From IMG/VR virus record IMGVR_UViG_3300045988_168456: DNA of 49,481 nt, one strand, 5' to 3'. Both the position numbers and the translations under genes were made by a program. Numbering within the stretch: the first letter of the stretch is position 1; each line of letters starts with the position of its first letter. The notes below the pieces were generated by a model. It was not told the DNA's origin. It was given only the letters and a program-made list of their open reading frames with translations, and searched no databases. This stretch comes from a virus. Below, piece by piece: positions 1 through 49,481 of the stretch.

Positions 1-84
1 CTTTTTTTTTAAGCCAAATTAAAAAGTTTATAATAGTTGAATGCTTTATTCTTTTAAGTTCTGCTAATGTGTTTTTAAGTCCAT
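1..84. repeat. Terminal direct repeat, identical to 49398-49481 (assembly overlap of a circular or terminally redundant genome)
   Basis: cttttttttt aagccaaatt...gtttttaagt ccatc occurs at both window ends. Aligning c1 with c49398 gives 84 identical nt. Confidence 0.95.
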
Positions 85-403
85 CATCTGATAAATCATT
101 AATTTCTTTGCCATCTATGCTATGAATAAGAGCTGCAAATGCTAAATATCTTGGTGAAATCTCATTATTTACCATATACATATTTTGTCTCATATTTTGC
201 AATTCTTGCAAAGCTTTTTTAGCATTATTACTCTTAATAAATCTAGCAATGCGGGTTATATGAGCATCAATATCGTCTGCATCTGAGCCAATTCCAGAAT
301 CTATAAGTAAATATTTATTATATTTTTGAAAATTTATAATTGGCATTTCATCTATGCTATCGTATACGCGCACGACCTTTTTATTTACTATAAGATTTTT
401 CAT
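1..403 (-). CDS. Tail assembly chaperone, gpG-like frame (5' part; the ORF leaves the left edge and continues at 49397)
   Basis: ATG at 403 overlaps the stop of 400..672 (ATGA). My translation MKNLIVNKKVVRVYDSIDEMPIINFQKYNKYLL...INFLIWLKKK is open to position 1. It lies directly upstream of the tape measure gene in circular order. Confidence 0.6.
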   Translation of the reverse strand, partial: MKNLIVNKKVVRVYDSIDEMPIINFQKYNKYLLIDSGIGSDADDIDAHITRIARFIKSNNAKKALQELQNMRQNMYMVNNEISPRYLAFAALIHSIDGKEINDLSDDGLKNTLAELKRIKHSTIINFLIWLKKK

Positions 404-672
404 ATTAAAATTCGCGTTATAGGAGTTGATATAATAGAAATAAATATAATATCTATCTCATTAATGAAAATAGCGAGAATGATAGCGAGAATAAGCGACG
501 TCCAAAAACTTAAACAAAAATCACAATCAAATAATTGAGAAATAAGCTTAGGGGCTTTTATAATTATCTCATCACGCATACCAATTTTTCCAATCAATAA
601 AATAATAAATGCTGCTACTAAGGCTATACATATTAAAGCCGAAAGCATTGTTATAAAATATATCGTTGACAT
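400..672 (-). CDS. Small membrane protein (2-3 predicted TM helices)
   Basis: 90-aa ORF with hydrophobic stretches (ICIALVAAFIILLIG, SLILAIILAIF). Translationally coupled to its neighbours on both sides. Confidence 0.5.
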   Translation of the reverse strand: MSTIYFITMLSALICIALVAAFIILLIGKIGMRDEIIIKAPKLISQLFDCDFCLSFWTSLILAIILAIFINEIDIIFISIISTPITRILI

Positions 673-1286
673 AGTTCTCTCGTTGTTAAAGAAAAATCAA
701 TTCGTATTCCTGAATAAGGATGCATAAAGAATTGCTTATCAATATCTTGCATACCTTCTCCTTTATAAATATAATTATTATAAATTTTTTCTATAGAATA
801 ACCTTTATATATATTCTCAAAGCGCTCATATATATCTTTTATAACGAATTTACCTGTAGTAGTAATAAGACCTGGTGTAGTTAACACACGCATAATTTCA
901 TCTTTTACTTCTTCGGTATACATTACTGTTTCATCTTCGTAGATACTATTAAGATTATACCAAAATATAATGGCCCCATTAAAAGTATATTGAGGTAGTG
1001 ATTGAACTACTTCAGTAATCTTTTGTGGGTCATAAATATCAAACCATGAAAAATTACCAAGGTTATCATTTGGTAAAAGCGATATGTATTCCCCATTGCC
1101 GTTATATATTGCAGGATATACAAATTTATTACCATCTGGTCTGTGTTCTATAAGTTTATATGCTCTACCAAATGCGTAATTAAGCCATTTAAGTTTGTCC
1201 ATAAGTGACTTTTGCATATCCTGCAATATCTTATCAAGTAACACAGGATTTTCTTTAAATCTTATTTGCACTGAGTCTTCTTTCAT
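651..1286 (-). CDS. Virion structural protein; candidate major tail tube protein by position
   Basis: 211-aa ORF between the neck-type genes and the chaperone/tape-measure genes. ATGA overlap with 1283..1750. No motif recognised. Confidence 0.4.
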   Translation of the reverse strand: MKEDSVQIRFKENPVLLDKILQDMQKSLMDKLKWLNYAFGRAYKLIEHRPDGNKFVYPAIYNGNGEYISLLPNDNLGNFSWFDIYDPQKITEVVQSLPQYTFNGAIIFWYNLNSIYEDETVMYTEEVKDEIMRVLTTPGLITTTGKFVIKDIYERFENIYKGYSIEKIYNNYIYKGEGMQDIDKQFFMHPYSGIRIDFSLTTRELCQRYIL

Positions 1287-1750
1287 TTCCTTATTGCCTG
1301 TTTTAATCGTTTAACTAATTCTTTTCTTATGTGAGAACGTATTATTCTAGTAAAGTTTTTATCTGTTAATCTAAAAATCTCTTCACCATATTTCTCAATA
1401 AGCTTAGGTGTCTTTTCATCATTTGCAGTTATATAAAAGCCTTCTGAATCAAATACTACAATCATAGATTTATAAAAAGCTCCTGTATCTCGCAGTGTAA
1501 CCCTGGTAGTCGGTTGACCTTTTTTCTTCTTTATCTGTATAGTTTTAGGTGTATATGGCATATAATTCATTATTTTTTCACCTCTACCATTAATACCACG
1601 ACGATATAATTGGTCGTCTGCTATAGCTGATATTATTACATCTTCTTTATCACGTACAATATCTTCTAATAGTATAGGCAAACTATCTTTAAAGCTATGT
1701 AGTCTATATTCTAGATTACGTAATGTAGCATTATATCGTTTTATAGCCAT
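1283..1750 (-). CDS. Head-tail joining / neck protein candidate
   Basis: 155-aa ORF in the structural operon downstream of the capsid gene. Called by position only. Confidence 0.4.
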   Translation of the reverse strand: MAIKRYNATLRNLEYRLHSFKDSLPILLEDIVRDKEDVIISAIADDQLYRRGINGRGEKIMNYMPYTPKTIQIKKKKGQPTTRVTLRDTGAFYKSMIVVFDSEGFYITANDEKTPKLIEKYGEEIFRLTDKNFTRIIRSHIRKELVKRLKQAIRK

Positions 1751-1753
1751 ATT

Positions 1754-3061
1754 TTATACAGTTCTATATTTTATTCCATTGTTTTTACACGGTAAGCATA
1801 TCCTATCAATTCCAGAAGTATTTAATTTAATAGCTTTAAAGGCCATATCGAGTTGATAACTTAAACCTGATTTTTTCATAGAAGAAGAATCACCATCTAT
1901 CTCATATAGTATGTCAAGTCGAGAAGCATTAATTGAATGCCTATTTGTTCTTACATTAGAATTGTATGCAAATTCACGCAACATATCTACAGCTACTTGC
2001 TTAGCTATAATGTCTTGGAACATCATTCTCTGTTCAATTATAAAATCTGTAATATCACAACTGACTGTAATTTCTAAGTTTAATCCGTAGTTATTATCAT
2101 AAGTATATTGATTGTTTTCGATGTCCCATAGATGTACATTGTTATCTTCTACATCTATAAGTTCTTCATTTACAAAAAATGGATGAATTTCAATGTATTT
2201 AGACCATGCTGTCCAAGTAAGTAATTCTTTTCGTGAGCACGAGCCGCAAGGTTCTTTTGACCAATCTTTATTTTTTCTAATCGCTTGACTTCCATCTGGA
2301 AGTTCAGATTGAAAATAGCATAAATACCAACTTCCTCCAGCGTCATTATATTCACTTTGATATGGTAAATACAAATCATCAACTATAAACCATTCTGAAC
2401 TATTGTCATGTATTTTTGTTAGATTTATAGTTTTAATTGGTTTATATGCACTTGAATGCATGAGGTATAATGTATATTCTCCAGCTTTAGTAAACTGAAG
2501 ACATATTTTATTTATCTTTGTGGTTACGCCTTTTGCTCGTACTGGTATAATTTCAAAGCCAACTAAGTTTTTCTTGTTTTTTACAGTATCTACTAATCTA
2601 CCTGCCCCATCAAATAATATACGATTTTCACATAGTGGTTTATTTGTCCCCTCTGCTGTTTTTTCATTACAGTATCTAATAATAGCTTTTTGAATGCTTG
2701 TTTTTGTTTTATCTTCAAGCCATTCTGAAAATGCATCTGTTTTTACCCAAAAATCTGTTTCTTTATCTGGCTGTTTTTCAGTACAGTTTTGTAAAGCTTT
2801 ATATGTTATGCCGTTGTAATCTACTATAGAACCGCGTTTATATTTTTCTGAAGGCTCATACTCAGGGTATGTAATACCTCTAAAATCCGGAGCTATGCTC
2901 GATAGATTTTGCAATGTTAGCAGAGGGTGTATTTGCTGAAAATATAAACCACTCTCACTAACTGTTAAAGCATCAGATATTTTTAAATCTGATGTATTAT
3001 AATTCTGTTTCCATCCAATAAGATGTAACAACTTTTCTTGTATATCATCGGCTCTAACCAT
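1754..3061 (-). CDS. Structural-module protein (435 aa) with a CBM5/12-like aromatic motif
   Basis: The track ORF 1754..3145 starts at TTG inside the capsid terminator. The first ATG is at 3061 (MVRADDIQEKL). YKRGSIVDYNGITYKALQNCTEKQPDKETDFWVKT resembles chitin/carbohydrate-binding Y..G..V.Y.G..Y.A...W modules. Confidence 0.5.
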   Translation of the reverse strand: MVRADDIQEKLLHLIGWKQNYNTSDLKISDALTVSESGLYFQQIHPLLTLQNLSSIAPDFRGITYPEYEPSEKYKRGSIVDYNGITYKALQNCTEKQPDKETDFWVKTDAFSEWLEDKTKTSIQKAIIRYCNEKTAEGTNKPLCENRILFDGAGRLVDTVKNKKNLVGFEIIPVRAKGVTTKINKICLQFTKAGEYTLYLMHSSAYKPIKTINLTKIHDNSSEWFIVDDLYLPYQSEYNDAGGSWYLCYFQSELPDGSQAIRKNKDWSKEPCGSCSRKELLTWTAWSKYIEIHPFFVNEELIDVEDNNVHLWDIENNQYTYDNNYGLNLEITVSCDITDFIIEQRMMFQDIIAKQVAVDMLREFAYNSNVRTNRHSINASRLDILYEIDGDSSSMKKSGLSYQLDMAFKAIKLNTSGIDRICLPCKNNGIKYRTV

Positions 3062-3070
3062 AACTCTTAA

Positions 3071-3125
3071 TATTTTTATTAAAAATAGGAGGCCACTACT
3101 GCCTAGTGGCTCAGTGTACCTCCTA
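3071..3125 (-). terminator. Intrinsic terminator after the major capsid gene
   Basis: On the minus strand, nested stems taggagg/cctccta (3086-3092 / 3119-3125) and gccacta/tagtggc (3092-3098 / 3104-3110) are followed by TTTTTAATAAAAA. It lies between the capsid stop (3166) and the next ATG (3061). Confidence 0.75.
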
Positions 3126-3165
3126 CCAAAGCTAATAACAACCAAAAGATTTGCTATTAATTTTA

Positions 3166-4296
3166 TTATCCACCAACACCAGGCGCTGTAGCCGCGGGCT
3201 TAGTATTAACCGGATTGTCTTCAGAGTTGACAACGACCACAGGCTTAGCATAAACTGCATCTTCACTTGATACGTTGAATGCCAGAATAGGACTTGCCAA
3301 AGTGCTAGGTGCGCTGTTATGTGCGGTCAAGAAGGCCACATCAACAGCAAAGCCATAGTGCTCTTTACGAGTACGAGTCATATCAGCAGTAGCGGCCCCT
3401 GCGATAGTATTGTAGTCACCTACAGAATCGTAGAAGTATGTACCAACAGGCATATTCAACAGAGGCAAAGTAGCAATGCCCCACTCATGGCCATCACCAG
3501 AAACAGTTCCGAGCAAGCAGTCACGCTCGAAGCGGGTCAACATTCCAAGAGAGCCGGCATTTACGGCATAACCTTGGGCATACTTACCTTCGGTAGCTGC
3601 AATGTTGTTTGTCAGGTGAACAACCTTAGTACCGAATTCATTCTGCTTGTTTACGTCATTGTAAAGGCCGTGCTGCTGCAATTTACGCATAATAGACTCA
3701 ACACCGGGGTCACCTACAATGTGCAACTGGCCATAGAAGTCATTTGCTCCCATCATAACTTCAAGGTCACCAAATACGTTTTCACGCTCAGTCCACTTTG
3801 CATTGATGGCATTAGAAGACCAGTCATACAACAGCGGATTTTTCAAAACCTGTGTTTTGTTGGCTGCGAGAGCAGCAAGAGCAGCTTCATCAAGCTTTTT
3901 CGCAAAAGCATAGATGTACTTCATCATCTTGGTTTCAAAGTCCTTCTGAATGCCAATTTCGTTGTTCATGTACATTGCCGGAGCAATAGTAAATCCCCAC
4001 GCATAAGTGGCAAATGTGATTTGAACCATTTTAGAAGTATTTTCACTGTCGGCAATTGTCACTGTACGTGTGCTACCGATAGTAATATCAGCATCGTAGT
4101 CAATTACCGGAGTTTCCAACGTATTACCGATGGAAGTTCTTGCTTTTTGCTTCAGTTCCTCAGTGAGGATGCCAGTAGGGTCTTCAGACTGCACCATAAA
4201 AGCATTTAGCGCACCGTACCTACTGGGGCGATACTCAAACTTATCAAGGTTAGAGTTCGCACGAATGTTCTGGATACGTGTTAAAACTAGACTCAT
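3166..4296 (-). CDS. Major capsid protein
   Basis: 376-aa ORF directly after the coiled-coil scaffold gene and followed by a strong terminator. This is the typical size and position. Ends in PGVGG. Confidence 0.75.
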   Translation of the reverse strand: MSLVLTRIQNIRANSNLDKFEYRPSRYGALNAFMVQSEDPTGILTEELKQKARTSIGNTLETPVIDYDADITIGSTRTVTIADSENTSKMVQITFATYAWGFTIAPAMYMNNEIGIQKDFETKMMKYIYAFAKKLDEAALAALAANKTQVLKNPLLYDWSSNAINAKWTERENVFGDLEVMMGANDFYGQLHIVGDPGVESIMRKLQQHGLYNDVNKQNEFGTKVVHLTNNIAATEGKYAQGYAVNAGSLGMLTRFERDCLLGTVSGDGHEWGIATLPLLNMPVGTYFYDSVGDYNTIAGAATADMTRTRKEHYGFAVDVAFLTAHNSAPSTLASPILAFNVSSEDAVYAKPVVVVNSEDNPVNTKPAATAPGVGG

Positions 4297-4394
4297 AACT
4301 TTTAAGTTTTTAATTGTTAATAATTATGCTAATATGGTGCATTACCCTTTTACGCCTCATAGCATTTTTCATTTTTATCTTAGGATGTGCCATT

Positions 4395-5342
4395 TTATCT
4401 AATAGGCAAACTTGCCACATTGTTTTCAGTTCTTAATTGCATTGATTGGTTTGCAAATTCTTGCGAATCACGAGTCAGACCATTTGCAAGAAGATATGTT
4501 TCGATAGCCTTATCGGCTTCAACCTGATTTTTAATGCCAGACAAATCAAGCGTTCCACCTGTTCCACTTGAACCGGACCCAAAGTTTCCTGTTCCACCAC
4601 CTGCTTGCTGACGACCTGTATCAATCACATCTTTAAGTGACGTTTCCATCACAAGTTCTTGTATTGTATAAGGATTAAGGTTATTCTTAGGATTGTTAAG
4701 AATATTACCATCTGCCCCGCGTATAACAAGCTTCTTTCCTCCTTGGCCATCATTTATGAAATCAGGAGTACCTTTTGTAAGAATTTCTGCTTTTGCTGCG
4801 CTAAGCAATGTTCTCTGTATAGGTTCAGTAATGCCATTTTTAAACTTAAGATTCGCTGTAGCAGCTTGAAAAGCATAATCTACATGTGTGTCCTTAATAG
4901 TTTTATCAAACTCTGCCTTCTTAGTATTGAACTCAGTTTCCTTTGTCTGAAGCTGAGTTTGAAGCTGAGCTACTTGAGCTTTAGCATCTTTTAACTGTTG
5001 CTTCAAAGTCTCATCACCAGCTCCTTTTTCAAGCTTGGACTGAAGGTCTGTAACTTGTGCTTGAGCAGCAGTAAGCTGAGCTTGAATTGTTTTTGCAGAC
5101 TCTGCTTTAGCTTTATACTCGCCGAGTACACGTTTAGCATAGTCGTAACTTTTTTCACCATCTTTCTTTTTAATACCTGTAATGCTAAAAATATCAGTAT
5201 CATACTGGCCATGTAATGCACCAATTTTAGTGCCTATAACAGTATTTTCATCATTTCTTGACATTTCGGCAATTGCATTCAACTGGTCATCGGTAAGACC
5301 AGTTAAAGCTGAACTTTGTCGTAGCATCTCAATTGTTAACAT
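4395..5342 (-). CDS. Scaffolding protein
   Basis: 315 aa, rich in Q/A/K/E coiled coil (AQLTAAQAQVTDLQSKLEK...AQVAQLQTQLQTKETEF), with a G/S-rich linker. Sits immediately upstream of the capsid gene. Confidence 0.7.
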   Translation of the reverse strand: MLTIEMLRQSSALTGLTDDQLNAIAEMSRNDENTVIGTKIGALHGQYDTDIFSITGIKKKDGEKSYDYAKRVLGEYKAKAESAKTIQAQLTAAQAQVTDLQSKLEKGAGDETLKQQLKDAKAQVAQLQTQLQTKETEFNTKKAEFDKTIKDTHVDYAFQAATANLKFKNGITEPIQRTLLSAAKAEILTKGTPDFINDGQGGKKLVIRGADGNILNNPKNNLNPYTIQELVMETSLKDVIDTGRQQAGGGTGNFGSGSSGTGGTLDLSGIKNQVEADKAIETYLLANGLTRDSQEFANQSMQLRTENNVASLPIR

Positions 5343-5370
5343 ATAGCTTTGTGTTTTTTTATAATTAATA

Positions 5371-5829
5371 CTATTTTTGTACTAACTCTTTAGCATCTCC
5401 ATACGGGTCATGTAAAACTGCCATAATTGTATAGCCAAGTCCTTTATATGCGTTCTTGAAAAGTTGCCACTCTGCAAATGTGAACATTTGAGTATATGCT
5501 GGTGACTCTTCTTTGCCTGTCATTGGATTAAACCTGCGACCATGCACAATTGACAAATGCACCATTTTCTCAGTACCCGGCTCAGGAGTATAATTACTTT
5601 CAACCTGCACTTCTGATACAGATGATTTTTCTTCGATAATATCATCAATATCTACTAAGAAAAGAACTACCTCGTCAAGCTCTTCCTGTAAGTTACTTGT
5701 CCAAGCTTTTCCACCTTTAGCCTTAGCAGCTTCTAGTTCTGCTTTACGTTCTACAGCCTTTTTCTTGTAAGATTTAATATCCTCAAGACTGAGTGCCTGT
5801 AGTTGTTGAAGTTCCAATTTTTGTAACAT
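5371..5829 (-). CDS. Head-module protein, unknown function
   Basis: 152-aa ORF between the portal and scaffold genes. It is the only gene I found ending in TAG (5373-5371), followed in frame by TAT TAA. Confidence 0.5.
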   Translation of the reverse strand: MLQKLELQQLQALSLEDIKSYKKKAVERKAELEAAKAKGGKAWTSNLQEELDEVVLFLVDIDDIIEEKSSVSEVQVESNYTPEPGTEKMVHLSIVHGRRFNPMTGKEESPAYTQMFTFAEWQLFKNAYKGLGYTIMAVLHDPYGDAKELVQK

Positions 5830-7576
5830 ATTCTAAAAGTTTTTTGTTTATAATATCTATTTTTTCTCTCATTGTCTTATTTGAAGCAAACTCAATTATG
5901 TTAATATTCTCACGTTCAAATTTTTCAACTAAAGTACTAAAATTTATTTTAAGCTTTACTAAATTTTCATTTAATAACTTTTTTTCATACAATTTTAACA
6001 CTTCATCCAATGTTTTATGTGGATATGGCTCCAATTGTTTTAAGATGAGCATTCTCTGAAGTACCAAAGGATTGTTACGATACTCAACTTCAAGAATTTG
6101 TTGCGATATAGCATCTAGTTCTGAGTTAGATGCGCCATTCTCCTTTGCTTGTTTGTACTTAGAATATAACTCTGTTACTGTGAAAACGTAAAACTCTGTA
6201 CCCCAGTTTACAGAAGATGATATGAAAGCATCTCCATATCTGAGTTTGCAAACAGTATCTTCGACAAATTTCTGCGCTAATTCAAAACTGGTCTTTAAAG
6301 CGTTGAGAACTGAAGTTTTACTTTCAAAGTTAGCAGTTACTTGAGTCTCATTTATAGCTTCTTTTTCACTTACAGTACCACCTGAACCAACAACAGAAAT
6401 CACAATTTCATTTTTAAGCCTTGCACACTCATTGACATTATAGTCGAGTGAATCTTTATCAATAGTGGTTATCTGAACAGGATTACGCATATCCGCAACA
6501 CCTTCAGACTGATTTGGTATAGGAACTTCTAAGAATGAACCAGGGCCAGCTATACGTTTTTCACTACAGCAAGGACATTTTTCAACTGTTCCGTCATTGA
6601 GAATTTTGTATTCACCTTTTGCATTACGCAGAAAACCTCCATCACAATAATCACCAGTTTCATTATTTTCAAAATTACAATCAGCTTCATACGCACTATA
6701 TATAGGATAAGGTGCATACAAATCTAAATGTTGTTTTGATAAAGCAAAGAATAAATACCAATCAAGATTTGATAGTTCTTTTGTAATTGGATTTTTCTTA
6801 AGGTCTTTATTTTTTTCATTGACTTGTGTTGACCAAAAGAACCTAGCTGGGCAGTATCTTAAATCATGCTTTGCTTCTGAAATAAGCGATTGAATTTCAT
6901 TTTTCTCATTTAGCTGATATACTCTTATAGAAGTATCATCAAATACAGCTATTCTATGTTCTGGCTGTTTAAAAATAAGCCATTCAAATTGATTTTCATC
7001 AAGTTTAGAAGTCTGGTAATCGACTACAGCATCAATTTCAAGCCAATAAAAATATGGTTCTGGGCGTAAAGATGTTTGTATTTGAGGAAGGTCTACTACC
7101 AAAATACTATTTGGTGATACTTGCATCTTTTTCCATCCTGTTGTCTTCCATATCTCTGGCTCATTAAGATTATTCTTTTTATATTGAGACCAGTCCTCTG
7201 CAAGTTCTGAGTCTGTAAACTGATATGAACTTGATGAGTTACGGCTATAGAAAACTCTCTCGAGCTCTCTATAGACGTCCTCAACTACAGCAGGTGTAGG
7301 CAACGGAAATTTGAATAGATTTATGAATATATTGTATTTATCATTTGGAAGTAACTGCCTCACCCAATCAAGAAATACAGTTGTAGGCTGATTAATATCA
7401 GATATAGCAATATTTGTCTCGGTATGAAACCTAAGACGACGTTGCATATTTACAGCTTTCTGAATAGTCTGACGTTTAGTCGGCTTTTGCAGAATTTGCT
7501 TTATCTGATTTAACTCTAAGGCCATTTTCTTCGTCGTAAGTATAATTACTATCTTTGGGTAATTCCCACCCACCAT
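5783..7576 (-). CDS. Portal protein (probable true start at ATG 7525, MALELNQIKQ)
   Basis: ORF of about 580-597 aa downstream of TerL and upstream of scaffold and capsid. Called from size and gene order only. Confidence 0.65.
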   Translation of the reverse strand: MVGGNYPKIVIILTTKKMALELNQIKQILQKPTKRQTIQKAVNMQRRLRFHTETNIAISDINQPTTVFLDWVRQLLPNDKYNIFINLFKFPLPTPAVVEDVYRELERVFYSRNSSSSYQFTDSELAEDWSQYKKNNLNEPEIWKTTGWKKMQVSPNSILVVDLPQIQTSLRPEPYFYWLEIDAVVDYQTSKLDENQFEWLIFKQPEHRIAVFDDTSIRVYQLNEKNEIQSLISEAKHDLRYCPARFFWSTQVNEKNKDLKKNPITKELSNLDWYLFFALSKQHLDLYAPYPIYSAYEADCNFENNETGDYCDGGFLRNAKGEYKILNDGTVEKCPCCSEKRIAGPGSFLEVPIPNQSEGVADMRNPVQITTIDKDSLDYNVNECARLKNEIVISVVGSGGTVSEKEAINETQVTANFESKTSVLNALKTSFELAQKFVEDTVCKLRYGDAFISSSVNWGTEFYVFTVTELYSKYKQAKENGASNSELDAISQQILEVEYRNNPLVLQRMLILKQLEPYPHKTLDEVLKLYEKKLLNENLVKLKINFSTLVEKFERENINIIEFASNKTMREKIDIINKKLLEYVTKIGTSTTTGTQS

Positions 7577-7688
7577 TTATAGCTGTACCCATATCAAGCA
7601 AGCGCTCAGCATGTTGAATGCCGAACTCCTGCTTCATATTATACTTTGGTACAACTAATGTTACTGTTTGCTCTTTTTTCTTTCTCAT
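7476..7688 (-). CDS. Small hypothetical protein
   Basis: 70-aa ORF starting 12 nt after the stop of 7701..8357. Its 3' end overlaps the portal 5' region. Confidence 0.35.
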   Translation of the reverse strand: MRKKKEQTVTLVVPKYNMKQEFGIQHAERLLDMGTAINGGWELPKDSNYTYDEENGLRVKSDKANSAKAD

Positions 7689-7700
7689 AGCTAAATATTT

Positions 7701-8357
7701 TTAGCCACCAACTCCTGTTGATGCAGCATTAACCCAATCAGTAAGAGGATTAAAGTCTAATGTTTCACGTTTAATGATATAGAACATATCACTCCAATTG
7801 GGATAGAATGACCATTCAACAGCATTACTATCTGGTTCTTCAAATCCACCAAGCTTTTTATCGCCGATAAAAAGTTTACCAATAGGAATTGGAAAATATG
7901 CCGTAGGTTCATCCTGGTTATCTACCAAACAGCCAATGTTACCATTTTCATCAATCAACCAAACACCAATTTCTTCACACATATATTGCTTTAACTGAGC
8001 AATTGTTTTTTGACTTTCTTGATAAATAGTAGCAGAGAACATTGTCGGCTCACGACCAATTGTAATCTCAATACCTCCAAGTGTCTGATTGCCACCGCCG
8101 AATGTACGAACGGCGCCAGGTTCAGTAGTAGGTCCTTGAATATACGGAGAAACTGTCATTTTAGAACCATCAGCTGCAGAAAACAATGTAGAAAACGATG
8201 CTTTCTTAGTCGGGTCAGTAACAGAGTTCTTCGTTCCAGCTGTTTTATAGATGCGCTGGAATGCAACTTTTTGAATTTGCCCCATACTTTCTTTGCATTC
8301 AGCAATTTCAAGGTCGGCGATATGAGCACCGGCAGGGCATCCACAGTTTAATCCCAT
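7701..8357 (-). CDS. Structural-module protein with N-terminal NCGCPAG and C-terminal TGVGG
   Basis: 218-aa ORF between TerL and the portal. Its C-terminal GVGG is shared with the major capsid protein. Confidence 0.55.
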   Translation of the reverse strand: MGLNCGCPAGAHIADLEIAECKESMGQIQKVAFQRIYKTAGTKNSVTDPTKKASFSTLFSAADGSKMTVSPYIQGPTTEPGAVRTFGGGNQTLGGIEITIGREPTMFSATIYQESQKTIAQLKQYMCEEIGVWLIDENGNIGCLVDNQDEPTAYFPIPIGKLFIGDKKLGGFEEPDSNAVEWSFYPNWSDMFYIIKRETLDFNPLTDWVNAASTGVGG

Positions 8358-8521
8358 AATTATTTATGCTTTAAATGTTAATATTACCGAGCAGCTACCC
8401 TTAACTTGCATCGAATTACCTATATTTGCTTTGAATAAATTTCTCCACGATGTAAATGTACTAATTTTCTCTATAAGATGTACAGCTTTTAACATTTTTT
8501 ATAGAGGCATTTTTATCTCAT

Positions 8522-8608
8522 ATTCTCGTACTATATTTATTCAAAGCTTATGATTTAATCAGTCATATATAATTAAAAACTCATAGATTACGAGAATAAT
8601 GCGAGAAT
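8522..8608. repeat. Inverted ATTCTCGTA / TACGAGAAT pair plus a tandem GCGAGAAT
   Basis: attctcgta at 8522-8530 and tacgagaat at 8589-8597, then gcgagaat at 8601-8608 (11-nt phasing). Intergenic, between the Zn-ribbon ORF and 7701..8357. Confidence 0.7.
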
Positions 8609-8614
8609 ATAAGC

Positions 8615-8782
8615 TTATAACGTTTTTATGCATTTATCACATATAGTTATTATTTTTCCATTCCTTATAATAACTTTACCACAATCATGTCTTAACTCTT
8701 TCATTGTAGGTTTATAATGTATATAATGGTTTATACAAACACCACATTTATCACATGTAACCTCATATACTTTTGTAATCAT
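8615..8782 (-). CDS. Small zinc-ribbon protein (55 aa; not in the ORF track)
   Basis: My translation is MITKVYEVTCDKCGVCINHYIHYKPTMKELRHDCGKVIIRNGKIITICDKCIKTL, with CDKC...CDKC pairs. The ATG is 4 nt after the TerL stop. Confidence 0.5.
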   Translation of the reverse strand: MITKVYEVTCDKCGVCINHYIHYKPTMKELRHDCGKVIIRNGKIITICDKCIKTL

Positions 8783-8785
8783 ATA

Positions 8786-10357
8786 TTAATTTCTTAAGTG
8801 TATTTTTTTACGTCCGCCTTTTCTTGCATGCATTTCATATACCCCTGTTAAGCAATCTGGGGCATCATCGTGTTGATTTCTCTTTTTGTTATCTTTACGG
8901 TATGACATAAGAGCTTTGTAAAATTTAGGCCATTTCCTTTCCCAGCCTTCTGGGAACAAAATATCATTCTGAACATTAGCAGAAGCTGCATAAATACGAG
9001 CTTTTTTGTTTTCTGTCTGTGTAAATGTTTTAACAGCACATCTGAAATTACGCAGTTCAACTCTTAATATGCGTTTTACATTACGTGAGTAGCCTCGGCC
9101 ACCATTATTCGATTCAATTAAAGCCTCAACTGTACCATTTTTGGTCAACATTTCAGCTTGTTTTGGCTCTGTGACCTCCATAGGTGCATCTGTGAACAAA
9201 ACATCAGTTACATAACAAAATTCAGGTGTATTTATAAAACAAATTGAGCATAAATCATCAGCTCCAGTATCAGCTGTATCAGTATAATTCCACTTTTGAA
9301 GTGCTTTTGTACCTGTTGGAAGCTCTTCTATTTTATAAGTTCTAAATTCTTCATACATAAGGCCCTCTTTTGGTGTTGGGTCCTGCATGTACTGTGTATC
9401 GAATACAAGCGGATTTATCTCACGCATCTTATAAAGCTCTTCAAGTGTATGCTTCATTGGCCAAAGTGCATGTTCTTCTCCAGTTTCTGGGTCTACTTGT
9501 ATAACTGGAAGTGATAAAACAGTCCATTCGTCTGGCTCTATCTCTTGCAAATAGCCACAAAGGTCATGTTCATGTAGCCTTTGCATTATTATAATGATTG
9601 GAGTGTTACGCGAGTTAGTACGGTTACGAATTGTGTTCTCAAATCGCATGTTAATACGCTCGCGGACAATATCTGACTCAGCATCTTCTGGCTTAATTGG
9701 GTCATCGATTACAATCGCGCCTTGGAAAATGTTTGTCGTAGCTCCTATCATATCAAGCATCTCATTCGTATGGTCATCAAATGTGAATATATCATTGCCT
9801 CCGTCCATTTTATCAATATCTGGTACTTCGTCTACCGCTCCTGCACCAAATCCGGTTACTTGGCCTTGAGTTGATACTGCATAAAGTTCTCCTCCAGCTT
9901 TAGTTTTCCATCTTTTAGCTGACCCTTTTTCAGATGCAAGAGCCGAGTTAGGAAAAAGAGTCTTATAAAGCTCTTCTTGCATGATATTTCTGATTGTTTC
10001 AGAATTATCATTCACGAGTATATCTGAATAAGATAGATGCAAAAATCGACACTTTGGATTTAGCGCAAAACACCATGATATAAATGATTTGATAACAAGT
10101 TCAGTTTTACCATAGCGTGGAGCTATATTAATTATAAGCCGTCTACATTTACCATCAACAACATCTTGTAATACTTCAAACATTTTCTTATGGTGTTCTG
10201 CAACTATAAAACTTCTATGGTATTGCGCCTTAAACATGCACTTTGTATACTTCTCAAAAGAAGATAGTAATTCAACCTGAAGAAGTTCTTTAGGATTTAC
10301 AGTTCCGGCCTTAGTAGTATTTAGGGCCCTTTCTTGCATTGTTTTTAGTGAGTCCAT
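8786..10357 (-). CDS. terL: Terminase large subunit
   Basis: Walker A-like IAPRYGKTE, Walker B-like AIVIDDP, and a C-terminal nuclease-type acidic cluster (DTADTGADD, HDDAPDCL). 523 aa. Confidence 0.9.
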   Translation of the reverse strand: MDSLKTMQERALNTTKAGTVNPKELLQVELLSSFEKYTKCMFKAQYHRSFIVAEHHKKMFEVLQDVVDGKCRRLIINIAPRYGKTELVIKSFISWCFALNPKCRFLHLSYSDILVNDNSETIRNIMQEELYKTLFPNSALASEKGSAKRWKTKAGGELYAVSTQGQVTGFGAGAVDEVPDIDKMDGGNDIFTFDDHTNEMLDMIGATTNIFQGAIVIDDPIKPEDAESDIVRERINMRFENTIRNRTNSRNTPIIIIMQRLHEHDLCGYLQEIEPDEWTVLSLPVIQVDPETGEEHALWPMKHTLEELYKMREINPLVFDTQYMQDPTPKEGLMYEEFRTYKIEELPTGTKALQKWNYTDTADTGADDLCSICFINTPEFCYVTDVLFTDAPMEVTEPKQAEMLTKNGTVEALIESNNGGRGYSRNVKRILRVELRNFRCAVKTFTQTENKKARIYAASANVQNDILFPEGWERKWPKFYKALMSYRKDNKKRNQHDDAPDCLTGVYEMHARKGGRKKIHLRN

Positions 10358-10359
10358 AT

Positions 10360-10932
10360 TTATTTCTTAGGTTGTGTATAGTTATACTTTATTTCTGCTG
10401 CTTTTCTTGCAGCTACTGCTTCTTCGAATGTGTTAAAATAGCCTAAGCAATCATACAGGGCTCTTCCGTTTTTTCTTTTACCATTCCCTATTGCTGCTAC
10501 CCACTTTTGTCGTCTTTTATGCCAATAAACTCCTGTATGGCCTGACGTATTATTTGTGTGCATTTTACGGTTTCTGCTGTTTTGTATACCAGATGCAAGG
10601 CGTAAGTTGTCAATTCTATTATTAAGGGTATTGCCATCTATATGGTCAATTTCTTTATTATCATCTGGCCATTTTCCATATTGATAAAACCATGCCAACC
10701 TATGCGCTTTATATACATTTTGGCCTATTACTATATTAGAATATCCTTTATGGTCTATAGTAATACCAGCTATATCTCCTACATTAGGGCTATCTTTTCG
10801 TTTACTACTTGCATATTTCCATCTAAATACGCCGGTTTCCGGATTATAGTCTAATATAGATAATAAGTACTCGTGCGAAAGAGCATATTCTTTCTCTTTC
10901 AAAGCTACAAAATTGTTGTCTGTTAGTGCCAT
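10360..10932 (-). CDS. HNH homing endonuclease with an AP2 DNA-binding domain
   Basis: DHIDGNTLNNRIDNLRL (HNH_3 type), followed by SGHTGVYWHKRRQKWVAAI...LGYFNTFEEAVAARKAAE (AP2 type). Inserted between the terS candidate and terL. Confidence 0.85.
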   Translation of the reverse strand: MALTDNNFVALKEKEYALSHEYLLSILDYNPETGVFRWKYASSKRKDSPNVGDIAGITIDHKGYSNIVIGQNVYKAHRLAWFYQYGKWPDDNKEIDHIDGNTLNNRIDNLRLASGIQNSRNRKMHTNNTSGHTGVYWHKRRQKWVAAIGNGKRKNGRALYDCLGYFNTFEEAVAARKAAEIKYNYTQPKK

Positions 10933-10949
10933 ATCCTTTTAAGTTTTTA

Positions 10950-11738
10950 TTATTTAATTAAAGTATCTCTTATTACAATATAAGCCTCTCGCGATATTGG
11001 CACGTTTGGAATAATACCTGTTTGGAGTTGTTGCTGCTCAGGTAAATTAAGTTGCATTTGACCTTTTCCGAATACACGGTCCCAAAGCTTCTCAACTGTT
11101 TCTATATTGCCTAATTTTGCATCTTCTTGTAGGCGCTTTATAACTGTCTTGATAACAATTGGTATTTTCTTATTATTATATAATGCTGCAAGTTGGGCCT
11201 CATTACATGTTAATAAACAAGCCAATAAATTAGCCGTATCTTGCTTTGTAAGTTGGACGCTTAAATTAATATTAAGGCTAGTAAGAAGTTTTGTTATTTC
11301 AGGTCTTGATGCTCCTTGCAATTGAAGTGCTGAACGTATAGCTGATGAATATGAGCCTTTGCCAGAATTATGACGTTCTGCTAATTCTGTTGCTTCAAGC
11401 GGCTCTATAGTCTCAGCTTCAAGTGCCTCAATAGCATCAATCCGTTTTTGCTGCTCTGCAATACGTTTTGCTTGAAGCTCTGTTTGGCCATCTGGTATTT
11501 CTTCGATACCGAGTTCCTCTGCTAATGATTGGCGTTTTTGTTGTTTTGCCTTAAGATTACGAAGCCTCTGCTTCTCAATATATTTAATACGAGCCAATTC
11601 TTTTGCATCGGCTTTTGCCTTAATGCGAGTGGCCTCTTGTTCCACAAGTTTAGATGTATCTGGATTAGACATTCCAGGGACTGTTGGGCGTGATGGCAAT
11701 ATGTCTGATAAGTCTTTTGCTATTTTATCTGTTTTCAT
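10950..11738 (-). CDS. Terminase small subunit candidate
   Basis: 262-aa ORF upstream of TerL, separated only by the endonuclease. Charged coiled-coil N-terminal half. Called by position only. Confidence 0.5.
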   Translation of the reverse strand: MKTDKIAKDLSDILPSRPTVPGMSNPDTSKLVEQEATRIKAKADAKELARIKYIEKQRLRNLKAKQQKRQSLAEELGIEEIPDGQTELQAKRIAEQQKRIDAIEALEAETIEPLEATELAERHNSGKGSYSSAIRSALQLQGASRPEITKLLTSLNINLSVQLTKQDTANLLACLLTCNEAQLAALYNNKKIPIVIKTVIKRLQEDAKLGNIETVEKLWDRVFGKGQMQLNLPEQQQLQTGIIPNVPISREAYIVIRDTLIK

Positions 11739-11743
11739 ATTAG

Positions 11744-12493
11744 TTAATTTTTATTTATAAATTCTTGTTGTTTATTAAGCAAACTTTCTGCTCTTCGTTT
11801 TGCTTCTGTTTCTGAAAGCTGTTTTACTTTTATGCGGTTACTTTCCGGTATATCTATTATATCGTATTTTTCATAAGACCATATATACCCACCAGCTGTT
11901 TTTATATGCTTATTACAGCACATGCATATATTACTCGCTTGTATTCCTGAGTGGTATGATGCATCATTTATCGAGTTATATTCTTCTATAAATAAGCCAG
12001 AATTTATATCATACTTATACACATTTTTAGGTTTTCTTCCTTTTGGACCTTTTTTCAATGATTCTATATGAAGTGCGGCGCTTTTGCTTACATTTTCTAT
12101 CAATTCATTGTGTAAAGTAAAGGCGTATGGCTTTTCATCATTATTTACTAAAAGCAAAAAATTATACCCATAGGGATAATAAGTCATATTGCTTTTTATC
12201 AATTCATATTTGTTCTTTAATAACTCTGCTTTGCTATCTTTAAATACGCCTTTTACCTCTACTGTTATGTATTCGCTATTTAGAAATGATTGCCTAAGGT
12301 CAACGCTTTCTACTTTTGGGCTAAGAATCTTTTTCGCGAGTGATATTATGCCTTTTCGTACTGTCCAATCTAGTGTATGACAAATAATAATTTTGCTATC
12401 ATATTCAAATTCTACAGTAAATATAGCCCATTCTGTTAAGAGGGAATTTATGTTTCCAACTAAATCCACCTGTATACCTTCTATGTTTACCAT
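11744..12493 (-). CDS. Homing-endonuclease-like protein (C-terminal NUMOD/IENR-type DNA-binding module; N-terminal domain unrecognised)
   Basis: VYKYDINSGLFIEEYNSINDASYHSGIQASNICMCCNKHIKTAGGYIWSY matches the V.QYD..G..I..F.S..EA......I...C.....K.A.G..W pattern of phage homing-endonuclease DNA-binding modules. First gene of the leftward operon. Confidence 0.45.
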   Translation of the reverse strand: MVNIEGIQVDLVGNINSLLTEWAIFTVEFEYDSKIIICHTLDWTVRKGIISLAKKILSPKVESVDLRQSFLNSEYITVEVKGVFKDSKAELLKNKYELIKSNMTYYPYGYNFLLLVNNDEKPYAFTLHNELIENVSKSAALHIESLKKGPKGRKPKNVYKYDINSGLFIEEYNSINDASYHSGIQASNICMCCNKHIKTAGGYIWSYEKYDIIDIPESNRIKVKQLSETEAKRRAESLLNKQQEFINKN

Positions 12494-12532
12494 ATTTATA
12501 ATTATTTTTTATATTAATTAAGCTTTATGCTA

Positions 12533-12616
12533 CAAATGTATAAAACTATATTAGAATATAAAAATTCTCGCAATTATTTTTTATATTAAAATATAAGTAT
12601 GTAAATTTTTCTATTC
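12533..12616 (-). promoter_or_regulatory. Candidate Bacteroidota-type promoter of the structural operon
   Basis: The minus strand reads TACATTTG (TAnnTTTG -7 box, plus 12533-12540) about 40 nt upstream of ATG 12493. The AAATTTTTCTAT element at 12603-12616 is shared with two other operon heads. Confidence 0.5.
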
Positions 12617-13076
12617 TCGTAGAAAATAATTCTATTCTCGCGTAAACAATAAACGAAATAAACTATGACTTCCTTCCTAATTTATTGAGTTCCTAGTTTG
12701 AATTATTAGATTTATCCCTATTAATTCTATTAATTCTATCTAACAACTCATTTATGTTCTCCTTAAATCTTCTTGTTTACATTGTTTATAGTACATATAA
12801 CTTGTTGAAAATCAATCACTTATCGAGAAACAATTCATTGTTTATTTTGTTTCTTATTGTTTCTCTTGCGAGAATGCCATTTTGCTAATTCCCTATTAAG
12901 CATAAGGGGCCTAAATTGATATTTGTGAGAATGTATGCGAGAATGAGAATTTATGAGCCTCTGGGCCTTGCTCATACTTATATTATGATTTGTTAGCCAG
13001 TTTGCGAGAATGACTTGAGGCCAAAAAAATTTTCTGGCTATGGATATGGTTCTATATACTATATATAGGGGCACCC

Positions 13077-13117
13077 AGGCATTGCAGCAGGGGGCCTAGG
13101 CATTGCAGCAGGGGCCT
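13077..13117. repeat. GC-rich tandem direct repeat AGGCATTGCAGCAGGGG(G)CCT x2
   Basis: Units at 13077-13097 and 13098-13117 differ by one G. Embedded in AT-rich non-coding DNA. Confidence 0.9.
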
Positions 13118-13632
13118 AATTTCTGAATCGGCGAAATTTATTTGGTTAAATAGCTTTAAGCCTGATAGCCTCATTCGTTAATTATGGTTTAATTCGTTAA
13201 AGGTTGTTAGCCTGTCAGCCTGTTAACAACTCTTAACTAAAATAATTTTCAGGTTCTAAACCATTTACAGGCACACAGGCAATCAGCCAATAAAGTTTAA
13301 CGAAAATTTAACACTTCCTAACTAAATATATTTTCAGGTTTCAAATATTTTATTACTTGATAGGCATAAAATGATTATTTCAACTTATTAACAAAACAAC
13401 CGAGAAATTTAATACGATTTAACCCAAAAAAATCATGAAAAATTTTTCTAATTTAAAAATTATTCGTATATTTACATATCGGAAATAACAAACATACCAC
13501 TGGTTATTAAACATAGTTTAACAGTTTCATTAACGAAATTTAACCATAAATATTTTTCCGGTTAAAATAAAATTAGTACTTTTACAATATAAATAAAACG
13601 GAAATAATATGAATAATTAAAATATAACAGCA

Positions 13633-13989
13633 ATGAAAATTAACAGAAATTATCATTTTGTCCTGACAGTTCTGGACAGCGAGAAAATTGTAGCAGGAGA
13701 AATAAGCATTGAAAATAATGCAGTATCGGGCGAGAGAATATTTGCCAGCGAATGCCACTACTATGCCGAGAAAAATATTATTGAGTGCATTAAAGATGCA
13801 GCCAAGAGAGATGAACTGGGCGAATATTATAATCACACTTATTGCATTTACAAAGAGGACAAGCCGAAAAAAGAAATTACTGAGCGCGAAGAAGGCGACA
13901 AGAAAATCACAGAGACAAGAGAAATACCCGGAAAAGCTATGCTACTCGAAATAATAACAGTAGACGAGTGTGGGGTGACTATCCGATAA
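13633..13989 (+). CDS. Early protein, unknown function
   Basis: 118-aa ORF with an ATG start. First rightward gene after the control region. The overlapping alternative frame 13709..13954 cannot be excluded. Confidence 0.5.
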   Translation: MKINRNYHFVLTVLDSEKIVAGEISIENNAVSGERIFASECHYYAEKNIIECIKDAAKRDELGEYYNHTYCIYKEDKPKKEITEREEGDKKITETREIPGKAMLLEIITVDECGVTIR

Positions 13990-14127
13990 GGATAGTCACA
14001 GCCCTCTCGGGAGAACTCTACACAAGAGACGGCAGTCCGACTCTGCCGGAGGGCACAATTGGCAATATTGCTGAGAGAATTAAAATAAACAGTAATATAA
14101 ACAAGAGAATAACGGGAGAATACAGTT

Positions 14128-14478
14128 ATGACAAAAAACTATTACAGGAGTGATTACTCCGACAAACAGTGGAAAGCCTTAATTGACAAGGCCACGGAAC
14201 TGGGTTGCCAGATAACCTATAGCAAATACGGCAACATAGTAACAATTGACAGCACAGACCGAGAGAATTCTATTCTTAAATCGGTTGGTGCAGGAGAAGA
14301 ATATAGAGTTATGTGGGCAGACCATATCCATAACATGCTGCAGGAGAGCACGGACTTAAGAACGTGGAAAGTACAGCCTAAGAGATACCACCGCAGCTAT
14401 TGTCCGACTATCTGCAGGAGTCAGAAGTCAGCAGAACATGAGCAGGAGCGTCTCGAGAGAAATTACAAACTGATATGA
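14128..14478 (+). CDS. Early protein, unknown function
   Basis: 116-aa ORF with an ATG start. GC is clearly above the genome average (about 47% in a hand-counted 60-nt sample). Confidence 0.5.
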   Translation: MTKNYYRSDYSDKQWKALIDKATELGCQITYSKYGNIVTIDSTDRENSILKSVGAGEEYRVMWADHIHNMLQESTDLRTWKVQPKRYHRSYCPTICRSQKSAEHEQERLERNYKLI

Positions 14479-14487
14479 AGCAAGCAT

Positions 14488-14730
14488 GTGAAAAATATAA
14501 AGCTATTCAAGAGAAATAACCAATACTATTTAACAAATATGGAAACAACAGTTTTTTATGTAGCAATTGCCTATGATGACGGCATTTTCAATCCTACAGT
14601 TGTAGAGAAGTTTGATAATAAAGCAGACGCAGACAGTTATGCAGCTCTTATGTGTCGTTCAAAGCAACGCCGGTACATTGTGCTTAAGCAAGTAACACAA
14701 TGGGACAGCATTTCTCGAAAAAATGCATGA
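14488..14730 (+). CDS. Early protein, unknown function (GTG at 14488, or ATG at 14539)
   Basis: 80-aa ORF, co-directional with and closely spaced after 14128..14478. Confidence 0.45.
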   Translation: MKNIKLFKRNNQYYLTNMETTVFYVAIAYDDGIFNPTVVEKFDNKADADSYAALMCRSKQRRYIVLKQVTQWDSISRKNA

Positions 14731-14989
14731 CCTTAGCTGCTGCGGATAGAAATGATATTCGTGGGACAGTATCAAGCGAAGCGGATTTTAGGAGCGACAT
14801 CTACAGCGACGCTAAGTTTAACCTAATTGATAAAAATTTACAGTAATATGGTAACAGTAAAATTTTCAACGCATAGAGCGGAAACACTATTTTTGATGCC
14901 AACTATTGCGATAAAGCAATACAATTCAGAAACAGCAATAAGATTTGTATTTTTACGCGGTGTATTTAATATAGAAATAGACAAGTATT

Positions 14990-15247
14990 ATGGCAAAAAG
15001 TGAAATATTTGTAATAGCTTATAGGCTTGAAGCTTATAATAATTATGATGCCTTAGACGGCTTCATGGAAGCAATTTGCGATTATGCAATAGTATCTAAA
15101 GAAACAGATTACGCGCTTACAGTAGTAGCATCTTCAGAAGCCTTAAGCACGTCAAGATTGGCAAATACGGCTTATAAATATTTTGGCAAAGAAGGGTATA
15201 CTATAAGTACTCTCGGGCTTTTAGGGCCGTTTAAGAAATTCAATTAA
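14990..15247 (+). CDS. Early protein, unknown function
   Basis: 85-aa ORF with an ATG start. Confidence 0.45.
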   Translation: MAKSEIFVIAYRLEAYNNYDALDGFMEAICDYAIVSKETDYALTVVASSEALSTSRLANTAYKYFGKEGYTISTLGLLGPFKKFN

Positions 15248-15372
15248 TATTCTTTAACATAAAACTTAGAAAAAAAAGTTCCAAAGCGGCTTAATAATTC
15301 AAAAAAATATAGTACATTAGCACTATCATAATTAATACATATTATTTAATAACAATTTAAAATTACAGTATT

Positions 15373-16488
15373 ATGGCAACAAAGAAATTTTCACAGATGA
15401 CAACGAAGAAACTGAATGCTCTTTTGGCAACAGCAAGTGACGAAGACAAAAAGGCTATTGAAGCCGTACTTACAGCTCGTGAACAAGCTACTAAACCAGC
15501 TGCAGAAGAGATTTCTATACCTACGCCGGGCCCGGTTGAAGATGTACTAATAAACGAAGTTAGTCCTGAAGAAGAAGCAGCTATTAAAGCAGCTGAAGAA
15601 AATGGCGGAATCAATCCTATGTATAACGGTAGTAAATCAACTTTGGAAAAGAAGCCGAAAATGACCGACGAGGAACGCCATGCATTGGCTGAAGAACTGA
15701 AGAAGAATGTTAATCATCGTTGTCAAGCAGTTCCTTTCAATACTGCAGAATGGGTTGATGGTTATATAGCTGGAGTAATTGAAGAAAAGCGCAGTGGCAA
15801 AATATTATACGCAATCAAGACAGATGATGGGCGCCGTATTGTAAAAGTACACGACAGCAACCTTATTCGTATCTTAGATGAAGTAATTGAGCCGGAAAAG
15901 AAAACCCGTACGCGTAAAGCAAAAGACCCAGCAGACGAAGTTGAATGGACACCTGAAGCAATAGCTGAAGAAATTAACGAAGTTATTGGCAATGTTGGTA
16001 AAACCATAGAACTTGAAAAATACCGCACAACAGATGAGAATGGTGAAGAACATGCCGAAGTAATAATAGGCCGTATTGTGGCAATTGTTCCTGACAAACG
16101 AGCTAAGCGACTACTTTATCGTATTTCAGTTCCTGCACCTGTTGAAGGTAATCCGCTTGCAACAAAGACTATGCATAAAGTTGTAAAAGCTGAAGGCATT
16201 AAAATTGCTGAAGAATTTGATAAAGAAGGCGCACAGCTTAATGCTAAGTATACGGAACGTCGTGAGGCTGCTGCTGCTCGCACTCCGCTTACTCCGCAAG
16301 ACCGTTACATACGCTGTGAGGAAAATGTGAAAAAAGCGGAAGAAAAATTGCAAAAAGCACAGGAAGAACTGGAAGCTAAAAAGAAACAGCTTGAAGATGC
16401 AAAGAAAGAGCTGGATGAGTATCTTGCCAGTCAGGCACAAGAAAGCTCAGCTGCTGGAGTTTCAGAAGAGGTAGACCTTCTTGCGTAA
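15373..16488 (+). CDS. Acidic, Lys-rich early protein with a C-terminal coiled coil
   Basis: 371-aa ORF followed by a canonical intrinsic terminator. EEKLQKAQEELEAKKKQLEDAKKELDE near the C-terminus. No family recognised. Confidence 0.65.
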   Translation: MATKKFSQMTTKKLNALLATASDEDKKAIEAVLTAREQATKPAAEEISIPTPGPVEDVLINEVSPEEEAAIKAAEENGGINPMYNGSKSTLEKKPKMTDEERHALAEELKKNVNHRCQAVPFNTAEWVDGYIAGVIEEKRSGKILYAIKTDDGRRIVKVHDSNLIRILDEVIEPEKKTRTRKAKDPADEVEWTPEAIAEEINEVIGNVGKTIELEKYRTTDENGEEHAEVIIGRIVAIVPDKRAKRLLYRISVPAPVEGNPLATKTMHKVVKAEGIKIAEEFDKEGAQLNAKYTERREAAAARTPLTPQDRYIRCEENVKKAEEKLQKAQEELEAKKKQLEDAKKELDEYLASQAQESSAAGVSEEVDLLA

Positions 16489-17317
16489 ACTGCTATAGAT
16501 AAATTTCTGTTAAACACCTCGAAGAAAGCTGCTCTGTGAAGAGCGGCTTTTCTTTTATGCCGTATATTTAATTGATATACGGTATTTTTTATATAACAGT
16601 TTTATATGTCAAAATATGTAAACTCATAGAAACATGCTTCTTTCGCGTTCTAAGGAACTTTCATATCTGAGATATACTATAATATAGGTTAACTCAATTC
16701 GATGCGATAGAGGTTAAAAGAAGTATATCTATCAATATATATTATGACTTCATAAGAATATATTAATGCATAGACTTTCCTGAACTTTAAGTTACCAAGC
16801 AGTTATATAAATAGCTGTTAAATTTATGACTAAAAAGTTGACTCATTTTCGCGCGTTCTAGGACACTTTTATTTGAGAGTCATAGGAATTATCATTCTCA
16901 AAAAGAAATGATGAGAGAATGAATGAAAATAATGAAATTTCATATATCTCCAAGGCATTTAGAGTTCTATATTTTTATATTAAAGCTGCAATAAACCAGT
17001 AAAAATTTTTATGTTAAAGCTTGTAAAACAGTAATTCGTATTAAGATTATTATGTATTTTAGCTTATAAGAGAATAAAGTAAAACTGTTAAAAAATGTTA
17101 CATGCTAGAATACATAAAAGCTGCATGACCGCTATAATTAAGCAGTTTATGCTTAAGCACATAAAACACATATACAGTATGTTACGTAGCAATTGTCCAC
17201 ACTGGACTCCATACGTGGTACAGGAAATAGCCGAGAGAATATTTGCCACAATTGGACAGGAGAATATCACAAGCCTCTAACAAGAGAAATGTTGAACAAA
17301 AATAAACAAGAGAATAT
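16489..17317. promoter_or_regulatory. 0.8-kb largely non-coding region with two TTCGCG(CG)TTCTA(A)GGA boxes
   Basis: Boxes at 16642-16656 and 16848-16863, with similar flanks (ACTCAT upstream, TGAGA downstream). Only short doubtful ORFs are present (17088..17270 minus, 17095..17280 plus). Confidence 0.6.
16525..16556 (+). terminator. Rho-independent terminator
   Basis: aaagctgctc (16525-16534), loop tgtgaa, gagcggcttt (16541-16550). A 10-bp stem with one G-U pair, followed by tctttt. Confidence 0.8.
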
Positions 17318-17794
17318 ATGAGTGGCTTTGTATTAGATTATAGCAAAAAGCAAATATTACAGATAACAAATGATGCTTTTTACTATTTATATTATGGCGA
17401 AGAGCCGTTAGATGAAGACAATTTAGAAGAAGCCAATGAGGTATCTGAAATGTTTTCCAATAATTTTTATATTGAAGACGATTGGAAAATAGTTGATAAT
17501 TCAGACCTTATAGAATGCACATTTATTCCGTATATTGAAGACCGAGCTGATTATGATGAATATGAGGACCTTACCAAACATATTCAACAGCAAATAAAAT
17601 GGCTTGATGCAAATCATATTAGAGTATGGTGGTTTAACAACCAAACTGGAACGAGAGAATTACGCGGTGATTTTAAAGTTTACATTGATAAGTATGGGTA
17701 TAAATGTTTTCACACTGGTAATCAAGATGAAAGTTTTATAACAGGAAAAATGAGTTTATATTTTTTGAAGAATTTTAAAAAGCATATAGCTTAA
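17318..17794 (+). CDS. Acidic hypothetical protein
   Basis: 158-aa ORF with an ATG start, preceded by ataaacaagagaata, which also precedes ATG 14128. Confidence 0.55.
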   Translation: MSGFVLDYSKKQILQITNDAFYYLYYGEEPLDEDNLEEANEVSEMFSNNFYIEDDWKIVDNSDLIECTFIPYIEDRADYDEYEDLTKHIQQQIKWLDANHIRVWWFNNQTGTRELRGDFKVYIDKYGYKCFHTGNQDESFITGKMSLYFLKNFKKHIA

Positions 17795-17816
17795 CAAGTA
17801 AACAGGAGAAATATAA

Positions 17817-17846
17817 AGCAGACTACAGAAAAGTAGTCTGCTTTTT
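17817..17846. terminator. Bidirectional intrinsic terminator between convergent genes
   Basis: agcagactac (17817-17826), loop agaaaa, gtagtctgct (17833-17842). A perfect 10-bp stem flanked by an A-run and a T-run. Sits between 17318..17794 (+) and 17845..18567 (-). Confidence 0.8.
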
Positions 17847-18567
17847 ACATTAAGTTTTCATCTTCTTCTACAACAAGAGAATAGCCAATTCCTCGTATAG
17901 TTTCTATTACTATTCTACTATCCATTTTAAGCATATTTCGCAGCATACATATATGGACATCTAAGCTACGTTTATTAAAGTAGTTATCATCAGTCCATAT
18001 TTGTTGCATGAGTATTTTCTTAGGTAACGTTTCATTTTTATAAGCACACAATAAAGCAAGAACTTGACTTTGTTTATTATTAAGCTGTGTTTTTACATTG
18101 CCTATAGTAAGAATTTTGTTTATAGTATTAAACATATAATCACCTATCTTATAAGATGGCTCTATACCTCTCACTTGCACACCACATCTTTTTAGAACAG
18201 CTTTTATTCTTCTTATAAGTTCTTCAATATTGTATGGCCTTATAATATAATCATCTACACCTTCATCAAACGCTTCAATAACATACTCATATCGAGCTTT
18301 ATCTGATACCATTATTATAGGTATTTTATTATCCGATTTGCGTAAAAATTTTAGCGGCTTTAACATCATAGAGGTATCTGTTGTTTTATAATGGCTTAGT
18401 ATACATAAATCATAGTTTTTTTCTTTGATTTTATCCAATATATTATTCTCAGTTGATGTTATTACTTGAAAGCCGTTATACACCAAGTAATCTACCATAA
18501 TTTTACAATCTTCATCTTGGTATATTAAAATTCTCGGTAATGCTAATTTTGTATTATTATCTTTCAT
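17845..18567 (-). CDS. Atypical OmpR/PhoB-family response regulator (receiver plus winged-helix domain; phospho-acceptor Asp replaced by Ser)
   Basis: Receiver-like RILIYQDED...YDLCILSH...IPIIMVSD...GVDDYIIRPY. C-terminal trans_reg_C pattern LNNKQSQVLALL...RSLDVHICMLRNML...IETIRGIGYSL. Confidence 0.85.
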   Translation of the reverse strand: MKDNNTKLALPRILIYQDEDCKIMVDYLVYNGFQVITSTENNILDKIKEKNYDLCILSHYKTTDTSMMLKPLKFLRKSDNKIPIIMVSDKARYEYVIEAFDEGVDDYIIRPYNIEELIRRIKAVLKRCGVQVRGIEPSYKIGDYMFNTINKILTIGNVKTQLNNKQSQVLALLCAYKNETLPKKILMQQIWTDDNYFNKRSLDVHICMLRNMLKMDSRIVIETIRGIGYSLVVEEDENLM

Positions 18568-19442
18568 ACCATTTTTTTAATTTCATTTTGCAAATTGTTA
18601 TATAAAACTTCATACCAAAATGGATTAAGTCTTAACAAATCAAAATATGAATATACACCTTTTTGGTATATTAAAGAAGCATATTTAAGCTCTTTATCCG
18701 TTCTCTTTTTGAGATGTTCATGGTAGAACTTTATAGATTGGTCCACATTTATTAAGAATGGTGATTTATGTTCCATAAGAACTTTTTGTTCTGTATTTTG
18801 AACAAAATAATATGGAATATTTGGCATTGCCCAAAAAGTCAGTTCAGCCCCATATTCTTTACTTGCTTTATATAAAAAGCCAGGGCATGTACGAATTGAA
18901 TCTGGATATAAGTTTTTACATATTCTTAATCTACGTGGAATAAAAGGATTAAGTAAAGTAGTTAATCGCTTATTTATATAAGTTGAATACTTATCAATCA
19001 TTCTTGTGTGTTCTTTAACAAGCGATGAAACTAATAGTTTAATCCTTTCATTTCCTATAGGGTCGCTTAGGCGTATATATTCTTGCCTGAAAGCTTCACG
19101 TTGAATCCGTATTCTATCTTCTTTAAGACGCTGAGACTTTTTCGTTTTAGCTTCTATACTAGCAATAGCAGCTCTGTGCTGTCCTTCTGGTCCAAATAAT
19201 TTTACGCCTCTACAGCTATTTGGGCCCAAACCAGTCCATGACATTTTATCTCCATATCTAGCCTCAATCTCTCTATTTTCCTGTTCTTCTTCAGATAATT
19301 CAACATGCTCTTCTTCTATAGCAATCTTTTCAATTGCTTCAGATTGAGCTTCTTGAATATCCTCATCATCACTTTTAATTTCATCGAGAAATTCAAAGAG
19401 TTCCTTTTCTGTTAAGTCTCCATACTGCTTAATATCTTCCAT
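18564..19442 (-). CDS. Hypothetical protein with a very acidic N-terminus, translationally coupled to the response regulator
   Basis: 292-aa ORF. Its stop overlaps the regulator ATG (ATGA at 18564-18567). No motif recognised. Confidence 0.6.
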   Translation of the reverse strand: MEDIKQYGDLTEKELFEFLDEIKSDDEDIQEAQSEAIEKIAIEEEHVELSEEEQENREIEARYGDKMSWTGLGPNSCRGVKLFGPEGQHRAAIASIEAKTKKSQRLKEDRIRIQREAFRQEYIRLSDPIGNERIKLLVSSLVKEHTRMIDKYSTYINKRLTTLLNPFIPRRLRICKNLYPDSIRTCPGFLYKASKEYGAELTFWAMPNIPYYFVQNTEQKVLMEHKSPFLINVDQSIKFYHEHLKKRTDKELKYASLIYQKGVYSYFDLLRLNPFWYEVLYNNLQNEIKKMV

Positions 19443-19620
19443 ACCATTTAAATAGTGACTTGATTATATCTTTTCCAGCTTGCTTATTAAGCAATCCAAA
19501 ATATGCAATCGCAAGCGTGAGTCTTGCTATTTTATGTAATATCCAGGCTAATAGATATATAGGGAAATAAAGTACACCTATATATCTCCATAAAAATTTA
19601 AGTACCTTTTTCATTTCCAT
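19429..19620 (-). CDS. Small membrane protein
   Basis: 63-aa ORF with hydrophobic IGVLYFPIYLLAWIL and LTLAIAYFGLL. Overlaps the next gene by 14 nt. Confidence 0.5.
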   Translation of the reverse strand: MEMKKVLKFLWRYIGVLYFPIYLLAWILHKIARLTLAIAYFGLLNKQAGKDIIKSLFKWYGRY

Positions 19621-19727
19621 AATCCTTTTTTATATAAAAACTTTCCTGCATTCATACCCAAGCTAAACATTCCTGAGCCAAAAAGAACCAATGCTAATAT
19701 CTCATGCAATGTTATTTCCATAACTTT

Positions 19728-19916
19728 TTATTTTATTACAGTTTGTTGACTTATAACTTCTTTTATAGGGCTTTTTATTTCTTGTATGTTACTTAACATG
19801 TTCGCTATACTAAATGGAGGACATGCCATATAAACATCAGCCAATGCATCAACTAACTCATCTTTGCTTAGTTTCTGCAAATTGCTCTTTATTATCTCTC
19901 TTATCGGATTGTTCAT
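19728..19916 (-). CDS. Small hypothetical protein
   Basis: 62-aa ORF with an ATG start. Overlaps the 3' end of 19858..20262. Confidence 0.4.
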   Translation of the reverse strand: MNNPIREIIKSNLQKLSKDELVDALADVYMACPPFSIANMLSNIQEIKSPIKEVISQQTVIK

Positions 19917-20262
19917 CTTTGATAATATCTTTTTGGCCTTCTTCTGCTTGCTTTAATTCAACATAAGTCCTATGAAAAGCTTCATCACCTATTCCTTTAA
20001 TAAAAGTTCTAAGTGTAGAAGGATATTCGCTTGTATTTATAGTCTTATCGACTACTTTCGCATAAAGAGCGGCAAGAGTTTTAGGCCCAAATACCTTTTT
20101 CTCCTGTAATCTTTCAATAGGGCCTCTTTTGAATTGAACATAAGGATTTTCATTCATAATTTTTGCACGTGTTAAATACAAATCTTCAATCAAGAATTTA
20201 ATATTCTTTTCAAATTGAGGCATTTGAATAACATCAATAACTTTTAATTCAGATACTTTCAT
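19858..20262 (-). CDS. Hypothetical protein
   Basis: 134-aa ORF with an ATG start. Confidence 0.5.
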   Translation of the reverse strand: MKVSELKVIDVIQMPQFEKNIKFLIEDLYLTRAKIMNENPYVQFKRGPIERLQEKKVFGPKTLAALYAKVVDKTINTSEYPSTLRTFIKGIGDEAFHRTYVELKQAEEGQKDIIKDEQSDKRDNKEQFAETKQR

Positions 20263-20295
20263 ACTGTTTAATTATTTGTTTTACATTTACCAAAT

Positions 20296-20538
20296 TCAAT
20301 TTTTCCCATGATTATTCCAAAGTTTAACTAATTGTTTTTCTGTATATGGTTCTTTTATACCCATATTTGCATTCACATACCATATTCCTATGGAATCAAT
20401 AAGTATGAATCTATTTACATCTATCCGGTATATCTCATTATCGGGGTATGCTTCCCTTACAGCAGTTGTACAGTCTCCATTTGTATAGCAGCTTGTTAGT
20501 ATAAGCGATACTAATAAAAGCAATAAAAATTTCTTCAT
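20296..20538 (-). CDS. Small lipoprotein (80 aa from ATG 20538)
   Basis: MKKFLLLLLVSLILTSC is a signal peptide with a canonical L-T-S-C lipobox. The ATG lies 2 nt after the upstream TAA. Confidence 0.6.
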   Translation of the reverse strand: MKKFLLLLLVSLILTSCYTNGDCTTAVREAYPDNEIYRIDVNRFILIDSIGIWYVNANMGIKEPYTEKQLVKLWNNHGKN

Positions 20539-20540
20539 AT

Positions 20541-20921
20541 TTACTCCTCCCACTCGATTTTAATTGTACCTAAATACGATGGTGGACAATTACTTACGGC
20601 TTCTTCTCTGTTAGGAAATACTCCAACAGTTAATGTATCTCCATTATTATTTTTGCACAAGTTAACCCACCCCTCTTTCTTTTCGGGGAGCATCATAAGG
20701 TCAGTACCCTGTGTTTCATAAATTCTGGCTTTTCCATCTTTATCACATGCACTAATCATTTCTTCACCATTCTCACATTCTATAAGAGCAACAATGGGAT
20801 ATTCCCAGTTTCTATCAAAGCAAATAATCCTTGCCTTTCTACCATCTCTCGTGCAGACTGGTTTGCCTGCTTTGGCTGCTTCAAGGTCAAAGGGTCTTAG
20901 ATTTAATTTCTTTTCTTTCAT
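20541..20921 (-). CDS. Hypothetical protein (conserved phage-type N-terminus LRPFDLEAAKAGKPVCTRDGRKARI)
   Basis: The track ORF starts at TTG 20942. The first ATG is at 20921 (MKEKKLNLRPF). Confidence 0.55.
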   Translation of the reverse strand: MKEKKLNLRPFDLEAAKAGKPVCTRDGRKARIICFDRNWEYPIVALIECENGEEMISACDKDGKARIYETQGTDLMMLPEKKEGWVNLCKNNNGDTLTVGVFPNREEAVSNCPPSYLGTIKIEWEE

Positions 20922-20948
20922 ATTTCTTACAAAAATTATCAATGTTAA

Positions 20949-21602
20949 TTATTCTTTTTTCATGCTAAAGTGTTTTTCATATATATGTAAGTCATGCGCA
21001 AAGTGGTAATATGTGCCTATTGGTACACCGAGCTCATCTGCAACTAATTGTTGAAGCTTTGTCCAACAATACTGGTCATTGCAAAAACCATAAACCAAAT
21101 CATTGCTTCGCATAGTTACGCACATATCAAGAGTTCCTATTTGAGGCTTAATATCAAATCCGACTGATAACGTACAGGGTGTATCATACTTATAGTCATC
21201 TTTTTCTTTGCCATCAAATATAGTAAACCAAGCTTGGCGAGTATCTTTATTTTCTCTAAGCTGTTTAATACACTTTTCTAATTGATTATTACGAGTCCAT
21301 TGCCACCCATAATTAGAATTGACAATATTATTCCCATTATGCATTTTATCCCATATAGGAGCATATTTTTTAATTTCTTCAACGCTTCTATTACATGACA
21401 TATACCAAGCAAATTCTCGCTCTGCATATCGTTCGCTAAATTTACGCCATTTTGTTGTTATGATACGTTGCTGAGGATTAAGTAAATAAAAACCAACATT
21501 GTAAATAGCTTTTGTTCCAACATTAGTATTTACTCCTTTACTCATGATAAAAGCATATAGGTTTTCAAAAGCCTCGGTAGCATTTTTATAAATCGTGTTC
21601 AT
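20949..21602 (-). CDS. Thymidylate-synthase-family pyrimidine C5 transferase (ThyA versus dCMP/dUMP hydroxymethylase or methylase not resolved)
   Basis: NYGWQWTRN, DTRQAW, catalytic-type TPCTLSVGF, MRSNDLVYGFCND and HDLHIYEKH match ThyA-fold motifs. It is short at 217 aa. Confidence 0.8.
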   Translation of the reverse strand: MNTIYKNATEAFENLYAFIMSKGVNTNVGTKAIYNVGFYLLNPQQRIITTKWRKFSERYAEREFAWYMSCNRSVEEIKKYAPIWDKMHNGNNIVNSNYGWQWTRNNQLEKCIKQLRENKDTRQAWFTIFDGKEKDDYKYDTPCTLSVGFDIKPQIGTLDMCVTMRSNDLVYGFCNDQYCWTKLQQLVADELGVPIGTYYHFAHDLHIYEKHFSMKKE

Positions 21603-21760
21603 GCTTCTTCATGTTCATAAGTTAATACTAAAGTTGCTCCATAATCATACCAAAGAAGTTCTTCAAGCTCTTCTATAGTATTGCAATTGTATCTATACAT
21701 TTCAGCCTCTAAGTCATTAGGACTGTCTATTATTAGTGTATTTTCAGCTATAGTTGTCAT
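21599..21760 (-). CDS. Small acidic protein (53 aa; not in the ORF track)
   Basis: My translation is MTTIAENTLIIDSPNDLEAEMYRYNCNTIEELEELLWYDYGATLVLTYEHEEA. ATGA overlap with the ThyA-like start. Confidence 0.4.
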   Translation of the reverse strand: MTTIAENTLIIDSPNDLEAEMYRYNCNTIEELEELLWYDYGATLVLTYEHEEA

Positions 21761-21761
21761 A

Positions 21762-22223
21762 TTACTTGACTATTTTATTGGTATTACTGTTATAAACTCT
21801 AAATAACAATTCTTCAGCTTCCTCATTCATAGTATCACAAATGCTTATTGCTTCTTCCATAGATAAATCTGTAAGTTCTTCATTATTATCATTTACTGCA
21901 ATTTCGCCAGTTATAACTCTAACATCAAATGAGTTTGCAGAAGCAAAAGCCTTAGTAGCATCAAGAGCTTGTGTGCAAATACAATACACAGCATCCCAGT
22001 ATATAAAAGATAAAGTGCTTGTATGTTTTAATATACTTATATAAAACTCTCTTAGCTTCTCAGGTTTAAACCATCCTTGCTCATCCATCCGTCTATATTC
22101 AGCAAGCCATCTGCCATAACCATTATTCGCTTTGAATTTGTTAGCATAAACAGCTACAAACCTAAGAAACTGGTCTGTATAAATGACTTGAGGAATTTCT
22201 ATTGTTTTCTTTTTCGGTTTCAT
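21762..22223 (-). CDS. Hypothetical protein (153 aa from ATG 22223)
   Basis: The track ORF begins at GTG 22259. The internal ATG (MKPKKKTIEIPQ) overlaps the stop of the upstream small ORF (ATGA). Confidence 0.55.
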   Translation of the reverse strand: MKPKKKTIEIPQVIYTDQFLRFVAVYANKFKANNGYGRWLAEYRRMDEQGWFKPEKLREFYISILKHTSTLSFIYWDAVYCICTQALDATKAFASANSFDVRVITGEIAVNDNNEELTDLSMEEAISICDTMNEEAEELLFRVYNSNTNKIVK

Positions 22224-22396
22224 TTGCTGAATTTCTGTTTCAAATATGAAAAATTCCACATTATAGTTTCATATACTTCTTCAGACTCGCGTATTAGTAT
22301 TGCTCCACGACATATATCGGTCATATTTATTATGCCTCTATTGCGAAGCTTTACAAATTTGAAAAATTGCTCTTTTGTTATTTCTTCTGCTTTCAT
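22220..22396 (-). CDS. Small protein (58 aa; not in the ORF track)
   Basis: My translation is MKAEEITKEQFFKFVKLRNRGIINMTDICRGAILIRESEEVYETIMWNFSYLKQKFSK. The length is 177 nt and it is in frame at both ends. Confidence 0.45.
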   Translation of the reverse strand: MKAEEITKEQFFKFVKLRNRGIINMTDICRGAILIRESEEVYETIMWNFSYLKQKFSK

Positions 22397-22411
22397 AAGC
22401 TTAAAGTTTAT

Positions 22412-22496
22412 ATTCTCGCGCGTTCTAGAGCCCGCTTATTATTCCATTATTATTCAATCATCTATGTACTTAAAGCGCGATATCGCGCGCGAGAAT
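22412..22496. repeat. Inverted ATTCTCGCGCG / CGCGCGAGAAT pair enclosing a GCGCGATATCGCGC palindrome
   Basis: Arms at 22412-22422 and 22486-22496. 14-bp palindrome at 22475-22488. Intergenic, between the dut stop (22514) and the next ATG (22396). Confidence 0.85.
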
Positions 22497-22513
22497 AATG
22501 TGAAAATCAATCC

Positions 22514-23008
22514 TTAGTATGACCCAGTAGACCCGAGTGCTCCATCACCACGCTCAGATGGACGACTGAAAAGCTCTGATTCAGGAACTTCTTCAAGGTC
22601 TTCGTACGATACAGGTACGAGAATAAATTGTGCTATTTTCATACCCGGTTTGATAAGCACTTTAGCTCTACCTATATTTATAAGATGTATATGAATTTCA
22701 CCTTGGTAATCTTCATCTACAATCTTTGCTCCAAGGATAACAATACTCTCAAATGCTTCTGGCTTTGGCGTTCTATTAGCTCCAAGGCAAGCCCATTTAG
22801 AAGTTACAACTCCTGATTTATCAGAAGCCATGAGCATATATCCTTCTGGAATTTCCATCTTAATGCCAGACGGTATTAAAATGTCAGTTCCTGGATTTAG
22901 TATAAAACCTTTATTATCACCAAAATTAGGAACAAAAAAATCAATTCCTGCAGCTTTACCTGTTCCTCTCATTGGAGACTTTACATCTCTTACTTTCGAA
23001 TATTTCAT
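22514..23008 (-). CDS. dut: Trimeric dUTPase-family protein
   Basis: AAGIDFF (motif 1), IVDEDYQGEIHI (motif 3), KIAQFIL (motif 4), RGDGALGSTGSY (motif 5). Confidence 0.85.
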   Translation of the reverse strand: MKYSKVRDVKSPMRGTGKAAGIDFFVPNFGDNKGFILNPGTDILIPSGIKMEIPEGYMLMASDKSGVVTSKWACLGANRTPKPEAFESIVILGAKIVDEDYQGEIHIHLINIGRAKVLIKPGMKIAQFILVPVSYEDLEEVPESELFSRPSERGDGALGSTGSY

Positions 23009-23010
23009 AT

Positions 23011-23481
23011 TTACTTATGATTTATAGTTAAAATGTGAATAAGATTTTGTATATACTTGTAGTCTTTGACTCTGCCGAGTTTCATTTTGTCTATAAGCGC
23101 ATATTCTACTTTTTGCACACCTATTATATGATGCTTCGCATGTTTCTTATCTTGCAATGAAAGTCTTACTTCCATATCAAGAATAGTATCATAGTCTTGT
23201 GTATTGTCTACTATGGCATTGATTTTAATGCCATCTATAAAGAAAGAATAGCATAGGCTTTCATAGTTATCATTCTTAAGACCTGCTAAAAACTAAAGTT
23301 CTGAAAGCTTATTTCTCTGTTCTTCTGTCAGGTGAAAGACTTTTATGTCTACATCTTGCGGGGCAAAATTAGACGGAACTCCAAGTAAGGCTAAAGCAAC
23401 TGTGCCTGTTACCATATACTCGATTTTGTTTGCAGCACAAAACTCATTAAGCTTAAACAATATTTCTGTATTTACGTTCAT
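23011..23481 (-). CDS. Nucleotidyltransferase-fold protein interrupted by one in-frame TAG (62 codons, TAG, 93 codons)
   Basis: The track ORF 23293..23481 contains VTGTVALALLG...QDVDIKV. The same frame stays open after TAG (23295-23293) down to TAA at 23013-23011, 2 nt before the dut ATG. I verified this codon by codon. Confidence 0.6.
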
Positions 23482-23500
23482 AACTATTATATTTTAAAAG

Positions 23501-24313
23501 TTAATACAAATCATCATCTTCAATTGGCTTGTTCACTTTAGGAGCCTTTATGTCTCTTGGTTTACGTTTTAATACCCAAAGAGTATTACGTGAAGCATCA
23601 GGGAACATAGGCGCCATGATATTAGCAATAAGGTTTGAATCATAATACTCTTTAAGAGCATCAAACATTTTTTTCTGCCAATCATTCATCAATGGCTTAT
23701 AGTCTTTGACTGAAGCAAATGTACCAAATTTCTTTACAATATCAAAGTGACATTTCAATATGCCTTCAAGTTCCCAATGGTCAAACTCTTGTACATCAAC
23801 TCCGCGGCCATCACCTGAATCATAAGTATGATTACCTGCCGCTCCAACTGATGGGTCATAATTCGGAGTTGAAAGATAATAAGTAGCATTGTTATTACCA
23901 CAGACCTTAAAGTTCTCAAGAAACTTATGAGCATTTTGTTTGCCTACGTGTTCAAGCACTTCAAACGCGCAAACCTTATCAGCATTAAACTGACTAAAAT
24001 CCATATAGTTTTTAACAAGGTCTGCTACATAAAAATGAGCCCAAGGCACATTAGCGTATTTCTCAGCCGCTTCTTGAATTGTTTTCTCGCGAATGTCAAT
24101 ACCGATATACTCTTTCTGCTTAAACTTGTTCCTGTATAATACCTCGAGCAAATTAGCAGCTCCACAACCAAAATCAACAATAGATTCACCAATCTTGGCT
24201 TCTTTCAGAATATGAGTCCATCGTAAATAATGTGCGAATTGGTCTCTGTGAAATACATGACGTTCAAATGCTTGGTCTGGCCTGAGGTCTGTTGTATTAT
24301 AAACTTTTGCCAT
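23501..24313 (-). CDS. Class I SAM-dependent methyltransferase
   Basis: Motif I IVDFGCGAANLL, and the later CAFEVLEHV typical of Methyltransf_11/23-type enzymes. No DPPY/NPPY DNA amino-methyltransferase motif seen. Confidence 0.8.
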   Translation of the reverse strand: MAKVYNTTDLRPDQAFERHVFHRDQFAHYLRWTHILKEAKIGESIVDFGCGAANLLEVLYRNKFKQKEYIGIDIREKTIQEAAEKYANVPWAHFYVADLVKNYMDFSQFNADKVCAFEVLEHVGKQNAHKFLENFKVCGNNNATYYLSTPNYDPSVGAAGNHTYDSGDGRGVDVQEFDHWELEGILKCHFDIVKKFGTFASVKDYKPLMNDWQKKMFDALKEYYDSNLIANIMAPMFPDASRNTLWVLKRKPRDIKAPKVNKPIEDDDLY

Positions 24314-24323
24314 GATTAAAAAA

Positions 24324-24638
24324 TTATTTATTCGTTAAAGTAACTTTTATTTGTTGAAAGTATCTTTCATTCTCTTCCAAATATTCATTCATAGAGCCTA
24401 TGTAAGCTACTGCATCAAGAAGATTATCTTCTTTGTGGCTATATGCTTCACGTGATAGTTTAAGAGCTATCATAGCTCTATACATACCAGCAGTTGTTAT
24501 TTGCTGGTCTTTAGGTGACATCAAGTTATAAAGAGCAGCAGCTCTTTCCATTGACTCCTTAAATGGTCCATATTGGCGCTCTTTTTCCTCCGAACGCTCA
24601 TTCACGATTTGGTCTGCTTTTTTCAAAATATTACTCAT
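24324..24638 (-). CDS. Hypothetical phage protein (DUF6378-like pattern)
   Basis: ADQIVNERSEEKERQYGPF...MIALKLSRE...HKEDNLLDAVAYIG resembles that family from memory. Not verified. Confidence 0.4.
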   Translation of the reverse strand: MSNILKKADQIVNERSEEKERQYGPFKESMERAAALYNLMSPKDQQITTAGMYRAMIALKLSREAYSHKEDNLLDAVAYIGSMNEYLEENERYFQQIKVTLTNK

Positions 24639-24826
24639 TGTTTAAAACTATTTATTATTTTGTCTTTTAAATCTGGATTATCTTCAAGCATTTCTACAAA
24701 GAGGTCTGCTGCAACATTTATATTAAACTGCCTCATGTCATCATGTTCTTGAAAATACCTAAGAAAAATTAGTATTTCTTTAAGCATTTCATTATTTTCT
24801 TTTAACAGTTTAAATATTTCATTCAT
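24635..24826 (-). CDS. Small hypothetical protein
   Basis: 63-aa ORF with overlap coupling on both sides. Confidence 0.45.
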   Translation of the reverse strand: MNEIFKLLKENNEMLKEILIFLRYFQEHDDMRQFNINVAADLFVEMLEDNPDLKDKIINSFKQ

Positions 24827-25065
24827 TACAGCATTGATTTTAGTTCTTCTTTTAATTTTTTGGCATCAGCGCCTCTAAATGTTTGAGCATTTGCTAAAAA
24901 GTATCTAACAATATCTCCTGCAGTATCATAAAGATATATAGCATTCGGGTCTGAAGTATCAAGCGTTAGCATCGCTTCTAAATAAGGCACTGCACCAAAA
25001 TATACATTAAGCCATGTTGACTTTATATCTTTTGCTATTTGCTGAAATGTTCTTTTTTTATTCAT
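24826..25065 (-). CDS. Small hypothetical protein; first gene of the nucleotide-metabolism operon
   Basis: 79-aa ORF with an ATG start, preceded by a promoter-like element. Confidence 0.5.
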   Translation of the reverse strand: MNKKRTFQQIAKDIKSTWLNVYFGAVPYLEAMLTLDTSDPNAIYLYDTAGDIVRYFLANAQTFRGADAKKLKEELKSML

Positions 25066-25100
25066 ATTATTATATTATTTCAAATGTGAATATACTAATT

Positions 25101-25130
25101 TTTTCGAGAACAAAAAATTTTTTTTCTATA
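25101..25130 (-). promoter_or_regulatory. Conserved promoter-associated element TTCGAGAACAAAAAATTTTTTTTCTAT
   Basis: Near-identical architecture to 34868-34895 (TTCTCGAAAGAAAGAAATTTTTTTCTAT). Lies in the 103-nt gap upstream of ATG 25065. Confidence 0.5.
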
Positions 25131-25168
25131 TTTCATATTCATTTAATACTTTTTAACTTAGCCAAATT

Positions 25169-34853: not shown

Positions 34854-34895
34854 CAAATATATAAACTATTCTCGAAAGAAAGAAATTTTTTTCTA
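34854..34895 (-). promoter_or_regulatory. Candidate Bacteroidota-type promoter of the replication operon
   Basis: The minus strand reads TATATTTG (plus 34854-34861) about 36 nt upstream of ATG 34818. The conserved TTCTCGAAAG...AAATTTTTTTCTAT element lies just upstream. Confidence 0.55.
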
Positions 34896-34927
34896 TTTAT
34901 TTTGAGATTTATTTGTTAAAAATAATT

Positions 34928-34950
34928 AAGCCGTAATTTTAGTACGGCTT
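34928..34950 (-). terminator. Hairpin downstream of the lysis cassette (possible terminator)
   Basis: aagccgta (34928-34935), loop attttag, tacggctt (34943-34950). An 8-bp perfect stem. The flanking U-run on the minus strand is weak. Confidence 0.45.
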
Positions 34951-34962
34951 TGAAATTGCTGC

Positions 34963-35101
34963 GTAAACAAAGAAACAATAAAAACAATACTCCTATATAT
35001 TTCAAACTTAATTTCTTAATTTCCGATTAACATTAAGGTTAACAAGAAATATCAGCTTTTAATACGAAAAGATTTAATAAAATTATTGTTTCTTTGTTTA
35101 C
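34963..35101. repeat. Perfect 19-bp inverted repeat, GTAAACAAAGAAACAATAA ... TTATTGTTTCTTTGTTTAC
   Basis: Arms at 34963-34981 and 35083-35101, 101 nt apart, in the 353-nt gap between the u-spanin stop and the HTH gene start. Confidence 0.9.
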
Positions 35102-35171
35102 AGCATATATAAATAATTGATTTTGAGCACTTTCGGCATAAACAATTCATTGTTTATATTGTTTCTCTTGT

Positions 35172-35564
35172 TTACCGCTTTATGAAATATTTTACACACA
35201 GCCATATAATTATTAAAACTATGGCAGCAATTAGGTATTCACCCATATTAATTTTTATCTTTTGCCATTTAGTAAGTTGAGCTTCTATAGGGTATGCAAT
35301 TTGAATTGTATCAACTTTTTCTTGCCAAAGTGTATCATGCTTTTCTATGTATTTATATACATATTTATACTTATTAAGATACACAGTATCGCCTTTATGT
35401 TCAATATAAATAGAATCTCTTTGATATATACTATCTATTTTAATTTTTGATATATACGTAGTATCTCTTTTAATTGTTTCTACTGGCATATATTGAATTG
35501 ATTTACAACTATATAGCACGGCAACTAAAAATACAAGTATAATTATTCTCACATATTCTCGCAT
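35172..35564 (-). CDS. Unimolecular spanin candidate (N-terminal lipoprotein signal plus C-terminal TM helix)
   Basis: MREYVRIIILVFLVAVLYSC is a lipobox-like signal. C-terminal YLIAAIVLIIIWLCVKYFIKR. Last gene of the holin-amidase cassette. Confidence 0.6.
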   Translation of the reverse strand: MREYVRIIILVFLVAVLYSCKSIQYMPVETIKRDTTYISKIKIDSIYQRDSIYIEHKGDTVYLNKYKYVYKYIEKHDTLWQEKVDTIQIAYPIEAQLTKWQKIKINMGEYLIAAIVLIIIWLCVKYFIKR

Positions 35565-35604
35565 AATATTAATTTTTTGTTAGTAAATATTCATCTTTAA
35601 TATG

Positions 35605-35647
35605 AAAGTCATTCTCGTAATAATTTCTTATATGCGAGAATGACTTT
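35605..35647. terminator. 13-bp hairpin built from the CGAGAAT motif, between the amidase and spanin genes
   Basis: aaagtcattctcg (35605-35617), a 17-nt loop, cgagaatgacttt (35635-35647). Whether it acts as a terminator or a protein-binding site is unresolved. Confidence 0.45.
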
Positions 35648-35655
35648 TATGTATT

Positions 35656-36069
35656 TCAAAGGTCTTTATACTCATATTTAGCATCAAAACTTGGGCATGC
35701 TTTAGCCGCAAATTCTCTGTGTCCATGAATAGTAGCATTTGAGTATTTTACCTTTAAGCTTTTCAGCAATTCGAGTAAAGATTGCTTTTGAGCCTCAGTG
35801 CGTGTATCTTTAGGAGTTTTACCATCTTTAGCAACACCACCTATATAACACACTCCTATAGAATTTGCATTTTGACCTGAACAATGCGCTCCAATTATAC
35901 TTTCATCTCTGCCTTTGTGAATAGAGCCATCAAGCTCAACCACATAGTGATAACCAATATCTTTCCAATGGTTATCATTCACATGCCAATTTCGTATTGT
36001 TTCCGTTTTAACATCTTGTCCTTCAGGAGTAGCAGAGCAATGAACTATTATTTTATTTATTCTTCTCAT
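35656..36069 (-). CDS. N-acetylmuramoyl-L-alanine amidase (Amidase_2 / PGRP type endolysin)
   Basis: IVHCSATPEG...GYHYVV..DG...GR...GAHCSGQNANSIGVCYIGG...HGHREF...CPSF. Confidence 0.9.
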   Translation of the reverse strand: MRRINKIIVHCSATPEGQDVKTETIRNWHVNDNHWKDIGYHYVVELDGSIHKGRDESIIGAHCSGQNANSIGVCYIGGVAKDGKTPKDTRTEAQKQSLLELLKSLKVKYSNATIHGHREFAAKACPSFDAKYEYKDL

Positions 36070-36526
36070 CTAATGTTAATAGTTTACTTATTTTGTCTAA
36101 TATTTCACTACCTTGCTCAGCAGTTGTCGCTTGTACAATCTGTTTAACTATATCAGGTACTTCTGCAGCATGAGCTTTTTTACGTTTACTGTTTTCAATT
36201 ACAGATTTACCTTCTATATACATAACAGCAATAGTACACAGTATTGTTGCAAATGGAATTATGTAAAACGACAGTAAGCTCCCAAGTATATCAAACATAA
36301 GAGCAAAAAGCATTAATCTTACATAATCACCAATTTTAGTAACTGTTCTACGAAATCCATGTGACATAAGTGCTTGGCCAAGTGCTTTTGCTGTTGTCGT
36401 TCCACTCCAAAAATCTACAATGCTGCTGAATATCATAAAAATCCAACAAACTAGAATAATACCTACTCTGATAGCGATAAAAAATATCAACTCATCAAAA
36501 TTTTTAGTTTCAATCAATTCTAACAT
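36053..36526 (-). CDS. Holin (Phage_holin_4-like)
   Basis: DFWSGTTTAKALGQALMSHGFRRTVTKIG motif plus several TM segments. The probable start, ATG 36526, lies 2 nt after the upstream TGA (the track start is 36574). Confidence 0.75.
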   Translation of the reverse strand: MLELIETKNFDELIFFIAIRVGIILVCWIFMIFSSIVDFWSGTTTAKALGQALMSHGFRRTVTKIGDYVRLMLFALMFDILGSLLSFYIIPFATILCTIAVMYIEGKSVIENSKRKKAHAAEVPDIVKQIVQATTAEQGSEILDKISKLLTLDEKNK

Positions 36527-36527
36527 A

Positions 36528-37070
36528 TCACACAAATTTTTCCCAATCCAACTTAATTGCTTTTCCAATTGCATCAGCAGTCCATCTACAGAAAATCATG
36601 CCTTCATACCCATCTGGGTCATTAGCAATTTTATAAGCATATTTCAAACATGCTGCTTCATCTTTTAAAGGGTCTGGGTATAAATCCGCATAAGCCATAT
36701 TAGCCGCATAAGTAACATCACCAATTGTCACTTTATCCGAAATGCTTAACCCTAAACTTTCCATAGATTTTTTGACTTGGCTTGTAGTCCAGGAATGCTG
36801 TTGGCCATTAGCATTTACCATTATTTTACTTACATGCTCTGCAAGTGCATCTGTGAAATGATAGCCATGTTTTTTGACATATTCTGAATACCCTTTTGCA
36901 GACATAAGAGCATTAGCTGTTTGTTCATAAGGCAAATCAAATTTAACCTTATGCTCACCATGAGCAGTAGCTATTTTACTTTCTACTATTACTTCTTCAT
37001 CTTCATGTTCTTTATTATAGTGGTCACATGAATGATGCTTTACTATAATATATTTTAATCTGTGTCCCAT
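36528..37070 (-). CDS. Hypothetical protein
   Basis: 180-aa ORF between the fibre and lysis modules. Confidence 0.5.
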   Translation of the reverse strand: MGHRLKYIIVKHHSCDHYNKEHEDEEVIVESKIATAHGEHKVKFDLPYEQTANALMSAKGYSEYVKKHGYHFTDALAEHVSKIMVNANGQQHSWTTSQVKKSMESLGLSISDKVTIGDVTYAANMAYADLYPDPLKDEAACLKYAYKIANDPDGYEGMIFCRWTADAIGKAIKLDWEKFV

Positions 37071-37075
37071 AGTTT

Positions 37076-37570
37076 TTAACTTTCAAATTTTTTAATGAAT
37101 TTCTCTATCATTTCTTGTTGTTTTTTCATGAGTTCTTCCATGCCACTGATGGACTTCTCAATCTTACCAAAGCGCTGCTCTGTTTCTTGCTTTTCTTTAT
37201 ACATAGGATTAAGTTCTGCGAGTAATGAAGGAGCTTTATCAATAACATTCTGAGCTTTAGAAGCAGAAGCTAAAACTTGTTCAGCATTTGCTTTTTGAGC
37301 CTCAACCTCACTCATCAATCCAGATTTTTCTGTTGACAGAACAAGATGTCCAGCGTATGTAACTGAATGATTTTCAGGAATAGCGTATGTGGCCATTTTT
37401 CCATTTGCCTCTATGGTAACATCTACCACCATTTCAGTTTTACCTGTTTTTTGATTCATTTCCAATCGAGGAAATGATACTTGAGTAGCTTTACCTTGAA
37501 CGATGTTAAATTCTTGCGTATCAAGAATATATACAGGATAATTTTGTTTTATATCTTTAAATAATAACAT
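37076..37570 (-). CDS. Hypothetical protein with a C-terminal coiled coil
   Basis: 164-aa ORF with an ATG start. Confidence 0.5.
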   Translation of the reverse strand: MLLFKDIKQNYPVYILDTQEFNIVQGKATQVSFPRLEMNQKTGKTEMVVDVTIEANGKMATYAIPENHSVTYAGHLVLSTEKSGLMSEVEAQKANAEQVLASASKAQNVIDKAPSLLAELNPMYKEKQETEQRFGKIEKSISGMEELMKKQQEMIEKFIKKFES

Positions 37571-37597
37571 AGCTTATCTGAGTACCCTCAACTTTGA

Positions 37598-38035
37598 TTA
37601 AGATTCTGATATTGCAGCTGGTGCTGCGGCTGGCGTAATAGTAACTGTTAATGAGCTGTAAATTGCTAAACAATTAGAACTACCACATGAAACATTTGCA
37701 AGCTCTTGTGTTTGTCCTTCAGTAGCTAATACAACATTTGTTGGCAATCCAGTTTGTTCTTGGAACGCAGCCATGAACTTTTCAGTGATTACTTGAGTAG
37801 TTGCTTTACAGCCACAACCCGGTGTTACAATTGTAACAGTTGCTATAACAGGCACAAATACAGTTGTTCCATTAAAAACTGGTGTTCCAGTTTTATATGT
37901 TACAAATGATTCCGGCTGATTTGTTGAATTATCACAAACTCTGCGGCACAACCTTTCTTTGTAAATTGCTAATAGGGATACTCGATTAGGCACTTGTGCA
38001 GTCGATAATCCCACTGGTGATAAGTATACTGCCAT
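37598..38035 (-). CDS. Hypothetical protein with a PGCGCK motif, preceded by a strong Shine-Dalgarno sequence
   Basis: 145-aa ORF. The upstream minus strand reads AGAAGGAGGAAAGCATT-ATG. I did not see a comparable SD at the other starts I inspected. Confidence 0.6.
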   Translation of the reverse strand: MAVYLSPVGLSTAQVPNRVSLLAIYKERLCRRVCDNSTNQPESFVTYKTGTPVFNGTTVFVPVIATVTIVTPGCGCKATTQVITEKFMAAFQEQTGLPTNVVLATEGQTQELANVSCGSSNCLAIYSSLTVTITPAAAPAAISES

Positions 38036-38053
38036 AATGCTTTCCTCCTTCTA

Positions 38054-38218
38054 TTAGCAACCACAGCCGTTACCGCATCCGCAGTTGTTACCACATCCAC
38101 AACCATTCCAATTCCAGCCATTAGCACGGAAAATGCGTTGTGTCAAAATAGCTGCTGCTAAAGCGTTATCATTGTCACCTCTGTCACAACAATAAATTTT
38201 TTCAATAGAATCACTCAT
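38054..38218 (-). CDS. Cys/Gly-rich 54-aa peptide (not in the ORF track)
   Basis: My translation is MSDSIEKIYCCDRGDNDNALAAAILTQRIFRANGWNWNGCGCGNNCGCGNGCGC, 55 codons from ATG to TAA. It ends 18 nt upstream of the next ATG. Confidence 0.55.
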   Translation of the reverse strand: MSDSIEKIYCCDRGDNDNALAAAILTQRIFRANGWNWNGCGCGNNCGCGNGCGC

Positions 38219-38249
38219 AATTTGTAAATTTTTAAGTTAAACAATTTGG

Positions 38250-38639
38250 TTATTTATATATTTCTGCAGAAAATATACTCTCTTTTATTTCTTTTTTGCA
38301 TTGCTCGGCATATTGGTTATAAGCCTCGAACTCCTCGGGCTTCGTGTCCCGCTGCCGAAGTATGGCCAGTTCATCGTCTACGCTGTATCTTTCCCGAATT
38401 TTTGCCACTACTTGCTCTTCATATGTCATCTCGGGAATAGGCTGTTCCTCTTCTATTGGTATCTCTGGGATAGGTTCATACTCATAGACTATCGCCCCGT
38501 TCCGGTAATACATCACGGGTATTTTTCCGGGTATCTCCTCGGGAGATGGGATAGAATCTATTCGTATGAATCCTTCTATCAGGGTTTCGCCATAATAAAT
38601 ATTAGTGACTCTTTCGTCGCATATTTTAACTTGTATCAT
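38250..38639 (-). CDS. Tail-fibre-associated protein (possible fibre chaperone)
   Basis: The probable start, ATG 38639, lies 2 nt after the fibre TGA. The C-terminal RERYSVDDELAILRQ...EEFEAYNQYAEQCKKE motif recurs in genes downstream of phage fibres. Confidence 0.5.
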   Translation of the reverse strand: MIQVKICDERVTNIYYGETLIEGFIRIDSIPSPEEIPGKIPVMYYRNGAIVYEYEPIPEIPIEEEQPIPEMTYEEQVVAKIRERYSVDDELAILRQRDTKPEEFEAYNQYAEQCKKEIKESIFSAEIYK

Positions 38640-38640
38640 A

Positions 38641-39990
38641 TCAATTGAATTTTTTATACCTCGGATACAGAAGTTTTCCATTTTTCAAATTCGGGTTAGG
38701 TATCTGAATATACCCGAAATCTCCTTTTATCACTCTCCCGACATATTCGTCCATATTTATATCTGCATATACATAAATATTATAGTACAAGCTGTTGAAA
38801 GTGAGTTTATATCTATAACCATAAATCGCATTGCCCATCAATGAATCGCTTGGGGAAACATTGACATAAGTATTCATGGCATATCCCGCTTCGTTTTTCT
38901 TGGCAAGAGTTCCGTTATCTATGTTTGACATCTCTATCGTACAAATCTTTTGATGGCTGATAACATAAGCCGCACTTTTGAAATAGACGATAATGTTATA
39001 TCCTGAACCTTCTATTTTCCCGACAAATGAAATATCGCCGTTGGAACTGTCGATTTTAAACAAATTACTGTACGACAGGAAATAATTGAATCCGTTGTAT
39101 TCGCATTGCCCGAAATTCTGAATATCTGAAATAGAGGCTCCGGACAATTCTTTCAGATCGAATTCTTTTTCAGTGAGACCGGTTTCAAAATCTATCAGTC
39201 GTAGAACGCCATCGTTTTTGTAAAAATAAACGAAGTCCTTATATTCGACGAAGTTGCAATTATAGTACGGTTCTGATAAAGTCCATATCTTAGTTCGTGT
39301 ATCTAAATCCCAGCAGGTGATGGCACTACTGTTAGGTACAATGATTTTACCGTCTTTATAAACGAAGCAAGAGTTTCTAATATGTTGATATAAATGTATA
39401 TTTAACGGGATTTCATCATAAACGGTATCTTCTCCTGTCTGTTCATTCCAACAGGCAAGCCTGCTATCCTTGTTGCAATAAAAGAACAAACCGTTTTTAA
39501 AATAATACAGCTGGAAGGTTTTACTCGTATCTTCGAATAATTTCCCGTTTATCCCCTGCGCAGAAATAACATTGTCTTTTATTTCGACGTTTTCTCCACT
39601 AATCAATCTGTCTTGTTTCCCTGAAATTTTATCGTCTATGCTCTCCGCCGCTTGGTTCGCTTTATCGGCCGCCTCATTAGCGAGAGTTGCCGAGTTGTTC
39701 GCTGCCGTTGCGGCATCATTAGCTGCTTCTGCTGCGATATTAGCAGATTGTGTTGCATCATTAGCTGCTTCTGCTGCAGTATTAGCTGCTTCTGCTGCAC
39801 TATTAGCTTTAGTTGCTGCATCATTAGCCACTTCTGCCGCATCTAAAGCAGGTTTTTGTATTTGCTCTATTTGTTCCGGAGTAAGGTCCTCAAAAGTGCA
39901 TTTCATACAAGGAATGACCGCCTCTTCTTTACTAGAAGGTATTTCCGGAACAATCATTCTTTCATGTGTTATAAAGCAATCTTCTTTCAT
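38641..39990 (-). CDS. Tail fibre / receptor-binding protein
   Basis: The N-terminal Ala/Asn heptad array (AAEAAND-like, about 10 units) is typical of fibre shafts. The C-terminal region is rich in beta strands. GC is distinctly higher than in neighbouring tail genes. Confidence 0.7.
   Translation of the reverse strand: MKEDCFITHERMIVPEIPSSKEEAVIPCMKCTFEDLTPEQIEQIQKPALDAAEVANDAATKANSAAEAANTAAEAANDATQSANIAAEAANDAATAANNSATLANEAADKANQAAESIDDKISGKQDRLISGENVEIKDNVISAQGINGKLFEDTSKTFQLYYFKNGLFFYCNKDSRLACWNEQTGEDTVYDEIPLNIHLYQHIRNSCFVYKDGKIIVPNSSAITCWDLDTRTKIWTLSEPYYNCNFVEYKDFVYFYKNDGVLRLIDFETGLTEKEFDLKELSGASISDIQNFGQCEYNGFNYFLSYSNLFKIDSSNGDISFVGKIEGSGYNIIVYFKSAAYVISHQKICTIEMSNIDNGTLAKKNEAGYAMNTYVNVSPSDSLMGNAIYGYRYKLTFNSLYYNIYVYADINMDEYVGRVIKGDFGYIQIPNPNLKNGKLLYPRYKKFN
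39640..39846 (-). repeat. 21-nt (heptad) periodic repeat array inside the fibre gene
   Basis: DNA repeats of ttagctgcttctgctgc-type units encode AAEVANDAATKANSAAEAANTAAEAANDATQSANIAAEAANDAATAANNSATLANEAADKANQAAESI. Confidence 0.85.
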
Positions 39991-40328
39991 TTCTTTATGA
40001 CTATATTTGTTGGATATGAATCACCATAAACTTGTATTCCATTCTTGAAATCAGCATTTTTTGCATAGAATTTACGTGTTAATTGTAATCTTCCACTATA
40101 AAATGTTTCTCTGTTAAATATAAAGATTAACTCTCCATCGCGTACAACATTGTTTATACGATTTTTTCCATCATAGCTAACAACCATTTTATTATCAGAT
40201 GCATCTTGATATGTAAAGCTAAATATTATACTTTCAACATCAATCGACTTTCCGCTAGCATCAGTGAAAGTAAATCCTATTTCAAAATCTTCCCACCTAT
40301 ATCTTTCAAAATCTTCGTTTTCAGCCAT
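39987..40328 (-). CDS. Small tail-module protein (113 aa from ATG 40328)
   Basis: The track ORF starts further upstream at a non-ATG codon. Its stop overlaps the fibre ATG (ATGA). Confidence 0.5.
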   Translation of the reverse strand: MAENEDFERYRWEDFEIGFTFTDASGKSIDVESIIFSFTYQDASDNKMVVSYDGKNRINNVVRDGELIFIFNRETFYSGRLQLTRKFYAKNADFKNGIQVYGDSYPTNIVIKK

Positions 40329-40410
40329 ATAAATAGTATTAAAAATTATTAAAAAATACAAGTTAATTTTTCATATTAAATAAATTATATTACTTTTGCT
40401 TCTGTATATC

Positions 40411-40485
40411 GTCTTGTATGATGACATACATTAAATGGCTGTCTTATATGATAACATTTTCTAAAGAGCGTCTTATATGATGCTC
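40411..40485. repeat. Three direct copies of GTCTTRTATGATRMYM at 29-30-nt spacing
   Basis: gtcttgtatgatgaca at 40411-40426, gtcttatatgataaca at 40441-40456, gtcttatatgatgctc at 40470-40485. They lie in the 135-nt gap inside the tail module. Confidence 0.8.
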
Positions 40486-40496
40486 TTTTTTATTTA

Positions 40497-41618
40497 TTAT
40501 CCTATACATGATAAACCGATATTATATCCACTGCTTCCTTTTTTCGTTATAGATGCGCGTATTTTAAAGACATTTGAATATATGTATCTATCAATGCGAG
40601 AACTTCTATAAGGATAAGAATTCAAATTTTCTGTAAAAGAAGGATTATCACATCTAACTGCTATTCCAAATAACATATTCATTTTTGCTTTAATGCTAGC
40701 AGTTTCAGAGCCAAATAATATTTTAGTAGTATGCGGCTCAATACTTAAATCATTTAATGTATACATGTGCATTGATGTCCGCGATTTACTATTTACTGTG
40801 ATATATTCTTGCAATATGTGTGTTTTTATATCATCTTCATTTATTTGTATAATTTCTTCTGCATTACCACCATCAAGAGCTGGCCATATTTTTTGTTCGC
40901 CTATTGTAAGCTTTTCTGGGCTAATATTATTATCAATTATGTCTTTTTTGCATGATACACACCATCCACGTTTATAGTTACGTCGCTTGTTTTTTTGCTC
41001 AACTTTGTCAAAGTATTTTTTTCCAACTCTTCGTTGATATACCATAAGACAAATTTTTATATCTTTGAGCAAAGATGATTCAATTAAATCACTGTCATTT
41101 GAAATTTTAAATATAGGGTGATATATATTTAAAAACTTACCAGCATTTTGTTCACTTGGTTTTGTTGAACCGAGTGATAAAATACTAGGTTTTATAGACA
41201 TTACTGCACGTATATTAGCTATACTGTTTAAAAGGTCTGTGCTCAATTTTACATTTGTTATAGAACCATTTTCTATATTTTCTGTATTTATAGGTAGTTG
41301 TACTTGTGTTAATGTCCACCCTGTCTTATTATTATATATAATCCCTATATTTCCTTTTTCTAATACTCCTATTGCTTGAGAAAAACCAAGCATATATGTA
41401 CCAGGTTTAACAGCTAAAAAGAAAACGTTCTGGTCAGGACTATTTTGTAGTCTCAATTGAGGCTCAATAAGTCCAGCAAAAACTTTACCACTTTGTCCTA
41501 CTATATTATCAACAATGTTTATTAAAACACTTTGAAGTGATAAACCTGTAATCTCTTGATTATCATTTGCATATATAGAATCAGCAATAGATTCTTTTAA
41601 ATTAGTCCAATTTGGCAT
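40497..41618 (-). CDS. Tail / baseplate structural protein
   Basis: 373-aa ORF in the post-tape-measure block. Very AT-rich. Confidence 0.55.
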   Translation of the reverse strand: MPNWTNLKESIADSIYANDNQEITGLSLQSVLINIVDNIVGQSGKVFAGLIEPQLRLQNSPDQNVFFLAVKPGTYMLGFSQAIGVLEKGNIGIIYNNKTGWTLTQVQLPINTENIENGSITNVKLSTDLLNSIANIRAVMSIKPSILSLGSTKPSEQNAGKFLNIYHPIFKISNDSDLIESSLLKDIKICLMVYQRRVGKKYFDKVEQKNKRRNYKRGWCVSCKKDIIDNNISPEKLTIGEQKIWPALDGGNAEEIIQINEDDIKTHILQEYITVNSKSRTSMHMYTLNDLSIEPHTTKILFGSETASIKAKMNMLFGIAVRCDNPSFTENLNSYPYRSSRIDRYIYSNVFKIRASITKKGSSGYNIGLSCIG

Positions 41619-41632
41619 ATTATTTATATATT

Positions 41633-42499
41633 TTATATGTTAAAATCACTGTTGAAATCATTATTAAAATCACCATATAATTTAACAGGTATATAGCCAC
41701 CAGCATTAGCTATAACTGTATCAGTTTCAAATTCACATTCGACAGAAGCTAAATCACCTTGGTCTTCCCATTCTGGTTCTATAGTAAATGCTGTCATATC
41801 ATAAATTTGTCCTTTGCTTGTTACTTTTTTATTTTCACATAACCGTACAATTCTTAAAGCATCACATAGATATTCCGGAGCAACAAATGTAAAATGGTAT
41901 ATTTTTTTACTTACTTGGCTCTCGATAAATGAATAACCCATGCGCTCCGTTGATTCTTCTTCAAATCTATATTCAGGTTTGCCTATTTGAGTTGGTAAAT
42001 AGCATTTAAACTTAAACCCATCAGAGAAATCTACTATTCCATTTTTTAACTCAAAGTTGTATGCATTACTATATTCAAGAAGTAAATAATCTTCTATTCT
42101 ATTGCACACTGAAAATATATCTGAATATATAATTCCAAGACCTTTTATCTGTATTTCTATATAATAGAGCCCTTCATCAGTTATTCCTGTAATAGGTAAA
42201 ATACAAGGATATTTAAGTATTTTAAATCCTGTATATTCTACATACGATTTAAGACTAAGGCCATTATTTTTTATGCTTGTAGAAATATCAACATAAGTAT
42301 TCGTATTAATGTTATATAATCTTACATAGCCTATACTGCTACCACCAGATAATACAACCTGAAAAGGAAGCAACATATTTTTATACGTTATAAGAGGATA
42401 GATATTGCCAAAAGCATAATCTTTACGATGATTTTGCATAGAAATATCATCGTAAAAAGGCAATGGTGATAAATTATTATTAACTAATTTCATAGTCAT
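41633..42499 (-). CDS. Tail / baseplate structural protein (288 aa from ATG 42499)
   Basis: The track start 42511 is TTG. The first ATG gives MTMKLVNNN. Confidence 0.55.
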   Translation of the reverse strand: MTMKLVNNNLSPLPFYDDISMQNHRKDYAFGNIYPLITYKNMLLPFQVVLSGGSSIGYVRLYNINTNTYVDISTSIKNNGLSLKSYVEYTGFKILKYPCILPITGITDEGLYYIEIQIKGLGIIYSDIFSVCNRIEDYLLLEYSNAYNFELKNGIVDFSDGFKFKCYLPTQIGKPEYRFEEESTERMGYSFIESQVSKKIYHFTFVAPEYLCDALRIVRLCENKKVTSKGQIYDMTAFTIEPEWEDQGDLASVECEFETDTVIANAGGYIPVKLYGDFNNDFNSDFNI

Positions 42500-42554
42500 G
42501 AATTTAAGCAATTAGTTTTATATGTAAAAATGTTTTAATATTTTTTAACTTTAA

Positions 42555-49481: not shown

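Follow-up and report, generated by a model that had tools for sequence, protein, structure and literature searches.

Results

Organisation of the phage genome

The DNA analysed here, a stretch of 49,481 nucleotides referred to below as the window, represents a phage genome of ~49.4 kb whose positions 1-85 and 49397-49481 are identical (85 nt), as expected for a circular or terminally redundant assembly. A minus-strand gene beginning near position 402 crosses the end junction, and hence positions 1-400 are coding rather than intergenic. The GC content is ~33%, and genes are directed leftward except for an early-looking block at 13633-17794. Read leftward, HNH-like genes and a putative small-terminase gene are followed by terL, head, portal, tail, tape-measure, fibre and endolysin genes, and then by replication and nucleotide-metabolism genes, with a regulator gene last. 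The nearest isolates are the Bacteroides fragilis phages BF503P1/P2/P4, BF486P2/P3 and BF494P1 (portal identity 75%). Because of this relatedness, of the few Shine-Dalgarno-like sequences (at 4 of 63 genes) and of the TAnnTTTG boxes ahead of operons, we infer a Bacteroidales host; the MAG bin labels for the host are contradictory (Clostridia versus Bacteroidales). Neither an integrase nor a clear repressor was recognised among the proteins scanned against Pfam and PHROG, and a literature search found nothing on this phage family or its regulator. Bacteroides phages are abundant in the human gut virome; to our knowledge, their gene regulation is almost uncharted.

Several features of the genome are recorded here in their own right. 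An 85-nt tRNA gene (31697-31781, minus strand; Rfam tRNA score 47.6 bits) has a four-base anticodon (actt), its identity being given as undetermined by ARAGORN. The genome also encodes a thymidylate-synthase-family protein (20949-21602) and a dUTPase/dCTP-deaminase-like protein (22514-23008); in BF503P1 (contig L171, 40980-44539) the homologues are annotated as deoxycytidylate 5-hydroxymethyltransferase, in two copies, an annotation that hints at possible modified DNA bases in this phage family. HNH/AP2 and NUMOD-like genes (10360-10932 and 11744-12493) lie just upstream of terL in the window, and in ~14 relatives (L032-L042, L059, L062, L065) the terL match begins at query residue 85; the N-terminal part of terL is thus separated or replaced there, possibly by an intron or a homing-endonuclease insertion. 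In the early genes, the CGAGAGAAT repeats are coding repeats. The same may apply, as paralogous coding repeats, to a 17-nt identical stretch, CGAGAGAATATTTGCCA, found at 13731 and 17232 inside early ORFs 13633-13989 and 17095-17280, and to CGAGAGAA, which occurs 7 times in the window against 0.9 expected, mostly in the early block.

An over-represented octamer conserved in a phage family

Counting both strands of the window, there are 13 exact copies of the octamer GCGAGAAT/ATTCTCGC, compared with a mean of 0.97 (maximum 5) in dinucleotide shuffles of the window and 1.24 expected from an order-3 Markov model (p = 8.5e-10); by over-representation it ranks first among 17,909 8-mers. Exact count, shuffles and Markov model thus bear out the contrast between about one expected and 13 observed copies that had been drawn in a preliminary description of this DNA. 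The copy positions given there were also right, except for 12574, a typing error for 12564. Its tally of nine intergenic copies needs adjusting, as those at 473 and 485 are coding (ORF 400-672) and that at 35555 shares bases with the start codon of a gene for a lipoprotein. The 7-mer CGAGAAT occurs 22 times in the window, 16 of these outside long ORFs. Relative to leftward transcription, we call a copy reading GCGAGAAT the R orientation and one reading ATTCTCGC the L orientation. Along transcription, L always starts 6-30 nt past a stop codon and R lies ahead of the next gene.

Searching IMG/VR with terL yielded more than 190 relatives, nearly all with the octamer at 2-9 copies per 10 kb; its conservation extends to over 100 contigs of related gut phages. 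Five clusters of sites are common to relatives with terL identities of 75-99%:

Cluster 1, control region upstream of the terL operon: array, with 3-6 copies in relatives
Cluster 2, after terL: a pair of left arms 11 nt apart, with a right arm ~68 nt on
Cluster 3, near the end of a tail-proximal small ORF: 12-bp tandem
Cluster 4, after the endolysin gene: left arm, right arm, then a 10-bp tandem
Cluster 5, after the dUTPase gene: a left arm and, 77 nt away, a right arm

One further copy stands by itself:

21413-21420, minus strand: isolated octamer copy inside the thymidylate-synthase-like gene

This copy is retained in only one of three reconstructed relatives, the closest to the window, and is probably not functional. 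All four same-strand tandems noted earlier were confirmed, namely 475/487 (12 bp), 8592/8603 (11 bp), 12927/12939 (12 bp) and 35545/35555 (10 bp), and tandems at 10, 11 and 12 bp are kept in dozens of relatives; the pattern is short, and about a hundred chance matches would be expected in a collection-wide scan, a figure roughly estimated rather than computed. We conclude that the enrichment is real and functional, and that the octamer is a cis-element specific to this lineage, a large family of Bacteroides-type siphophages from the human gut.

A separate palindrome, TAAGCTTA, is present 16 times in the window (~4.8 expected) and adjoins several octamer copies (at 8609-8618, 22397-22404 and 12517-12524).

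Inverted copies as stems of hairpins at module boundaries

In three intergenic regions, copies of opposite orientation lie within structured elements:

35605-35648, minus strand: hairpin directly after the endolysin stop codon, in which ATTCTCGC (35634-35641) pairs with ACGAGAAT (35611-35618)
22412-22496, minus strand: structured element of ~87 nt after the dUTPase gene, whose inverted octamers (22489-22496 and 22412-22419) make a 12-bp closing stem
8515-8620, minus strand: structured element after the terL and 55-aa genes, with left arms L1 (8601-8608) and L2 (8590-8597), 11 nt apart, and a right arm at 8522-8529

The endolysin hairpin has a stem of 13-15 bp, made up of L and the first R, with a free energy of -18 kcal/mol in the window and -25.8 kcal/mol in common relatives, and the stem extension covaries (ACC/GGT, GCC/GGC, GTC/GAC, GCT/AGC). 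The combination of a hairpin and a U-run after a stop codon, as in intrinsic terminators, was found at 35605-35648 only, the terL and dUTPase elements being without a U-run. Since the stem is bracketed by A5 and U5 in most relatives, the element is predicted to be a bidirectional intrinsic terminator. Among close relatives (L172-L251) its 15-nt loop is found both ways round, 20 distinct sequences having one orientation and 10 the exact reverse complement, which suggests repeated inversion, or template switching, between the octamer arms of opposite orientation.

For the dUTPase junction, an alignment of 48 distinct relatives (A1) was folded with RNAalifold. The resulting 23 pairs are formed in 99.4% of the cells, compared to 23-63% in controls with a slid 3' partner, and 11 pairs have changes on both sides. 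All pairs of the inner helices covary, whereas 10 of the 12 pairs of the closing stem never vary. In L093, a GC to AT change has affected both arms together, so that pairing is kept but the octamer is not. Where only one side of a pair has changed, the result is mostly a G.U pair on the mRNA strand (~35 cells, versus 7 with C.A, many cells sharing ancestry), an excess that speaks for RNA in sense orientation. From the end of the right arm it is 15 nt to the next ATG. Here and at the endolysin junction, R is 0-18 nt away from a start codon, and no promoter was recognised downstream, an arrangement that fits better with a role at the RNA level.

At the terL junction, 40 distinct relatives' sequences fall into eight classes with unrelated interiors, all of which fold with R paired to L1 or L2 and with an inner hairpin. 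The right arm of this junction also lies upstream of a promoter, ~60 nt from the -7-like box for the head genes in the window and 61-64 nt from the corresponding box, TATATTTG, in relatives. Rfam covariance models found nothing at these elements even at E <= 10, the tRNA alone passing.

The inverted intergenic pairs are thus very probably genuine RNA structures, and it is the covariation that argues for pairing at the RNA level. Inverted copies that face each other are therefore more than operator pairs: in these three regions they are stems of conserved hairpins, one of them a terminator and the other two longer and covarying. Two other accounts of the inverted pairs were rejected: an invertible promoter, given that the 70-nt segment between the dUTPase arms is in one orientation in 48 of 48 distinct relatives, and a MITE or mobile element, given that the interiors of the three elements are unrelated.

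Could RNA pairing account for everything? On a purely RNA-level explanation, AUUCUCGC/GCGAGAAU would be a conserved stem, or a single-stranded tag, of terminators and of processing or stability hairpins, its reader would be an RNA-binding factor or nuclease (RNase III-type, antiterminator), and the OmpR-like protein described below would be unrelated. The strong covariation, the G.U bias on the mRNA strand, a canonical terminator built from octamers, the constant placement of left arms 6-30 nt past a stop codon and of right arms just ahead of the next gene, the joint change of both arms in L093, and the same hairpin architecture without the octamer in BF503P1 are all as this explanation would have it. 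What it leaves unexplained is, to begin with, the contrast within the hairpins themselves: inner helices covary freely while the octamer stem is nearly invariant, which argues that the stem is constrained both by pairing and by a sequence-specific reader. The copies outside the hairpins add to this.

Copies at promoters, in the control region and within genes

The copies relevant here, together with associated promoter boxes, are:

473-492, plus strand: two tandem copies, 12 bp in period, within the segment of ORF 400-672 that codes for the transmembrane part, the minus strand reading ATT CTC GCT ATC ATT CTC GC
12533-12540, minus strand: -7 promoter box of the Bacteroidetes type, TACATTTG, ahead of the terL operon, whose first gene has its start codon at 12493
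12564-12571, minus strand: octamer copy in R orientation, separated by exactly 23 nt from the downstream -7 box of the packaging/structural operon
12613-12641, minus strand: two further copies, ACGAGAAT at 12613-12620 and GCGAGAAT at 12634-12641, 21 bp apart, upstream of the late promoter
12868-13011, plus strand: octamer array in the divergent control region, with GCGAGAAT at 12868, GTGAGAAT at 12925, GCGAGAATGAGAAT at 12937 and GCGAGAAT at 13004
34868-34874, minus strand: variant copy with core TCGAGAAT, 6 nt upstream of a -7 box TATATTTG (34854-34861) that is followed by the replication-module operon
35545-35564, minus strand: tandem pair with a 10-bp period, GCGAGAAT at 35555-35562 and GTGAGAAT at 35545-35552, overlapping the start and first codons of the lipoprotein gene that comes after the endolysin terminator

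ORF 400-672 is a real gene, for a small membrane protein of the CDFCLSFW type. In its tandem, neither copy shows a synonymous change in the ATT and CTC codons among 44 distinct relatives, while 10 of 14 flanking codons vary, including at the base directly after each octamer (Fisher p = 0.023). In relatives without the motif, a different hydrophobic transmembrane segment is encoded at the site of the tandem.

At the late promoter, assigned like the others by consensus match only, the arrangement R-N23-TAnnTTTG recurs in 14 distinct relatives' sequences, which make up eight clusters with unrelated spacers; the L orientation had no equivalent fixed spacing to a TAnnTTTG box in the same scan of relatives. 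The bases just after R are TTTy and resemble a weak version of the TTTG -33 element, and R is thus located where an activator would replace or assist the -33. The site is a single clear half-site. An alternative promoter module for the terL operon in relatives has L 61-63 nt upstream of the box. Neither the 23-nt nor the 61-64-nt spacing, nor the unpaired tandems, nor the invariant coding tandem can be explained by pairing. For the purely RNA-level explanation there is the further difficulty that the octamer with the strict 23-nt spacing lies upstream of that promoter's transcription start, and it also leaves unexplained the partnerless arrays of three to six copies and the variable numbers of left and right arms in the control region; we therefore regard it as unlikely, if still the strongest of the rival explanations.

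The same observations bear on an explanation with no dedicated reader, in which a terminator/promoter cassette, with the octamer as its shared core, would have spread and be homogenised by recombination at mosaic junctions. The genes flanking the dUTPase and endolysin elements do vary, with a mosaic breakpoint right after the right arm, the terminator loop is found in both orientations (20 and 10 distinct sequences), and one variant, ATTCCCGC, recurs in both tandem left arms of L023. However, a core of 8-12 nt alone is common to the loci, with unrelated flanks and interiors, it is invariant at synonymous sites inside a gene, and its exact distance to the -7 box is kept across unrelated spacers. 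Of the explanations considered, this seems to us the least probable.

In the control region of 1.1 kb, the preliminary description had three ATTCTC cores facing four GAGAAT cores. The former (12564, 12613 and 12634) are indeed three, but the latter number five (12870, 12927, 12939, 12945 and 13006). Control-region copies in some relatives form 24-25-bp tandem units of TTTGCGAGAATGATTTG..., and in the clade of the window the octamer is fused there to a second repeated motif, AAATTGCCA, to which the ATTTTGCCA/ATTTTGACA-like repeats in the BF503P1 control region are similar. A scan of 12000-14000 for sigma-70 and terminator consensus sequences was uninformative for a Bacteroidetes-type host. The control region (12700-12870 and 13040-13630) also has TAAACAAT/ATTGTTTA iterons, TTTAAC repeats, TTTTCAGGTT repeats, a duplicated GC-rich block, GGCATTGCAGCAGGGG, and an inverted pair of GATTGATTTTCAAT, which is found directly after the dUTPase stop codon as well; contigs of many relatives break between ~13080 and 13430. 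The region is a candidate origin, packaging or early-promoter region.

These features are relevant to another explanation, that the octamer is bound by a different DNA-binding protein, either a host transcription factor or a phage protein such as the terminase small subunit or a replication initiator acting on the arrays near the genome end. The arrays adjoin a conserved GC-rich/TATA-rich block at which many of the contigs break, the octamer is fused to AAATTGCCA with a counterpart of similar ATTTTGCCA/ATTTTGACA in BF503P1, and the host differs from that of BF503P1, so that a host factor could explain presence versus absence of the motif. Yet the sites are spread over the genome at module junctions, not just near the end; the putative small-terminase gene (10950-11738) is conserved in relatives without the motif; and the one other candidate HTH gene of the phage (34402-34818, with a sub-threshold match to the Cro/C1 type) is also present in BF503P1. 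We consider such a protein improbable, somewhat more so than a purely RNA-level reader. That some sequence-specific DNA-binding protein reads the octamer is, on these sequence comparisons, somewhat more likely than not.

An atypical OmpR/PhoB-family protein as candidate reader

The regulator gene at the end of the leftward gene order encodes the most plausible such protein:

17845-18567, minus strand: atypical OmpR/PhoB-family regulator gene (receiver and winged helix), 240 aa

Its Pfam matches, Trans_reg_C (1.2e-16) and Response_reg (5.2e-9), confirm that the phage encodes an OmpR/PhoB-family winged-helix protein, as had been proposed. The protein aligns over its full length with PrrA and other OmpR-family structures, and its PDB matches include DrrD and BasR. 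The phospho-acceptor Asp is replaced by Ser in the window and by Ser or Gly in relatives, and the conserved Lys by Arg in all variants; no partner histidine kinase was found in Pfam and PHROG scans covering most of the larger ORFs. With the Asp replaced, the regulator is not a conventional two-component response regulator, and with no kinase seen either it would act without phosphorylation. In its C-terminal DNA-binding domain, the segment NKRSLDV(H/N), a putative recognition helix, is kept across variants at 54-90% identity, including those at only 54-69%. The homologues listed, down to ~70% identity, all have the same domain pair and the same length, and the longest contigs among them, ~50 kb, match the size of these phage genomes.

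Every motif-bearing relative in which the region is covered has the regulator gene. BF503P1, in contrast, is syntenic gene for gene without it and has a single octamer; its hairpin elements after terL and dut are closed by a different sequence, CTGGAAGAGCTTTT, present in two copies only. The regulator is the only recognisable DNA-binding gene that tracks the presence of the motif, a co-occurrence amounting to about one independent contrast (BF503P1), between lineages that differ in ~25 other genes, and leaving out the motif-poor relatives L023, L043 and L066-L079. The Cro/C1-type HTH match in 34402-34818 does not show such tracking, the gene being shared with BF503P1. A neighbour protein from BF503P1 had no IMG/VR relatives.

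Some relatives have other repeats. In L023 (terL 91% identical), 17-bp tandem arrays at 1-90 and 3874-4010 (GGGAACTCCCGCTGTAA five times and AGGGAACTCTTGCGCTT eight times) replace the octamer array, and both left arms of the terL junction read ATTCCCGC; the repeat and an early gene of L023 match their own contig only. The motif system may have changed or be decaying there. The more distant L069 and L070 have in their early region, without GCGAGAAT, 4-7 copies of TGCACnnCCCCGAGAGAAyTCC upstream of ATTTTG-like boxes, and at their terL junction TTAACA-N4-5-TTAACA followed by the standard TATATTTG promoter. In the regulator-less BF503P1 contig, the 7-mer ACAGTAG/CTACTGT is found 32 times, against 7 expected.

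The proposal that the octamer is an OmpR/PhoB-type operator stands in part. The enrichment, the conserved tandems, the encoded regulator, its co-occurrence with the motif and the strictly placed promoter-proximal copy agree with it. On the other side, many sites are single, the spacing is 10-12 bp, inverted copies are hairpin stems, and the Asp is lacking. In operators of this family, half-sites are repeated on one strand about 10-11 bp apart, centre to centre. The conserved tandems here have periods of 10, 11 and 12 bp, and there is just one copy at the late promoter and in each dUTPase arm, whereas a dimer of an OmpR-family protein usually requires two half-sites. That the OmpR-like protein is the reader we would put at close to, or slightly below, an even chance.

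Discussion

The model that we favour, to which we give about even odds as a whole, is that one octamer has two uses: as a DNA half-site for a phage-encoded regulator and as an RNA hairpin stem at module boundaries. At the DNA level, the octamer would be the recognition half-site of a phage-encoded sequence-specific protein, most likely the phosphorylation-independent OmpR/PhoB-family winged-helix regulator encoded at 17845-18567. The copy 23 nt upstream of the -7 box would adjoin the weak -33 region of the promoter of the packaging/structural operon; this is where PhoB (pho box) and T4 MotA (mot box) sit and activate promoters with a poor upstream element. Further copies would act in the arrays of the divergent control region, ~60-80 nt upstream of other promoters and as 10-12-bp same-strand tandems, and the regulator would turn late transcription on and possibly close early transcription. 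At the RNA level, as the covariation shows, two inverted copies in one leftward transcript pair into the basal stem of module-boundary hairpins: the bidirectional intrinsic terminator after endolysin and the two ~87-100-nt structures after terL and dUTPase.

In a stronger version, which we think unlikely, the octamer would be dual-coded throughout, as a DNA activator box or array for the early-to-late switch and as an RNA basal stem at every module junction, with occupancy coupled to termination or processing, for instance by regulator-controlled read-through. If true, the regulation of Bacteroides phages would have no described counterpart to such a coupled dual-coded octamer.

The analysis provides testable handles: a cis-element, a candidate trans-factor (Asp-less, OmpR-type and family-wide), a promoter architecture, and three intergenic RNA structures that covary and have no match in Rfam. 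Should the octamer indeed be read by the regulator, Bacteroides genetics would gain a portable phage activator/box pair and a terminator set, and there would be a case of phages having turned receiver-domain proteins into constitutive temporal regulators.

Comparison with known systems

The proposed system resembles PhoB and the pho box, and OmpR-family operators in general, in combining a regulator with receiver and winged helix with short half-sites of 6-8 bp, at some of the loci on the same strand about one helical turn apart, and, as for PhoB, in having one site that abuts or replaces a weak upstream promoter element. It differs in that the regulator is without the phospho-acceptor Asp and no partner kinase was seen, in having one clear half-site at the late promoter, a spacing of 10-12 bp and many inverted copies that double as RNA stems, and in a host promoter of the Bacteroidetes -33/-7 type. 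In missing the Asp, the regulator is like HP1043 (PDB match 2hqr), an atypical OmpR member.

With T4 MotA and the mot box it would share a phage activator box at a fixed distance upstream of a host-type element and a switch in temporal class; however, the protein families are unrelated, no AsiA-like co-factor was identified, and the box here is found outside promoters too. The stoperators of Cluster A mycobacteriophages are likewise short, asymmetric, multi-copy sites, located in intergenic gaps by stop and start codons and conserved within the cluster. Stoperators, though, are 13-14 bp long, number ~24-30 copies, always point the same way with respect to transcription and serve as binding sites for a temperate phage's immunity repressor, whereas the octamer has ~13-20 copies in both orientations and also pairs as hairpins; the single orientation that marks mycobacteriophage-type stoperators was not found here, nor was a clear repressor among the proteins scanned.

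As in intrinsic terminators and T7-type intercistronic RNase III sites, the hairpins come directly after stop codons at operon or module boundaries, and the ~87-100-nt elements resemble the irregular intercistronic processing hairpins that share sequence between sites; in contrast to these, a single 8-nt core is reused throughout and is also found unpaired, in tandem and at promoter positions. T4-type promoter-early stem-loops (PeSLs) likewise combine a repeated regulatory motif with a stem-loop at mosaic gene-module junctions (hyperplastic regions), but the phage family described here has no extended shared cassette, a short core alone being common to its sites.

Follow-up and report, generated by a model that had tools for sequence, protein, structure and literature searches.

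How does a phage make use of a two-component response regulator when it encodes no kinase, and on which DNA does such a protein act? The question is raised by a gene on the minus strand of the window, by which we mean the whole stretch of 49,481 nucleotides that was analysed. It is the complete 49.4-kb genome of a Bacteroides-type phage that is very common in the human gut. The gene product is a 240-aa protein of the OmpR/PhoB type, composed of a receiver and a winged helix. The gene is the final cistron of a block of replication and nucleotide-metabolism genes, and a terminator hairpin follows directly after it. Pseudo-receiver regulators are common, yet their control is poorly understood, and this locus offers a natural kinase-free case. 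The features of the regulator gene are given below.

17845..18567, minus strand: gene of the 240-aa atypical OmpR/PhoB-type (RprY-like) regulator, assigned from the ORF and from Pfam, Foldseek and NCBIfam searches
18187..18534, minus strand: pseudo-receiver domain (residues 12-127), assigned from alignments and the AF2 model
17869..18162, minus strand: winged-helix DNA-binding domain (residues 136-233), assigned from Pfam Trans_reg_C and the AF2 topology
17815..17844, minus strand: 12-bp hairpin (AAAGCAGACTAC / GTAGTCTGCTTT) that begins right after the regulator stop codon

The initial annotation had proposed a receiver joined to a trans_reg_C output domain, and both domains were detected by Pfam above the respective cutoffs. 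Response_reg (PF00072) was matched with 36.7 bits at residues 22-122 (cutoff 30.2), and Trans_reg_C (PF00486) with 60.9 bits at residues 160-231 (cutoff 26.2). In the AF2 model, the receiver consists of five strand-helix units in a (beta-alpha)5 fold, modelled confidently over most of its length, and with Foldseek it was superposed on ArlR, PmrA and VicR with TM 0.81-0.88 at 2.2-3.0 A. The DNA-binding domain is built of a 4-strand sheet, three helices and a wing hairpin; the recognition helix spans approximately residues 200-213 and the wing residues 219-233. The best Foldseek matches were all full-length OmpR/PhoB regulators, and those to KdpE, RpaA, PrrA and PhoP had E values of 1e-14 to 1e-11. 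Thus, the protein has both the receiver fold and the Trans_reg_C output domain by which the OmpR/PhoB family is defined. The hairpin at 17815..17844 is a probable bidirectional terminator, common to the regulator gene and a convergent gene for a 158-aa protein. As stated in the initial annotation, the phage encodes no recognisable kinase: histidine kinase domains (HisKA, HATPase_c) were absent from the scanned ORFs of at least 100 aa on the coding strands of the complete genome. No further transcription factor was recognised by Pfam or PHROGs among the scanned ORFs of this size. A search for the Bacteroides-type promoter consensus (TTTG...TAnnTTTG) gave 3 full matches versus 3.3 in shuffled sequences, and a sigma-70 promoter scan gave background level only. 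Because the consensus matches stayed at shuffle level, no transcription map was drawn.

The five catalytic positions of the receiver hold Q17, D18, S58, S88 and R110, where E/D, D, D, T and K are expected from PhoB and OmpR; three of the five (Q17, S58 and R110) are therefore replaced. These positions were assigned in three ways, i.e., by phmmer alignment with PrrA, by MAFFT alignment with E. coli PhoB, OmpR and 130 relatives, and from the AF2 model. In all three, S58 coincides with the acceptor Asp, Q17-D18 with the acidic pair, S88 with the Thr/Ser position and R110 with the conserved Lys. In the model, these residues lie at or just past the C-terminal ends of strands b1, b3, b4 and b5. The replacement of the acceptor Asp by Ser, of the Lys by Arg and of the first acidic residue by Gln, which had earlier been read by eye, was reproduced by all three assignments; none put an Asp at the acceptor position.

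The deviation is stronger than had been claimed, as the acceptor position drifts between Ser, Gly and Cys, and the first acidic residue is lost almost throughout the family. Among 84 unique genes compared, no change was seen at Q17, D18, S88, Y107 or R110, and residue 58 was Ser in 76 and Gly in 8; another relative has Cys there. Sister clades never have Asp at this position. A further relative (L090) has Asp at the acceptor position, but has lost the second acidic residue and the Lys. The first acidic position is Gln in nearly all of the nearest ~40 clusters (33-53% identity). With an incomplete quintet and no kinase gene nearby, the protein is not a canonical response regulator; it falls under the definition of an aspartate-less pseudo-receiver (PMC12632262).

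A receiver that has lost three catalytic residues, and whose Response_reg score barely exceeds the Pfam cutoff, might be a decaying remnant in a non-functional or barely functional gene captured from a host. The selection analysis effectively refuted this explanation, which we consider extremely improbable. The dN/dS ratio was 0.069 for the receiver, determined over 2410 pairs, and 0.124 for the DNA-binding domain. Purifying selection thus acts strongly on both domains, and at a dN/dS of ~0.07 the receiver is not decaying. Moreover, its fold is well modelled (TM 0.8-0.88 on solved receivers), and 134 of 136 close loci carry the gene, the two exceptions being at contig ends. The recognition helix is almost invariant within the clade of the regulator.

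The regulator belongs to a large family of phage-borne pseudo-receiver regulators, which are found in ~50-kb genomes with conserved synteny at identities down to 37%. In the phage reference collection, no relative exceeded 32% identity, and many of the matches were bacterial contigs filed as phage. No close relative was found in 185,579 bacterial species genomes either, where the best match had 31% identity along only a portion of the protein. Therefore, the gene is neither a recent capture nor a prophage gene. Pattern scans for distant members in IMG/VR, genomes and metagenomes mostly returned the regulator's own clade. Among the NCBIfam families, the best match was RprY (NF051850), with 170 bits for the regulator and 148-170 bits across the regulator and its phage relatives; any other family gave at most 116 bits. 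Since RprY is the best family and its equivalog cutoff of 370 bits is nevertheless far from reached, the protein is classified as an RprY-derived paralogue and not as RprY itself. Its nearest canonical relatives are true RprY proteins (P0284, 442 bits, above the cutoff). Judged from these similarities, Bacteroidota RprY is the nearest cellular relative of the phage protein and its apparent ancestor.

The two proteins are alike in OmpR/PhoB architecture and length, and the bacterial group of RprY is the one infected by related phages. The signatures common to both DNA-binding domains are LLALLCA, IW-DDNYFN-RS-DV-I--LR and G-GY-L. They differ in that RprY has the canonical E-D-D-T-Y-K, whereas the phage protein has Q-D-S-S-Y-R, and their identity is 33-35%. 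Differences were found at 5 of the 14 recognition-helix residues, including those aligned with the base-contacting residues of PhoB. The rprY gene lies directly behind the kinase gene rprX; in five host loci read by eye, it stood behind a gene ending in a kinase G-box-like sequence. The phage regulator has no kinase, and the gene upstream of it codes for an unrelated 292-aa protein.

Regulators with a comparable loss of chemistry are known from bacteria. HP1043 (HsrA) of Helicobacter pylori is an orphan regulator with a degenerate receiver that functions free of phosphorylation (PMC8345958, PMC5253667), and it was matched by the phage protein in sequence and structure (2hqr). It is, however, chromosomal and essential, it recognises TTTAAG-N5-TTTAAG, and it is only ~22% identical in the structural alignment; common descent with the phage protein holds only at the family level. 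ChxR of Chlamydia trachomatis, an atypical OmpR/PhoB regulator, needs no phosphorylation to form dimers, bind direct repeats and activate transcription (PMC3960148); it is bacterial, differs in its substitution pattern and was not among the closest matches. RitR of streptococci, another structural match (5u8m, 5u8k, 5vfa), lacks the canonical phosphorylation chemistry and is controlled via a redox-sensitive Cys. Several Cys residues are conserved here too, although we do not attribute this mechanism to the phage regulator. CmrT is one of two OmpR-family regulators in the atypical cmrRST system of C. difficile and also lacks the canonical phosphorylation chemistry (PMC12548384). Among phages, VqmA of vibriophage VP882 is a homologue of a host regulator that steers infection (PMC10426928). 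VqmA-Phi is a ligand-binding quorum-sensing receptor and no two-component protein, and it keeps its signal input, whereas the regulator studied here has lost its input.

Taken together, we assign a probability of about 0.8 to the conclusion that the phage protein is a phosphorylation-independent DNA-binding regulator. It is probably an always-on switch. The pseudo-receiver, in which residues D105, D106, R120 and R127 of the a4-b5-a5 face are retained, would serve as a permanent dimerisation or regulatory module, and consequently the protein would bind DNA as soon as it is synthesised; how active it is would depend on when and how much of it is produced, and not on a signal. A regulator has been freed from its kinase by passing into a virus, and strong selection has maintained it in a phage lineage found in abundance in human-gut metagenomes.

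The initial annotation had also pointed to candidate target repeats throughout the phage genome. The most over-represented 8-mer in the window is GCGAGAAT, with 13 copies versus 0.97-1.24 expected (z 10.6), and it is also the top 8-mer in a relative, L005 (z 12.1). Tandem copies are spaced 10-12 bp apart. The copies cluster at conserved intergenic positions, in lineages whose regulators are 43-100% identical. The word occurs in most lineages that bear the regulator, and it is at chance in both regulator-less ones (BF503P2 and L088/L089). The principal sites are as follows.

22412..22496, minus strand: intergenic hairpin of ~87 nt with the basal stem ATTCTCGCGCG / CGCGCGAGAAT, lying between the dUTPase gene and the one that follows
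8522..8608, minus strand: hairpin module upstream of the gene for the major head protein; one more copy of GCGAGAAT stands in tandem 11 bp away
35545..35641, minus strand: cluster of four GCGAGAAT copies just downstream of the lysis genes, with a tandem pair 10 bp apart
12564..13011, no single strand: two opposed GCGAGAAT arrays, at 12564-12641 on the minus and 12868-13011 on the plus strand
473..492, plus strand: tandem GCGAGAAT-gata-GCGAGAAT with a 12-bp period

The hairpin at 22412..22496, a candidate regulator site or RNA element, has a counterpart at the corresponding location in every regulator-positive lineage apart from L551 and L552. RNAalifold predicted 22 pairs, compensatory changes were seen in 12 of these, and the 7 bp at the base did not vary; 14 G-U pairs versus 6 A-C mismatches were counted on the sense strand. 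At 8522..8608, the hairpin interiors are wholly different between lineages and always self-complementary. The cluster at 35545..35641 is located at the start of a 130-aa gene (35172..35564) situated ahead of the replication genes, and an amidase and a holin were identified among the adjoining lysis genes. The opposed arrays lie inside a 1.1-kb non-coding region between divergent gene blocks, at a position conserved in relatives. Both L551 and L552 carry the regulator and lack GCGAGAAT. At the equivalent place in L551, the hairpin is built on another stem. L551 also has its own shared-stem family (TAAGAGC/GCTCTTA), found in two places. When divergent regulators were compared for an association with different dispersed words, the top words of L551 and L552 were local tandem arrays, and the screen for dispersed words is of low sensitivity. 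Three further proposals were rejected. TTAAC-N6-TTAAC was not enriched as a candidate site; the top 8-mer of BF503P2, considered as an equivalent element, was scattered in coding sequence and had no common flanks; and GCGAGAAT was at chance level in 59 host rprXY loci, where it was considered as an RprY autoregulatory box.

We propose the phage's own GCGAGAAT elements as the most likely target, which is the weakest step of the mechanism. At the tandems and opposed arrays on gene-module boundaries, the regulator might tune the use of promoters or the extent of read-through in the course of infection. The full statement, i.e., a kinase-independent, RprY-derived transcription factor acting on these elements, is tentative, and we put its probability at about 0.4. 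The claim of target repeats stands insofar as the word is real; its link to the regulator is unproven, because the word forms the base of a covarying hairpin and is missing from two lineages that carry the regulator. At no fewer than two sites GCGAGAAT is the base of such an ~80-nt hairpin, and for this reason it may act as an RNA element and have no connection with a DNA-binding protein. Positions 205 and 208, the equivalents of the PhoB base contacts, vary where GCGAGAAT is invariant. As the regulator-positive lineages are mutually closest, their co-occurrence with the word may reflect one evolutionary event. Furthermore, related phages of the same genome plan do without the regulator, so that it is not core to the temporal programme.

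We hold it somewhat short of an even chance that the elements are unconnected with the regulator, being either lineage-specific RNA hairpins that act as processing, stability or termination signals, or mobile palindromes kept uniform by recombination and found with the regulator through shared ancestry only. Such an origin is favoured by the compensatory changes in 12 of 22 pairs, by interiors that are unrelated across lineages and always self-complementary, and by the separate stem family of L551. The wobble pairs favour the transcribed strand, and all sites lie within long co-directional gene blocks. However, the basal 7 bp never vary while the rest does, which argues that the sequence itself is selected. 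A simple hairpin also does not explain unpaired tandems at 10-12 bp or opposed arrays 230 bp apart, and no Rfam family was matched. The hairpins, a conserved family whose basal sequence does not vary, constitute a separate, testable regulatory element. A phage-directed regulator would open a way into the transcription control of Bacteroides siphophages, a subject that has hardly been studied.

Because the regulator descends from host RprY, action on the host is a serious alternative, although we regard it as rather unlikely. The protein would then be an always-on RprY mimic that binds RprY-type chromosomal sites without the kinase RprX and shifts the stress, chaperone and Na+-pump regulon to a setting that favours infection. 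The RprY scores, the true RprY proteins as nearest canonical relatives and the long signatures common to the DNA-binding domains all agree with such a role. The rprX/rprY pair has been reported to be the only essential two-component system in B. fragilis 638R (PMC4072883). Stress genes are under RprY control, and the protein binds to the promoter of nqrA in B. fragilis (PMC5706477). The phage regulator is also retained in lineages without GCGAGAAT, and its position at the operon end and absence from sister phages are often seen with accessory genes. This is opposed by the identity of only 33-35% and the altered recognition helix, and the phage host species was deduced only from related B. fragilis phages. 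If correct, it would represent phage manipulation of the single two-component system that has been reported essential in B. fragilis. An improbable variant is a decoy or dominant-negative protein, whose pseudo-receiver docks RprX or pairs with RprY via the a4-b5-a5 face and blocks essential host signalling, with DNA binding being secondary. It would account for a receiver more constrained than the DNA-binding domain, it agrees with the RprY ancestry, and phage disturbance of host two-component systems is known, e.g., for the phage protein PIT4 (PMC10714779). On the other hand, the DNA-binding domain is also under purifying selection with a near-invariant recognition helix, and the low identity to RprY makes specific docking uncertain. 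More broadly, a family of ~50-kb gut phages may have turned the essential host RprY into a signal-blind, always-on switch, which either takes over the host RprXY regulon in infected cells or times gene expression by reading the invariant GCGAGAAT bases of the phage's intergenic hairpins, although we consider this doubtful. Under both versions, no phage transcription switch derived from a two-component response regulator would have been characterised before.

The genes upstream of the regulator had been regarded as one coupled unit with it, and all four ORFs were found at the coordinates first reported.

18564..19442, minus strand: gene of a 292-aa protein whose N-terminal helix is acidic and whose C-terminal domain is folded
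19429..19620, minus strand: gene of a 63-aa hydrophobic protein, which is conserved alongside the 292-aa gene in every lineage
19611..19721, minus strand: 36-aa ORF, found only in the closest relative, L008

An ATGA start/stop overlap, read directly, joins the 292-aa gene to the regulator, and the remaining overlaps in the group measure 14 nt and 10 nt. The 36-aa ORF matched in coordinates and translation; its conservation did not extend beyond L008, and it is probably outside the module. The N-terminus of the 292-aa protein is acidic, as described earlier (26 Asp+Glu versus 6 Lys+Arg in residues 1-65), and the protein had no match in Pfam, PHROG, NCBIfam or PADLOC. Residues 100-290 were modelled by AF2 with pLDDT 75-92. 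This model matched no PDB fold and gave a weak match to a viral model named Nmad5 (E 0.016, probability 1.0, TM 0.59 by target length, rmsd 5.1 A); the Nmad5 sequence profile was unmatched, with no Pfam hit among 17 family members of the 292-aa protein. The 63-aa gene accompanies the 292-aa gene in each lineage, including the related phages BF503P2 and L088/L089, from which the regulator is missing. Since both genes are conserved there, they predate the regulator and are not its specific partners, and a functional unit with the regulator is not supported. By tblastn, the 63-aa gene was detected in 10 of 10 representative loci, BF503P2 and L089 among them, with 50-98% identity, and the maximum hydropathy of its product was 1.64 over 19 residues.

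An exact 85-nt direct repeat (1-85 = 49397-49481) joins both ends of the window, which is therefore a complete phage genome, either closed into a circle or terminally redundant, of 49,396 bp. It contains structural and packaging genes (terminase, portal, major head protein, and tape measure), replication genes (DNA polymerase A, primase-helicase, SNF2-type helicase, exonuclease, and SSB), and genes for dUTPase, a ThyA-like enzyme, a methyltransferase, a holin, and an amidase. The four ORFs proposed in the initial annotation were found at the following positions:

17845-18567, minus strand: OmpR/PhoB-type regulator, 240 aa
18564-19442, minus strand: 292-aa protein
19429-19620, minus strand: 63-aa hydrophobic protein
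19611-19721, minus strand: 36-aa ORF

As had been claimed, the ATG of the regulator gene overlaps the TGA of the 292-aa gene, and no histidine kinase was detected among the scanned ORFs of at least 100 aa in the window. A 12-bp hairpin lies directly 3′ of the regulator stop codon, with a convergent 158-aa gene beyond it; the regulator is thus the last cistron of a long leftward block with replication and nucleotide-metabolism genes. No other dedicated transcription factor was recognised in the genome.

Pfam profiles detected both Response_reg (36.7 bits, cutoff 30.2) and Trans_reg_C (60.9 bits, cutoff 26.2) in the regulator. By definitions in PMC12632262, the protein is a pseudo-receiver, aspartate-less receiver, atypical response regulator. 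Its active-site positions were determined by phmmer, MAFFT, and an AlphaFold2 model, which agreed. The phmmer alignment with M. tuberculosis PrrA places S58 at the acceptor Asp, Q17-D18 at the acidic pair, and R110 at the Lys. Alignment by MAFFT with 130 relatives and with E. coli PhoB and OmpR gave Q-D-S-S-Y-R versus E-D-D-T-Y-K in PhoB. In the model (pLDDT 72), the active-site residues are located at or just past the C-terminal ends of b1, b3, b4, and b5. The replacements of the acceptor Asp by Ser, Lys by Arg, and the first acidic residue by Gln, initially aligned by eye, were thus reproduced. Foldseek matched the regulator solely to full-length OmpR/PhoB regulators, including the atypical HP1043, RitR, and GlnR, and the receiver alone superimposed on solved receivers with TM of 0.81-0.88. 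Judged by alignment and predicted fold, this is an OmpR/PhoB-type DNA-binding protein that would not be phosphorylatable at the canonical site.

The best curated family of the regulator is Bacteroidota RprY (170 bits, cutoff 370; PhoB, 106 bits), which is also the best match for other phage members of the family. The nearest canonical relatives are RprY itself (P0284, 442 bits). The DNA-binding domains of both have long signatures in common, with 5 of 14 recognition-helix residues differing, and in host genomes rprY lies directly downstream of the kinase gene rprX. The phage regulator is therefore a degenerate, kinase-less offshoot of RprY. The family comprises 513 proteins at E <1e-10 and 52 clusters (50% identity) at E <1e-30. 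The longest contigs of the nearest ten clusters are mostly 44-57 kb, the complete-genome size of this phage group; three of these clusters, with regulators 37-46% identical, share the synteny and replication genes of the window, whose own clade occurs on dozens of ~50-kb human-gut contigs. Searches of cultured phages and of 185,579 bacterial species genomes yielded no close relative. OmpR/PhoB regulators lacking the Asp are a well-known kind (HP1043, ChxR, RitR, GlnR, and CmrT), for which a phage is an unusual setting. A PHROG of response-regulator-like proteins with no known function exists (phrog_731), and our literature search found no description of a phage-borne pseudo-receiver OmpR-type family or of its RprY descent.

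The loss of phosphorylation chemistry is old. Members of the regulator clade have S, G, or C in place of the acceptor, with Q17, D18, S88, Y107, and R110 invariant. The sister lineage L090 retains the acceptor Asp but carries Val as the second residue of the acidic pair and Ile instead of the Lys. Almost all cluster representatives at 33-53% identity carry Gln as the first residue of this pair, and their second is degenerate; only at lower similarity do canonical E-D-D-T-Y-K proteins form the majority. The change common to the family is the loss of the metal-binding pocket, after which other catalytic positions drift. Both domains are strongly conserved, with a median dN/dS of 0.069 for the receiver and 0.124 for the DNA-binding domain, which effectively excludes a decayed, non-functional remnant. 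The receiver still functions, though in another role, most plausibly dimerisation via the a4-b5-a5 face, where Asp and Arg residues are kept. Cysteines C21, C55, C174, and C207, the last in the DNA-recognition helix, are invariant within the clade. RitR, an aspartate-less regulator, is a redox sensor, and by analogy a thiol-based input is conceivable in this phage of a gut anaerobe.

The coupled genes had been considered as possible partners of the regulator, and a search of related phages for co-occurrence spoke against this. Homologues of the 292-aa protein (31-38% identity) are present in B. fragilis phages BF503P1/2/4, BF486P2/3, and BF494P1 and in the uncultured lineage L088/L089, in all of which the gene ends the operon with no regulator after it. 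The 63-aa protein is kept in all lineages with 292-aa homologues, including these, and the 36-aa ORF was found solely in the closest relative. Because the 63-aa/292-aa pair is conserved in regulator-less phages, it is the older element, and the regulator was inserted between its downstream end and the convergent 158-aa gene. The predicted structure of the 292-aa protein shows an acidic helix at the N-terminus and a C-terminal domain modelled with confidence. This model had no match in the PDB and resembled viral models named Nmad5 weakly, a name that sequence profiles did not support. The neighbourhood of the gene contains nucleotide-modification genes:

20949-24313 in the window, together with L550 5033-6034 and L001 321-3881: nucleotide-modification genes, in the window a SAM methyltransferase, dUTPase, and ThyA-like enzyme

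In one relative, a 5-hmdU DNA kinase domain takes the place of the methyltransferase, and two dCMP hydroxymethylases are annotated in BF503P2. This setting offers a lead towards a role in nucleotide or DNA modification, and phages of this group may have hypermodified DNA.

The most over-represented 8-mer in the window is GCGAGAAT (13 observed, about 1 expected), as it is in a relative with a 70% identical regulator. Its relaxed form, [AG][CT]GAGAAT, makes opposed arrays in the 1.1-kb non-coding region, and some copies are parts of hairpins:

473/485, 8590/8601, 12925/12937, 35545/35555: tandem copies of [AG][CT]GAGAAT, 10-12 bp apart
22412-22496, 8522-8608, 35545-35641: ~80-nt intergenic hairpins, also at equivalent spots in related loci L005, L077, L095, L153, L098, L090, and L550
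About 16640, 16850, 22425: second recurring word, CTAGAACGCG, adjacent to some copies of GCGAGAAT and present twice in non-coding DNA at 16489-17317

Positions and spacings of the clusters are kept in lineages with regulators 43-100% identical; in the regulator-less BF503P2 and L088/L089 the word is at chance level, with no comparable family. This fits an OmpR-type protein acting on tandem candidate sites. The "target repeats" of the initial annotation are thus real, over-represented, and conserved in position; what ties them to the regulator is an association, for which a single evolutionary event could account. Two regulator-bearing lineages, L551 and L552, are without the word, residues 205 and 208 of the recognition helix differ between lineages that retain it, and it shows no enrichment around host rprXY.

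The regulator, made from the last gene of the replication and nucleotide-metabolism block, would dimerise and bind DNA as soon as it is synthesised, and its action would therefore be timed by its own synthesis. We consider the phage's own GCGAGAAT elements as its candidate target, with a probability of roughly 40%. Promoters of RprY type in the host are somewhat less likely: in B. fragilis 638R, no two-component system other than RprX/RprY is reported to be essential (PMC4072883), and stress, chaperone, and nqr genes are under RprY control (PMC5706477). That the regulator acts as a decoy seems improbable.

Against a role as regulator sites, the GCGAGAAT elements may instead be RNA elements, as hinted by 14 wobble pairs versus 6 A-C mismatches on the transcribed strand. 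The inverted word pair in the dUTPase spacer forms a ~87-nt hairpin with compensatory changes in 12 of 22 pairs. Across the hairpin family, the basal stem ATTCTCG/CGAGAAT is invariant, and its 7 bp are the sole part that never changes; interiors either covary or are exchanged altogether from one lineage to another. In the module upstream of the head gene, they are unrelated between lineages yet always self-complementary. No Rfam family matched the hairpins. In L551, a more distant phage, the same dUTPase spacer holds a hairpin with a different stem, and this phage group as a whole seems to be characterised by hairpin families specific to each lineage. Long tandem arrays close to the regulator genes of the distant relatives L551 and L552 may be iterons:

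L551 8715-8800 and about 19046-19100: stem ATATAAGAGC/GCTCTTATAT, shared by the dUTPase-spacer hairpin and one further place in the L551 genome
L551 13941-14310: tandem array, 18-bp unit, about 20 copies, rich in CACACGCG
L552 11887-12140: tandem array, 29-bp unit, 9 copies

The non-coding region 12494-13632 lies between divergent gene blocks, is packed with repeats, including many TTTAAC words, and probably serves as replication origin and main control region. Further features of the window are as follows:

12830-12860: ATTGTTT iterons, also in the regulator-less phage L089
Near 13076-13117: 21-nt tandem GGCATTGCAGCAGGGG(G)CCTA, two copies
25065-25129 and 34832-34896: 65-nt repeat (71% identity) in two intergenic spacers preceding replication-gene blocks
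39677-39865: 21-nt (7-codon) periodic repeat, seven copies, within the tail-fibre-like gene 38641-39990
31697-31781, minus strand: tRNA gene (Rfam tRNA, 47.6 bits)
10360-10932 and 11744-12493: two HNH homing-endonuclease genes, one with an AP2 domain and one NUMOD-like

The 65-nt repeats may be related promoters or terminators. ARAGORN read the anticodon of the tRNA as four bases (actt) and assigned no amino acid to it, which may point to an unusual tRNA, perhaps of suppressor type, or to misparsing of the loop. The homing-endonuclease genes adjoin the terminase genes, and the large terminase of L550 (18381-20717) holds an intein.

Follow-up and report, generated by a model that had tools for sequence, protein, structure and literature searches.

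A probable recent amber mutation in a small nucleotidyltransferase-fold gene of a gut phage related to Bacteroides phages

The viral sequence examined here, IMG/VR record IMGVR_UViG_3300045988_168456 (49,481 nt in total, hereafter the window), has a GC content of 33% and about 62–65 open reading frames (ORFs), which give a coding density of 89% under translation table 11. Because its relatives assemble as contigs of ~48–53 kb, the window (~49.5 kb) amounts to a practically complete phage genome. The DNA polymerase it encodes has 69% protein identity to those of the Bacteroides fragilis phages BF503P1 and BF486P2, and Bacteroides/Phocaeicola-like genes are attached to one related contig; on the basis of these two observations the host probably belongs to the Bacteroidaceae.

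The minus strand from 23481 to 23011 reads as 62 sense codons, a TAG (23295–23293), 93 further sense codons, and a TAA (23013–23011), with the translation MNVNTEILF...KLSEL ahead of the TAG and FLAGLKNDNY...LTINHK between the TAG and the TAA. A dUTPase gene (PF00692; 22514..23008, minus strand) follows directly, with its ATG at 23008 beginning 2 nt past the TAA (TAA-AT-ATG). The original prediction had described this arrangement, and translation of the region bears it out. The prediction had also listed three further sites with the same packing of stop, two nucleotides, and ATG; this holds at 20541 (TAA-AT-ATG), but at 36528 and 38641 a single spacer base is present (TGA-T-ATG). Read as a unit, 23011..23481 (minus strand) is a nucleotidyltransferase (NTase)-fold gene of 156 codons plus TAA that is broken at codon 63 in this genome. 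Under the standard code its sole product would be an N-terminal fragment of 62 codons (23296..23481, minus strand) in which helix 1, strand 1, G26-T27, and D43-x-D45 are kept. The distal 93 codons (23014..23292, minus strand), which specify the strands at residues 77–123 with the invariant K86, N88, I90, and D92 as well as the C-terminal helices, would be left untranslated if the TAG terminates. There is no in-frame ATG, GTG, or TTG between the TAG and an ATG at 23175, which bears out the claim that the distal part lacks a start near its own 5′ end. Gene callers do report the 54-codon ORF that begins at this internal in-frame ATG (23011..23175, minus strand) as a separate gene in the strain with the TAG; no Shine-Dalgarno-like sequence was found upstream of it, and it is probably not a real product. 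We calculated the chance of an open run of 93 codons as ~4e-4 at the base composition of the window, in agreement with the earlier rough estimate of below 1e-3.

Homology and structure prediction both support the proposal that the two halves belong to one gene. A search with the fused protein recovered 659 homologues, nearly all of them 151–170 aa long and contiguous across the TAG site rather than ending near residue 62, and the residue aligned with the TAG is Gln. Among 29 aligned homologues this Q63 shows almost no variation, and T25, G26, T27, D43, D45, K86, N88, I90, and D92 are invariant; the underlying codon is CAG or CAA in all 15 of the family loci compared. The dN/dS across the family is 0.13 for codons 1–62 and ~0.35 for codons 64–156, and by these sequence comparisons the NTase gene is under purifying selection across the family. 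The AlphaFold model consists of a single α/β domain (pLDDT 88.4, pTM 0.84) with strands on either side of residue 63.

The assignment to the NTase fold, which had been proposed from a minimal signature, also stands. A profile of the family matches the putative nucleotidyltransferase TM1012 over residues 5–142 (E 1.6e-3), and Foldseek matches include the NTase-like structure 5uvd (E 1.7e-5), MenT1 (8an5_B, TMq 0.62), LnuA, ANT(2″)-Ia, and CCA-adding enzymes. In the alignment and the model, T25-G26-T27 (a motif of the hG[GS] type) and D43-V-D45 fall on the helix at 26–32 and the strand at 44–49, and D92, directly after the strand at 85–91, forms a third conserved carboxylate that may take part in catalysis. 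Searches of Pfam, PHROGs, NCBIfam, and PADLOC with the NTase protein returned nothing above threshold, and tblastn against GenBank phages gave no match. The two halves form one gene, for whose product a single minimal nucleotidyltransferase domain is predicted.

Close relatives of the window provide a direct view of how the TAG arose. Four near-identical genomes (L002–L005; 99.6–99.8% nucleotide identity to the window, with 1–2 base differences within the gene) encode the intact protein, and in all four codon 63 reads CAG, against TAG in the window. The amber codon (23293..23295, minus strand) differs from this CAG by C to T at its first base on the coding strand, or G to A at plus-strand position 23295, and the base found in the window is private among the eight close relatives that cover the position. 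An identical TAG allele is present in the Logan assembly of SRR31145746 (L088, the same strain), in surroundings that are 100% identical and on a contig seen in two samples, and NCBI, JGI/IMG, Logan, and ENA all contain entries for the 62-aa product. A TAG-specific pattern found nothing in JGI metagenomes, and a pattern allowing either base at codon 63 recovered only the CAG allele in IMG/VR. One scaffold, L094, was considered as a second TAG carrier and set aside, as it contains an N-gap and has CAG at codon 63. The amber strain has ~9 scattered private SNPs in 10.2 kb, all of them transitions: two synonymous, four non-synonymous, one nonsense, one intergenic, and one in a tRNA-like RNA. This is the profile of very recent mutations that have yet to be purged by selection.

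Going by these sequence comparisons, the TAG is a real and very recent C-to-T change of a Gln codon. That no further stop interrupts the distal half is explained by the recency of the mutation, the sequence having been inherited from an intact ancestor, and is no evidence of read-through. The original prediction had left two readings, in which the TAG is either decoded or read through, or marks a very recent nonsense pseudogene. The second of these is favored by the presence of CAG in genomes only 1–2 bases apart within the gene, whereas decoding finds no support as a property of the genome or the family, given that the in-frame TAG is alone in the genome and private to the strain, and that relatives terminate genes with TAG.

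The amber allele is one of several broken versions of this gene. At least three further independent lesions occur in near-identical strains, consisting of two homopolymer frameshifts and one TAA nonsense mutation accompanied by an insertion. A 43-aa allele results from loss of one C from a C4 run (C4 to C3) at codons 40–41 and is found on eight contigs from at least six samples and several cohorts; a 124-aa allele results from loss of one A from an A5 run (A5 to A4); and a 140-aa allele, with TAC changed to TAA at Y141 together with a 2-nt insertion, occurs in at least 34 blocks of the collection. Within the species-level group, ~117 contigs carry full-length alleles and some 35–50 carry truncated ones. 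Given these independent lesions in near-identical strains, the NTase gene looks dispensable within populations, though it is selected across the family.

We then considered the code used by the rest of the genome. The 62 ORFs contain 581 Gln codons (413 CAA and 168 CAG) but only a single in-frame TAG, so that one of ~62 genes is affected, and table 11 leaves every other ORF intact, the long structural genes included. The ORFs picked in the window end in TAA in 44 cases and in TGA in 20, with none of the 64 ending in TAG. When ORF sets under codes with TAG, TGA, or TAA as sense were compared and all long TAG-containing frames were inspected, only the NTase gene called for a sense TAG; the comparison of gene calls that the original prediction had suggested thus gave nothing else that gains from it, and table 11 suffices. 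In 56 related IMG/VR loci, TAG ends 89 of 1534 mechanically picked ORFs (~5.8%), which rules out avoidance of TAG across the family. In these more distant relatives TAG is a true terminator: in many loci it closes the gene adjoining the NTase gene, and in one (L055) it closes the DNA polymerase gene. In the closest relatives few ORFs end in TAG, and each of these is a variant that has lost 1 nt and whose counterpart in the window ends in TGA. At the 5.8% background rate the probability of finding no TAG among 64 stops is ~0.03, and the tetranucleotide CTAG is generally depleted. With regard to programmed read-through, neither the stop nor its context is conserved, the TAG being private to one strain.

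One of the private SNPs of the amber strain deserves closer attention, though it bears only on possible suppression of the TAG. The only tRNA-like gene detected in the window by ARAGORN and Rfam (31698..31781, minus strand), located immediately upstream of the DNA polymerase gene, carries a strain-private change of CCA to CUA at plus-strand position 31747. The Rfam tRNA model scores 47.6 bits, with matching acceptor, D, and T arms, but the anticodon arm region has 25 nt against the 13 expected. RNAfold places there a 6-bp stem that contains a mismatch and carries a loop of 11 nt (z-score −0.34, no stabler than shuffled sequence), and the RNA permits no 5-bp stem closed by a 7-nt loop. U33 and a purine at position 37 are near-universal rules for tRNAs; a register that places CUA as the anticodon requires A33 and C37, and the register with U33, A37, and standard spacing reads ACC in relatives and ACU in the window. 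A canonical suppressor tRNA was rejected, as no register of this single tRNA-like gene gives a canonical anticodon arm.

In the window and L088 the tRNA-like gene reads ...GTGGTACTAC..., while all other copies of the same type read ...GTGGTACCAC...; CCA is kept in 32 of 32 other matches and in L089, L090, L103, and L104, and the change to CUA is exclusive to the amber strain among more than 35 relatives examined. A CUA-specific pattern found nothing in JGI metagenomes, and a pattern allowing either base recovered the CCA allele only in IMG/VR. The 31-mers TTTCAGAACTTTAGTTTTTAGCAGGTCTTAA and GCGTGGTACTACTTAAAAACAACGAGAGCAA would mark the two private alleles of the strain. Copies with CCA include phages whose flanking DNA is only ~87% identical, and the element is otherwise almost invariant. 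At ~9 private SNPs per ~10 kb, the chance that a random change would make CUA in the center of the element is ~1e-3 to 2e-3 (1-in-500 to 1-in-1000). The changed C sits in a perfect 10-nt palindrome, GTGGTACCAC, which two relatives (L015 and L030) preserve as GTGGCGCCAC through a double TA-to-CG change; within a hairpin the change seen in the window would amount only to G-C becoming G-U. Relatives have one or two tRNA-shaped genes in which wholly different inserts of 32–35 nt replace the anticodon arm. Taken together, these sequence features point to a putative non-decoding role for the tRNA-like RNA. In BF503P1, a degenerate-looking tRNA-like sequence can be seen by eye at the same spot, where ARAGORN finds no tRNA. 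Strains with frameshift or ochre NTase alleles have normal tRNA-like genes, so that joint loss of the two genes is rejected, and the frameshift strains keep CCA. Escape from restriction at a GGTACC site was also considered as a cause of the change in the tRNA-like gene and is unsupported, since another GGTACC is present at 34581.

Several explanations other than a plain nonsense mutation were weighed. If the TAG were an error of sequencing or assembly, or a minority variant chosen by the assembler, the real gene would be intact, and the TAG allele is only one base from the intact one and appeared in no IMG/VR or JGI metagenome contig searched. The independent Logan assembly with its contig from two samples and the records of the 62-aa product in four resources speak against an artefact, however, as does the fact that the difference is a substitution and not a homopolymer indel; we regard this explanation as distinctly unlikely. 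Recoding of the whole genome or family, in which the lineage would read TAG as Gln (genetic code 15), would account for the Gln aligned with the TAG, the lack of genes ending in TAG in the window, and the GC content of 33%. In TAG-recoded phages, however, in-frame stops occur in 26–71% of genes, late genes foremost, and suppressor tRNAs are carried (bioRxiv 10.1101/2021.08.26.457843; for the tRNAs also PMC9523058). The lone TAG of the window, set against its 581 CAA and CAG codons, sits in a block of replication and nucleotide-metabolism genes and is conserved in no relative; relatives end genes with TAG, and table 11 yields a dense set of genes with long, intact structural ones among them. 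Recoding on this scale is already contradicted and we reject it as highly improbable, with the standard code being in use. A true nonsense mutation might alternatively be leaky, such that a near-cognate host tRNA-Gln, or a suppressor tRNA of the host or a co-infecting phage, restores some wild-type protein and renders the allele near neutral. Gln is among the residues inserted by near-cognate decoding at UAG, and because the wild-type residue is itself Gln, wild-type protein would result whenever read-through places Gln at the codon. The probable Bacteroidaceae hosts also harbour crAss-like phages with UAG suppressor tRNAs (bioRxiv 10.1101/2021.08.26.457843; PMC9523058). Nevertheless, the context CTT TAG TTT corresponds to no known read-through signal, and frameshift alleles, which are beyond rescue by read-through, are at least as common in the population, so that rescue is unneeded to explain the persistence of the amber allele. 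We consider leaky termination unlikely.

A further alternative is that the CUA tRNA-like gene reads the TAG at codon 63, probably as Gln, so that the full-length enzyme is made and the pair of mutations represents a first step toward code 15. Restriction of the CCA-to-CUA change to the window and L088, when even relatives with ~87% identical flanks have CCA, is in keeping with this scenario, as is the improbability of a random change at exactly that base of a near-invariant element, and retention of CCA by strains with frameshift alleles is what a specific link between the amber codon and CUA predicts. The residue replaced is Gln, the same as is inserted in code 15 and by CUA suppressors derived from E. 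coli tRNA-Trp (PMC2965240). A route proposed for recoded phages has stop codons lost, a suppressor tRNA gained, and in-frame stops appearing thereafter (bioRxiv 10.1101/2021.08.26.457843), and low GC with no TAG among 64 terminators fits this route; a genome without ORFs ending in TAG is also how one that tolerates an amber suppressor would be expected to look. On the other hand, close relatives that keep CCA in the tRNA-like gene likewise have essentially no native TAG terminators, so a lack of TAG stops does not set the strain apart. The RNA is noncanonical, with almost twice the expected length in its anticodon arm region, the CUA register violates the rules for positions 33 and 37, the changed base lies in a palindrome that two relatives keep through a double change and in which, as a hairpin, a G-C pair would only become G-U, and sister tRNA-like genes have quite different inserts at this place. 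The case also consists of one strain and one TAG. Because the RNA lacks a canonical anticodon stem-loop, we consider suppression improbable, and it is equally improbable that the amber strain shows stop-codon reassignment at its very beginning, with an AT-rich genome already devoid of TAG terminators now tolerating or translating its first in-frame TAG at a conserved Gln codon. If true, the strain would provide a natural phage-borne equivalent of the E. coli suppressor Su7 and a live example of a “suppressor first” route to code 15, and it would allow a direct test of how stop-codon recoding originates in phages. Irrespective of this, the tRNA-shaped genes beside the polymerase gene, a family whose “anticodon” arms are expanded and variable, merit a study of their own.

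The explanation we favor, and hold to be probable, is that CAG mutated very recently to the amber (nonsense) codon TAG at Gln63 in a small accessory NTase-fold gene of a phage related to Bacteroides phages. With the standard code in the rest of the genome, translation would stop after 62 residues, and we infer that termination occurs at codon 63. The resulting fragment would keep the G-T and D-x-D motifs, but over half of the β-sheet would be missing, together with D92 and the two C-terminal helices; judged from the model, this loss would render the truncated product inactive. The phage would tolerate the loss since the gene is dispensable, as suggested by sister strains with independent frameshift and nonsense alleles, and the distal half would be open for lack of time for further decay. 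The amber allele is an ordinary event, and the nonsense mutation carries little weight in itself. The case does show that this small NTase-fold gene is dispensable and has been lost repeatedly in wild populations of a Bacteroides-type gut phage.

The phage protein resembles minimal NTases of the Pol-β superfamily (TM1012, MenT toxins, LnuA, and ANT(2″)-Ia) in having a G-[ST]...D-x-D motif followed by a later conserved Asp, in consisting of a single domain of ~150–170 aa, and in the matches of its model (Foldseek probability 1.0, TM-scores of 0.5–0.6). It differs from them in sequence, being only 10–16% identical, and falls in no curated family above threshold. As in classical phage amber mutants and recent nonsense pseudogenes, a single C-to-T change has turned CAG (Gln) into TAG in a gene that is intact downstream, dispensable, and frameshifted in sister strains; unlike the classical mutants, this allele comes from wild gut-metagenome genomes and was not selected in the laboratory. 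The genome shares with the code-15 gut phages of the crAss-like, Lak, Garnet, and Topaz clades (Borges et al., bioRxiv 10.1101/2021.08.26.457843; Peters et al., PMC9523058) its low GC, a probable Bacteroidales host, a TAG opposite Gln, and genes without TAG ends. In contrast to those phages, in which late genes hold many in-frame TAGs, it has a single one in an early-region gene; this TAG is private to the strain, relatives use TAG as a stop, and no canonical suppressor tRNA is present. The case is therefore a warning that a lone in-frame TAG opposite Gln in a low-GC gut phage is insufficient for calling code 15. Finally, in E. coli Su7 (supU) a tRNA-Trp was converted by a CCA-to-CUA change into an amber suppressor that is charged with Gln (Yaniv et al. 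1974, as cited in PMC2965240). The same trinucleotide change is found here in a phage tRNA-shaped gene and shares a genome with a change of a Gln codon to amber, but the phage RNA, unlike that of Su7, is without a canonical anticodon arm, and its CCA lies in a palindromic stem, outside the U33/R37 register.

The NTase-fold gene, a minimal nucleotidyltransferase-fold gene, has been inactivated independently and repeatedly among near-identical wild strains, both in the window (23011-23481) and in the related contigs L063-L065 and L095-L109. Besides the amber allele, inactivated versions encode 43-aa, 124-aa and 140-aa products, and approximately a quarter of contigs carry an inactivated copy. 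Given this recurrence, the gene may be costly, or may act as a defence trigger, on some hosts. TAG stops occur in close relatives in small ORFs (window counterparts 20296-20553 and 19858-20262; contigs L002, 12982-13206, and L095, 13269-13541), where 1-nt deletions in A runs shift the reading frame and bring early out-of-frame TAG codons into use; in the closest genomes, these frameshifted small ORFs are the only ORFs that end in TAG.

The original prediction described a shared packing of stop codon, two spacer nucleotides and ATG at several gene boundaries. This arrangement was recovered at two of them, window 23005-23013 and 20535-20543, where an identical junction of stop, AT and start is found (TAAATATG), while the junctions at 36528 and 38641 instead read TGATATG, with a single spacer base.

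The tRNA-like gene (window 31698-31781, minus strand) lies immediately 5' of the DNA polymerase gene and carries a change private to the amber-carrying strain: a G-to-A substitution on the plus strand at 31747, by which CCA becomes CUA on the RNA strand and a 10-nt palindrome, GTGGTACCAC, is disrupted. The palindrome is retained as GTGGCGCCAC through a double change in two relatives, L015 and L030. Searches of IMG/VR and of JGI metagenomes did not recover the CUA allele.

A family of tRNA-shaped genes occupies this position, immediately ahead of the gene for DNA polymerase, in this group of ~50 kb phages; relatives that carry them include L013 (252-426), L017 (637-719), L025 (986-1067), L041 (775-856) and L095 (1114-1195). 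They are present as one copy or as a tandem pair separated by 3 nt, and their conservation exceeds that of the genes on either side (~87% identical). Their acceptor, D and T arms are conserved and tRNA-like, inserts of 32-35 nt of at least four unrelated kinds stand in for the anticodon arm, and the anticodons assigned by ARAGORN are inconsistent (ccat, ttg, cca, att and gc).

Elsewhere, nine differences private to the window fall within a 48-nt stretch (20821-20868) inside an ORF at 20541-20942 (PF26890, Phage_HP1_YO09-like) in a genome otherwise ~99.7% identical to its relatives; the cluster has the look of a hypervariable segment or of a small patch of recombination. An OmpR-type response regulator gene (17845-18567, minus strand; Response_reg plus Trans_reg_C) lies where the leftward replication block meets a small module transcribed rightward (13633-17794).

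One related contig, L107 (1-4042; ERZ28637887 scaffold_3544), carries phage genes joined to chromosomal or mobile-element genes of Bacteroides/Phocaeicola-like type, with a Phocaeicola MAG as best match (93% protein identity); it is either a clue to the host or a chimeric assembly. Across the whole window, GATC is nearly missing (2 sites versus ~150 expected from composition) and CTAG is depleted (45 versus ~150), a scarcity that suggests strong selection related to restriction avoidance or methylation.
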